Below, one piece after another: positions 1-64,000 of a stretch of DNA of 64,000 bases. Numbering within the stretch: position 1 is the first letter of the stretch; the number at the start of each line of letters is the position of its first letter. The stretch covers positions 248,001 to 312,000 of the forward strand of contig MCFH01000018.1 of NCBI GenBank assembly GCA_002104945.1. The letters are read 5' to 3'. The DNA is from Piromyces finnis finn. Taxonomy: Eukaryota > Fungi > Neocallimastigomycota. The notes beneath the pieces are model-generated. The model did no database searches. It was not told the DNA's origin and saw only the letters and a list, made by a program, of their open reading frames with translations. A program made the position numbers and the translations under genes.

Positions 1-3000
1 ACATTGTATTCAGAATCTACCTCTGTACTTTCCTTTCCAATATCAGAATTTAGCACAAGTAATCCTTTAGTACAAAAAATTAAAAAACTTTGGTCTTCAA
101 TATTTGAGGGAAATTTATTAAAATTTAATCAACAAAGGTGTCTTAGAATATTACAAAGAATATATTCGATACATCTTAGTGTGGAAGAAATTAAGGAAAA
201 TATTGGTCATGGAATATATCAGCAAGAAAATCTTTACGATTTTGAAGAAATTATTGAAAATTTAAATGAGTAAGCTTGATTTAATATTTTTTTTTATTTT
301 TTTATTATTATAAAATAAAATTGTAGTGTTTGATTAGAATTATATAGTACCAATTTATAATCTTAATTTTAAATACGCAAAAGAAGTATCTTACTCATAA
401 CCATTTTTTTTTATAAATGTTATATAGTCTACTACGTCAGATTGAAGCATTTATTGAGTACAATAAAAAACAATGGATTATACGAAGACTTTTAAACGCA
501 ACATATATTAATTATCAATTTGATAATTGGAAAACTCAAGTTAAAAATATATTAGAAGATTTTTCATATCATTATGCAAAATATTCTCCAAATAGGAATT
601 TTGATAATGTATTGTCTGCTTGGGAGGAACAAGACCAAACAGATTTATCCAATGATGAACAAAACTTAATTGAAAAGTTAGAAAAGACATGGAAAGAATT
701 AGTTAAAGCTAGTAAGGATTCTCATGGAATTTCAGTTCAACAGCAAAGGGTATTAAATATATTAGAAATCAATCGTTCAAATATTAAAGAAGTAATTACG
801 GGAATTCAACGCTTGATCTTTTGTCCAGATTTAACAAGACAAGAAAGAATTACATATTCATTTGCAAAAATTACTTTAGAAATTATCCAAAAAATGTTTA
901 GATATAGAATACAACCTTTCCCATGGGCAGTTACTTCCTGGGAAATTATTGACGTTCAAACTGATGTAAATACCAAAGTGGATGAATTTTCAGATAATTG
1001 TTCAATTTTTGATCAATATAAAGTTGCTTTCTTTAGAGAACATAATCCGGTAACTATTAGAAATTTCAAAAAATCAGCATTAAAGGCAGATTTTATAAAT
1101 AATTTAATTATATGGTCAAATATGAATCATAAGAATATTTTGCCTTTACTTGGTGCCAATGTAGTTATACCACAACCATATATTGTTAATCCATTTTTAA
1201 GTAATGGTAATATGATAGGATATCTTAATGAATATCCAAATAAAGCTTTAAGCATTTTAGATGAAGTATGTGATGCAATGATATATCTTCATTCTAACAA
1301 TATAATTCATGGGGATTTAAAGGGATTCAATGTTTTAATTGATCATGAAGGTACTGTTAAAGTTACTAATTTCGGATTTTATTGTATTCCATATATTAGA
1401 TCAACTTTAAACTTCTCACCAAGAACCTATCCTTGGTCAGCTCCAGAATTAGTTGGTGATATACTTCCAACTCCACAATCGGATGTCTATGCTTTTGGTA
1501 TATTGGGTTATGAAGCTTTTTTTGAAGGCGAAACATATGAAAAATCTTATATCGATTATCTTTTATCTCATATGCCACAAAATATAAGTTCAGCACCAAA
1601 GGAAATGTGGGAATTAATGCAGGAATGTTGGCAAGTTGATCCAAATACTAGACCTTCATTTGATAAAATAAAGAAAAGTATATCTCATTTATTATCTGAA
1701 ATTAGTAGTAATAGTTCTAGAGATTCTGTTGACATTACAAATGTTGAAGAGCAAGAAGAATTACATGTTATAAATGTAAAAGCTATAACAACAACAAGTT
1801 ATACTGGAACATTAGATAATGGCGATAATGTTTACATTAAAAATTATCCATGGATATGTCTTCAACAAAGAAAAACAAGAAATAATAGTAATGCTTTTAG
1901 ACCAAAGATTGCAAAAGAACTTCAAAACTTGGAGAAACTTGAACACAAAAATATCCTTCCAATTAAAGATCATAGAATTCATGATGGTTATTTCTCTATT
2001 GTTACTGAGTTTGTTCCAACTGGTAACATTATTGATTATATTAATAAAAATGAGATTGATCTTGTACAAAGAATTCAATTCATCAAAGATATTTGTACTG
2101 GTATTATATATTTACATCAAAATGGTATTATTCACGGTGATTTAAGAGGAAATCACGTTTTAATTGATAGTAATAAGCAAATTAAATTAACTGAATATGG
2201 TATTGCCAAAGTTCAATCTAATGTTAATAGAAACTTTTTATCAAAGTCAAATAACTCTGTAATTATTAATTATAATTGTTGGACTTCTCCAGAACTTTTC
2301 TTAAGAAATCAAGTTCCAACTGAAGAATCTGATGTTTATTCGTTTGGTATGTTATGTTATGAAATTTTATCAGGAAATCAACCATTTGAATATAGAGATA
2401 TTCGTGAATTAAAAGAAAATGTATGTATATACAAGATTAGACCTCAAAGACATAAGTTAAGTATTGGTTGTCCAGACTGGCTCTGGAACTTAATGAGTGA
2501 ATGTTGGAATACTGAATGTAAAGAAAGAATAACCTTTGATAAAATTATGGAAATTTTAAATAATCCACCTTCTATCGAAGAAAATAATGATAATACATTA
2601 TTACATTTTGCCAACATGAGAAGATCTCAATCTTTAATTAGTAAATCATTAAAGGTAAATTCTTTAATGAATAAACTTAACAAACATAAATATTTCAGAT
2701 CTTCATCCAAAATAAATGAAATATCTGAAGAAGCTTCAAACATTAAGAGTGGTCAAGCCAAGCTTCTTTCTAAATCTGAATCAAATGTTTCAAGTGATAA
2801 AAAATCATTATCTGATATTTCTATTTCAACTATGTCATCTACTGAATTAGAATCATATATTCAATCTATAAAGAATAATTCTGTTACTGCTCTTTTATCA
2901 GATTCAGAATTAGCCACTTTAAAATTCAAATCAGTTGATGATGATGAAGAAGCTGAAAAAACTGAAATGGAGAAATTTAAACGTAAAAGAAAGTCTCTTT

Positions 3001-3554
3001 CTTCTAGATTATCATTTAGAAGCAGTACTTCTTCCATTTTTAATGTAAATGTTTATTCAGGAGGTTCATCTGATTTAGGAAAATCATATGTTATTAGTAA
3101 TGAGGCTAGTAAGAATAGAAGTAAATATAGATCTTCAACAATGAAAAAATGGTCTCTTAGTCCGGAACACTTTTTATCCATGTCAAGAAAGACATATAGA
3201 AAAGATTCTTCTAATCTCCAACCAAAACAAGAAAAAGTTATTAATGAATTACCAAAAGTTGAAGAACCTGCTCAGTTAATAGAAGAAAATGTTAGTGATT
3301 CACCAAAATCCTCTGAAAATACTAATGAACTAAAATCATTTGAAAAAATTAATGAAACAAAAAATGACAACATATCTAATGACGATCAAGAAGTAAAAAC
3401 AATAGCTAATAGTCAAGAAGAGTTAACTGAAAAAGAAAAGTCAGAAAAATCTGTTTCAATTGATAATGAAATTCCAAAAGATAATGTTAAACAAACTAAA
3501 GATAATCTTACAACTGTTTATCCATCACCTGAAAATTCAGTTCATGTTGCATAA
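1..3554 (+). CDS. MLKL-like N-terminal four-helix bundle + tandem (pseudo)kinase domains + Ser/Lys/Glu-rich tail; 5' end probably outside the window; one intron 270-427
   Basis: ORF 4..273 joins ORF 417..3554 through GA|gtaagc...tatatag|T in frame (..NLND-LLRQIEAF..). The N-terminal pattern NQQRCLRILQRI...LLRQIEAFIEYNKKQWIIRRLLNATYINYQFDNWKTQV resembles the MLKL_NTD. Kinase 1 has VTIR / HGDLKGFN / NFG; kinase 2 has VYIK / HGDLRGNH / EYG. Confidence 0.85.
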
Positions 3555-5484
3555 TTTCGTTAAACTATAAAATAAAATAAAAAGAAATTTTTTAAAAAAA
3601 AGATAAAAAAAAATAGAAAAACAAAATTGTCAAAAAATTTATAAACAACGCACAATATTATTCATTAAGTGAAGTACAAGTAATTGAATTAAAGTATTAA
3701 TTTTATATCATTTAATAATTATAATTGTTTAAACAATTTAAAATAAGTAAAAAAACTATTAATAATAGCAAAAATAATAAATACTAAATTCGTATATCAA
3801 ACAATACATAAAACAAATTATAATATTAATAATAAATAATATAAAAACACAATAATAAAAATAACAACAATAATAAAAACAACAATAATAAATAATAGTA
3901 ATAATTATAACAATAATAATAAAAACCAATTTATATTTTAATAAATAAAGCAATAATACCAACTTCTTAATTCATTTATAAAAAAAAAAACTTAAATTTA
4001 TTAATCATAAAAATATAAATTTGAATATATCATATTAATAAATATTTTAAGATTTAATGCTAAAAAATTCTTCACATAGTTTAAAATAAACAAAATAATA
4101 CAACATCTCATTAATGACAATCATGGATCGGATTATAGCAATTTTTAAAGTAGTTTCTAAGTAATAAAGTATTAAAATACTCCAAAAATATTGAAATAAT
4201 AACAATATCAAAAAGTATCAGTTATAAAGTTTATTACATATATTTAATTTTTTTTTTATTTTAAGTCTTTTAATATTAAAAACAAACTATTATAATATGA
4301 TAAAAACTATTAAGTATAATTATCAATTGATAATAAAATAATTTATATAAATAATTAATTTCCATAAAAATTAGTAATGCGGAAAAAAGAGATAAATTAA
4401 AAACTTCATCATTATGAAAATATTAAAATAATTACTTCAGATAATATAAAATTGCAAAAAAAAAAAAAAAAAAAAAAGAATTAGAAAAGGCTTAAAAATA
4501 ATTTTTATTGAAATTAATTTTTTTATATGCAAATATAAGAATTCAAAAATCTTATAAATTCAATACAAAACATAAACTATATGCTTATAATCTCATTTTT
4601 TTAGATTATTAGTATTTTAAAAAATAGAATATAAATTAGTAATGATAATATAAGTAGTACTTAAAAACTCAGCACTATTTCATATTAGTACTAATTTATT
4701 AAAAACAAACTTAGAAAAGTACGAATTACAAGTTAAAATAACTTTTTTTAAATTTATGATATAAACTTTTAATATATGATAAATATATTATATCAAAATT
4801 ATTAAAAGATATATATATATATTCAATTTACTTTACTTTATATATATATTTTTTATTGACAATTTAATTTTTTATTTTTAATTTTTATTTTATCTTTTTA
4901 TTATTTTTTTTTTTTTAATTTTATTTTTAATTTACTAAAAGTATATATTTTTTTTAATGTAAATAAATAAATATTTAAAATAAAAATAAAAAATTATAAA
5001 AAAAAATTAAATATATTATTTCCTTTTTTTTTTTGAAAACTTTTGGTTGATAAAAAAAGATCAATTAAATAATTCATAGTTAATATTTAAGAATATTTTA
5101 AACATATAAATAAAAATAATTGATTTAAACTATTAGTATTTTTTAAAAATACTAGTGTATAATTTAAGTCAATTATTTAAAAATTATAAAGTAACACAAC
5201 CATATTTTTTTTATTTTATTTTATTTTATTAGATGGATGTAAATATAAATTTTATAAAAGAAAAAACAAAAATCCAATCATTTTGAAATAATTTATATAC
5301 CATAAAATTAATATATTCTTATTTTTTTTAAATTCTAATTTAAATAAAGATAATATTTATTTTAATTTTTAGAAAAGTTAAAAAAAAATTTATATTTTAT
5401 AATAATCTATGTATTAATAAATAAATATAATTAATTATTATATTATTTTTTAAATAATATATAGTATTAAGTATAAAATATATA

Positions 5485-5830
5485 ATTCTTTTGGAATAAT
5501 GCCAGTTTATCTCTTATATTGATTAAATTTTTAGCAAAAGATGGAATTTATTTCTGATTTTGTTAAAAATATTAATGATATTATAAGTAAACGCCTAGCA
5601 AAGATAAAATTCTTTCTTAAGCAGATTTAGATTAATAAATTTAGTTAAAGGCCTGAAAAACCTTGATTAAAATTTGTAATTTGAATTTGATAAGAAAGTA
5701 CAAATTTAGTAAAATTTCAAGTTTCAAATTTAAATAAATTACCAATCAAATTTGAAAATTGTTATTTATAATAAATATGATTGATAAATTAATTTAAAAA
5801 TTTATTCAGTAAAATATGGAAAGTTTATTT
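5485..5830 (-). pseudogene. Possible degenerate LRR-gene remnant
   Basis: The minus strand gives fragments such as TGIIPKEL and IGNL (LxGxIPxxL-type LRR), interrupted by stops and frame changes. The patch is less AT-extreme than its flanks. Confidence 0.25.
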
Positions 5831-6735
5831 TTTTTAATATATAATAAAATTTGATTTTTGTTATTAAAAATTTTTTTTCTTTAGCGTCCTTATCTTTGGG
5901 ATTGTATTTATCATCCAGTGAAGTAATAACTGAGGCTGATTTATGCCATCACCAATACTACAACCAATTTAGAGAAGCGAATTGAGAAGTTCACTTCTAA
6001 TTTTTGGAACCTATTTATAGGTTATATTTAATGATAAAATGAATAAATTTGAACATTTAAAATTGATGAAAGTTTTAATATTTTAATATGGGAAATTGTT
6101 TTTAGTATTAAAATTATTTATAATATGGTTATATTGTTTTATATTAATTACAATAATTTAATGATTCTTTAGGCAAAAGGGTTTTGATTTTTTTTTATTT
6201 TTTACTTTTTGAAAAAGCTCAATTTTAATTTCTAGAATTTAAATTATGGGTTATTTAATGATAATTCTATTTTTATAGTAAGGATAAATTATTCTTTATT
6301 GTTTTTTTTTTCTTTTTAGTATGATCAAATATATAAGAAATAATATCATATCAATGAACCTACAAATAAATAAAATATGTTTATATTTTTTAATCTAATT
6401 ATAAATTCGACATATTTATGAAAAAGATAATAAATAAATAAAAATTAAAACATGAATCATATATGTAATATTTATTAATTCATTTTTAAGTGAGTTTAAA
6501 ATTATTAATATATTAAATAAATAATATTGTTACATACTATTTATTTATTTTTTTAAATATACATTGTATTATTTATTTCTTTATTACTTATTTATAATTT
6601 AATACTTATAATTTATATAGATATTTACTATAAATATGCTCAATTTTTTTTTTAATTACATGTAATTCTTATTTATGAATAATAATAAAAAATAAAAAGA
6701 TATAATAAATTTTTTTTCTTTATTTAATTGAACAT

Positions 6736-8508
6736 TTAGTTAGTTTTCTTGGCTTCAACCATTAACATTTCAAATACGGACATAACAGTGTATTTTCTGT
6801 TTTCAGCTTCTTGGAAGACAATTGAACGCTTTGGATTATAGAAAACCTAAAATAATTGGTTTTATTAAATAAGGCGTTTTGGGTTATTAGCAAATTTAAT
6901 AATTTATTTGTTTGGAGAATAGAATGAAAATAATAATAATAATAATAAAAAATAATAAAAGATAATACGGTTTTATGAATTGATTTATATTTATAATATT
7001 TGCTATTTTTTTTTATGTTAAATTCTCTTTTAATTTTTTTTAAAAAAAAAAACTTACTTCATCGTTGACTTCTTGTGGTTTACGTGGAAGACAGTGCATA
7101 AACTTCCAGTCCTTCTTAGCACCACCCTTTTTGGCTAATTCTTCAGTGACTTGGAAACCAGCAAAATCGATTAAACGTTGCTTCTTTTCACTTTCTTGAC
7201 CCATACTGATCCAAGTATCAGTAATAATAATATCACAATCCTTAACAGCAGCAACTGGATCATGAGTGAATGATACTTCACCATAATCCTTATTGTTCTT
7301 TCTACTGTTCTTGACAGCAAAATCAATAACATCTTGTGGTGAGGTGTATTTCTTTGGAGTAGCAGCGGAAATTGAAATACCAATTCTTGGTAAAGTAACA
7401 AGAAGGGAGTGGAGAATATTGTTAGCATCACCGATCCATGCAACCTTTAAATTTGGTAATTTTGGAAGTGGGAGACCATTAGTTGGAAGTTCTCTCCAGT
7501 TTGGTAAATAAGTTTCATATATAGTAACAATATCAGCGAGAATTTGTAATGGGTGGTATTTGGCAGTTAAAGCGTTAATAACTGGAACGGATGAGTATTT
7601 GGCTAAGGTCTTAAATATGAATAAATTAATTTAAATAATTAATTTAAATTTATATAATTGCCAAATAATATTTATTAGTCATATTATAAATTTATTAATA
7701 ATATATTATATAAAGAAAGAAATAATTTTGTGTTTAATAAAAATAATAGTCTATTTTTATTATATAATTAATTTTAATCAATTTTCTTTCTTTTATATTT
7801 AATATATATTATTTTTAATTTAATAAATAATAACTTCCAAAACATCTATATATTATTTATATTATTATAATATTATATATATAAAAATTTAAAGGGAAAT
7901 CTTTTCTTATAAAACAAAAATTTATTTTTATTTTTTTTTACCTCAACTTCTTCGTGACCTCCTAATCTAGCAAGAATACAATCAACCATTGAACTAACAA
8001 CAATGGAAGTATCTTTCCAAGGTTCACCAGCACCAACTTGAATATCATCTTTTCCAAGGAACATTGGGTGACCACCATAACCAGCCCAACCAGATTCAGA
8101 AGAAACTCTAGTACGAGTAGAACGCTTTGTAAAGAACATACCTAAAGTTTTACCTTTGAGATATTGTGGTAAAGATTTTCCATTCTTAATATCTTGTTTA
8201 ATTTCTAATGAATTACGAATTAACCATAAAATTTGTTCTGGAGTGAAATCCTTTAAAGAAATGAAATTTTTAATTCCTTTGAAGCTAACTTCACTACCTT
8301 GAACGTAGGAACGGATTTGATTAAAGTTTTTTACATTTAAATTTTGTTTCTTTGGAGCGATATTAATTTTGTTTAAAGTTACTTTATTGTTTAAAGATGA
8401 TTTAATTTTGTTATTAATAACTGATATGTTTGAGAAACTTCTAGTTGAAGTCTTTAAAACATTTAAACAAAGTTGATTATTTGAGACTGTCTTTAATGAA
8501 GAAATCAT
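6736..8508 (-). CDS. ARG3: Ornithine carbamoyltransferase with N-terminal organellar presequence; exons ~8508-7942, ~7610-7058, ~6846-6736
   Basis: Carbamoyl-phosphate motif KRSTRTR, VPVINAL..KYHPLQILAD, DTWISMGQE, HCLPRKPQEV and FQEAENRKYT are all present. GT-AG introns restore the frame. Confidence 0.96.
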
Positions 8509-10411
8509 TTTAATATATTTCTTTTTATAAATATAAAAAATAGAAAAATTAAAATATTTTTTTTTTTATTGAAAATAAAGAATAATACATATTTCCTACG
8601 TAAAAATGAATACAATATGTAGATCAACTAATATTCAATTGTTTTTTGTGCATTTTTTATGTAATTTTTTTTTTTTAATATATCATATAAATCGGCGGTA
8701 AATATTGTTTATTTACCATATAATATTAATAAACTTATATAATCTATATAATAATAAATATATTTATAAATAATAATAATAACAATGAATTATTATATTT
8801 CATATTTCATATTTCATATTTCATATATCATTTTTTTTTTTTTTTCAATAATCTATATACAAACTCTTTTCTAATGAAATTTACAAAATAATAGCCATTC
8901 AATTAACAGTTTCAATTTTTTTTAATATAATACATAATAATAATAATAAATATTATATGTATATATGTAAATATGTAAAGAAAAATATTGGTGTATGATA
9001 AATACATAATACGTAATAATAAAGGAAATATATAAATTGTATAGTAATGTTACATTTTCAAAATTTATTATTTTTATAATATTATAATATTATTATTACT
9101 ATTACTATTCTTCTTCTTATTACTATTACTATTATCATTTAAAGTCTTTTCATTATTAGTATCATTTTTAGTAAAAAAAGATTTAATAATTTTTGTTAGT
9201 TTTTTTTTTTTTTTTTTTTTACTACATTAATTATTATTTAATTTTATTATATTATTTGATATATAACATTTTTAATAAATTATTTATATATTATAAATAT
9301 TACAAATAGAAATTGAACTGGCCAAATTTTATTGTTGGTTGTTGATGATACATATAATACCATAGTACATATATTATTCATCCATAAATCTGTATTTAAT
9401 TAAATAATAATAAAAATATCAATTAAAAATAAAAAACAAAAACAAATAAAAAAAAACAGAAACAAAAAATAAAAAAAAAAAAATCAAATTTTAAAAAAAT
9501 ATGATTTTTTAATATATTTTTATTTTTCTTTTTCTTTTTTTTTTTATTAAATTTAAAATGAACATATAATTAATAATATAAAAAAAAAGTAAAAATTTAA
9601 AATATTAATAACAACAATAACAATAATAAAGGCAAAAGAAAAGAAAAATAAAATAAAACGCAATTGATTATCAAAAACAAAAATAAAGAACATAAAAATT
9701 ATAGAAATTAATAAATATGTTTAATGTTATTATTGAAATTAAAATTATATATATTATTTTAAAAAATCATTAATTTTTCCAATATTTATATTTAAAACAT
9801 AGCTATTAAAATATAGTAAAGAGAACAAAATAACTATTTTAAAATAATGTTATTTTATTTTTTTTTTTTATAAAGAAAGTTTATCATTTACTAATTGAAT
9901 AGAAAAAACAAACGAATTTATACAATTTGAAAAACAAGCAATTGTAAATTAATAGCAAAATTTTCTATTTATAAAAACCATTCAAAATATACAAATATTC
10001 ATAACTATCTATATAGAGAATAGTAAATAGAAATTATTATCAATTAACTATTAATGCAATAAGTAATATCGAAGTTTAATAATACTTGGACACAAACAAA
10101 AATACTAGTAATGTTAGTAATATAAACAATTTTAAATATTTACAAGTAAACAAACAAACAAAAAAAAAAGTTATATATGTTTTATATTTTTTTTTTCTTT
10201 TTCTTTTTTTTTTTATAATTATTAACAAATAATAAAATATTAACATTAAATAACCAAAACTTCACATTATATATATTTTGTTTTTCACACAATTCAAATA
10301 AATTTAAATTTTCAGAAAATAGTAATATTAAATTGTGAAAAATTCCAATATTTAAAAAATTTAAAAAAACAAAACAAAAAACAAATAAACAATAGATAGG
10401 AAATATAAGGC

Positions 10412-13143
10412 ATGGACAAGAAGAAAATATTTTTTTTATTAAATTTATTATTTTCATCTAGTGTGTATGGTCTTACAGGAGATTTTGAAAATAATTTATA
10501 TTACTCAATTGAATTAGATTATAATAAAAATGATTTAAAATCAACATTAGATAAGAGAGCAGAGGAATTGGCTTCTTCTTTGGGTTTTGTTTCTGAAGGT
10601 CAAATTGGTGAGCTTAAAGGCCATTATACTTTTTCGAAAAGGAAAGATAAATTTAAAAGATTAGAACATCAAAAAGAGGAAAATCATTTTATATTTAAAA
10701 ATGATACAAATATAAAATGGTTCAATGAACAACATAAAATAAAACATTTATATAAAAGAGATGAAAAGTTTCCAGGCCTTGAATCATTACATATTGAAGA
10801 TCCCGAATTTACTAAACAATGGCATTTAGTAAGAACATTTATTTACATTTGTTATTTAAATTAATTATAATGGACATATATATTTAAAACACAATATTTT
10901 AACTATATATATATTTCTTTCTTTTATATATTATAGTATAATAGAGAAAAGTCAGAAGAAGGAAATGATATTAATGTTGTTCCGGTATGGTTACAAGGTA
11001 AATAAAATTACTAAATAATATAATATTAACTTAAACTAAGTATCATTATTAATATAATTTATTATTTAAAGGTGTAACTGGAAAAGGTATTAATGTGTGT
11101 ATTGTAGATGATGGTTTAGATTATGAACATCCTGATTTGAAAGACAACTTTGTAAGTATATGGCTTATATAGAGTATTTTATGCATTAATAAGTTTAACA
11201 TGATGTAACATATATTTAAATATTAATAGTTTAAGGAAGGTTCATATGATTTTAATGATCATCGTCAATTACCAACACCAACATTATATAATGATAATCA
11301 TGGTACTAGATGTGCAGGCCAAGTAGCAGCTGCTATTAATGATGCTTGCGGTGTAGGTATTGCTTATGATGCAAAAGTGTCTGGTGTTAGAATATTATCA
11401 GGTACATTAACAGATGCTGATGAAGCTGCTTCTTTAAATTTTAATTATCAAGAAAACCATATATATTCTTGTAGTTGGGGTCCAGCTGATGATGGTAAAA
11501 CTTGTGAAGGTCCAAGTCAATTGGTTGCTAAGGCCTTCAAAAACGGTATTGAAAAGGGTAGAAATAATAAGGGTTCTATTTTTGTATTTGCTACTGGTAA
11601 CGGAGGTATATATGGCGATAATTGTAATTTTGATGGATATACAAATAGTATATATACAATTTCAATTGGTGCAATAAGTAGCAAAAATGAACACCCTCCA
11701 TATTCAGAACCATGTTCAGCACAAATTGCTGTAACATATAGCAGCGGTTCTACAAAGCAAATTACTACAACAGATGTATCAATCAGTAATTTAACTGATC
11801 CTGTATGTACAAGTAATCATGGTGGTACATCTGCAGCTGCACCAATAGCAGCAGGAATTTTTGCTTTAGTATTAAGTGCAAGACCTGATTTAACTTGGAG
11901 AGATCTTCAAAGACTAGCTATTGAATCAGCAATACCTGTGGCTTTAAATGATGAAGATTGGGTTGATACTGTCAATGGAAGAAAATTTAATCACAAGTTT
12001 GGTTATGGTAAACTTGATACTGAAATATTAATTAAGAATGCTAAAACGTTCAAGTTATTAAATCCTCAAACTTCTTATGAATCAGAAGTAAAAGAAGTAA
12101 AAAAAGAAATTGTTGGTAATGTTCCAGTTTCTTCAAGTATATATATAAAGCCAGAACATGTAAAGAATTTTAAACATTTGGAACATGTAAATGTAAGAGT
12201 AAATTTAACTCATCAAAGACGTGGTGATGTTAAAATTGATTTAATTTCACCTCATGGAATTGTTTCTCATGTTGCTACTTCAAGAAAAAAGGATGCAAGT
12301 GAAAGAGGTTTAGAAAATTGGTTATTTATGTCTGTTAAACATTGGGATGAAGATCCAGTTGGTGAATGGAAATTAATAGCTCAGAACGAACCAAGAAGTT
12401 CTTCAAAAGGAGAATTAGTAAATTGGACATTAATTTTATGGGGTGAAGAATTAGGAGAAAATGAAAATAAAGATAATGATACGGAGCAAGGTAATAATGA
12501 TAAAATACCTATAGAAGAAAAACCAAATTCAACAAATATCGAAGAAAAGCCATCTACTACAGATAAAGAATTAAAACCGACAACAAAAAATGAGGAGGAA
12601 ATTAAAACAACCAAAAATGAAGAAGAAAGTGAAACAGTAACAAATAGTATTGTTCCAACGAACAGCAAGGCTGAAGAAAAAGAAACACAAATAAATGAAG
12701 AACAAACAAATTCTTACACAAATATAGATGAAAATCCAACTGAATCTCCAACAGATATAACTTTACCTGATAGTGATAAAACTGATTATTCTGAGAGATC
12801 TCATGAAGCTATTATAGCAGCTGAATTTGCAATAGGTTTTGTTGTAATAGCTGGTTTAGGTTTTGTAATATGGAGATATACTCGTAAAAGAGATTCTAGA
12901 GATGATATTGAGTTCCAAATTTTAGATCAACAAAAACAATTAATGGCTGATGATGATGAAGATGATTTTTCTGACGAGAACATAGATGAAATAGATGAAG
13001 AAGAAACTAATATAAATAATAAAGTTATATTTGAAAATCACTTCTTGGATGAAGAAGATGATGAAAATGATAATGATAATATAGATATGGATGGTATTGA
13101 ATTATTAGAGGATGAAGAGTACTCTTCACAATTGTCTGTATAA
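10412..13143 (+). CDS. KEX2: Kexin/furin-like subtilisin proprotein convertase; 3 introns in the 5' part
   Basis: Signal peptide and prodomain ending LYKR; catalytic DDGLDYEHPDL, HGTRCAG, oxyanion GNGG and GGTSAAAP; P-domain (HQRRGD); S/T/E-rich linker, one TM helix and an acidic cytosolic tail. Confidence 0.96.
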
Positions 13144-13159
13144 TCTGTATAATAAACAT

Positions 13160-13197
<38 letters not shown>

Positions 13198-13362
13198 TAA
13201 ATTAAATTATATAAATATATACTATTATTATAGAAAAATCAATCTTTTTAATTAATTTTCATTTCTCCATTATTATTTTTTTTTTATTAATATTATATTA
13301 ATGAGACACAAAATACAACCTTTTTTTTTTTATTTTAAAAATATCATTATTATAATATTATT

Positions 13363-13396
<34 letters not shown>

Positions 13397-13699
13397 TCCA
13401 TTCCATTCATATTATTTTAATGAATTTTTATATATATATTTTAATTATTACAATATAATAATAATAATAAAAAAAAAATTAACGAAAATCAACACATTTA
13501 TATAACCCAGTTATCTAAAATAAATAAATAAACATAAATAAATAAATAAATAAAATAAAAAAGGAAATAAAAATAAAAAACTATGATACATAATAAAATA
13601 TATGATTTTTCGATTTTTAATGTAATAGATGTAATAGAGTTGTATTTATTTATAAAATTGATTAATAGAGATTGAAAAATGTTATGAAACATAAATTAA

Positions 13700-15384
<1,685 letters not shown>

Positions 15385-16034
15385 TTATCTTATATAAATT
15401 ATTTTTAAATTATATTTATTACTTTGCTATAAATAATGGGTATATATTTTAATTTAAAGTTGTATTGTATTTATTTATTCAGAGTAATTAACAAAATTTA
15501 TATTAATAAATTATTGAGATATTATTAGTGGAATTGTGAAAATTGAATAATTATTTTGTTAATTATATTACAGATGTTTTTTCATAATTCTATAAAATCC
15601 ATTCCAAAATCTATTTTTTAATATATATATATTTTAACTTTAAAACATTGATAAGTTTTTTTTTTTTATTTTTCAATTAATTTTAATTTTATTATAATAA
15701 ATTATTTACTCTAATTATTTATGATTTTAATAATTCAATAATATTAAGAATAATTATAAAATGCTTTATAATATATTAAACCAATTTTTTTATTTAATAA
15801 ATAAATAATTGTAAAATTAATGAATAATTAAAATAAATATTAAATAAATAATTTTAATTTTAATATTTACTTATTTTATGTATTGTTTTTTGAGTTTCAT
15901 TCATAATTTATAAACTTTAAAAAAATATAAATATTATTTTAATTATTTTTTAAAATTTCATTAAAATTTATATTTAATTATTTATAAATAAGCCAGTGAT
16001 TTTTAAATTTTATTATATAAATATATGTATTAAA

Positions 16035-17122
16035 ATGGTGTTGTCAATAGAACAAAAAGTGGAATATCTTAATAAACTACTTGAAAGTAACAATGAAACA
16101 GCCAAAGATATAAAAGATAATCTTGAAAGAATGGAAGTATATATATCAATGTTATTTTATTATATTTGAATTATACATACACAAATGTATACTTTTTATA
16201 TATGAAGATTTGAACTTGCATAAAATTATATTATTATAAAATAGTGTCAACTTTATTAAAATCAAAATATATTATACCTCAACATTTTAATTAGGGAATA
16301 ATAACAAATAGAATTGCAACGACGGCTTCATTATCACCATCAATTGGTGATACAGGCCCAACTCAAGGTATAAAAATTTAAAATAAAAATTATATTTAAA
16401 ATAAAAAACCTAGTTAAAGTCTCAAATAAAAATAAAAGTGAAATTCCAAACTTACAAAAAAAAAAAAAAAATTCATAATTTATTAAACATTCAATTTACA
16501 TAATAGATATTGATGAGAAATACATAGATCTTTCTAAAGAAAACCAAATGCTTAATCAAGTAGTTAAGGACTATGAATCGACACTTGATATCATTATGAA
16601 TAAATATAGACTTCAATCAGTAATAGAAAAAAAATATGAAATTTATTATGCATAAAATAAACAAAAAAAATATTAATTTAATATACTCAATATAAAAATA
16701 TATTTTAGAAAACAATGCAATCAGAAAAACAAAATCTTCAACTTAAATTTGAAATTGAAATATCTAAAGAAAAGGTATTTAATGTAATTTTATATATTCT
16801 AAACATTTAATTTGCTGATAAATATATACATATATATACTTTTTTTTTCTCCTTTAAAAAGAGTTATGTACAAAATCTTTTGAAAGAAAATAAGGAATTA
16901 CAAGAAAAATTAGATCGTTGTATCTTTGTAATGAGAGAAGCATTATCAGCAAGTGAAGAAAATGATAATGACAATGAATTCTTAATTCAAAGTTTAATAA
17001 ATGAAAATAATGGCTTGAAAAATATTCTTGAAATTAATCAAATCTATGACATATCAAATAATGACGTTATTCAGTATAATTCCGAACAAGAATTGAAAAA
17101 AGAGTCACAAGATAATAAATAA
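16035..17122 (+). CDS. Small coiled-coil protein, SIKE/FGFR1OP2-like (putative STRIPAK subunit); 5 exons
   Basis: The stitched exons give ENQMLNQVVKDYESTLDIIMNKYRLQS, LDRCIFVMREAL and LINENNGLKNIL. These resemble the SIKE-family motifs as I recall them (HQSALELIMSKYREQM, VMRKAI, LELENKGLREIL). Confidence 0.7.
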
Positions 17123-17452
17123 AATTAATAAATGATTAATCTTTTATTTTTTTCACTTTGAAAATAGAAAGCTTATATAATATAATGTTATATAATTCAT
17201 TCATTTATTATATTATTATAATGAAATGAAAATATATTATTTATCAATTATAAATATTTAAATATAAAAATATATTAAAGATATTATTTTATTTTGTTTT
17301 ATATAACAAAATATTTTATATTTATAATAAAAATATTATTTTGTTTTATCTGTATTTCTTACTACATCTTTCAATTAAAAATATTTTGAATATTAAAACT
17401 TCAATAAATAATAAATATTAAAAATTTGATTTATAATTTGTAAAAAAATATA

Positions 17453-17471
17453 TTGGCCAATAATAACCAAT
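17453..17471 (+). promoter_or_regulatory. Two adjacent CCAAT boxes about 110-120 nt upstream of the CysRS ATG
   Basis: The sequence tattggccaataataaccaatc lies in an otherwise almost G/C-free spacer. Confidence 0.25.
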
Positions 17472-17576
17472 CATGTACTAATGTGTATTATTTTGATTTT
17501 ATACCAATTTTATTTTAAAAAATAAAAACATATAATAATTGATTATATTTAATATATAAAACAAAGTAATCTAAAA

Positions 17577-20500
17577 ATGTCTGTAAAACAACCAACTTGG
17601 TATAAACCAAGTAGTACACAACCAAAATTAAAAGTTTATAATACTTTTACCCACGAAAAAGTATGTTTTTTTTTTAAAAAATAATTAAAATATAAAGTTT
17701 TTTTTTATTAGAATAAATATATATTAATATTATTAAAATAATCAAGGATGAATTTATTCCAGCAAATGGTAATGTAGTTAATTGGTACTGTTGTGGTCCA
17801 ACTGTATATGATGCTTCTCACATGGGTCATGCTAGGTAAATATAAAATTAATTTAATATTATTACTATTACAATAATAATTGAAAATACCTTAATAAACG
17901 TTTTAATTGCATTGTATTATAAAACAAAGAACCTTCATTACTTTTGATATTTTAAGAAGAATTATGCAAGATTATTTCAACTATGATGTTAATTATGTTA
18001 TGAATGTTACTGATATTGATGATAAGGTATATACATAAGAAAATATAAAATCAAATTTATAATTTTACTAATTGTCATTATCATTATTATCAAATAATTT
18101 AATTTATTTAAATGATATTAAATGTATATTAAACTATAATCGAAATATTAGATTATTCTTAGAGCTCGTCAAACCTTTTTAGTTAATCAAAAGAAGGAGC
18201 AATCTAATCAATTAACTAATGAACTTGTTAATGAAATTGAAGGTTATTTATTAGAATACATGAAAAAACAATTTAATGAATTCTTAAATACAAGCAAGAA
18301 TACCGAAGTTACATCTATAAATGACATTACTAAATTCAATAAAGAAGATTTTAAGTCTTTAGATAATCTTGAAAAGAGGGCTAAACTTTCAATGTATTAT
18401 GACATAGCTGTACGTTTTATAAAGAAGAAATAAAATAATATTTTAAACATTCAAAATCAATTGTATTATATTAATAAAAATATTATTAAAATAGTTCGAT
18501 TCTTTCAAAGGTATTGAAAAAGCTAAAGAAAATATCAATAATAATCAAATTTCCAAAGAAAATGCTGGTGAATTAGTTGAATCTTCCAGAGGTGTTGTTG
18601 GTATTGCTTTAGATGCTGTTGTAAGGATATATTTTAAAAAAATAGAAACATTTATTATAAATATATAAGCTATGTAAGTAAAAATATTTTAATTAATTTA
18701 AAATTGTATATGTATTTTATAGCATGGTGCTGAAGTTACTGATCCTAAGGTTTTCCGTGAATTAGCTGCTTACTGGGAAAATGAATTTTTCAACGATATT
18801 AAAGATCTTAATGTAAATAAATAAATATTAAATAAAATAATACAATTTTTGATGTATAACATTTTTTCATATTACAACTTAAAATAAGATCTTATATCCA
18901 GATTTTGTTACTCGCGTTAGTCAATTTGTTCCAGAAATTGTTGATTTTATACAGAAAATTATTGACAATGGCTATGGGTAAATATTAAGTTAAATAATTA
19001 ATTTGTTGAAAATAAAATACAAAAAATCAAGTTGTTAAATTTTTACTATTATAATAAAATATATAAGTTATGAATCAGAAGGTTCAGTATATTTTGATAC
19101 TGTTGCTTTTGATAACAGTCCAAACCATGATTATTGTAAATTAGCTCCATGGTCCAAAGGTGATACTAAATTAATGGAAGAAGGTGAAGGATCATTAGGT
19201 ATTAAGTTAGGTGGTAAGAAGAATCCAGCTGATTTCGCTTTATGGAAAAAATCTAAACCAGGAGAACCACAATGGCAATCTCCATGGGGATTTGTAAGTA
19301 TTTTTTATAAAAAAAATTTTTATATATATTTAAAAAATTAAATATTATAATTAATATATAAATAATAGGGTCGTCCAGGTTGGCACATTGAATGTTCTGT
19401 AATGGCTAGTAGAGTATTAGGTCCTAACATTGATATTCACAGTGGTGGTATCGATTTAGCATTCCCTCATCATGATAATGAAATTGCACAATCAGAAGTA
19501 TATATATATATTTTTTTTATTTTTTATAATTATTATTAATGGATGTTTTTGATACCTTGAAATATGTTAAAGAAATAAATATTTTAATCACTTAAATATC
19601 CTATAAAAATGTGAGATTCTCTGATTAAATTGTTTAAGCTACTACAATTTATTTCGTGTTTGCCTCACAATATTCAATTTTAATATTAATATTATTATTA
19701 ATAAAACTATTATTTCATTTATTAATAATGATTTATTTTAATAATTTCATTTAGGCTCACTTTGATAACAAACAATGGATGAACTATTTCCTTCATGCTG
19801 GTCACTTACACATTGACGGTCAAAAAATGTCAAAGAGTTTAAAGAATTTTGTCACAATTCAAGTAAATATATATATTTATATAAATATTTTTAATTAAAA
19901 CTTTTTAATATTTACAAATAATTGATATATTATATATTATTGTATTATTATTTAAAAACTAATATTTTAGGAAGCTCTTAAGAATTACACTGCTAACCAA
20001 ATTAGATGGATGTTCTTATTACATGCTTGGGATAGTGTTTTAGATTATAAAGACAGCACAATGACTGAAGCTATTTCTGTTGAAAGAACATTTAATGTAA
20101 ACATTTTATATTATAAATATAAAAATTAAAAATATAATAATAAATAATAAATATTTTTTTTAATTTTTTTAATTTAAACTTAGAATTTCTTTGTTAATGT
20201 TAAAGCTATCATTAATGAACAAAAGAGCAAAGCTAAAGAATTTACTGCTGATAATAACTATACCAACCTTGAAGATGAATTATTCCAAAAGTAAATATTC
20301 TTGAATTATTAAATATTAATAATAAAATGTAATTATATTTATTAATATATATATATATAGCTTAAAGCAATGTCAAAACGCTGTTAATGCTGCTTTATGT
20401 GATAACTTTGATACTGTTTCTGCTGTTCAAAATATGCTTGATCTTATTTCAAAGGTCAATGTATACATTACTCAAAACGGTAAACAAAAGAAAGAAGCTA

Positions 20501-21295
20501 ACATTCAAGTTTTAGGTAAAATCGCTAGATTCATTACTAAAATGATTAAGTGCTTCGGTTTAACTCCAGATACTGATGCCCCAATTGGTTTTATTGATAC
20601 TTCAAGTGTTGGAGGAAACGTAAATATAAATTAATTTTAATAAAAAGACACAAATAATCATTAGAAATAACAAATTAAAAAAAAATTTTTTTTAAATATT
20701 TAGAAAGAAGAAATTGCTATGCCATATCTTCAAGTTTTATCAAAGTTTAGAGATAATGTTAGAAACCTCGCTATTAATAAGAAAGGTAATTAATATATAA
20801 AAATTAAAATAAAATATTATAAATATTTAAGAAAATCTATTAAATTTGATATACATTTTATTATTAATAGATCATAAAGAACTTCTTATGTTATGTGATA
20901 AATTAAGAGATGAAGATTTAGTTGATCTTGGTATTAGTTTAGATGATCGTGATGATGGTGTTGCATTAGTTAAATTTGTCGATCGTGAAACTTTAATTAA
21001 ACAAAGAGAAGAAAAATTGGAAAAGGAAAGACAAAAGAAATTACAAAAGGAGGCTAAACAAGCTGCTGCTGCCAAAAAACGTGCTGAAAAGTTAGCTAAG
21101 GGTAAAACTCCACCAAATGAATTGTTTAAGACTGAAGAATACAAAAAATTATATTCTGAATGGGATGAAAATGGTATGCCAACTAAGGATATTGAAGGTA
21201 AAGAAATATCAAAAAGTGCTGCTAAGAAGTTAACAAAACTTTACAACAACCAAGTTAAATTACATGAAGAATACAAGAAATCTCTTGAAGCTTAA
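17577..21295 (+). CDS. CARS: Cytosolic cysteinyl-tRNA synthetase; 15 exons / 14 GT-AG introns
   Basis: [18 protein letters not shown] (HIGH motif), [52 protein letters not shown] and a eukaryotic C-terminal extension. Confidence 0.97.
19540..19672 (+). ncRNA. Intronic box H/ACA guide RNA (sno/scaRNA) in CysRS intron 9; predicted targets U2 psi34/35 and U6 psi40
   Basis: Hairpin 1 (GGATGTTT/AAATATCC lower stem, TTGAAATAT/ATATTTTAA upper stem), H box ATAAAA at 19603-19608, hairpin 2 (GTGAG/CTCAC, ATTAAATTGT/ACAATTTATT) and ACA at 19667-19669. The pockets lie about 14 nt from the boxes. Confidence 0.75.
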
Positions 21296-21940
21296 ATTCA
21301 ATAAAATATGAATAAATTTAAACAAAATATAAACAAAGTAATTTTAGTCGATTTATTAAATAAATTAAATTATAGTAATAATATCATGTTAAAAAAAAAA
21401 AAAAAAAATAGAATTATTTATTTATTGAATTATAAAAATTTATAATACAAGAAAATGCTAAAAATTTTATGTAAAAAAAATTAAACAACATTATTTTAAA
21501 AATAATCAAATTGAAAAGAAATCATAATAATAAAAATAAAAGCAAATATAAATATGAAAGTATTTAAAGGATAAACCTTAATTTAAAATAATAATTAATT
21601 TAGCAAAATATATAATAATATATATAATTATTATATATTTGTTTTAATATTTAAAATATTTGTACAACCTTTAATATATTAAAATTTATTTTTATAATTA
21701 ATAAGATAGTTGGTTTATATTAATTATTACATTTTTTATTTACTATATGGGAAAGATTATATATGATGGGTATATGTTTATTGCCTATTAAGTACAATAA
21801 ATGCTTTTGAGAACAAAGATATAAATCATTGGTAAAAATAAATATTAAAAAATAGAGAAAAATAAAATATTCTAATAGCATATCTATATTTTATAGTTAT
21901 AACATTTAATTAAATAAAGTTTCATATATAATTGATATAA

Positions 21941-25424
<3,484 letters not shown>

Positions 25425-26009
25425 ATTATTCTATTAAATAACAACTTTGAAATAAAATAAAATAAAATAAAAAACAAACAAACAAAAAAAAAAAAAAAAA
25501 ATAAAGTCAAATAAATTAATTGCTAATATAATACAAAGATAATAATCTTTATGTTGTTATAATAATTTGATTTGAATATATTAATATGATCTCCGTAACA
25601 TATTTTATTAATATTTATTGAGTAAAAACTTTCTAAATTTCTTCTTTTCTTTTCTTTTTTTTTTTTTTTTTTGATTTTATTTTTTATAAACTTTTGAATT
25701 TCTATTTGATTTAATTTTTGTTTTATTAAAATTATATAATTAAAAATGTGGATTAAATGCCAAAAAAAAAGTTTTATTTATTTTATTTTATTATTTTTTT
25801 TTTTTAATTAAAATTAATTAATTTTATTAATGTTTGTAATGTAATAATATATTAAGATTTCTATATAGTAATTTAAATTGAAAAAAAAAAAAAATAATAA
25901 TAATAATAATAATAGTTATGATAAGATTTTGATGTAATGTATTATGTTTTATGTTGTATATTTATTCATTTTTATATTATTATTAAATAAATTGTCATTT
26001 AATATTTAA

Positions 26010-29000
26010 TTATAATATATTTTTCTTATTTAATAAATAATTTAATTTTTCAAATACCACCGATACTTCATATTTGTCTTTATTTCTGCAAGCACTATTA
26101 TATAAATTATTAAAAAAATAAATATAAATAAAAAATCAATTTTAAAATTTTAATAATAGAGTGTATATATGAATTTATTAGAGGTAATACAAACTTTGTA
26201 AAAGTCGTTAAAATATTATCAGTTTCTTCTTTTGTTAAATCTGGATAATTTAACAGTTCTTCTTTAATAAAATCTAATAAATCTTCATTTGAATTTTCAT
26301 AAATTTGTTCTAATAATGAAGCAAACTCTTGAGCTATATCAGTTGATAAAAAGTCCTCGATGTTTTTTATATATATATTAAGTATGGTTTTTATTACATT
26401 TTTAATTGCTTGATAGTTAATATATCCGGATAAAACATTGACATTATAATTATTAAAAATTTCAGAATAGAATTCTATTATTTCATAATTTACTTTTAAG
26501 TCATTTAAATATAAACTTTTGGAAGAAAGTTCTAAAATTTGAGGTATTAAACTATGTTCATGAAAGATGTATGAAGGACTTTCAATTATGATTTGATTAC
26601 ATAAATGGAAATAATCTTCTAACGCTAAAATATTAATTTTATTTATTAATATATATATTGAATATTTATATAAAATCATTAGAAAAAAAAATATATATAT
26701 ATATATATATTTATTAAATGAAGTAATTATAAAAATTAATTATACTTTGAATATTTTTCATTATATCGTTTTCATTGAGTAAAAATATAACTTCCGTAAA
26801 TTTTTGAAATATTGATAATAAAAAGTTGTAAATTTCATCCTTCGATTCATTCATATATAATCTTATGCTGTGAGTGAATAGCCAGATATAACAATTATAT
26901 TTTGTATATTTATAATTTATTACTATTTGTTCTAATAAGTTTTTTATAGTAGGGAATATATCAAATGAACATGAATTCATAATATCAATATAGCAATTAC
27001 AAATCTCTTCTATTATTTTTTCATCATTTTGAAAAACTTCTAAAATATGTTTTAAAATTGGATGATAATTATTATAAAGCTCAATAATAGGATTAAATTC
27101 ATTAATACTATTATTTTGCTCAAGTTTCATGGATAAAAAGAGTGACATATACGATAATATATCTATTTCAATAAAACATTCAAGTTATAAAAATAATTAT
27201 AATTAAATTACTAAAATTTTATTGATAATATAATCAATAATAGTACATTAATTACAAATTAAAAATTTAATAAATACCTTGTATATCATATGCTATTATG
27301 TCTATATTATTATTTGGATTATTAATGTAATCAATATTACTTATTTGTTGTAACTTTTCGATTAATGGAAAGTTTAATTTATTAAGATAATAATTTATTT
27401 TATCTCTTGGTAAATGGATTATAATATTACAAAGTGATTTAATTAAATCGTAAATATCTTGGTAATTAAAAATATTTATCGCTTTCATATAAAAATTATA
27501 AAAATCTTCCAGATAAGCTATTAAATACTAAGATTTTGTTTTAAATTAATTTATTTTAATAAAACACATAAAATTTAACTGATATATTTATTTACTTACC
27601 ATTCCACAATATTCAGTAAATTTTAGTAAAGAGTATAATCCTTGATATCTATTATCTTCATTTTCAATAAAAGAAATTAAAAAATTTAACTGTTCTTCAA
27701 TTTTGATTTTATTATTAAAAGAATACTCCGATAAATCTCCTATTATTTTTATAACTATTATTTTTATATTATCACTATTTGGAAGATATGGTATCAACTT
27801 TATTATTTCTTTTACTATATTTTGATGATTACTATTTAGATTAAATATAATAGAATTGAAATAAAATAACTGAACTTCTATATCTTTAAGAGTTTCACTT
27901 TTAAATTCACCTTGTTCATTTTTCAAGGTTAAATTATTTTTTAATGATTCGTTTAACATAGTTAAAAAGTTATAATCATTTAACATTAAAAAACAGTTTT
28001 GAAGCATTATTTCAATAATTTCATATGATATATCATCAGTATTATTATTTGAAATTAATTTATATAAATTTAATGTTTTTTCTTGGAGAATATTATATGC
28101 TTCTAAAAATTGTGGTTTATATTGTTGATAGCCTATATTATTTAATTGTTCTTGTAACATTGTCCAAAATCTATATGTAATTTCAATACTATCTGGATAA
28201 ATAGTATAAAAATCAATTAATGAAGAAATAATAAATTGAAAATTATTATAATTTTCAATAATTGTATATATGTTATATTCGGAATATGTTTCAAATAATA
28301 AATTAAATATTAAAAGTGAATCAGTTGAACTAATTTCTTTTATATGTTTTGAAATTTCAAATATAGTTGGGGTAATAAAATTTAGAAGTTTTTTATTTAT
28401 GTCTGACGAAGAGGATGATTGAATTATTAATTCATTTATAATATTTCCAATAACTTCATCAACATCACTGTTTACTAATTCAGATAGTATATAGTTTATC
28501 AGTGGAGAATCTAATATATAATTTGGTCCGATTAATTTATATTTTATCCAATTATAAATACAATTATTAATATTTGACTTAAGTTTAGTATTATTATCTA
28601 ATAAAAAATAATAAGAAAAAATAAAATATTTAATTAACAGTCATTTTTGTTTAATTAATTATTATTCTTATTTAATATTCTATTTTTTAATTATTACAAG
28701 ATTTACTAGTATAATATGATAACAATCCTAAGATATTATTTAAAATATTATTGATTAAAGCTTTTTCTTTCATTTTTAATCTTTCGTCCTGTTACAAGTG
28801 TTATTATCGTTTAAGTTTTTAATTATTATTATTTTAAAACAGTTAGTTTCAACTGGTATAATCTTTTAAATTATAATATTTATATATTTCGACATTACTC
28901 CGAGCTTTAGTTGTTTATTATTTAATTCTTCGGGTATATATGCTAAAAATTGAAAAAGAATACTAATCATATCTGAATCTCTTTCAAAAAGTTCAAATAC

Positions 29001-29193
29001 TTCTTGAATTGGATTATTCCATTCATCACATAAAATAGCTAAATCAGCTAATGATAAGCATAGTTGAATTATAATTGGATTGGGTTTATCTCTATTGGTA
29101 TATAATAAATCAATTATTGAATTTTTTAATTCAATTGCATTTTGATTTAAATCCTGTAATTCATATATAATCTTGTTATATTTATATCAAAAA

Positions 29194-29227
<34 letters not shown>

Positions 29228-29434
29228 TATTATGTATTAATTAATAAGTATAATTAATATTATTTTTAATTAATATACCTTTTGTCTTAAAGTTTGTGAA
29301 GAAAATAATTTTAAATTAAGATTTTCTTCATTACTTTTTAATATTTCTATTGACATATACCAAGCATTATTCTTAATTATAATTATAATAATAATAATAA
29401 ATTAAAAGATTTTATTAAAGTCTTGCTATTTCAT

Positions 29435-29489
<55 letters not shown>

Positions 29490-29696
29490 TTTGTTTGTTT
29501 GTTTGTTTGTTTGTTTGTTTGTTTATTTGTTTGTTTATTGAAAATAAATAAATATTTTTGTTTATAATACCGTTTTTCTGTAGTCTTCTAACCATTTTAA
29601 TTTATATTTATATGAATCATAATTGTTCGAATTATCAATTGAATTTAAAATTTCCAATAATTGATTATAATTGTTATTAAAATTACTTAGATTCAT
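26010..29696 (-). CDS. MTR10: Importin-beta family nuclear import receptor, Mtr10/transportin-SR (TNPO3)-like; multi-exon, 3' end approximate
   Basis: Stitched N-terminal exons read NAWYMSIEIL...LFSSQTLRQKIIYEL...IIIQLCLSLADLAILCDEW...FQFLAYIPEE, followed by ITYRFWTMLQEQL and EDYFHL. The track ORFs 27588..28160, 27267..27488, 26714..27148 and 26110..26679 are its exons. Confidence 0.8.
29433..29539. repeat. Compound (ATTT)n-(GTTT)n tetranucleotide microsatellite in the first MTR10 intron
   Basis: Seen directly in the sequence. Confidence 0.95.
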
Positions 29697-30226
29697 CTCC
29701 TTTAAATAATTGTTTATATATATATATATAGTAATAAGAATAAAAAAAAATAGAGTAATATTATATATTACACAAATATTTTATTATAAAATAATCAAGA
29801 TTTTATTTTGTAATACTATTTTTTATGTATTAATTATTTTCATTATTACCTTTAAAACTAAAAAAGTTATTGGAACAAAAATATAGGTAAAAATTACATA
29901 TTCATCAAATTGTCACTTTTTTTTTTATAATTAATTATTCAATTTATTTCTATTTTTTGAGAATGCAGTTTTTTGTAGATAATTAATCAATATATGTAAA
30001 TAAATTAATTAATATATCAATTAATATAATTTATTTATTCTATAATATAATATTTTAAATTAAAAGATATACTTAATATATTATAAACATTAGAAATAAA
30101 AATTAAAGATTACTATTTATTAATAATTAATTACACAAAATACATATTTTTCCTTAAAAAATTATCTGAATAATAATTTAATAAAAATAAAATAGTTTAT
30201 AAACATTGGATCAAATAATATTGACA

Positions 30227-30906
30227 ATGGATGAAGATTACACCCTCGAAGATATGGGTGATAAGCAAACTCTCTTACAAGGGAAATCTTTTGAAGAAAA
30301 AAAAGTTGAAGAATTAAAACCTAATTTAAGAAAAGTAAATAAATAATTCTTCAATAAATTTATTTTTATAACTCTCCAAACAAATAAAAAACATAAGAAG
30401 AAAAAAATATAATTTTAACTTAAAAGTAATTTATTATGAAATTCTAATTATATTTTGTAATAAAATGATATATTATATCTGCACGCATAATAAAGGATAT
30501 ATGGGATTTTATATTGTTGGTAATATTATATTTCCTTCAAGGTATTCCACTAGGTTTAGCTTTAGGTTCATTACCATTTTTATTAAAATCCAAAATGACT
30601 TACAGTGATATGGCTATTTTTTCGATTACAAATTATCCATATTCTATGAAAGTAAATATTTTATTTTATTTAATCCAATTATTAAATCCTAAATTCAATT
30701 GAATTAACATATATTATCATAAATAATAATTATAATAATAAACCGAAATTTATTAAAATAGCTTCTTTGGTCACCTATTGTTGATTCCTTCTTCAATAAA
30801 AATATCCTTTTTATTAAATTAATATTAAATGTTTAATAATATATATAATTTTAAATTTATTTTTTGATTAAATCTTTAATTTATTATTTTAAAAATATTT
30901 AATATC

Positions 30907-30938
<32 letters not shown>

Positions 30939-32868
30939 CTTTTAATTTATTTATTTTTGTAATATACAATTTGGAAGACGTAAGAGTTGGATTGTTCCTA
31001 TTCAATTATGTTCTTCATTTTTTATGTTTTTCTTTGGAGGGATAATTAATGATAAAATGGATGAAAAAAAGATACCAATTGGTTTTATAACTGCATATTT
31101 CACTATAATGGTTATTTTGAGTGCAACTCAAGATATTGCATTAGATGGTATTTATATTTTATATTATTTTAATTTAGTTTGAATTTAATTAAGAAATTCT
31201 ATTAACAAATTTCTAATTAAATTTTTTAGGATGGGCACTTGAATTATTATCCAAAGGTAAAATAAATAATTAATTTTTTTCCAATATAAAGAATTGATTA
31301 TATTAAATAATTCCAAAATAAAAATAAAGAAAATCTTAGTTATGCTTCAACAGCTCAAACTGTTGGATTAAACACTGGTCAGTTTTTAAGTTCAACAGTA
31401 TTTTTAGCCTTTAACAGTGCAGAATTTAGTAATAAATATTTACGTTCAAAGCCATCTGAATATGGAGTACTTCAATTAGGACCATATTTAAAATTTTGGG
31501 CAGTATGTTATTTCCTTGTTACATTATATTTAATTGTAATCAAAAAAGAAAAGATCTGCTATGATGTTATTGAAAGTATAAAAGAAGTTTATAAAATCAT
31601 GTGGAAAGTTATAAAATTGCCAAGTAAATATATAGAAATAAAAAAAATCTAATATTAAATATAATTTAAAGATAATAAATTATCATATAAACTTATTACA
31701 AAATATTTATATATAACTTATCAATAATTTTAAATTAACAATAATTAAAATAAAATAATAATATTAATGCCAATTATACAAAAAGGAATGAGATCATTTA
31801 TTGTTCTTCTATTTATTGCAAAAATTGGATTTGTAACAAACGATGCTGTAACCTCATTAAAATTATTAGAAAAAGGATTTAAGAGAGAAGATTTATCAGT
31901 AACGGTATGTTTATCAATGTAGAAAATAACATTTTTCTTTATATTTAATAATAAAATTAAATTTTATTATATATGTAACATATCTTGAAAGGTTTTAATT
32001 GATTTCCCATTACAAATCATATTTGGTTATTATGCCGCAAAATGGAGTTCAGGAAAAAGACCCTTAAGACCTGTAAAATCACGCATTATAAATATAATTA
32101 TTTATAGTTTAATAGTATTAAGTATTAAATCATTGTATACTGAATTTAGTGGATGTGGGCTTTTTACGGTAGAATAGCAGCAGCTATATTAGCTATGTTT
32201 GTTGTAAAATTCTTTAGAATTCCTGAAAATGGTGAGATTTCATCAGGATACTTTATTTTAATTATTTTAAGTACTGTGTTATCATCATTTATGTCAACTG
32301 TACAATTTGTAAGCATTGGTTGTTTCTTTGCAAGAATTGCTGACCCAACAGTTGGTGGAACTTATATGACTTTATTAAATACTTTAAGTAATTTAGGTGG
32401 AAGTAAGTAAACAAAAATAGTAATAACAAAAATAATAGTTTTCATTATATTAAATAGTATATTAACATTATTATTTTTTAGCATGGCCAAGACCATTGAT
32501 TTTAGAAGGAGTGGATGTATTAACAGATTATGGAGAATGTCAAGGATTATCATCTGATATCCAAGGTATAATACTATTATAATTACATATTTTCGAGTAT
32601 AAATAATTATTAATATATTATATTTTGTAAATTTATTAAAAATATAGGTATAACATGTAAAACCTCTGATGGTAGACATGATTGTATATCAAATGGTGGC
32701 CAATGTGAAATTATATCAGATGGTTATTATAATATAAGTATAGTATGTATAATTTTAGCATTGCTTTCATTATTCTTATTTATCAAAAAAGAAGTAAGAA
32801 ATCTTGAAACAACACCAAAACATTATTGGGAAATTCCAAAAGATAAGGATGAAAAAGAAAAAGATTAA
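30227..32868 (+). CDS. SLC33A1: Acetyl-CoA transporter (SLC33A1/AT-1, MFS); 11 exons including one AT-AC intron
   Basis: LYFLQGIPLGL, YPYSMKLLWSPIVDS..FGRRKSWIVP, ATQDIALDGWALELL, YASTAQTVGLN, VGGTYMTLLNTLSNLGG and C..DGYY are present. Confidence 0.93.
30802..30967 (+). other. U12-type (minor spliceosome) AT-AC intron, 166 nt
   Basis: 5' end ATATCCTTT, 3' end ...AATATAC and a branch-like TTCTTTTAAT at ~30937-30946. Removal gives the in-frame sequence DSFFNK-K-FGRRKSW. Confidence 0.88.
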
Positions 32869-32964
32869 AAAAAATAAATAAAATTGTAAAATAAAATATT
32901 TTATTACAAATAGATTATAAATAATATAATATTAATATTTCATAAATATAAAAAATAATAAATA

Positions 32965-32999
<35 letters not shown>

Positions 33000-33947
33000 A
33001 AATTTAAAATTTTATAAATAAAAGTAAATAACTATTGAAAAATTAAATATATAACAAAATATTATAATATTATAAATTTCAAAATAGTTTTTTATATTGA
33101 TTATTAAAACCAAATAATTTCTTTATTGTTTATATAAAATATTAAAATTTTATATTTAATTCTTGTACTACATTTTTATTTTTTTTATTATTATTATTTT
33201 TTATATCAAAATATTATGATATAATAATATTTAATAATATTTGAATTGATGAATTATAGTATTACTCTGAAAAAAGCGTTAAAATGCTTATTATATATAA
33301 ATTTTAATACGTATAATTGATATTATCATAATTATTACTCTATTTTTACCAAATTAAAATCATATTTTTATGTTTTTCTTTTATAAAACTTCTCATTTTA
33401 TCTCTTATTTTTAATTAATATCATAATTTTAAATTAATTTTGAATTTAAATATAATGTATATACCATTATAAATTTTAAAAACCCTAATGATATATTAAA
33501 ATATAGATTATTTAAAAATAAGAAATTCAATATTTTATTCAATAGTTTAAAAAATAAATTATTACTTTTTATTTTCTTTTTTTTTTAATTAAATAATTTT
33601 TTAAATTTTCATAGTTATAAGAATAATAAAAAGTTTATTCATAATATTTAAAATATTTCGTTATTTTAAAAATTATATTTATATTAATTTATAATTTTAA
33701 GAGATAAATTTGAAGATATATATAACCAAAAAACATTATTAAATTTAAAACTATAATTTATTTTCAAAGTAATACATATTATCATAAAAATAAAAATAAA
33801 AATTCTGTTTTTTTTCAATTCCATTTATTTTTTTAAAATTATTATAATAAATATTATAATAATTAATAATTAATAAATAATATATAAATATATAGCAATA
33901 CTTCTATTTAAAGAGTTTATTCATAATATATATATACATATTTAATA

Positions 33948-36900
33948 ATGGATAATATAGAAAACGTTATTATTCAGTGCTTCGACCCAACATTATCTCC
34001 AAAGAAGAAAAATGAATTAGGTATGCTAATTTTAATAATTATTAAAAAATACTAAAAGTTTATTAAATTTAATATATTTATTATATTGTTTTTATAGATA
34101 ATATTTTAAATGCATTTTTGAATGATGATAAATCATACCAAAAAGTTGAGTTTTTATTAAAAACTACAGCAAATGAAAATGTTAGATTTTACTGTTTAAA
34201 TATATTTGAAGTATGTTTTATATATTATATCAAATAGAATCATCAATGTATTAATTATGATTATAACCAATTAGAACTATAAAATAGATAATATAATTAT
34301 TTAATTAAAAATACATTTTTAACTGAGATATATTCTTATAATTATAAAGGATTATATTGCCACTCGTTGGCACTATTTACAAATTGAAGATAAGCTTGAA
34401 ATAAGAAATTTCATATATAATTATTTAAAAGAAAATAACTCAACACTATCAAAGCTGATTATTAATAAAGGAATAAAAATTGTTGTAAATATTGCAAAAA
34501 GAGATTGGCCTTTAGAATGGCCCGATCTTATTTCAGATTTATTAAAATTAAACAATTCATTTGATGAATTGAGATTATCATATACAATAATTAAAACCAT
34601 TAATGAAGAATTTACAAGTTCAAGAGAAGATATTAATGCATCAAGAAAGATAGAGTTAAAACAGTTATTTTTAGAATATGTTCCTATGATTATTAATAAA
34701 ATGATGACTTTATTAGATAATATTTATAAAGAAGTATTTTTAATGAATAATGGATCTCCTATTAATACAAATGGAACATTTGAACCAAATAGCTTTATGT
34801 TAAGCCCTGAAACACAAAATGCTAATACATATTTTAATAATTTACCTATTATTGGAATATCTCCTACATCAGGATTTAATTCATTTAATTTTTCATCTCC
34901 TGGAAGTACTAATATAAATAATTCAATAATGGATAGTCAAAGAAAAGAAATTTGTATTTTAATATTAGAGAATTTAAGTCAGTTTTTTACCTGGATTCCA
35001 TTTTCAAAAGAATGCATTAATTCACAATATTTAAGTATTATTTTAAATTATGCACAATTATATCAAGAAAATAATGTTGAATTGGGTATACTTGCAATGT
35101 CTTCTATCAATGAAATATTTTCTAAAAATTATGTTCCAATTCAATTTATCAGTATTTTATTAGATGTTGCTTCTCATACTTTCGAAATATTAAAGTAATA
35201 TGAATATTAAATAAAATATTATTTTGATACATTAATGCCATACTAATATATTTTTTAATATTATTATACAATAAATAATATCATACTTTTTACTTTATTA
35301 TTTATATTTATTTATAAAAGAAATTTATCCGTATTAAGAAACATTGATAATACCTATTTAGAAAAATTTACTGAACATCTTGGATTATTCATTACTCAAC
35401 ATTTAAAAAGAGCTGAAACATATAAAGATTTTCCTATTAGTGATTTCTTAATTTTATTTTTAAATTATTCAAATACTCAACCAGATATTTTTTCATTTGA
35501 AAGATGCTTAAATCTTTGGTATTCTTTATTAGAATATTTCACTGATCATGTTAATGATGATGAAAAAGAAAAAATGAAAATTGAAAGTTATCAACCAATA
35601 ATGACTCAATTCTTTGAACAATTATTATTAAAAGCTAGATTTACTACTAATGAATACAATTTAAATGCATTTAATGATAGGGCAGAAGATGCTGAATATC
35701 AAACAGAATTAGATCATTTTACTAATGTATGTGCAGATATCGTATTAAAATTATCTGAATTATATCCAGAATGTGTATTACAAAAGCTTTTAGGTTTATT
35801 CTTTGATGATTTCCAGCATATGCAATCAGAAACAACAATACATTCAGTAAAAAATTATGCAAGAGATATGAAATTAACACTACAATGCTTTGGACAGATT
35901 GCTTATTTATTTACATCTGAATTTGAAAATAATTTCACTTCAACATTACAATTAATTCAACAATTTATGAGCGTCCTTTCAACATGTATGGAAAATGAAA
36001 TATATCTTAAAGGACATTCTTTCACAAAATTGTACGTTAATAATCATAATATTACATATATATTATCATATTATATAATATAAGTAATATAACTTTTAAA
36101 CTTATAATATTTAACATTTATTTAAAAATAAAATAGATGTGTACAACTATATAATACTATTAGACTTCAAATTCATTGGATGGTAAAATGGCATTCATTA
36201 TGCCAAAATGATGAGAAATCAATGAAAGAATTTATGGAATTTTTGAATAGAATTATAAATTTATGTATCATTGGATTTAATGATAAGGTTATATATACTA
36301 TATATATACTAAGAATATAAAAAATGAAAAATCTTTAACTTTAATAGTTAATACTAATATATAAATAAATAACTACTTAAATATATATATATATATATAC
36401 AATAAATATATCAGTGTTCAGATGTTCTAATGTCTGTTTCAGCAAGTTTACTAAATTCAATTACATTTACTGTAAGACCAGCAAAATTACTTATTCAACC
36501 ATGTATTCAAAGTTATCTATCAGTTTTAAATAACCAATCTATAAAATGGTCTATACCAGTAAAACAACAGATTTATAGTGCATTTGTTAATATATTCACA
36601 CTTCCAGGATTAAATCAATCGCCAAGTGAAAATGTAAAAAAAATTATTTATGACACCAATAAATATAAATTATATATTAATATATTATATTTTTAATATC
36701 AATTATTTTAGGAATGGGTTGAAAGAACAAAAGCTCTAAGTCAATTCATCGAACAATTTGGTAATGTATATTATAATCAAATTACTCAAGAAAATTTCGT
36801 TTCAAGTATGGAATACATGAAAGATGATTGTAAGTTATAATCTCTATATTTTTTAAAATTGTTAATATATTTCTTTTAATATTATAAATTATATTAATTC

Positions 36901-38490
36901 CTTCTATATTATAAAAGCGAGATTATTAATAATACACACACTTACAATTTTCTCTGCAATGTTAAAGAGTGTAAGTGGAGAAAGTAGCAACTCGAAAACA
37001 GTTGTCTTTGAAGTATTAAAGAAATATCTTCCAATAACCTTTAATTTACTTCAACCTTATATTAATGATGGTGGTAATTATTATTATGATTAAAAAATAT
37101 ATAGCTTTATATATAAAATATTTAATAAACAAATATTAATTATTAATATGATAATAAAATTATTATTACAAGAAATTTTATTATCAATTTTTGATTTCCT
37201 TCTTAACTTATTTGATAACTTACAAAAACAAATTGGGTTGCCAGTTATTTCAAAAACTGTTAATATGTTCTTTAGTATTTTGAACGAAAATCAAATTCAA
37301 ACTATTATGTTTGGAGATAAAAAAGATGCTGATGCTTTAATTAAGTAAATATGAATATGTAAAAAATAAAATTAATATGTCATAATTTTATATTAACTAT
37401 TATTTCTTATATTGAATTAATATAAATTTGTTTTTACTTTAAAGGTTTATTCAATTATTAACCGTATTAGCAGAAGATACTTCAAAAACCATTTATCCAT
37501 TACTTCCAGATATTATATCATATAGTATTAATGTTATCTTTAAAAAATGTTTTGCCAATGAAACTCCAAATCTCGGAAGAATTCAATTTTCATATTATGA
37601 ATTAATAGAAAAAATATTAATTAACCAATGGAGATATTTCTTCCCAAATTCATTAATTAAATCTATGATAAACAAAAATATAAATACAGAACAGGAACAC
37701 AGAAATGAATTTATTGACTTTTTGAATGTAATACATTATATTTTACTTATTAATTATTATTACTTTAAAAATAACCATTTTTATATTATTTCTATATGAT
37801 ATTTATGTAATTTTTAGATTATCTTATATTCTTTTAAAGGAAAAGATATTAATTGCATTAAAAAAAATATTGATACATTAAATATGTTAAATGAAAAATG
37901 TAACCTCTTTTCTCAAGTAAATCAACACATTATATACTTAATATATTATACTATGAATATTATATATTAAATTATTTTAAAAATTAATAGGATGTATTTA
38001 AAGATGCTTTAATGGTTAATTACTTGGATATATTGTTTGAAATATTGTTAACTAAATCTCTTGATTTCTTAAGAGATGATATAATTCAAATTGTTTATTT
38101 AATAATATCAAATAACTATATGCTATTTTCAACTAATGTGAGTATTAATGAATATTAAATTTAATTGTAAAATCATTACTAACATTTCTAAAATTATCTC
38201 TATATTATAATATTGAATAATATGTAATTTTTTATAGTATATTCCTCACTTACTATCTGAAAAATGTACTAATTTCTCAGAAAGTCAATTAGATATTATT
38301 AATAATTATTTAAATAACATAAAGGTAAGCTATTATTTTTTATTTAATAATTATCATTATTTGAAAGAAGCCTCATAATAAAAGTTATAATTATTTATTG
38401 AAAATTAATTAGGATGTTCAATCATGTACAGAAAATATTTATATTCTTGTTAATGATTACTGTTACTTTTCGAGAATTAATTGCCGTTAA
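33948..38490 (+). CDS. XPO6: Exportin-6-like karyopherin; about 14 exons
   Basis: IVVNIAKRDWPLEW, IKTINEEFTSSREDINASRKIELKQLF, LSQFFTWIP, LAMSSINEIFSKNYVP and the C-terminal ENIYILVNDYCYF. These match metazoan XPO6 motifs as I recall them (VIVDIGRQDWP, LKTTSEELACPREDLSVARKEELRKLL, RLVNDLRYY). Confidence 0.85.
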
Positions 38491-39089
38491 ATATATTTCT
38501 GTATATAATTCTTATATCAGGAAAAATTAACTCTATAATTTTTATAATAATTATTATAGTATAATTTATGTTTTATAGAAATAAAGTATCTTATATAAAG
38601 ATATTAGAAAACTTATATATCTAGCATAATTATTATTTATATTTATTTAATTCAAATATAAAAAATATATAGTATAATTTACATTTTTTTTAACAAATTT
38701 AATAGAAAAAAATTAGAAATATATAATATTAATCTATAATTTGAATATATGAAACTATTTGAAATTATTTATTCTAATAATTGTAAATGATTAATAAATT
38801 TATATTTTGAAAAAAGAAATATTTTAGTATTTTCAAAATATATAATATAAATAATATTAATTTTTTATATAATATTTATATTTTAATCATAAAGTTCTTT
38901 GAATGATATAAATATGACATATTATATCTTGCTGGTTCATCTTGATATTTTTCAATTAATGGCTATTATTTTTATTTAAATATTAAAATTTTATAGTGAA
39001 TAATTTTTCAAACAATTATAAATATTTATTTAGATTTAATATAAATTTTATAATGTTTTTGTTACACAAAATATATTAAATTACTAATT

Positions 39090-39120
<31 letters not shown>

Positions 39121-39606
39121 AATTTTTTATAAAAAATAAATTAGCTTATTATAATTTTTTTCTTTAGAAATATATTTTAATTTTTACAATCATTTACAAT
39201 ATTAATTCTCCTTTATATAAATAATATTACAGTATAACCTTTAATGTTTATATCAATTGACATTTTATTTATTTTTATTTTATGTAATTCTTTATAATTT
39301 AATAAGTATAAAATGATAATTAATATTTTTTTTTACCAACTATTTTATTAATGATAAGGATAGTATGATAAAAATCATAAACTTCGTACATAATGTATAA
39401 ATATAATAACTTTAATAATTAGTTTTTTACATATAATTATAAAAAAATTAAATTAACAAATTAAAAAATTTTTATAATTTAATTACTTTTTTTTTAAAAA
39501 AAAAAAAAAGGTTAATTATACTTGTAAGAGTATGATAAAGAAAATAAAGAAAAAAAATCATATAAAATAACTAATGTACAAACAGCATTTATTAATAATA
39601 TAAAAT

Positions 39607-42600
39607 ATGGAAGAAAGGGAATATATCATAAAGTAATAATACTTTCTTTTATATATAAAAATTACATTATATTATTATTTTTTAATAATTAATATAAAAT
39701 ATAATTAAGGAAAAAATGGGATTTCATTATGAAAGATCCTATTCTATCGATATCATCGATAAAAAAAAAAGCATTTGATGGTTTATTAGCTAATAAGGGA
39801 TTGAGAAGTCTTTGTTGGAAAGTAAATTTAGCATAATGATAAGTAAAAACACTAATTATAGTGTTTTAAAGAATTATTAATTTTAAATATACATAAATTT
39901 ATATATATATAAAAGATTTTCTTAGATTATATACCAAACTTGGAAACGTCTTCCTGGCAAATTGAAATAAATAAAGAACGTCAACATTATGAAGATTTGA
40001 AAAATAAATTTATTTTTGATCCTAATAAAGCAAATAAAGGAGAAAATTGGAATATTAACAATCCATTAAGTTTAGAAGAAGAAGTAAATTTAAATTATTA
40101 TATATTTTAAAAATATGAATAAATAAATTTTGTTTGTTATATATATATTTATATTTTCTTTATTTAAAAAAAAAAAAAAAAAAAAAAAATCTTTGATTAA
40201 ATAAAAATTAATTTTTATAATTACGAATTGAAATAATAAAAAAAATCAAATATAATATAGAGTCCATGGAAACAGTATTTTGAAAATACTAAACTTCAAA
40301 AAACAATTAGACAAGATGTTGAAAGAACGTAAATATTTTAAAGGAAACAATTAAAATATTAAAGTTATGATATTAATTTGTTGTTTATGTATTACATGAC
40401 TTAATATATATGTTATTTTTGAAAAGTTTTCCAGATATTCAATTCTTCAGAAACGAAAATGTTCAAAATATTCTTTGTAATATATTATTTATTTATTGTA
40501 AATTAAATCAGGATATATCTTATCGTCAAGGCATGCATGAAATATTAGCACCAATACTAATGATAATAGATAATGACAAAATTGATATCTCTAATACTAC
40601 TATACAGTAATGTCACCATGTCACAATTATTATATATTAATATATATCATATATTAATAATTTTTTGAAATTTATGAATATTTAATACTAAATATAAATC
40701 ATAAAATTATATATATATATTTCATTTGTTTTGTTGTCATTTTTTTAAAAAACAAATTAACCTATTTATTAACGTATGTAGAGATGATTTAATGAAGAGT
40801 GTATTAAACAGTAAATATGTTGAACATGATTCATTCATTCTGTTTTGTCAAGTCATGAAAGGTGCAAAACCATGGTATGAATATAATGAAAGTATTTCAA
40901 CGGCTGTTGATTCTTCAAAAGTAAGCTAATATTTTTTTTACAATCAAAAGCATTTAAATTCATGACACTAATATAGCAACTTTTTGTATATATATAATAT
41001 TTAATTTTCTAATAAAGGAAAAATTTATTGTACCAATTATTGCTAAATGTCAAAGAATTCAAAATGAAATGTTAAAGGTTATTGATAATGACTTATATAT
41101 AGCATTAAAAAAACACGAAATTGAACCTCAACTTTATGGATTGTATGCTTAATTTAGTTAATGAAATCTTTAAAATTATGCATATTAATTATATATTTTT
41201 TTTTATTTTATAAATATTTATATATATGCTTTAAAAAAAAATTATGATATATTATATATTTATTAAAATGCATCAATATTTATATTAAAAACATGATATA
41301 AATTAAAATTATTAATTTTCCAATTTTAAGACGTTGGTTAAGATTACTTTTTAGTAGAGAATTTACAATGGATGAAGTTTTAATTTTATGGGACGGTATT
41401 TTCGCAGAAGGAAATAATCTTGAATTAGTAGACTGGATTGTTTTAGTTATGCTAACCCATATACGAGAAAAAAGTAGGTTATCCTTAAATTGTTAAGAAA
41501 AAAGAAAACTTAATTAAATATTAATAATAACAATAAATATATATATTAAATTAAATAACAATTTATTAAAAAAAGTTATTGGTCAAGAATACTCAGTTTG
41601 TTTAACTTCATTAATGAAATATCCAAAGTTAGAAGATAACAAAGAAATTATTCAATTTGTAGAGAATGCTAGAAAATTAAAAGCCAATTGGGTAAAGTTA
41701 TTATCAAATAATAATGAACAACATAAGGAAATTCAAGTTAATCCAAATAATCATGTTAAAAAGAATAAATTCCAGAGCATAATGAAATCAACAGATAAAA
41801 GAATTTCATGGAGCGGACATGATCCATTAAAATTCAGTAAAGGATCAAATAAAATATATACTCTTCCATCAGCAAATAATATTAATGAAGAGTCAAAAGA
41901 TCATATTTATCCTAAAACATCCCTTCATGAAAAGCAATTAGAAGAAGAAAATAATCAGTTAAAATTAAAAGTGGAAGATTTGGAACTTATAATAAAAAAT
42001 GCAAATAATCAAATAAATAAATGCATGAAACTAATGAATGAAATTAAAAGTAATCATTTAAATGATGATGAAAAAGTAATTGATGAACATTTTAATCATG
42101 ACTATAATCAATTAATGTTAGATATGGATATATTAAAAAGAATACTAGGTCATAAAAGTCAAAATCATAGTCTTAAAAAGACACTTACACCGATTTCTAC
42201 TAAAGCTAATTCTAAAGCAACAGAAAAACATAATATAATAGAGGAGTCTTCATCTATGCCCAACTCATTAAATTCAGAAACTCCATCGACCATTTCAATT
42301 AGTAATTCTTCAACGAAACCTTATTATGAGAAAAATATTAAGCATAAAGATACTATAAACAATTCTTTACCAGATTCAATTCAAAATAAAAAATCTGAAA
42401 CATCAATTCATGTTAGCGTCAATGTGAAAAATAGTGATTTGGCTAAGCAATCTCTTAATAAATTTGAAGAAGATAAAATAACTAGTTCTCAACATAAAAA
42501 AGAAGATGATAAAGATAATAATAAAAATTCTTTAAATCCATCTTCTTCTTCTTCATTATCGAACTTATCTTTGTCACCAATTACTACATCCGTTGTTACC

Positions 42601-44304
42601 GCAACAGCAATTTCAACGATGTCTTCACCTAAGAAAGACATTATTAATAATAAATCAAATGAATTTTTAATGGATTCGTATAAAGACAACAACAATAATA
42701 TTTGGAATGACTCTTTAAAAACTCAAGAATATGATTCTTTTGAAATTAAATTAGATCAGAGTCATCGATTTGATGATATTAAATTACAAGATTCTAATTT
42801 TGGATTTCAATCACTTAATTCTGATAATGAATTGCAAAGTACTTCAAAGAATGGTTTTAATTCAATTTCATTAGTAGGTAATCCATGGGAAGATCCATGG
42901 AATAAAAATAATACGGCTAAATTATCTCCTAAGATATCACCATTTTCTATGAAAATAGAAAATTCAAATATTAATGAACAATTAAAAAATAAAATTATTT
43001 CTCCAACTTCTCTTAATTTCAATCCATTTGAAAACACAATTAATTCTCCAAATGGTAATAATACTATGACATCAACTAACTTTTTCAATGATCATAACTC
43101 AAATATTGAAAAGAATAGTGATACATACGGAAAGGATTCATCACATATCAATTCAAAATCGCCTTTATCTTCACCAATATTAAATGCATCACCTGTCGAA
43201 AAGCCAAAAATAGAAACTATTGAAAGTCCAATGTCTGCTTCACTCAATAAAGAAGAAAGTAGTCAAAAGAAATCATTTATTGCATCATCTTATAATTCAA
43301 GTAACTCATTATTTTCTACACTAACATCTTCTATTAAAAATAATGATTTAGACAAAAGAATTCAAGAAAATAAAAAGATTCTTTTTAGTCATGATGACGA
43401 TAAAGATCAAAATAAAGAAAATTCTCATTTAGCATTCCACAGTAATATTCATCAAAATAAATTTAATAATACAAATACTAGTCATGGTCTTTTTAACGAT
43501 GATCAAGATTCAGAAGATATTTTCGAATTTATTAAACATTCTAAAACCAAAAATACTAGTCAAACAACGATATCCTTCCCAAACAGTTATTATAAGGCTT
43601 CAGATTCTAATCCTTCCTCCAATAATACAACGCCCTTAACATCACCAAAACCTATTCATAGTAATATCAAAACAAATTTATCCTTTAAATCATCAACATT
43701 TATATCCAATCATCGAAAATCATCTACTTCCAGTCATTTTGATTATAAGGTTAGTTAAATTTTTTTCTCATTATAAAAATAAAAAATTTATTATTATCCT
43801 AATTATATGAATATGTATACATTTTTTTAATATTAATAACAAATATATAAAATATTTAACATTATAAAATTGAAGGCCAAAAAGTCAAGTAATATGGAGT
43901 ATGTAGAATATGATCCATTACTATCCCCAAATCTAAAAACAGAAGAGCCATATCGCTCTAATAAAGACTCATTTGAATCTATACCTATACCAACCACTAA
44001 TAATGAGGAAAACTTTACAAATCCAATAGCTCCTTTTATAACACCTACTTTAGGACTTTCCACCACTACCACAATTACTAATGTTAGTACTAACTCATCA
44101 CAAAAAACCAGAGCATCAACAAGTACATTTTATAGAATTACAGAAGAGAAACACAAATCTAAAAAAAATGATGATCTAGGAGTTCCTGTTGTAATTGAAA
44201 ATATTCAATCTACTACAATTGATTCGTTAGATACTAATAAAAATGCTAAACCTGTTTTATTAGATCCATTAGGTGCTGGTGTAGTACATTCTCTTGAATT
44301 TTAA
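39607..44304 (+). CDS. TBC1D5: TBC-domain RabGAP, TBC1D5-like, with a long Ser/Asn-rich C-terminus; about 10 exons
   Basis: GLRSLCWK, IRQDVERTFPD (Arg finger), YRQGMHEILAPI (Gln finger), YVEHDSF, IEPQLYGLRWLRLLFSREF and LMKYP. The C-terminus ends LDPLGA. Confidence 0.85.
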
Positions 44305-44369
44305 AAAAAAAAAATTAAAAGTTAAAAATCAAAATTAATATATTCATTCTTATTATATTGGTAATGTTA

Positions 44370-44410
<41 letters not shown>

Positions 44411-44752
44411 AGAGAATGGATTTAATACTTTTAAATAAAATAAAATAAAAATATACTATATATTATAATCAATTATAAAAACACAAATAATTTATTAAAA
44501 AATGAAAAATATTTAGTAATACTTTTCAATGGATTCAAACAAGTATTAAAAAAAAAAAGTAAAATAAATAAAAATATAAATTTTTCTTTATTAAATATAT
44601 TATCTTATAATAATGAAAATTAAAATAAATAATATAAAAAAAATAAAGGATAAAAGGTTTATTAACAATAATATTAAATATAAAAGAAATTTTACAATTT
44701 AAACTATTTAAATATAATGTTAAATTTTAAATAGTTATTCACTTATTTATAT

Positions 44753-44872
44753 ATTCATTCATTCATTCATTTATTTATTTATTTATTTATTTATTCATTT
44801 ATTTATTTATTTATTTATTTATTCATTTATTTATTTATTTATTTATTTATTTATTAATTTATTTATTTATAA
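44753..44872. repeat. (ATTC)n-(ATTT)n tetranucleotide microsatellite between convergent genes
   Basis: Seen directly in the sequence. A poly(A) run lies at ~44372-44406. Confidence 0.9.
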
Positions 44873-45573
44873 AAAAAATAATTAAAAATATAATACTAAG
44901 TTTTTTTTTTTTTTTTAATTTTTTTTTTTTTATTCTCTCTTTTTTTAAAAAAAAAATTATAATCTTATATATACAGATTTTTTTTATAAAAATAATCTTT
45001 TAATTATATACCTTTTTTTTAGTTAATTTTATATATATATATATATTTTTTAATTTGTTATTAATAATTTTCATAATTCATAAATTTATTTTTAAAAAAT
45101 GAAGACGATATTTCATAAATGTATTATTACTATAATAATATATAACATCCTTAATATTTGATTATTATTATTATTATTTTTATCATTACTAATATAATCT
45201 ATTATTACATAATATCTTTTAAAGTACAATTATATGTTTTTTTTATATATAAAAAATTTGAATATAAAATAAAATAATAAATAAAAATAATAATTATTAT
45301 AAATGTTTTAATATAAAGAAGAAAAAAAGGTATTTTGAAAACATTTACGTTATTATTTTATTTTATTATTATTTTATATATATATTTAATTTTATTTTAA
45401 TAATTTAAAATTCTAATGTTTTTATATAAATAAAATAAGTATTATCTTTTTAATAGAAATATTGCGATTTCAATATATATATATTTTTTAATTTCTTATC
45501 TTTTTTTTTTTTAATTTTGGTTAATATATTGTTCTGTCTTTTAAAAGTTAATCTATACAGCTTAAATAATCAT

Positions 45574-48500
45574 CTAACTGAACAAGTCTATACAATTTTA
45601 ATAATTAAAATGTATTAATAATATGATTTTATGATTATTTATTCAAGAAAAAAAAAAATAAATAAATTACAAACTTACCTCTGTGAACAATAATTCTTGG
45701 GTTAATGTTAATTTTCTTTTCCCAGAACTTAAATACGGATCCAACACTTGATTTTATTAATAATATTTATTTTGATTAGAATAATAAATTGATGCATTTT
45801 ATTAAAAAGAAAAATTAAAATTTCTACTTACTGTACTTCGGTACCAATATTTTGATCTAATGCTTTTGAGATGGCAAGAACACCCTTTTTACTTAAATTA
45901 CAGTCATCTATCCATAATTGCTTAATACGAGAATTTGCAATAAAACCTTCAGCAATAGCTTTAGCACCTTCATTACCAATATTATTACTACTGAATCTAT
46001 ATTTATTTCATTTAATAATCATATAATAATAATATATTAATATTTATATATACCTATCTATTTTATAAAGTTTTATGGAAAAAAAAAATAATAATAAAAT
46101 AAAATGACTTACTTTATTAATTCTAAACCTAAATTATTAAGGAAAGTTGGGGTAAACGATGACATAGCTTTTGAAGTAATTCCACATTTTTGAAGCAATA
46201 AATATTTCAATGTCATATTCTTACGTAATGCTGAGGAAATTGCAATTGCTCCCTTATCACCAATATCATTTTGTTGCAAAATCAATCGTAAAAGTACTCT
46301 ATTATCTTTAAGCATTTCTGCAAATGCAATGGCTGCGCTTTCACCAACTAAACAATTACAAAGTTCAAAATCTTCAATAGACTTATTATTATGAAGAGCT
46401 TCAGCCATCATTTTAGCACAATCATTACCAAATGCAGCATTCTTTAAATGAATAGCCTTTAAACTTTCACTTTGATGAATAAGATTAGCAAAAAGTTGAC
46501 CTGATTTACCAGTAACATTATTATTTAATATCCATGATGGATCAAGATTAGATGCATCATATTTAATTATATCTAAAATATTATTTTCTTGTTGAGGACG
46601 AGATCTCTTAGAACAGAAAGTTATATCAATAATAGTAAATTCGTTATTACGAATAAATGCTTTGGCCAATGCAATAATAGCCGGATCACCAAAACGACAG
46701 TTACGAATATAAATATGACGAATGTGTGTATATTTTATAATGTCAATTAATACCTTATAAGCAGAACGTTTATAAGACCAATCGCTATAACCGTAGGTAT
46801 TAAATTCAATACGATTCTTTCTAATTACTTCCTCAAACTTAAATTCTCCAAAGCGTTCTCTGAATTCTTTCATATATATTTTAAGAAGCATTTCTCTAGC
46901 ATAATCTTTCTTTATAGGGGGTTCAAGAGGTATTTCCATGCAAACTTGATCAATAAATGAAGTAGTAAATGTAAGATTTTCTGTGTCTTTTGGTTTAATG
47001 TGTGGAAAAGTTAAATTAGAAAGACAATATTCTTCCTTTGGATAATATATTGAAATGTCTTCATGATCCAAAAAGCTAAATGTAATGTCCTTCCTAAATT
47101 CACATTTATAAACACCTTCTGTATTATTAGATATAGGTGGTGCTAAATAATTATTATCTTCCTTAGCTGAAGAATTCTTTTCTGGTTCTGAATTATCAGC
47201 AATTTTCATTGATTTAAGAGCATGATTAAGATTGGCTTGCTTATCAGCTCCATCATCCTCTTTGATTCTTTCATTATATGGAGAATGTGGTCTGGAAGCT
47301 GGTGGGGTTTTATAAGGCTGACTTTGATGTTTATTTTGATAATTAGCAGCGGCAATAGATGCTGCATTAGCTTCTGAAGAAAGTGTTTTACCGATTGAGA
47401 TTTTTCTTGGAGAAGATACATCTGAAGCATCAATCTCTATAACATGTCTACCGTTAGGATAAAGATTAGACTTAGAACGGGTTCTTGATTTTGAACGTGA
47501 ACGAGAACGAGAACGTGAATGAGTACCTGGACCAGCGCTGACGTGTGAACGAGAACGTGAACGAGATCTTCTAGAAGTATCAATTGAAAGAACCCCTTGG
47601 TTTTGACTTGATCTTCTTTTTTGATAACTTGGTAAAGCATATTGACCATTTTCATTATTAGAATGGTTAGCATAGATTTCTCGAAGCATATTATCATCAA
47701 CTTGATATAAATATTGGAAATGTTCATCATTTTCATTACTATAAAGTGATGTAAGTTCAAAATCATTTTCGAAAATCTTTTGCATATGATAGTTATAATT
47801 TTCTTCTATTTCATTGAAATTTGTTTGTGAGAAAGTACCTTCAATATATTCGTCATCAAAATAGTCATCAATAAATTGATCTGAAAGTTCTTCATCATCA
47901 GAAAGAGAAAGTTCATTCAATATTTCTTGATCTATTACTTCACGTTCGGTACGAGTAATATACAAATTTGTTGGAGGCATATCGTCATTCAATTCTTTGA
48001 ATGCAAGCTCATACCCATTTTGTGCATGATAACTACCTTGAAGTTCATTATCTTCTTCCGATGGTATATAACGATGAGTTGATGGAGTAATTCTCTTTAA
48101 AGTAGAACTATTACTATTATTTGAAATACGAACAGCACTTGTATGTTTACTAATTGAAGGACTTAAAAGATTAGGAGAAGTACTCATCTTTTGACTTGAG
48201 GAGGTAATTGATGTTGAAGTGCTTCTTTGACGATAGCCACTTTGTACAACATTAATTGACTTTCCCATTGAGTTCTTTATAGGATTATTATGCTTTGAAG
48301 AAAGTCGTTCTGGTAACATTTCTGCAGTTAATTGTTTTGGATGACTGGTACTCGATGGAGAATGAGAATAACTGGAATGATTATGTGGAAAACTTCCACT
48401 AAGAGAATGTGCATGACCTTTACTTTGACCACGATTATTATTACTAAATAGTACAGAACGACCCTGACCATTTTTAATATAAGGAATTGCAATAGATTTT

Positions 48501-50736
48501 GATGAAGGTAAGCTAGGCATTGCAACTTCTGAATGAAGAGGAGAATACTTTGCTGAATGTGATGTAGTAGGACTAACAGTGGAGTTTAAATCAATAGAAC
48601 CCGAACCTGAAATAGATCCATCATCCATTCCTGCGAAAAGATGTGGTGATCTTGGAGAACGTACTGGACTAAATGGACCAGAAGTATATACATGTGGAGA
48701 AGTAGCTGTAGATGCAACTGAACTTCCTTGATTTAAATATGTTGATTCAATACTACTAATATTATCATTACTCATAATATTGGGTGGCGTTACGGTTGAA
48801 TCTCTATCATCATCCATATATACTGCATATATGTTTTCTTCAGTATCTTGTGATGAATTAAGTTCATAATCAACAAGTGCTTGTTGTTTTAATTGAGCCT
48901 TAAAATATTTAAGATATTGAGTAATTTCAGTGAAACTTGGACGAGATTCTGGGTTTCCATCCCACATTCTTTCCATCAACTTCCAAATTGCCATTGGACA
49001 ATCTTCTGGATAATCTGGACGTTTTCCAGCTATGACAGCTTCAGAAAGGAATCTTTCAGATAAGTTTTGGAATGGAACATTACCCCAAGTGAAAAGTTCA
49101 TAGCAAAGCATAGCAAAACTATATACATCAGATTTCTTTGTGTAAACAAAACTTTCATGTACTTCATTAGCAGTCCAACGTAATGAATCAAGACGCTTTA
49201 ATTTAGAATGATGATCTACTACTGCACGGCATTTACTAAAACCAAAATCACAAATATGTGGCTTTAATTTTTCATCTAAAAGAATATTTCTGGCCATTAA
49301 ATCACCATGAACTACATTTTTTGAGTGTAAGTATTCCATACCTGAACTAATTCCAATTAACACTTCAATTAAGTTGATGAGTGAAAGTTTTTCTTTACCT
49401 TCAATATAACTAATTAAATTACCATTTTTCATTAAAGGTATAACAACAAATGGATAATCACCTAATTGATAAGCACCATATAAAGAAAGCACATTTGGAT
49501 GCTTTAAATTATACCACATTTTAACATCTTTATAAAATTCTCTTCTAACACGAACACGATTAATTTGATAAGACATTTCTTTTATTGCAACATCTAAACC
49601 TAACCAAAATGCTTTATAAATTTTTGAAAATGGACCAACAGAGAGAATTTCCCATATTTCAATATCCCAACTGGCAATTTGCCAGTTTTTTGATTCCACC
49701 GTTAATCCTTGTGCCATTTTTTTAAGGTGTTCACAAACATAAACAATATTATCTATGTTTACGAATCTTTTACGATTCATATGTGGCTTTTTATAGTTAC
49801 GTATCATTGAAATAATCTCCTGTGAATGTTTTTGAGAATAAATTATTTTACGATTTCCATCATCATCTTTTAATACATCTTCAAGATGTGGTTCATCTGG
49901 ATCATTAATATCTTCGTTTATTATATCTTCTAAAGTAGAAATAGCTTCAATAATCATTTCTGGTTCCGTTACTCTTCCTAAAAATGAAAGGAGTCGAGCA
50001 TCACTTTTAATTGCGGAATTTAATAAATTGTTAAAATATTCATTATCTTCTTCTCTATCATCCTGATCTTCCATTTCTTGAAGAGATTTATTAAGATAAG
50101 GTAAATTTCTTAAACCCAATTGTAAACTATAGTAAATCAATTGGGAATTAAAGTTATCAAATACTGTTTCTAATTCATGATTAGAAATTAATTTTTTAAA
50201 TGGACCATAAACAACATAACTTTCTATATGACTAGCTATCTGTAAAAAAAGATTTTTTATACCTTTGAAATGGCTATTTGATATTGACTTTACATTTTCA
50301 ATATCAGAATATACTTCTTCAAACTCTCTTAAAAATAAATTTAATCTTTTCCATAATCTATTTATTTGACATTTATTGATGATGACGGTATCAATTACAT
50401 TATATATTCTTTTACATATTTCATGTAATTCTCTTTATAAAAATTGATAAATATATTTTTATTTATTTAAAACATATTAATTTTATATTAGATTCGAAAA
50501 AAGTACGTATTTGAATAGTTAAAACATAAAAAAAATGAATGTTAGTCAAAAAAAAAAATTTCTTAAATATTTTATTTTTTTAAACATGATAAACTACTAT
50601 TTATTATTACTACTTAAATTGTATAAAAATTATATTTATTTATTCAACGCAATGTCCTTTTTTTACTTTACCTTATAATATTGAATACTTCAATAGAGCT
50701 TGTTCCTTGCATAACAATATCTCTTCCTTGTAACAT
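45574..50736 (-). CDS. MLKL-like 4HB + TKL-type protein kinase + disordered/RS region + RNI-like LRRs; exons 50736-50672, 50432-46113, ~45997-45830, ~45749-45680, ~45587-45574 (last exons tentative)
   Basis: The frame is open upstream of the track start: IRELHEICKRIYNVIDTVIINKCQINRLWKRL...GPFKKLISNHELETVFDNFNSQL. The kinase has VAIK, HGDLMARN and DFG. LRRs include LQQNDIGDKGAIAISSAL and FSSNNIGNEGAKAIAEG. Confidence 0.88.
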
Positions 50737-53298
50737 ATTGAAATAAACTTAAATTATAGATTTATTATTTATTGTGTTTTTAGATAATAATATGAATTGA
50801 ATAATAAAATATTTTTTAAAGATAGTATTAATATTAAGGTTAATTTAATAATATACTATCTTTTTTAATATAAATGCTGAATATTATTTGTTTTATTTCT
50901 ACGAAATTTTGAATTTTTATGGTATGACTATTTTCACAAATTAATTTTTAAATACTTCTATTATTTTTTTTTTTTTTTTTTGGAAATTCCTTTTAAATTA
51001 TAATTTCTAATATATATAATAAATAAAAGAAAAAAATAGTGAATAAAAAATTTTATATAAATTTTGAAGTATAAACTATAAATTGATTTTAATAATTATA
51101 TGTTTGTAAAACAATTTTAATTATAAATGTTATTTTTAATTCATAATTGTTTTTACAAAAAATCTAATTATTATCAATTAAGTTTTGTCGAAGTAATAAT
51201 TTAAATTATATCTATTAAATAATAATGTATTACTATTTATTTACTTTATTATTTAATATATTGTATTATCAATTTATATTGAAATTTTAAATAATAATTT
51301 ATAAACAACTACTTATGACAATTCAAAATTTAAAAGATTTTATAGAAATTTATTAAAATAAATCTTTAACTATACCATTAATTTTTAAATATATAACTTC
51401 CTAATTTTTTTTCTTTTTTTTTTTTTTTTTTTTTACTATATTTCCCTTCTATTAATTTTTTGTTGAAATAATATAAATTTTTTATTGGTAAAACTATAAA
51501 ATTTAAAATATTATTAAATTGAATATAGTGAAAAAAAGAAGAAGAAAAAAGGTAAATGCAATTTAAGCATAAATAGTTTCAATGATTTATTTTGGTAAAC
51601 ATTAAACTATTGAAAATTTTATTGATATTCCCTCTTTTTTTTTTCATTTATTGTTTAATAGTATTTCATAAATTATAAGAAAGAAATATCTTTAAAAATA
51701 TAAATATATATTTTTATTTTTTATTGCATTATTGTATTATTATTTTTATTTCTTCCTAGAGGATAACTGTTTAACTATTTTTTTTTGTTTTTTTTTTTTT
51801 TTTTTTAATTTTTACAAAGATTTAAATATTAAAAAAAAAAATTAAACATAAAAATAATAAAAAAAAAATTCAATGATAACATAAAGGAATCATGAAAATA
51901 ATTTGAGCAAAGCTTAATAAATATTATTATCTGAAATATAAATTAAAATTTAAAATGAATTGGATTAAAAATAATTTATATTAATAATACTAAAATTTTA
52001 TTATTCAACTGTTATTATAGTATAAAGTTTGTTACTTATTAAAATTCAGTGATTTCTTTAAATTACCTAATTATTCATTAATTTTATTTTTTTTTTATTT
52101 ATTCCATATGATTAATAATAAAGATAGTAACTCTTGTGGCTGTAGTTTTTTATTTTTAGGTAATAATTGGATTTAAATAATATATAATCAAATGTTCTTA
52201 TAATAAAAAAATTCGTCTATTATTATCAATTATTCTGTAATAGCAATTGTATTATAATTACTTTTGATAATAAAAATATATAAAATGAGTAATGTTAGTA
52301 GAAAAATCTTCGCACTTTTTTAAAACAATAATCATGTAATTTTAATATACTAATAAATTAGGTTATATATATTATTCAATTAAATTGATTTTAATTTATT
52401 TATATTGATATTGATTTACTACCAATATATAATATATTAAAGTTTAAAACTTTATATATTATGGTTAATTTTGTATTTAAATAAATTAATTAATATGGAT
52501 ATATTCGGATCATAATTTTATTTGTCTATTATATATTAATTAAATTGAAAATAAATATATTGTGTATATAGTGATATATGATATATATAGAAAACTTTAT
52601 TTATTTTAATTCATATTATGACATATTATTTTTTATATAAAGATATTAAAATATATATAAATAATATATTATATAATAATTTATTTTATTATATCGTATA
52701 TAATAAAAATATATTAAGAGGGTATCATTGGTTTTAATTTTATGTATAATTAAATAAAATATCAAAAAATACTAAATTCCATCTATTGAAATGGTCTATA
52801 TTAAAGGTTTAACTCATATTAACATCTATTTATAGGCTACATTTCATTAATCCTTTTTTATATATCTTTATTATTTTTCCACCATGACAAAGGAGAATAT
52901 CGTGGAGAACAAGTACAAAAAAAAGCATGATAAATGTTGTATGATATACTTATGGAATTGTTAGAAATTTAATTTAAAAAGTTTACATTTTTAAATAAAA
53001 AAAATATATTGAATGTTTTATTCCATACTTCTCTTGAAACTAAATACCAATTGGTATCTTTTTTATAAAAAAAAAAGCATGTCATTTAAAAATCTTAAAA
53101 TGGTCAAATTGACGTTGTAGATACTGTAGTTTTATGTACTTCTAATAAAAATAAAGCATCCGAAAAAAAAATAGTTAAAATTTATTATTACTTTACAGGT
53201 TAGTAAACAAAGCATTAACATTATCCCATTGATCCCAGTAAAATAGTATTTTAAATTAAATTTGTGTTCAAAAATGCTTTATTAATTAAATAAATAAA

Positions 53299-53553
<255 letters not shown>

Positions 53554-56126
53554 CATAATATTAATATATATTTTTTATGTCATAAATTGTTGACAAAAAT
53601 ATATAGCATATATTAATAAACATGTTTTTTATACAATCAACTAAGTAAGAATTATCTATTAAAAATAAGATTTATAAAAAAATTTTTTTAATAACATACA
53701 TGCTATATATATTATATTATAAAAAAGATTCAAAATGTTGTATTTTGTAAAATAGTTTTATATAAATAAAAAAAAAAAACTGAAATTTTTAAATTTCGAT
53801 CATTTTATGTTTTAAAAAATTGTTAAAACTTAATATTGTTGGTGATGTAAAAATGATTCACTCATAACATGTTAATTTTGTATAATTATTATAAATTTAA
53901 TATAACAATCTGTACATAAATTATATATACATTTAGAAATAATAATTATATAGTGTAAATAGTAAATAACAATGATTATTTATAGTATGAGTCATTATTT
54001 TCTATTTTTATAAAAGATATATATTTTTTATTATAAAAATTACTTTTTTCTTTTATTTTTATCTTTACTAGCATTAATAATTTAATTTAGTATTTTATAA
54101 TAATAGTAGAAGTTGTTTATAATTTGAATGTTAAGACAATCAATAAATTGATATGTTCATAAAATAAATATAAATCACAAACTTTTATTTCATCTTTATA
54201 TTTGAAAAATCTCAATAAAATAATAAAAAGGTTTAGATTATATTTACATATTATTATTATTATTTTCAAATTTTTACTTTAATGAGGTTTCTTTTTTTAT
54301 TTTTATTTTTTTTTTAATTTTTCCTTTTATAGAAATATTCTTTCCGTATTGATTATTTATTTATATTTAAAAAAAAAAAAAAAAGATAAATCGTAATAAT
54401 GAAAATAATATTGTTAAAATGATATTAATATTATAGAAATATAATAATAAATGAAAAAATAATAATGTTTTTTAATACCGTTTTTATCTTTATTAAAAAA
54501 AATAAATCATACAACAGATATACAATAAAAAATCATTATATTATATATAATCATATAATGTTAAAGACATTTAAAATAAATAAAATTCTTAATGAACAAT
54601 AATTTTTTTAACATTTTATTAATTATAATTAAGCAATACTACTTTGTATTCAGATTAAAAATTGGTATCGATTATATTGTTTATTATAAATTATTTCAAG
54701 AATCTCTAAAAATAAATAGTAGATAATTTTATATGCCTAAAGCAAAGAAAAATATCTTAAAAAATTAAAATGAAAAATAATTTATTGTTTTCTACTACCA
54801 TATAAGTATAATTAAATATATTTTAATATATTATTTTCTGTGTTAAACAAATGTTATAATAAACAATAAACAAGACTAATATTATTATTTATCATAGAGC
54901 TACGCTTTGTTTAAAAAGTTTTTTTTAAGACACTTTTAAACTATTTTATTTTATTTTTATTAATAAAAACAATATTTTAAAATATTAATTTCCTAACCTT
55001 TGATAAAAAGTTTAATATTTATATTATTTATTATTATTATTATTATTATTATTTATATTAAAACATGGTCAAAATTAATTATTGTGTTATATTTTAAATA
55101 GTGGAAATTTTAATATATTCTAATTATTTTAGTAAAAAAAATTATATGGATTCTTCAAATATTAAAAAGTTTATCACCAAACTAAATAATAAATAATAAC
55201 CAACTTTTTGCTATAATGTTCAATTTATTTAGCTTTTATTGTTTTATGGTGATAAAAATAACTCTTTTTAATATTTAAATCAAACTATATATATTAATTA
55301 ATTATATAACAATAAATAGTTCATTTATTTATATATTTAATAACAAAAGTATTTCGAAGAATGCTGTCTTTTTTTTTATAAATATTTAAAAAAATAATTT
55401 TAATTATTTTTTCTGAGAAGTGTTTTGATTATAAACCTTTTTTTTTAAATTAAATATTATTCAGTTTTAACTTAAAAAAAATAATAATTTTATTTATAAT
55501 AAAAAATGAAATATTTCAATTTCAATCTTTTGTGCTACTTTGAATGAAAACAGATAAATCATTTGTGTTACTAAAATTTCCTATTTTTAGTCAAAATTTA
55601 ATTTATTTTTTTTGTTGAATATGGTTGTCATTTTCTTTTTTAGGTATAAAAAAATAAAATAAATAATAATCTTAAACACTTTAATTTATATAATAATTAA
55701 ATAGAAAACGGTCGATTTCATATATATTAGTAATTAATGATTATATATTAATTTTTATGTGCAACGGTTTTTTTTTTTAAAAAAACACAAATTATAATAT
55801 ATTATAATATATTAATAGTATATTATAATATTAATATATAATGTACTATGGTATATTTTCAATTCATTTTTATTATACTGTTCTAATATAAAAATTAAGT
55901 ATATATAAATTAAAATTAATATATTATATTTAGTATAAATAAAAACTTTTTATATATATATATATATTTTATTTTTATTTTTTTTATTTTAAAAATAGAA
56001 TTATTTATTTGCAAAATATTAAACAATTATTTTAAACATTATTTTTCAATATATAATATTATTTAAGTTTGATTTTAATCAATTAAATATAATCAATTGA
56101 AGAAACACACACATATATTTAACAGT

Positions 56127-56429
56127 ATGAATTTTAAAAGTATTTCATTACTAAATGCTTTTATTACCATAGCTTCAGCAGCTGTTGGTAGTATAAATGA
56201 TTTTAAAAATTATCCAGGAATTGTTGATTTAATTCAATCAAATACAAAAAATTATAAATCAAATTTCAAATATACTTTTACCGATGGTCCAATTTACAGT
56301 GGTGATGGTACTGCTTATGGTGATGCTACTTCAGGTGGAAATTGTTTATTCCCAAAAAAAGAATATTATAATGATATGATGTATGCCGCTCTTAATAATA
56401 AGCAATACAATGATGATATGGGTAAGAGA

Positions 56430-56524
<95 letters not shown>

Positions 56525-57620
56525 TAAATAAAATTTATATTGAAATAAAAATAATTTATTAAAATCTATATATTTATTAATTAATGCAATTGATATTAAA
56601 TTTAAAAAAAATTATATTTTTTTTTTTAAAAAAAAAGGTTGTGGTCTTTGTGCAGTTGTTGTTTCAACAAGCAATCCATACAAAGCTATTAGAGTTCGTA
56701 TTATTGACCAATGTCCAGAATGTGAACACGGAAGTTTAGATTTCAGTGATAAAGCATTCAAAGCTCTTTCAAACAAAACTCCAGATCGTATAAAGATTAC
56801 ATGGGCACTTATTCCATGTGATGTCGATGTTAATGAATTCCCAGCACTTGTTAAACCAAAAGCTCCATTAAAGTTCCAATTTAAATCTGGTTCTACACAA
56901 TTCTGGGGTGAAGTTGAAGTATTTAACACTCGTTACCCAGTTGCAAAGGTTGAACTTTTATTAAATGGTAAATATCAAAGTTTATACAGACGTGCTTATA
57001 ATTACTGGGCTCTTAGTTCTGGTGGTTTTGGTGCAGGTCCATACACCTTCCGTGTTACATTAGCCGATAACACTGTCATTCAAGCAACAAATGTTGAAAT
57101 GGTTATTCCAGCAAATGATGAAGGTGATTCTTACTCATCTGGTACTCAAACTATTCTTCAACAAGGTTCCTCATCAAGTGGAAGTAGTAATCAAAATGTA
57201 TCTACCCAAAAGAAAACTACTACTAAAAAGACTACTATTAAAAAAACTACTACTACTAAAAAAACCACTACTACTAAAAAAACAACTACCACAAAAAAAT
57301 CAAGTACAACATCTTCTTCCCAATGTCCAAATTCAATTTTAAGACAAGGCTATAGTTGTTGTGAACAAAATAATTGTAATATTTATTACAAGGATGATGA
57401 TGGTGATTGGGGTCTTACCAGTAGCTTAAAATGGTGTGGTATTAGATATAGCTGTCCAAACACTGTTAATTCAGCTTCAAATGATTCATCATGTGCTAGT
57501 GTATTCAATCAAATGGGTTATAAATGTTGTAGATCTTGTAATGTTGTTTTAACTGACTCCACTGGTAAATGGGGTGTTGAAGATAATGAATGGTGTGGTA
57601 TTCGTAAAGATTGTAAATAA
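56127..57620 (+). CDS. Secreted expansin-like protein (DPBB + CBM63-like), Thr/Lys linker and two fungal dockerin (CBM10-type) domains; one intron 56422-56637
   Basis: Signal peptide; GDGTAYG..GGNC, CGLC, IIDQCPECEHGSLDFS; D2 region YPVAKVE...RRAYNYW...GPYTFRVT; (TTTKK)n linker; two C..GY.CC..C...D..G.WG....WCG repeats. Confidence 0.92.
56431..56520. repeat. (AAT)n microsatellite of about 30 units inside the expansin intron
   Basis: Seen directly in the sequence. Confidence 0.95.
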
Positions 57621-58517
57621 GATGATCAATGTGTCATAAAGAAAAAAAAAAAAATAGGTATATAGTTTATATAATTGAATAAGAAGAAGTGCATTTCGAA
57701 ATATTACAAAAAATATTTGTAATAGTGTATATTTTATTATTCATCCATCTATGTATAACAATTATAATTTTATATAAAATATTTAATTTTTTTTTTTATT
57801 AATTTTCTTATAATATTTATACAATATAAAAAATATAATTTATAAATGTGTATATTGTAACTATCATGTAAAAAAGTTGCTTTTTTTTCTTTTTTTTTTT
57901 AATCATATTTTATTCATTAAAAAATATAAATAAAATATATATAAAAGAATTAATTAGTTCTTTATTAATTTGAAAAAATAATCTTTGTGGATATTATACA
58001 ATCACAGTTATTTTTATTTTAATTTATTCCATAAAGAGTTTATAAAAGATTTTAACTCTAATGCAAAGAAAAAAATAACAACAAAGAATAATAATAATAA
58101 AAAAAAAAAAAAGGGGGGGGGGGAGGAATAGATAAACTAATAAATAATAAAAATTCAAAAATTAAGTTTTCTTTTATATTTATTACATTTTTATATATAC
58201 TTGTTTATTTATTATTATAATTATGATTATTATTTTTTTTATTTTATTTTTATTTTTATTTTTATTTTTTTTTTAAAAAAACTTACCTGCTTTGTATATT
58301 TTGAAATTAGATGATAAAAATAAATTAAAAACAACAACAACAACAAAAAATAAAATTAACGCTTTCAATAATATTAAAAAAATGAAAATTGTAACTAAAT
58401 ATTATGTATTATATACATTATATATGTATTGTATAAAGGATAGCAATTGTAGAAAAAAAAAAATCAATATCTATTGAATATATATATTGCTTAGTAGGTA
58501 GGAATACCTTTTATTAT

Positions 58518-61500
58518 TTACATATTGTCATTAAAGTAGTCATGATTATCTTGATCATTGTGAAGTTCATCATGAATTATCATTTGATCATCTCCTTGTT
58601 CAATTTCATTATTCACCGCCGGTATATCCATGAAATGATCTTCTATATTTTCATAATTTAGATTTTCTTCCCATACTTGATCTTCTTTTATATCTTCGGT
58701 AGTTATATTTAATTGATCTTCTTCGGTGTGTTGCTCATCCCTACTACCAATATAAAAGGTATCATCTAATTCTGAGTTATTTTGATTTATTATGTCGTGT
58801 GATTCTTTATTATTCATATTATTATCATCATTATTTTCAATAAAATTTTCAATAACCGATTCCTCCATCATAATATTATCAACGGTATTATCATTATGAA
58901 CAGGTGTATCAACATCTTCATTTTCAAAATCGTTGCCTACATCCTTATTTAAACTATAGACTGTATCATCATAGAGATTATCTTCATTATTATGTTCATC
59001 CATGATACTATCTTGAAGTGGCTCTTCTAAATTTAATTCATTATTATCGTTGAAGAAAGTATTTTCGTTATCAACATCATTTTCTATTAGATGTATAACT
59101 TCTACATTATTTTCAAGGTGTATTGAATTTTTTTCATCTATTTCGTTTTCTGCATTGTTTTCTAATTGTATTTCTTTTTCATTATCAAAATTATCATGAA
59201 TATCTTCATAATGCTGCTGTTGATCATCAGAAATAGTTATTTGATTTTGTATATAGCTTTGCTCATCGTGTTGAATAGTATCTTTAACTTTTTCCTCTTG
59301 TTGATCTTGTAATTGTTGATCCTCTATATTATTAATATCTTGATTTACTTCAAATTCTTGTTCTTTTAATGATTGCTCATTAATACTATTATTATCTTGA
59401 AATTCTTCTATTTGTTGTTGTTGTTGTTGTTGTTCCTTCAATTTATCATTTTCTTGAATATCATTGTATTGAGATTCATTTATAGCATTATTATCTTCAT
59501 CTATGTGTTGGATTTCTTCATGAGATTGTTGATTGATTGTTTCATTATTAAATAATTCCTCCATGGCTTGTTGTTGTTGTTCATATAAAATATCATTATC
59601 CGATTCATCAAATTGTTGTTGATTTTGTTGTTGAATTTCTAAACTATGTCTATCAAAATTATTGTCATTATTATCAATATTTTCTTGTTGGTTTTGTAAC
59701 TTATTATCTATATTCTGTATTTCTTCAAATTCATTATTGTTAAAGGATGTTTTTGAATCATAAATAGCATTATTAAGATTATCATTTAATTGTTGTTGTT
59801 GCTCTTTCGGTTGATCATCAGAATTAATTATTGAATCTTCAAAAGTTTGATTTTGATCGTTATTGTTTTCATTTTCAAATCTTTGGTTATTCATTATTTC
59901 AATTTCTTTTGTATTATCATTGTTTAAATCTTCAATTTTTTGATGGTCTTCATCATGTTCTTGTAGTATCAATTCATGTTCTAATGCTTCTGGCTCATCA
60001 ACAGTATTATCTTCTATATATTCACTGTTTTCTTGATGATGATTTAAATAATTATATTCATTATCATTATCCACATCTTTTTGTTGATTATTTAAAATGT
60101 ACTCTTCATCCAATGGACTATGATCAATATTTTCTGTGACATCATCAGTATCTTTAAGGTATAATTCGTGATCATTACTTTCTTTTTCATTAGTATCACT
60201 TATTACAATATGATTCTCCAATATGTCTTTATTATCATCAAAAAATTCATTTTGGTTTTCATCAAAACTTTCATTTTTAGCCTCAATACTCAAAATATTA
60301 TCATCCATATGATCATTTGGTAATAATTCACAATAGTATTCATCATCACGAAGAGTACCTAAATTTTCATTATTAACTGGATTTAATTCATTAAATCCAA
60401 AATGATTTATATCTTCATGTGAAGATTCAATATCATATTCTTTTTCAACTTGATCATTGAAACTACTTTCAATATCTAAATCTACTCCACTTTCATTTTC
60501 TTTATCATCATTAATGACAATGATTTCATTATGATCTAAATTAATGACTTCCTCATTTTTTACTAAATTATCTTCATCATTTTCTTCTTCTTTAGATTCT
60601 TCTTCAGATTCACTTTTTTCTTCATAATAACTATTTACTTGACTCTGGTCTTCCAAGTTCAAATTATTATAATCATACTCATCATCTTCCTGTTGAATTT
60701 CATCACTTTCAGAATCTGTGGATGAACTTACTTCTTCAATTTTTTTGATATCACTTATATATTTATCATCATCTAATTCATCATTTTCAATGTATTCTTC
60801 ATTTTCATTATCTTCTTCAATCATAATACTTTCTTCGTTCTCACCCTCAATTATAATATTTTCATTTCCTTCCTTTACCTCATTATAACTATTATCTTCT
60901 TCTTTTTCATTTTCATATTCATTATCATTATTTTCTTCATTTTCATAACCTTCTTCTTCTTCTTCATATTCAATACTTTTTTCATTACTTCCTTCTTTCT
61001 CTTCTTTATAATCAGGATTATTCTCATCTTCATCATATATAACTTCTTGATTATAATTCTTGAGCTTGGTGTGATCTAATGAATCGTCAATAATTTCATA
61101 AACATCTTCATCATTAGATACAGTTTCATTTGTTGATTCATTAATTTCTATAATTTCATAACTATCAGTTTTTGAATATTTACTTTCATCCGGAGGATTA
61201 TTTGAATCATGTAAACTTAATTCAACGTCTATCATATCAACAACATTTTTTACTTGTTGTTGTTCTTTATTACTATTATTTTGACTAATTTCCATTTCAT
61301 TTTGTATGTCACCATTGCCTATACTATATTCATCTTCTATAACATGTATATTATTAAATACACCTGCATCAGATTCATCCTTTTTATTTAATACTTCATT
61401 TTTTTCTATTTCATCATTTTTATAATATATATTTTTATTTTCTTTGTTTGGCGTAAATTCAAGAGAATGATTATTATTTATAAAAAAATTATTATTTGGA

Positions 61501-62567
61501 TGTCTTCTTTTTATTGATACTTGTTCAAATACACCACTTTCATCTTCATCATCATTTGTTTTTCTTTTTCTTGATGATAGATGATTAGTAGATTCTTTTA
61601 ACTTTTCTGCCATTTCTTCAGGGAAAATATGAATGTCTTTATTATCTTTCATTATTTGTTCATCATAAAAATCATCAATTTCTTTTTTTTCATTATTATC
61701 TTCTATATATTCATTATTATCTATATTTAATTCTTCTTCAATTTCCTCAATTAAATTATTGATTTGATACTGATAAGATAAATTTAATAAATTTTCCAAT
61801 ATTTTTTTTGATTTAGGTACATAGCATCTTCCTTTATAAAGATATTCTATTAGTGCTTTAAAACTAATATAATTAACATTTGGAAATTTTAGATTTATGC
61901 AATTATTTTCTAATATTCCATTGTTAAAAATAGTATTAAAAGATGGGCATCGTGAAGCTAATATAACACGATGAGCCTTTATTACTTTTTGATGTTCACC
62001 CACTTCAAATTTTACATCATAATAATCATCAATAAAATTATTAAAATTATTTATTTGGTCAATATACTTACTGTAGATATATTGTTTATCTTGAATCTCA
62101 TGTATAAATATATTGTTAATTGAAGAAATATTTGGCAATAAAATATAACCTTCAGGTATTGTTTTTTTTGTAAAATATTGTTGATATGACATTTCATTTA
62201 TGTCTTTAATAAGTGTTATTCCCACAGTTAAATAATTTATTTTTTCAATATTATCATATTCAAACTTATAAAGACAAAATTTATTATCATAAAATTCATC
62301 CATAGAATAATTATGTATGTAATGGTATCTCCTATCTATATTAAAATATTCGTTACTATTTCCATTATTAATACTTAACCTTATTGATTTAATTGATGGA
62401 TTTCCTTTATATGATACTTTTATTTCCATATTATTGTTTGTCACATGATTAATTGAGATTACCCAAATTGCACCTTTACAAAAAAAATCTTTAGACTTAT
62501 ATTCCTCATTAAGTTTTACTTGTGTCGTAAAAAAATAACTATTTATATTACTAATATTTATACTCAT
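58518..62567 (-). CDS. BTB/POZ protein with a possible degenerate MATH-like N-terminus and a ~1000-aa acidic D/E/N/Q-rich tail
   Basis: Single 1349-codon ORF. BTB signature DVKFEVG..IKAHRVILASRCPSF...FKALIEYLY. The rest is low-complexity acidic sequence. Confidence 0.85.
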   Translation of the reverse strand: MSINISNINSYFFTTQVKLNEEYKSKDFFCKGAIWVISINHVTNNNMEIKVSYKGNPSIKSIRLSINNGNSNEYFNIDRRYHYIHNYSMDEFYDNKFCLYKFEYDNIEKINYLTVGITLIKDINEMSYQQYFTKKTIPEGYILLPNISSINNIFIHEIQDKQYIYSKYIDQINNFNNFIDDYYDVKFEVGEHQKVIKAHRVILASRCPSFNTIFNNGILENNCINLKFPNVNYISFKALIEYLYKGRCYVPKSKKILENLLNLSYQYQINNLIEEIEEELNIDNNEYIEDNNEKKEIDDFYDEQIMKDNKDIHIFPEEMAEKLKESTNHLSSRKRKTNDDEDESGVFEQVSIKRRHPNNNFFINNNHSLEFTPNKENKNIYYKNDEIEKNEVLNKKDESDAGVFNNIHVIEDEYSIGNGDIQNEMEISQNNSNKEQQQVKNVVDMIDVELSLHDSNNPPDESKYSKTDSYEIIEINESTNETVSNDEDVYEIIDDSLDHTKLKNYNQEVIYDEDENNPDYKEEKEGSNEKSIEYEEEEEGYENEENNDNEYENEKEEDNSYNEVKEGNENIIIEGENEESIMIEEDNENEEYIENDELDDDKYISDIKKIEEVSSSTDSESDEIQQEDDEYDYNNLNLEDQSQVNSYYEEKSESEEESKEEENDEDNLVKNEEVINLDHNEIIVINDDKENESGVDLDIESSFNDQVEKEYDIESSHEDINHFGFNELNPVNNENLGTLRDDEYYCELLPNDHMDDNILSIEAKNESFDENQNEFFDDNKDILENHIVISDTNEKESNDHELYLKDTDDVTENIDHSPLDEEYILNNQQKDVDNDNEYNYLNHHQENSEYIEDNTVDEPEALEHELILQEHDEDHQKIEDLNNDNTKEIEIMNNQRFENENNNDQNQTFEDSIINSDDQPKEQQQQLNDNLNNAIYDSKTSFNNNEFEEIQNIDNKLQNQQENIDNNDNNFDRHSLEIQQQNQQQFDESDNDILYEQQQQAMEELFNNETINQQSHEEIQHIDEDNNAINESQYNDIQENDKLKEQQQQQQQIEEFQDNNSINEQSLKEQEFEVNQDINNIEDQQLQDQQEEKVKDTIQHDEQSYIQNQITISDDQQQHYEDIHDNFDNEKEIQLENNAENEIDEKNSIHLENNVEVIHLIENDVDNENTFFNDNNELNLEEPLQDSIMDEHNNEDNLYDDTVYSLNKDVGNDFENEDVDTPVHNDNTVDNIMMEESVIENFIENNDDNNMNNKESHDIINQNNSELDDTFYIGSRDEQHTEEDQLNITTEDIKEDQVWEENLNYENIEDHFMDIPAVNNEIEQGDDQMIIHDELHNDQDNHDYFNDNM

Positions 62568-64000
62568 TTTGAAACAAATTTTATATTTACTAATATGTAC
62601 AAATTTTTTATTTAATTTTCCAATTACTAATTATTAATTACTATTATCCTATCAACTTAAAGTTATATTACTATTTATATTTTTATTAAAATTATAAATT
62701 AAATATTTATTATTACTACTATTATTATTATTATTACTAAAACCGTGTAATAATGTAATTCTATTAGTGATACTATACTACTACTGTAATTAATTAATTA
62801 CTATTTTGCTTTTATTTATATTGAATTTTTCTATACTATTTAATTCTTTAATATACTAATTTTACTAATAAAAAGAAAAAATGAAGAAACAAAATTAAAT
62901 ATAAATTATTTAAAAATACGCATATATATATAAAAAATAAATAAAAAAAACAATCTTCAAATATTATATATTTTAAACCAAAGATTCCCTATAATTACTT
63001 TTTATTAAATTTTTTTTTATTTTAATCTATATGACACTAAATTTTTTATCTTGTCTACTATATATTTGTCTATTTTTTTTCTTTTTCTTTTCTTTCTTTC
63101 TTTTTTTTTTATTATTTTTTTTTTTTTATTTTTTCTTTTTTTAAATTAATTTTTTATTTATGTAAATGAAAACTTTATATTTGAATTTCGGAATAAATAT
63201 TACTTAATAAAATTACTATTTTTATATATAAAAATGATAATAAATTAATAAATTCAATAATTCTTTACACCTTCTATTATCATAATAACAATTCAAATAA
63301 AATATATAATTATCTACTTTTGTAAAAAAAAAAAAAAAAAAAAAGTAAGCTTTTAAATATACAAAATATTACAAATATACTTTATTCTATTTTTCTTTTT
63401 TTGTTTACTAAAGTTATCATCAAATAAATGCTGAAATTATAAATAATACTAAAACTTTATAATTTTTTATTTAAATAAACAAATATATCTTCTTATATTA
63501 ATTCTAATTTTATTGTTGTGTTACAATAATTGAATACTTTTCTTTTTATTATTGTTACTGATAATGCTTTAAATAATTTATCTCCTCTCTATTATTTTAT
63601 TTTACTGTGTTTCCTTTAAAATAAATAATTGATTTTTATTCAAAGATTCATCATTTAATTTAATTTCCTATATTGAAGTTTTATTTTAATTAAAATAAAA
63701 AGGTGATCTTTTTTATTTTCAAATAAATATATATAAATATTTGAAATGTACAACATTTTAATTAAAATTGAAATTATGTAGAAATATGTAAAATTGTATA
63801 TTGTATATATTTTTTATGATAAATATTTTTTATATTAATCCAAAAATTTTTAATAATATAAATTATAAAGAAATAATATTCAAATTTATAAAAGTATCTA
63901 TTTATTAATTTATAGTTTTATTTATATCTACTTTTAATAATAATATTAATTTTTTATTAATAAAATATTTAAAGCTTATACAATATTTAAAATTATTTTT

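Follow-up and report, generated by a model that had tools for sequence, protein, structure and literature searches.

A conserved candidate box H/ACA RNA in a cysteinyl-tRNA synthetase intron of Piromyces finnis, predicted to guide modification of both U2 and U6

Two pseudouridines, U2 Ψ34/35 and U6 Ψ40, fall within the snRNA elements through which the branch point and the 5′ splice site are selected, and little is known about how they are made outside animals and two yeasts. The animal guides for U6 Ψ40 (SCARNA3/HBI-100, ACA12 and Drosophila pugU6-40) are intron-encoded RNAs of ~135-140 nt that contain two hairpins. The U2 site, the first uridine of GUAGUA in the branch-site region, is served by H/ACA guides and redundantly by Pus7; the guides concerned, SCARNA8/U92/pugU2-34/44 and Drosophila scaRNA:ΨU2-35.45, carry a partner hairpin directed at U2 Ψ43/44(45). 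Pus7, which makes U2 Ψ35 in S. cerevisiae, is a protein-only, stand-alone pseudouridine synthase that recognizes its substrate by a sequence motif, with no need of a guide RNA. Fungal H/ACA RNAs acting on the U2 branch-site region are S. cerevisiae snR81 (U2 Ψ42) and S. pombe pugU2-43/44 (SPNCRNA.1709), and in Neurospora no H/ACA target is predicted on any snRNA. The passages on snRNA targets in a survey of fungal snoRNAs name no guide for U2 Ψ35 or U6 Ψ40, the survey has no mention of Neocallimastigomycota, and in the searchable literature we found neither a fungal guide for either site nor a snoRNA study of this group, in agreement with an earlier reading of Piromyces finnis DNA, made from the sequence alone (the “sequence-only reading”), which proposed a dual U2/U6 guide without prior description.

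The candidate is a predicted box H/ACA RNA of ~133 nt (positions 19540-19672; this and all other features described here are on the plus strand) in a 64-kb stretch of very AT-rich P. finnis DNA (the window; 20% GC). It is located within an intron of the CysRS (cysteinyl-tRNA synthetase) gene (19498-19754, GT...AG, 257 nt), between exons 19369-19497 and 19755-19862, whose translations read GRPGWHIEC... and AHFDNKQW...KMSKS. As the sequence-only reading had noted, the neighbouring introns are shorter, at 75 nt (19294-19368) and 108 nt (19863-19970), and the excess corresponds approximately to the length of the element. Contigs from RNA runs contain ~45% (0.45) of the words of 18900-20300, which is consistent with spliced mRNA, or exons only; RNA runs containing the H/ACA element were also looked for, and none were listed.

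The minimum-energy fold of 19538-19675 consists of two hairpins (-24 kcal/mol, z = -2.98; 3/200 shuffles fold equally well), and RNAalifold analysis of five orthologues yielded two hairpins identical to those of the single-sequence fold. In each hairpin a lower stem and an upper stem flank an internal loop, the pocket, and the folds have the hairpin-hinge-hairpin-tail arrangement of an H/ACA RNA, bearing out the order of hairpin, H box, hairpin and ACA proposed from the letters. The element has a GC content of 24%, compared with 2% and 7% for its intron flanks.

The same element is present in the orthologous CysRS intron of four further distinct, AT-rich relatives from metagenomes (the L009 group, the L001 group, L006 and L016), with identities to the P. 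finnis version of 82-93% by BLASTN (138-nt query) and 85-96% by local alignment. The segment is therefore conserved among relatives, as the sequence-only reading required, and the core of both pockets is invariant. Across three genomes, identity is 88% in the element, 85-90% in the exons and 24-43% in the remaining intron DNA; at third codon positions of the flanking exons, relatives agree at only 67-78%. Because the element is as well conserved as the exons, in an intron that has otherwise diverged, we judge it to be above chance. Non-functional hairpins could arise by chance in such an intron, since AT-rich DNA folds readily (as the shuffles illustrate), ANANNA and ACA motifs are frequent and pocket matches found by sequence only are common. 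That explanation is, however, effectively refuted by the conservation of the element in five distinct genomes against a diverged intron, and both the GC content of the element relative to its flanks and the extra length of the intron, which matches that of the element, also argue against it.

In hairpin 1, the 5′ strand of the lower stem (GGATGTTT, 19541-19548) pairs with an invariant 3′ strand (AAATATCC, 19594-19601), and all 8 pairs are kept in the five sequences, with a G·U pair in the P. finnis window corresponding to A-U in relatives. The upper stem (19557-19564 with 19580-19587) also contains 8 pairs, none of which is broken in any version; A-U, G·U and G-C all occur at one of them across relatives, and two alternate between U-A and U·G. 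Pocket 1 is composed of a 5′ guide arm, GATAC (19551-19555), and a 3′ guide arm, CACTT (19589-19593). The 5′ arm sequence (TTTTTGATAC) is unchanged in all five versions, and at the 3′ arm TCACT is invariant and followed by T, T, G, G or A. In H/ACA RNAs, ~14-16 nt reportedly separate the target uridine from its H or ACA box, and the distance from the start of the pocket 1 3′ arm to the candidate H box, ATAAAA (19603-19608), is 14 nt. The hinge reads ATAAAA, AAAATA, ATAATA, ATAAAA and ATATTA in the five versions, such that ANANNA follows the lower stem in 5/5 although the hinge sequence varies; the motif has low information content in AT-rich DNA, and its retention alone would be weak evidence for an H box.

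The lower stem of hairpin 2 (GTGAG, 19611-19615, with CTCAC, 19664-19668) is invariant and therefore provides no covariation information, and the base preceding GTGAG (T; A in L016) keeps no pair with 19669. The 5′ guide arm of pocket 2, TTCTCTG (19617-19623), falls within a 24-nt block that is invariant in the five sequences. It is followed by the upper stem and loop (19624-19653), in which 19624-33 pairs with 19644-53 through 9 pairs and one U·U mismatch (L016 lacks one of the pairs) and 19634-43 forms the apical loop. The 3′ guide arm, TCGT (19654-19657), is invariant, and the six bases 3′ of it (19658-63) change freely from one relative to another, which is what an unpaired spacer should show.

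In H/ACA RNAs, the ACA box (rarely AUA) is single-stranded, follows the lower stem and lies 3 nt from the mature 3′ end. Two candidates for this box are present. The first, an invariant ACA (19667-19669), begins 13 nt after the start of the pocket 2 3′ arm, and its A and C pair with a G-T of the lower stem in all predicted folds. The second (19670-19672), which is ATA in the window, ACA in three relatives and A(T/C)A in 5/5 versions, is outside the stem, and conservation stops immediately after it. With the first ACA, the pocket-to-box spacing of hairpin 2 is 13 nt, off the usual 14-16 nt; with the second it is 16 nt, and the box is AUA in this genome. The predicted RNA would end at ~19672, or at ~19675 if the second candidate is used. 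The positions that the sequence-only reading had given for GATAC, CACTT, ATAAAA, TTCTCTG, TCGT and ACA are all exact.

Among the five versions, the core arms of both pockets and the ACA are invariant and the stems nearly so; differences fall in the apical loops, the hinge, the position that follows CACT and the 6-nt spacer next to TCGT, a pattern that fits a guide RNA. For the 30 proposed pairs in five sequences, 149/150 cells are paired (99.3%), versus 38-50% when the partners are slid. Changes within stems comprise one compensatory pair and four one-sided changes via wobble pairs, and all but one substitution keep pairing. Covariation, which the sequence-only reading had suggested looking for, is thus present in the form of that single compensatory pair (A-U/G·U/G-C), but it is not statistically significant (202/500 shuffles reach the observed level; the five sequences are close and most stem pairs never vary), so that conservation and the way in which the versions differ carry the argument. 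A coding explanation for the conservation was rejected, as stop codons occur in all three plus-strand frames of hairpin 2 and 1-2-nt indels distinguish the relatives; no minus-strand ORF spans the element. A covariance model built from the element gave one match per orthologous locus and no paralogue within the 64-kb window. Three other ORF fragments, P0153 and P0154 (C-terminal piece 55% and 51% identical) and P0269, belong to other organisms with compact genes, and the model finds no element in them. Together, these data indicate that 19540-19672 is very probably a real box H/ACA RNA.

The sequence-only reading had proposed that pocket 2 pairs with 5′-ACGA-[U]A-CAGAGAA-3′ in U6. With U6 genes of other eukaryotes as the substrate, pocket 2 forms 11 bp around the U that precedes ACAGAGA, 7 bp of which involve the TTCTCTG arm (with CAGAGAA), and the TCGT arm pairs with ACGA directly 5′ of the target U. 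No other uridine of yeast U2 1-50 or of two U6 genes fits pocket 2. The sequence GGAACGAUACAGAGAA is carried by 13/13 intact U6 genes that we fetched from metagenomes. A metagenome scan with a U6 pattern that includes the 3′ UUCG hairpin yielded 14 loci, none of them AT-rich enough for an anaerobic fungus; an Rfam scan of the fetched U6 loci identified U6 and U3 genes only, and neither the U6 nor the U2 pattern matched in viral contigs. The 11-bp pairing, the invariance of both arms and the SCARNA3-like character of the 3′ hairpin (described below) all support the proposed interaction, and we consider it quite probable that pocket 2 targets the U6 Ψ40 site.

Pocket 1 (GATAC plus CACT(T)) forms 9-10 bp around U35 of the S. 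cerevisiae U2 branch-site region. The GATAC arm contributes 5 bp with U2 positions 37-41 (GUAUC, directly 3′ of the unpaired U-A; U2 sequence from PMC3177201), the CACTT arm pairs with (A)AGUG directly 5′ of the target U, and U35 is the only fit for this pocket among the uridines of yeast U2 1-50 (PMC3177201) and two U6 genes. Because the fifth base of the 3′ arm varies, this arm reaches 5 bp in two versions and stops at 4 bp in the other three. Hence the U2 pairing of the sequence-only reading holds for the GATAC/CACT core, but the arm is weaker than had been stated, with a total of 9 bp in 3/5 versions. The minimum bipartite guide-substrate pairing flanking an unpaired U-N is 8 bp (PMC6049503), which both pockets exceed when yeast U2 and the U6 of other eukaryotes are used as substrates.

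How often such pockets occur by chance depends on whether their positions are free or fixed. In random 64-kb DNA of the same composition, a U2-34 pocket of at least 10 bp with a box occurs about once, and a U6-40 pocket of at least 11 bp occurs ~0.06 times; sequence-only evidence for the U2 pocket is therefore no better than chance. One U6-type pocket of 12 bp at L031:354-390, inside a called gene and without a convincing upper stem, was dismissed as a chance occurrence. With pocket positions fixed, a random pocket pairs through at least 9 bp with any of the 28 uridines in U2(1-50) and U6 with P = 2e-4, and through at least 11 bp with P = 2.6e-5, giving a joint chance of ~5e-9 for the two fixed pockets.

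These estimates bear on the possibility that the H/ACA RNA and its U6 guide function are real and the 5′ hairpin is an orphan, serving a structural role (in RNP assembly or stability) or recognizing another target such as rRNA, with the fit to U2 being a coincidence aided by AT-richness. A U2-type pocket with a box is expected about once per random 64 kb, but the chance of such a fit for a pocket whose position is already fixed is far smaller (2e-4), and the uridine that is matched is one that is guide-modified in animals. The fifth pair of the U2 3′ arm is lost in 3/5 versions, yet 9 bp is enough experimentally (PMC6049503). In predicted folds of the naked RNA, one strand of pocket 1 can base-pair with the other (UGAU/AUCA), so the conservation of both could be structural; the nine core guide bases are all invariant, however, and the very next base varies. 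In favor of such a role, animal SCARNA3 shows no related pocket in its 5′ hairpin and yeasts make U2 Ψ35 by Pus7 alone; against it, the distance from pocket 1 to the H box is the canonical 14 nt. On balance, we regard a U2-independent role for the 5′ hairpin as rather improbable and favor the U2 Ψ34/35 site as the probable target of pocket 1, a somewhat less secure assignment than that of pocket 2; put together, the U6 assignment appears strong and the U2 assignment moderate.

Comparison with Rfam places the element closest to SCARNA3. At gathering thresholds there was no match in the window or in CysRS-related loci. SCARNA3 (RF00565) was the only full-length match (22 bits, E = 0.05 in 451 nt, against a gathering threshold of 47 bits), and it also matched in one relative, L004, at 21 bits, with the ACA of the model aligned to the second candidate box; of the four loci searched in relatives, three gave no match at E <= 10. 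Of two of the families that the sequence-only reading had put forward, SCARNA3 therefore returned a sub-threshold match and SCARNA8 none at E <= 10. By score the element does not belong to SCARNA3, yet its 3′ hairpin does contain the U6-Ψ40 pocket that characterizes the 3′ hairpin of that family. Like the animal U6 Ψ40 guides, the P. finnis element has two hairpins, a similar length and an intronic location. Its 3′ pocket, UCUCUG...UCGU, places the same U before ACAGAGA as in SCARNA3, these arms are also found in chicken SCARNA3, and the AG of its 3′ apical loop aligns with the loop AG of SCARNA3 (cmscan). It differs in that the pocket of the 5′ hairpin is unrelated, in that the pocket-ACA spacing is 13 or 16 nt rather than the 14 nt of chicken SCARNA3, and in that its host is a fungus rather than an animal. 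Common descent with SCARNA3 is inseparable from convergence, since the score is 22 versus 47 bits and there is no clear similarity outside the guide bases.

If the H/ACA appearance and the snRNA complementarity were accidental, the conservation could reflect a structured element that acts otherwise than as a guide, for instance in the control of CysRS splicing or expression. No RNA product was seen and covariation is weak, as such a role would allow, but single-stranded pocket arms that are as invariant as the stems, next to true spacers that vary, are hard to reconcile with it. Likewise, the distance from pocket 2 to the ACA is atypical, but H and ACA motifs are kept in 5/5 versions; and the Rfam scores are under threshold, but the sole full-length resemblance is to a guide for the identical U6 site. 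Two independent pockets, moreover, each fit a known pseudouridylation site, at the joint chance of ~5e-9 given above. A non-guide role is thus very unlikely.

The 5′ pocket of the P. finnis element is predicted to serve the same U2 uridine as SCARNA8/U92/pugU2-34/44 and Drosophila scaRNA:ΨU2-35.45, but its partner hairpin fits U6 and no other U2 site, unlike the partner hairpins of those RNAs. The predicted substrate uridine is identical to that of Pus7, which, unlike the P. finnis element, acts without RNA. Like snR81 and pugU2-43/44, the element would be a fungal H/ACA RNA for the U2 branch-site region; those two RNAs, however, serve other positions, and neither targets U6.

Both apical loops contain candidate CAB-like motifs. 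In Cajal-body-specific H/ACA RNAs, which bind WDR79/TCAB1 and localize to Cajal bodies, the CAB box of the apical loops is said to be ugAG, with the AG essential. The loop of hairpin 1 contains AAAG (19569-19572; an nnAG motif, GAAG in L016), of which AAG is invariant within an otherwise variable loop, and the loop of hairpin 2 contains TAAG (19635-38; AAAG or AGAG in relatives), of which AG is the sole invariant part. Of the possible CAB-like boxes that the sequence-only reading had pointed to in both loops, the AG is invariant, and positions 1-2 are not UG except partly in L016.

We consider it likely, from the conserved fold and pockets taken together, that the CysRS intron carries an H/ACA guide for both the U2 and the U6 site. 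After splicing, exonucleases would presumably trim the predicted RNA out of the intron, and it would assemble with dyskerin/Cbf5 and its partners Nop10, Nhp2 and Gar1, the proteins that bind stable eukaryotic H/ACA guides. Its 3′ hairpin would then guide modification of the U6 uridine before ACAGAGA, as do SCARNA3/HBI-100, ACA12 and Drosophila pugU6-40, and its 5′ hairpin would guide modification of the U2 site that is served elsewhere by SCARNA8/U92 and Pus7. This proposal would entail that the RNA accumulates and forms an RNP, that native U2 and U6 have the canonical sequences and that both pseudouridines are made. Since animals already have guides for each of the two sites, in other combinations, no new principle is involved; the predicted combination of U2 and U6 targets in one guide would be new for fungi, in which it has not been described.

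A broader scenario, which we offer tentatively and consider doubtful as a whole, is that in anaerobic gut fungi a single H/ACA RNP modifies the two snRNAs of the spliceosome's catalytic core, U2 at Ψ34/35 in the branch-site helix and U6 at Ψ40 in the ACAGAGA region, that guided modification of these sites is older than the split between fungi and animals, that the 3′ hairpin is a SCARNA3 homologue with a swapped partner, that the Pus7-only U2 and unmodified U6 of budding yeast are derived, and that the AGs of the loops act as working CAB boxes.

A conserved dual guide predicts that U6 Ψ40 is present, and that U2 Ψ35 is at least partly guide-dependent, in early-diverging fungi. U2 is an Sm-class snRNA transcribed by Pol II, and U6 is a Pol III transcript that has traditionally been regarded as modified in the nucleolus. 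A single RNA directed at both would therefore be a compact natural test case in the debate on how distinct the substrates of scaRNAs and snoRNAs really are (PMC6298559). The element also illustrates recombination of hairpin modules among H/ACA families. In anaerobic gut fungi, the 133-nt element may be used as a probe for small-RNA and Ψ-mapping work, and the covariance model derived from it would be a starting point for annotation of relatives.

The candidate RNA lies within a GT-AG intron of the CysRS gene (19498-19754, + strand), between exons at 19369-19497 (+; translation begins GRPGWHIEC) and 19755-19862 (+; translation begins AHFDNKQW). As the sequence-only reading had pointed out, this intron is longer than those on either side (257 nt vs 75 nt and 108 nt), and the difference is roughly the size of the element. 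The GC content is 20% in the window, 24% in the element, and 2% and 7% in the intron flanks.

Re-reading of the window sequence confirmed every coordinate proposed for the element, and fold prediction bore out the proposed hairpin-H box-hairpin-ACA organization: RNA spanning 19538-19675 is predicted to form two hairpins (-24 kcal/mol, z = -2.98), and RNAalifold, applied to the five aligned versions described below, independently returned the same two. In hairpin 1, the predicted lower stem (19541-48 with 19594-601) and upper stem (19557-64 with 19580-87) border the pocket 1 arms, GATAC (19551-55) and CACTT (19589-93). The H box, ATAAAA (19603-08), occupies the hinge. Hairpin 2 is predicted to consist of a lower stem (GTGAG, 19611-15, with CTCAC, 19664-68), the pocket 2 arms TTCTCTG (19617-23) and TCGT (19654-57), and an upper stem (19624-33 with 19644-53), all on the + strand. 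The tail contains two candidate boxes: an invariant ACA (19667-69), which is 13 nt from pocket 2 and drawn into the lower stem of hairpin 2, and directly after it ATA (19670-72), which is 16 nt from pocket 2 and reads AUA in the window and L009, and ACA in three relatives.

Using CysRS ORF fragments as queries, we retrieved contigs from public metagenomes and assemblies (17-25% GC, with the same exon structure as the window) that carry four more distinct versions of the element, all within this intron, such that the intron segment is conserved, a point on which the sequence-only reading had staked its proposal. Identity to the window (BLASTN, 138-nt query) was 92.8% for the L009 group, 89.7% for the L001 group, 88.2% for L006 and 82.5% for L016. 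In a three-genome alignment of 19100-20140, exons were 85-90% identical in all three genomes, the element was 88% identical, and intron 8, intron 10 and the intron 9 flanks were 24-43% identical. Aligned locally with each relative, the element (85-96%) exceeded the third codon positions of the flanking exons (67-78%). Trained on all five versions, a covariance model found one copy in each orthologous locus, no paralogue in the 64-kb window, and no match in CysRS loci from more distant organisms; two potential second copies in the window, at 28386-28465 (-) and 13799-13884 (-), scored at noise level (~14 bits, E ~5) and were rejected.

Several features of these loci were observed in passing. 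The protein database contains very many fungal CysRS ORF fragments with a break at exactly 19497/19498 (AQSE, then V from GT), and most of them reach, within ~45 codons, what resembles the next exon in a shifted frame, implying short introns at this position in those fungi; among the fragments compared, the 133-nt insert occurred only in AT-rich relatives. One contig (L013:1031-2427) shares the exon and element with the L009 group, diverges from ~60 nt past the element, and beyond that carries a Ras/Roc-family gene on the opposite strand, which points to a chimeric assembly or else to a rearrangement. In L016 (~370-535), expansion on the 3' side of the orthologous intron has given an (AAT)n run of ~100 nt, and the adjoining element is intact.

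Invariant in the five-way alignment are TTTTTGATAC, TCACT, both strands of both lower stems, the 24-nt block GTGAGATTCTCTGATTAAATTGTT, TACAATTT.TTTCGT and CTCACAA. The versions differ in both apical loops, in the 6-nt stretch that follows TCGT, in the base next to CACT on its 3' side (T, T, G, G, A) and in the hinge surrounding the H box, although all five retain an ANANNA motif there; at these sites an H/ACA guide would be expected to be free to change. Conservation of the single-stranded pocket arms takes the invariance beyond what a merely structural hairpin would need. Across the five versions, 149 of 150 stem cells are paired, compared with 38-50% when partners are slid. One stem pair runs A-U, G·U and G-C, four change on one side via wobble pairs, and one is broken in L016; in an alignment of just five close sequences, this covariation is not significant by itself, being matched in 202 of 500 shuffles. 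An AG is invariant in both apical loops (AAAG/GAAG in loop 1; TAAG/AAAG/AGAG in loop 2), which is compatible with the suggestion of CAB-like loops, although it fits only a relaxed CAB box and is not proof of one. These data indicate that the element is highly likely to be a genuine, conserved, intron-encoded H/ACA RNA.

To assign targets, we compared each pocket with all uridines of S. cerevisiae U2 (nt 1-50, sequence from PMC3177201) and of two U6 genes recognised by Rfam in fetched loci, and each had exactly one target. Pocket 2 pairs, as had been claimed, with ACGA-[U]A-CAGAGAA, the uridine preceding ACAGAGA in the reference U6 genes, through 11 bp in all five versions, and the element is very probably a U6 Ψ40-type guide. 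The sole target of pocket 1 is U35 of yeast U2 (AAGUG-[U]A-GUAUC), with 10 bp in two versions (the window and L009) and 9 bp in the remaining three. Both pockets are above the experimental minimum of 8 bp for bipartite guide-substrate pairing (PMC6049503). The case is weaker for the U2 pocket, which is short, lacks conservation of its fifth 3' pair, and has strands that are predicted to be able to pair with each other in naked RNA; we consider a U2 Ψ34/35 guide function probable as well.

Chance matches were estimated in two ways. Random 64-kb sequences that keep the window's dinucleotide frequencies contain on average about one U2-34-type pocket of at least 10 bp with a box, and ~0.06 U6-40-type pockets of at least 11 bp, so the sequence alone would not convince; it is conservation that decides against chance. 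For fixed pockets of the same composition, the probability that a random pocket pairs with any of 28 testable uridines is 2e-4 for at least 9 bp and 2.6e-5 for at least 11 bp. The ease with which sequence-only pocket matches arise is illustrated by an unrelated AT-rich contig (L031:354-405), where a 12-bp U6-40-type pocket with ATAATA falls within a gene called on the minus strand and lacks a convincing upper stem, and was for these reasons put down to chance.

Metagenomes yielded 13 intact U6 genes from a range of eukaryotes, and in every one of them GGAACGAUACAGAGAA lies upstream of the pattern used for the search. In some U6 genes, on fungal-looking metagenome contigs of ~50% GC, an additional hairpin capped by cUUCGg separates the conserved 3' part from the U-tail (L018:1837-1939, -; L019:3646-3761, -; L020:1450-1565, +; L021:1276-1396, -; also L023, L026, L028 and L030), a trait that may be common among fungi. 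In L029, a Plant_U3-type U3 snoRNA gene (962-1139) lies ~430 nt downstream of a U6 gene (426-528), with both on the same strand; this arrangement is also present in L022, L024 and L025 (eukaryotic contigs of ~33% GC).

In the Rfam scan that had been proposed, the only full-length resemblance was to SCARNA3, at 22 bits for the window (451-nt search, E 0.05) and 21 bits for L004, whereas the gathering score of that family, 47, is far higher. The UCUCUG and UCGU of the element align with the family's own pocket, and chicken SCARNA3 has the same pocket arms, but similarity beyond these target-constrained bases is slight. Homology is thus inseparable from convergence, and we kept the element out of the SCARNA3 family.

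Like pocket 2 as predicted here, SCARNA3 (HBI-100), ACA12 and Drosophila pugU6-40, the known U6-Ψ40 guides, serve U6-40. SCARNA8/U92 and Drosophila ΨU2-35.45 combine U2-34/35 with U2-43/44/45, whereas the second predicted target of our element is U6. Pus7 also makes U2 Ψ34/35 and is the sole route to it in S. cerevisiae. The literature searched yielded two fungal H/ACA guides directed at snRNAs, snR81 (U2 Ψ42) and pugU2-43/44 of S. pombe, and in Neurospora no H/ACA target is predicted on any snRNA. The snRNA-target passages of a fungal snoRNA survey name no guide for U2 Ψ35 or U6 Ψ40; that survey does not mention Neocallimastigomycota, and our literature search found no snoRNA work on them. 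Both predicted activities are known in animals, in other combinations; what is new in this anaerobic fungus is the predicted combination of U2 and U6 targets in one RNA.

Follow-up and report, generated by a model that had tools for sequence, protein, structure and literature searches.

A very probable U12-type AT-AC intron with a distant branch-box candidate in an Acatn/SLC33A1-type transporter gene of the gut fungus Piromyces finnis

The window analyzed here, a stretch of 64,000 nucleotides from contig MCFH01000018.1 of Piromyces finnis (GCA_002104945.1, positions 248,001 to 312,000 of the forward strand), carries an Acatn/SLC33A1-type acetyl-CoA transporter gene at 30227..32868 (+, in window coordinates, as throughout), recognized by PF13000 matches in individual exons and by tblastn of the public protein ORX51411.1. 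The window and the genome, for which the assembly searched comprised 56.46 Mb in 232 contigs, each have a GC content of about 18%. A genome-wide profile search places Acatn (PF13000) in single copy and covers the gene with six colinear pieces spanning profile positions 2-546, the per-exon E-values ranging from 1.5e-17 to 2.2e-28. Exon 1 (30227..30334, +) consists of 36 codons in phase 0 and is followed directly by a gtaaat donor, while exon 2 (30496..30651, +) consists of 52 codons and matches profile positions 2-52. Exon 3 (30762..30801, +) reads LLWSPIVDSFFNK followed by an A, the first base of a split lysine codon that is finished by the opening AA of exon 4 (30968..31147, +), which continues with FGRRKSW...DIALDG and matches profile positions 68-140. 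Exon 5 (31230..31256, +) encodes WALELLSK, exon 6 (31330..31623, +) matches profile positions 151-225, and exon 7 matches positions 282-319.

The product of this gene is available publicly as the P. finnis protein ORX51411.1 (520 aa, titled 'MFS general substrate transporter'), which was reached by a protein search with the open reading frame of the metagenome contig L006 as query. By string comparison, its residues 1-268 are identical to exons 1-6 joined, and tblastn against the window gives 98.8-100% identity for the later exons; identity is 100% in cleanly bounded exons and lower only where the match extends into an intron. Exons were joined for this string comparison alone; the searches took single exons, natural transcript-like contigs, or public proteins as queries. 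The full-length, colinear match places the gene by homology with SLC33A1/AT-1, the ER acetyl-CoA transporter of the Acatn family (PF13000), and the WSPIVD and FGRRKSW motifs of that family are kept here at their universal spacing of 13 residues. The encoded transporter protein itself shows nothing unusual.

Exons 3 and 4 are separated by an AT-AC intron of 166 nt (30802..30967, +) that lies in phase 1, has a GC content of 6%, and contains 63% T and only six Cs. Its 5' splice site, ATATCCTTT (30802..30810, +), agrees at 9/9 positions with the minor-intron consensus (A/G)UAUCCUUU; the consensus is published as (A/G)TATCCTTT, starting at the first intron base (PMC8199999). The terminal AC (30966..30967, +) belongs to an AATATAC that is common to 3/3 Neocallimastigomycete copies of the intron. 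Exon 4 opens with AA TTT GGA AGA CGT AAG AGT TGG, and the resulting lysine codon, A|AA, links WSPIVDSFFNK to FGRRKSW in frame. The position of this junction is ambiguous by one base, AT..AC at 30802-30967 and TA..CA at 30803-30968 giving an identical mRNA. Reading through the intron meets a stop after 13 codons, such that intron retention would truncate the transporter after 13 further codons.

The initial annotation of this sequence had proposed that no GT-AG pair joins the two motifs and that an AT-AC intron with the U12 5' consensus does so exactly in frame, and both statements are borne out. Within 30762-30990, GT occurs only at 30770, 30780, 30831, and 30959, no GC donor is found in the same interval, and AG is absent before 30976; a GT-AG or GC-AG intron that preserves FGRRKSW is therefore impossible. 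The other donors read in the gene are all GT (GTAAAT four times, GTAAAA and GTATTT once each), and the five control introns examined within it all end in AG. RTATCCTT is no more frequent in the window than chance predicts (6 copies observed against 7.6 expected), and consequently the weight lies in its exact position rather than in its mere presence; none of the other five copies is an intron start, as they fall in coding sequence or off exon ends.

Measures of protein and transcript continuity agree with this junction. Profile positions 53-67 (about 14), which lie between the matches of exons 2 and 4, are filled exactly by exon 3 and the junction codon. With the AT-AC junction, the distance from the W of the first motif to the G of the second is 13 residues, the same as in 117 of 120 homologous proteins, and the equivalent uninterrupted spacing of 39 nt is found in 65 of 80 metagenome loci. 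Support at the transcript level is of two kinds, the public gene model and transcript-like contigs of relatives. When exon 4 was used to scan metagenomes, it recovered L005 and L006, a pair of contigs from close relatives (~80% identity) that lack introns and resemble transcripts; their open reading frames, of 484 aa and 517 aa, match all exons in the window in colinear order. Across the junction, L006 reads AATAAAAAATTTGGAAGACG, i.e., NKKFGRRKSW, as predicted, and ORX51411.1 likewise reads NKKFGRRKSW, so the public annotation already splices exactly at the AT-AC junction, in keeping with the A|AA lysine codon that had been proposed.

The same intron can be recognized in other fungi. In the chytrid Polychytrium aggregatum, an AT-AC intron of 186 nt interrupts the same codon in phase 1 and reads ATATCCTTT...TCCTTGAC...AC; in the blastoclad Paraphysoderma sedebokerense, codon, phase, and terminal dinucleotides are again the same, with a length of 140 nt and the signals ATATCCTTT...TCTTTAAC...AC. 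Two gut-fungus genomic contigs from metagenomes (L113 and L114) carry a copy of 113 nt, ATATCCTTTT...TTCCTTAAT...ATATAC, and in Piromyces sp. E2 the 3' part of the intron is preserved beyond an assembly gap as CCTTAAT, 27 T, ...AAATATAC. The AT-AC state is thus present at this site in five fungal genomes from three fungal phyla. No intron occurs at this codon in Spizellomyces, Batrachochytrium, Rhizophagus, Gigaspora, Rhizopus, or Basidiobolus, and two eukaryotic contigs (L050 and L067) have a GT-AG intron at the same position and in the same phase.

The recurrence of the same site and the same ATATCCTTT...AC signals across these lineages indicates that the intron is old, apparently inherited from early fungi. 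Conversion of U12-type to U2-type introns, and their loss, at conserved positions was reportedly described by Burge et al. in 1998, and the present site would fit such a model in holding an AT-AC intron in five fungi, a GT-AG intron in L050 and L067, and none in six fungi. Such a distribution is what one would predict for a minor intron of ancient origin, which may have been retained, lost, or converted by lineage. Kept as AT-AC in three early-diverging phyla, the intron offers a clean marker for following how fungi have lost or converted their minor introns.

The comparison also bears on gene prediction, since the initial annotation had expected standard predictors to mis-model the gene. This is false for P. 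finnis, in which ORX51411.1 uses the AT-AC junction, and the public Polychytrium model does so too (FKSIGRRKSW). The expectation is correct for the Paraphysoderma orthologue: its public model adopts a GT..AG pair instead, which destroys the motif and reads ...LNHILLRKSW, and the comparison thereby exposes one wrong public gene model. The partial Piromyces sp. E2 model OUM69486.1 was considered as another casualty of the AT-AC ends and rejected, its partial state being due to the run of N within the intron in that assembly.

Rfam models run on the whole genome yielded one locus for each of the minor snRNAs anticipated by the initial annotation, two above their cut-offs and two just below. U12 scores 66.6 bits (cut-off 53), with its branch-pairing GUAAGGA box intact, and U6atac scores 52.1 bits (cut-off 33). 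U11 reaches 38.2 bits against a cut-off of 39. The U4atac candidate (RF00618; 49.2 bits, cut-off 53) lies at 5883..6011 (+), in the same window as the intron, and a scan of the window at Rfam gathering thresholds accordingly returns no match. Its identity as U4atac was accepted despite the sub-threshold score because of its pairing with U6atac and because the canonical U4 is located elsewhere in the genome, at 89.9 bits. The 5' end of the candidate and U6atac are predicted to form stem II at -28.7 kcal/mol, compared with -8.5 for canonical U4 and U6atac, and an Sm site, AAUUUUUGG, is visible in the candidate. The U11 and U4atac candidates are in this way supported by predicted features, namely, their Sm sites and the U4atac/U6atac pairing.

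U6atac is distinctive in sequence. A pattern search of the genome finds a single copy, which reads GAGCCGAGAGA and carries GCCGA where most species have AAGGA, while its AGC triad reads GGC. As a consequence of GCCGA in place of AAGGA, the textbook pairing between U6atac and the 5' splice site cannot form. The possibility that the GCCG box marks a new anomaly or a pseudogene was considered and rejected, as this is the sole copy and a 'CC variant' of U6atac is already published: the form [GU]CCGA occurs in Trichoplax, cnidarians, Acanthamoeba, Physarum, Physcomitrella, and oomycetes, and its mode of pairing with the donor is recognized as a puzzle (Lopez et al. 2008, PMC2396436). The U6atac of P. 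finnis shares this variant and, to judge from predicted pairing, should still pair with both U4atac and U12. The two fungi that the same survey lists for this motif, Rhizopus oryzae and Phycomyces blakesleeanus, differ in having AAGGA (PMC2396436), whereas here the CC form is found in a fungus, along with a GGC triad.

Among proteins of the minor spliceosome, a CENATAC/CCDC84 homologue (PF14968) is represented by three colinear matches above the cut-off, and a SNRNP25-type ubiquitin-like domain (Ubiquitin_4, PF18036) is detected above the cut-off at 35 bits. The protein component that had been expected alongside the snRNAs is accordingly found in part: besides the SNRNP25-type domain, the genome encodes a U11-48K-type CHHC zinc finger, whose assignment is ambiguous between 48K, TRM13, and GTSF1. 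PDCD7 (PF16021) was not found in the genome, in a search run without a positive control. Tested against intron anatomy, the contigs of relatives, the public coding sequence, orthologous introns, snRNA candidates, and protein matches, the segment 30802-30967 is very likely a bona fide U12-type AT-AC intron, spliced by the minor spliceosome, in phase 1 ahead of the FGRRKSW codon.

For the branch site, two candidates present themselves. The distal box, TCTTTAAT (30873..30880, +), has the top score for pairing with U12 and places the branch A 88 nt from the 3' end; the proximal box, CTTTTAAT (30939..30946, +), is a weaker match with its A at 22 nt. Between the two lies a run of 30 T (30909..30938, +), comparable to the 27 T in the Piromyces sp. 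E2 copy. For canonical introns of this type the distance from branch box to 3' splice site is 10-20 nt (PMC8199999), and no TCCTTAAC-like box was found 10-20 nt from the 3' splice site of this intron. The branch box itself is present, as TCTTTAAT, at a distance outside the canonical range. In sequence this rich in AT, duplex energies with U12, U11, and U6atac fail to distinguish the intron from the neighbouring GT-AG introns and were given no weight.

On balance, and by a comparison of orthologues, we lean slightly toward the distal TCTTTAAT as the branch box rather than the proximal CTTTTAAT. Scored in the canonical register against the genome's own U12, the distal box obtains 14 and the proximal box 8, and motifs of the distal-box class are expected only 0.046 times per 150 nt. 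In a MAFFT alignment, TCTTTAAT aligns with TCCTTAAT of a relative's intron, located 54 nt from its 3' end, and the CCTTAAT box of Piromyces sp. E2 lies 53 nt from the 3' end. The initial annotation had placed the branch motif, as TTCTTTTAAT, about 22 nt upstream of the 3' end; this motif does exist, its second A lying at 22 nt, and it is weaker than the distal TCTTTAAT.

The alternative that CTTTTAAT, at 22 nt, is the functional branch site of a minor intron and that the distal box is a relic is a real possibility, somewhat short of even. Its distance is close to the functional limit of 10-20 nt (PMC8199999) and near those of the perfect TCCTTGAC of Polychytrium, 24 nt from the 3' end, and of TACTTAAC in the SPO11 AT-AC intron of the same genome, 26 nt from the 3' end; the other outgroup, Paraphysoderma, has its box at 36 nt. 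The proximal box also contains one of the six Cs of the intron. Against this, it would pair with U12 through G-U wobbles only, hence the lower score, and it has no clear counterpart in the copies of the intron in relatives (L113/L114 and Piromyces sp. E2), which nonetheless keep TCCTTAAT or CCTTAAT at 53-54 nt.

Minor introns of Neocallimastigomycetes may rely on branch sites remote from the 3' splice site, at 88 nt here and at 53-54 nt in two relatives' copies of this intron, a proposal that we consider to be evenly poised. Deserving of further attention is the length of the interval between box and 3' end, a trait common to the gut-fungus copies of this intron. In comparison with canonical U12-type introns, with their 10-20 nt, the best box here lies 88 nt away (53-54 nt in relatives) and is followed by the run of 30 T, and the partner U6atac, unlike that of canonical U12-type systems, is a CC variant.

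The course of splicing assumed here follows the established minor pathway. The U11/U12 di-snRNP would recognize the 5' splice site together with a TCCTTAAY-like branch box, U4atac/U6atac.U5 would then join and U4atac leave, and U6atac and U12 would catalyze both splicing steps. We infer both the action of these snRNPs on the intron and the identity of its branch adenosine.

It is very unlikely that the intron is instead removed by the major (U2-type) spliceosome as a member of the rare AT-AC class with ATAAGT-like donors, in which case it would be uninformative on minor splicing. Such a reading could accommodate the facts that AT-AC termini by themselves are not diagnostic of minor introns, that the canonical 10-20 nt interval holds no branch box, and that the 3' end is preceded by a long run of T. 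The donor, however, is a perfect ATATCCTTT and not GTRAGT-like, it is kept in three fungal phyla and accompanied in each by a TCCTTRAY-like box, it stands in a gene whose remaining donors are all GT, and minor snRNAs are present in the genome. Minor introns normally lack a pyrimidine tract, and the run of 30 T is a counterpoint to the minor-type reading in this respect; with T making up 63% of the intron and GC about 18% of the genome, such a run may reflect base composition. An artefact, whether through faulty assembly, a fragmentary pseudogene, or two distinct genes taken for one, is scarcely credible: the genome is very AT-rich with long homopolymers and an N run interrupts the Piromyces sp. 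E2 assembly within the same intron, but the locus is single copy, all exons are intact and colinear with the 517-520 aa proteins of relatives, and the intron ends are conserved across independent assemblies and metagenomes.

When the U12-type reading is placed in the context of earlier work, much of it is familiar. The minor spliceosome was placed in chytrids and zygomycetes by Lopez et al. 2008 (PMC2396436), and minor introns and snRNAs were reported in P. finnis, among Neocallimastigomycetes, by Larue & Roy 2023, who used the same Rfam models as here (PMC10639083). With published U12-type introns of animals, plants, and early-diverging fungi, including those of P. finnis and Neocallimastix californiae (PMC10639083), the present intron has in common the ATATCCTTT donor, the terminal AC, the non-zero phase, the TCCTTAAY-like box, and a genome with U11, U12, U4atac, and U6atac. 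The view that the intron is evidence for a minor spliceosome in a gut fungus is thus supported but not new. Minor splicing in P. finnis is already known and this intron is already correctly spliced in the public gene model, and for both reasons the result changes little. The term 'SLC33A1' is not mentioned in PMC10639083, and we found no paper on this particular intron. The value added is comparative. The further suggestion in the initial annotation, that minor splicing could be rate limiting for acetyl-CoA import into the ER, is speculation that nothing in the present analysis supports.

What the comparison contributes in particular is an orthology-backed case from gut fungi in which consensus branch boxes stand 50-90 nt before the 3' splice site, and such boxes, if confirmed, would bear on the choice of 3' splice site by the minor spliceosome. 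Should branch sites indeed lie so far away, they would break the 10-20 nt rule regarded as intrinsic to the way U12-type introns select a 3' splice site, and in this fungus the gauging of branch distance by the minor spliceosome could be studied in a natural setting. In its default settings, intronIC looks for the branch box near the 3' end only. Classifiers that seek the box in this way would, were the distant sites real, under-score the introns of this clade. The long distance from box to 3' end co-occurs in this genome with a CC-variant U6atac that is unable to form the textbook pairing with the donor.

The sole U6atac copy in the P. finnis genome (locus L002, positions 1501-1649; contig C112, 211500-211648, plus strand) carries GAGCCGAGAGA in place of AAGGAGAGA. 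This is the CC variant described by Lopez et al. 2008 (PMC2396436), in which [GU]CCGA stands instead of AAGGA, and it sets P. finnis apart from both fungi named for this motif in that study, which have the AAGGA form. The AGC triad of the same U6atac reads GGC, and position 7 of the P. finnis U12 is C rather than U, a substitution that may compensate.

This U6atac is complementary at 16 of 18 positions to the 5' end of the U4atac snRNA gene at window positions 5883-6011 (plus strand), whose Rfam match falls just short of the cut-off (49.2 bits against 53). Canonical U4 is a separate gene elsewhere in the genome. The window itself holds both the U4atac gene and the AT-AC intron. A SNORD14-like C/D box snoRNA (locus L003, positions 2162-2325, minus strand) lies about 550 nt downstream from the U11 candidate; it scores 52 bits, below its cut-off of 64.

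CENATAC is a minor-spliceosome factor linked in human cells to AT-AN introns, and a CCDC84/CENATAC homologue is represented in P. finnis by three colinear Pfam matches (loci L092-L094; contig C112, 739085-740745, minus strand). The P. finnis SPO11 gene contains a 102-nt AT-AC intron in phase 1, ATATCCTTTAC...TACTTAAC...AC, with 26 nt from branch box to 3' end (minus strand of locus L111 on contig C178, at approximately 982-1083 in plus-strand coordinates of the locus).

In Paraphysoderma sedebokerense (GCA_025602915.1), the public model P0052, ...SLYLNHILLRKSW, is mis-spliced at the Acatn intron region (L106, positions 921-1120): a GT..AG pair was chosen over the conserved ATATCCTTT...AC intron, and the IGRRKSW motif was consequently lost. 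The orthologous intron region of Piromyces sp. E2 (KZ150758.1; L112, positions 700-1501) contains an N run, an assembly gap inside the intron, and OUM69486.1 is therefore partial, beginning QFGRRKSW; the visible 3' part of the intron reads CCTTAAT, 27 T, AAATATAC.

Acatn homologues on two eukaryotic metagenome contigs, L050 (55% GC; positions 344-480) and L067 (25% GC; positions 1398-1540), carry an ordinary GT-AG intron identical in codon and phase to the AT-AC intron, a state consistent with U12-to-U2 conversion or the reverse.
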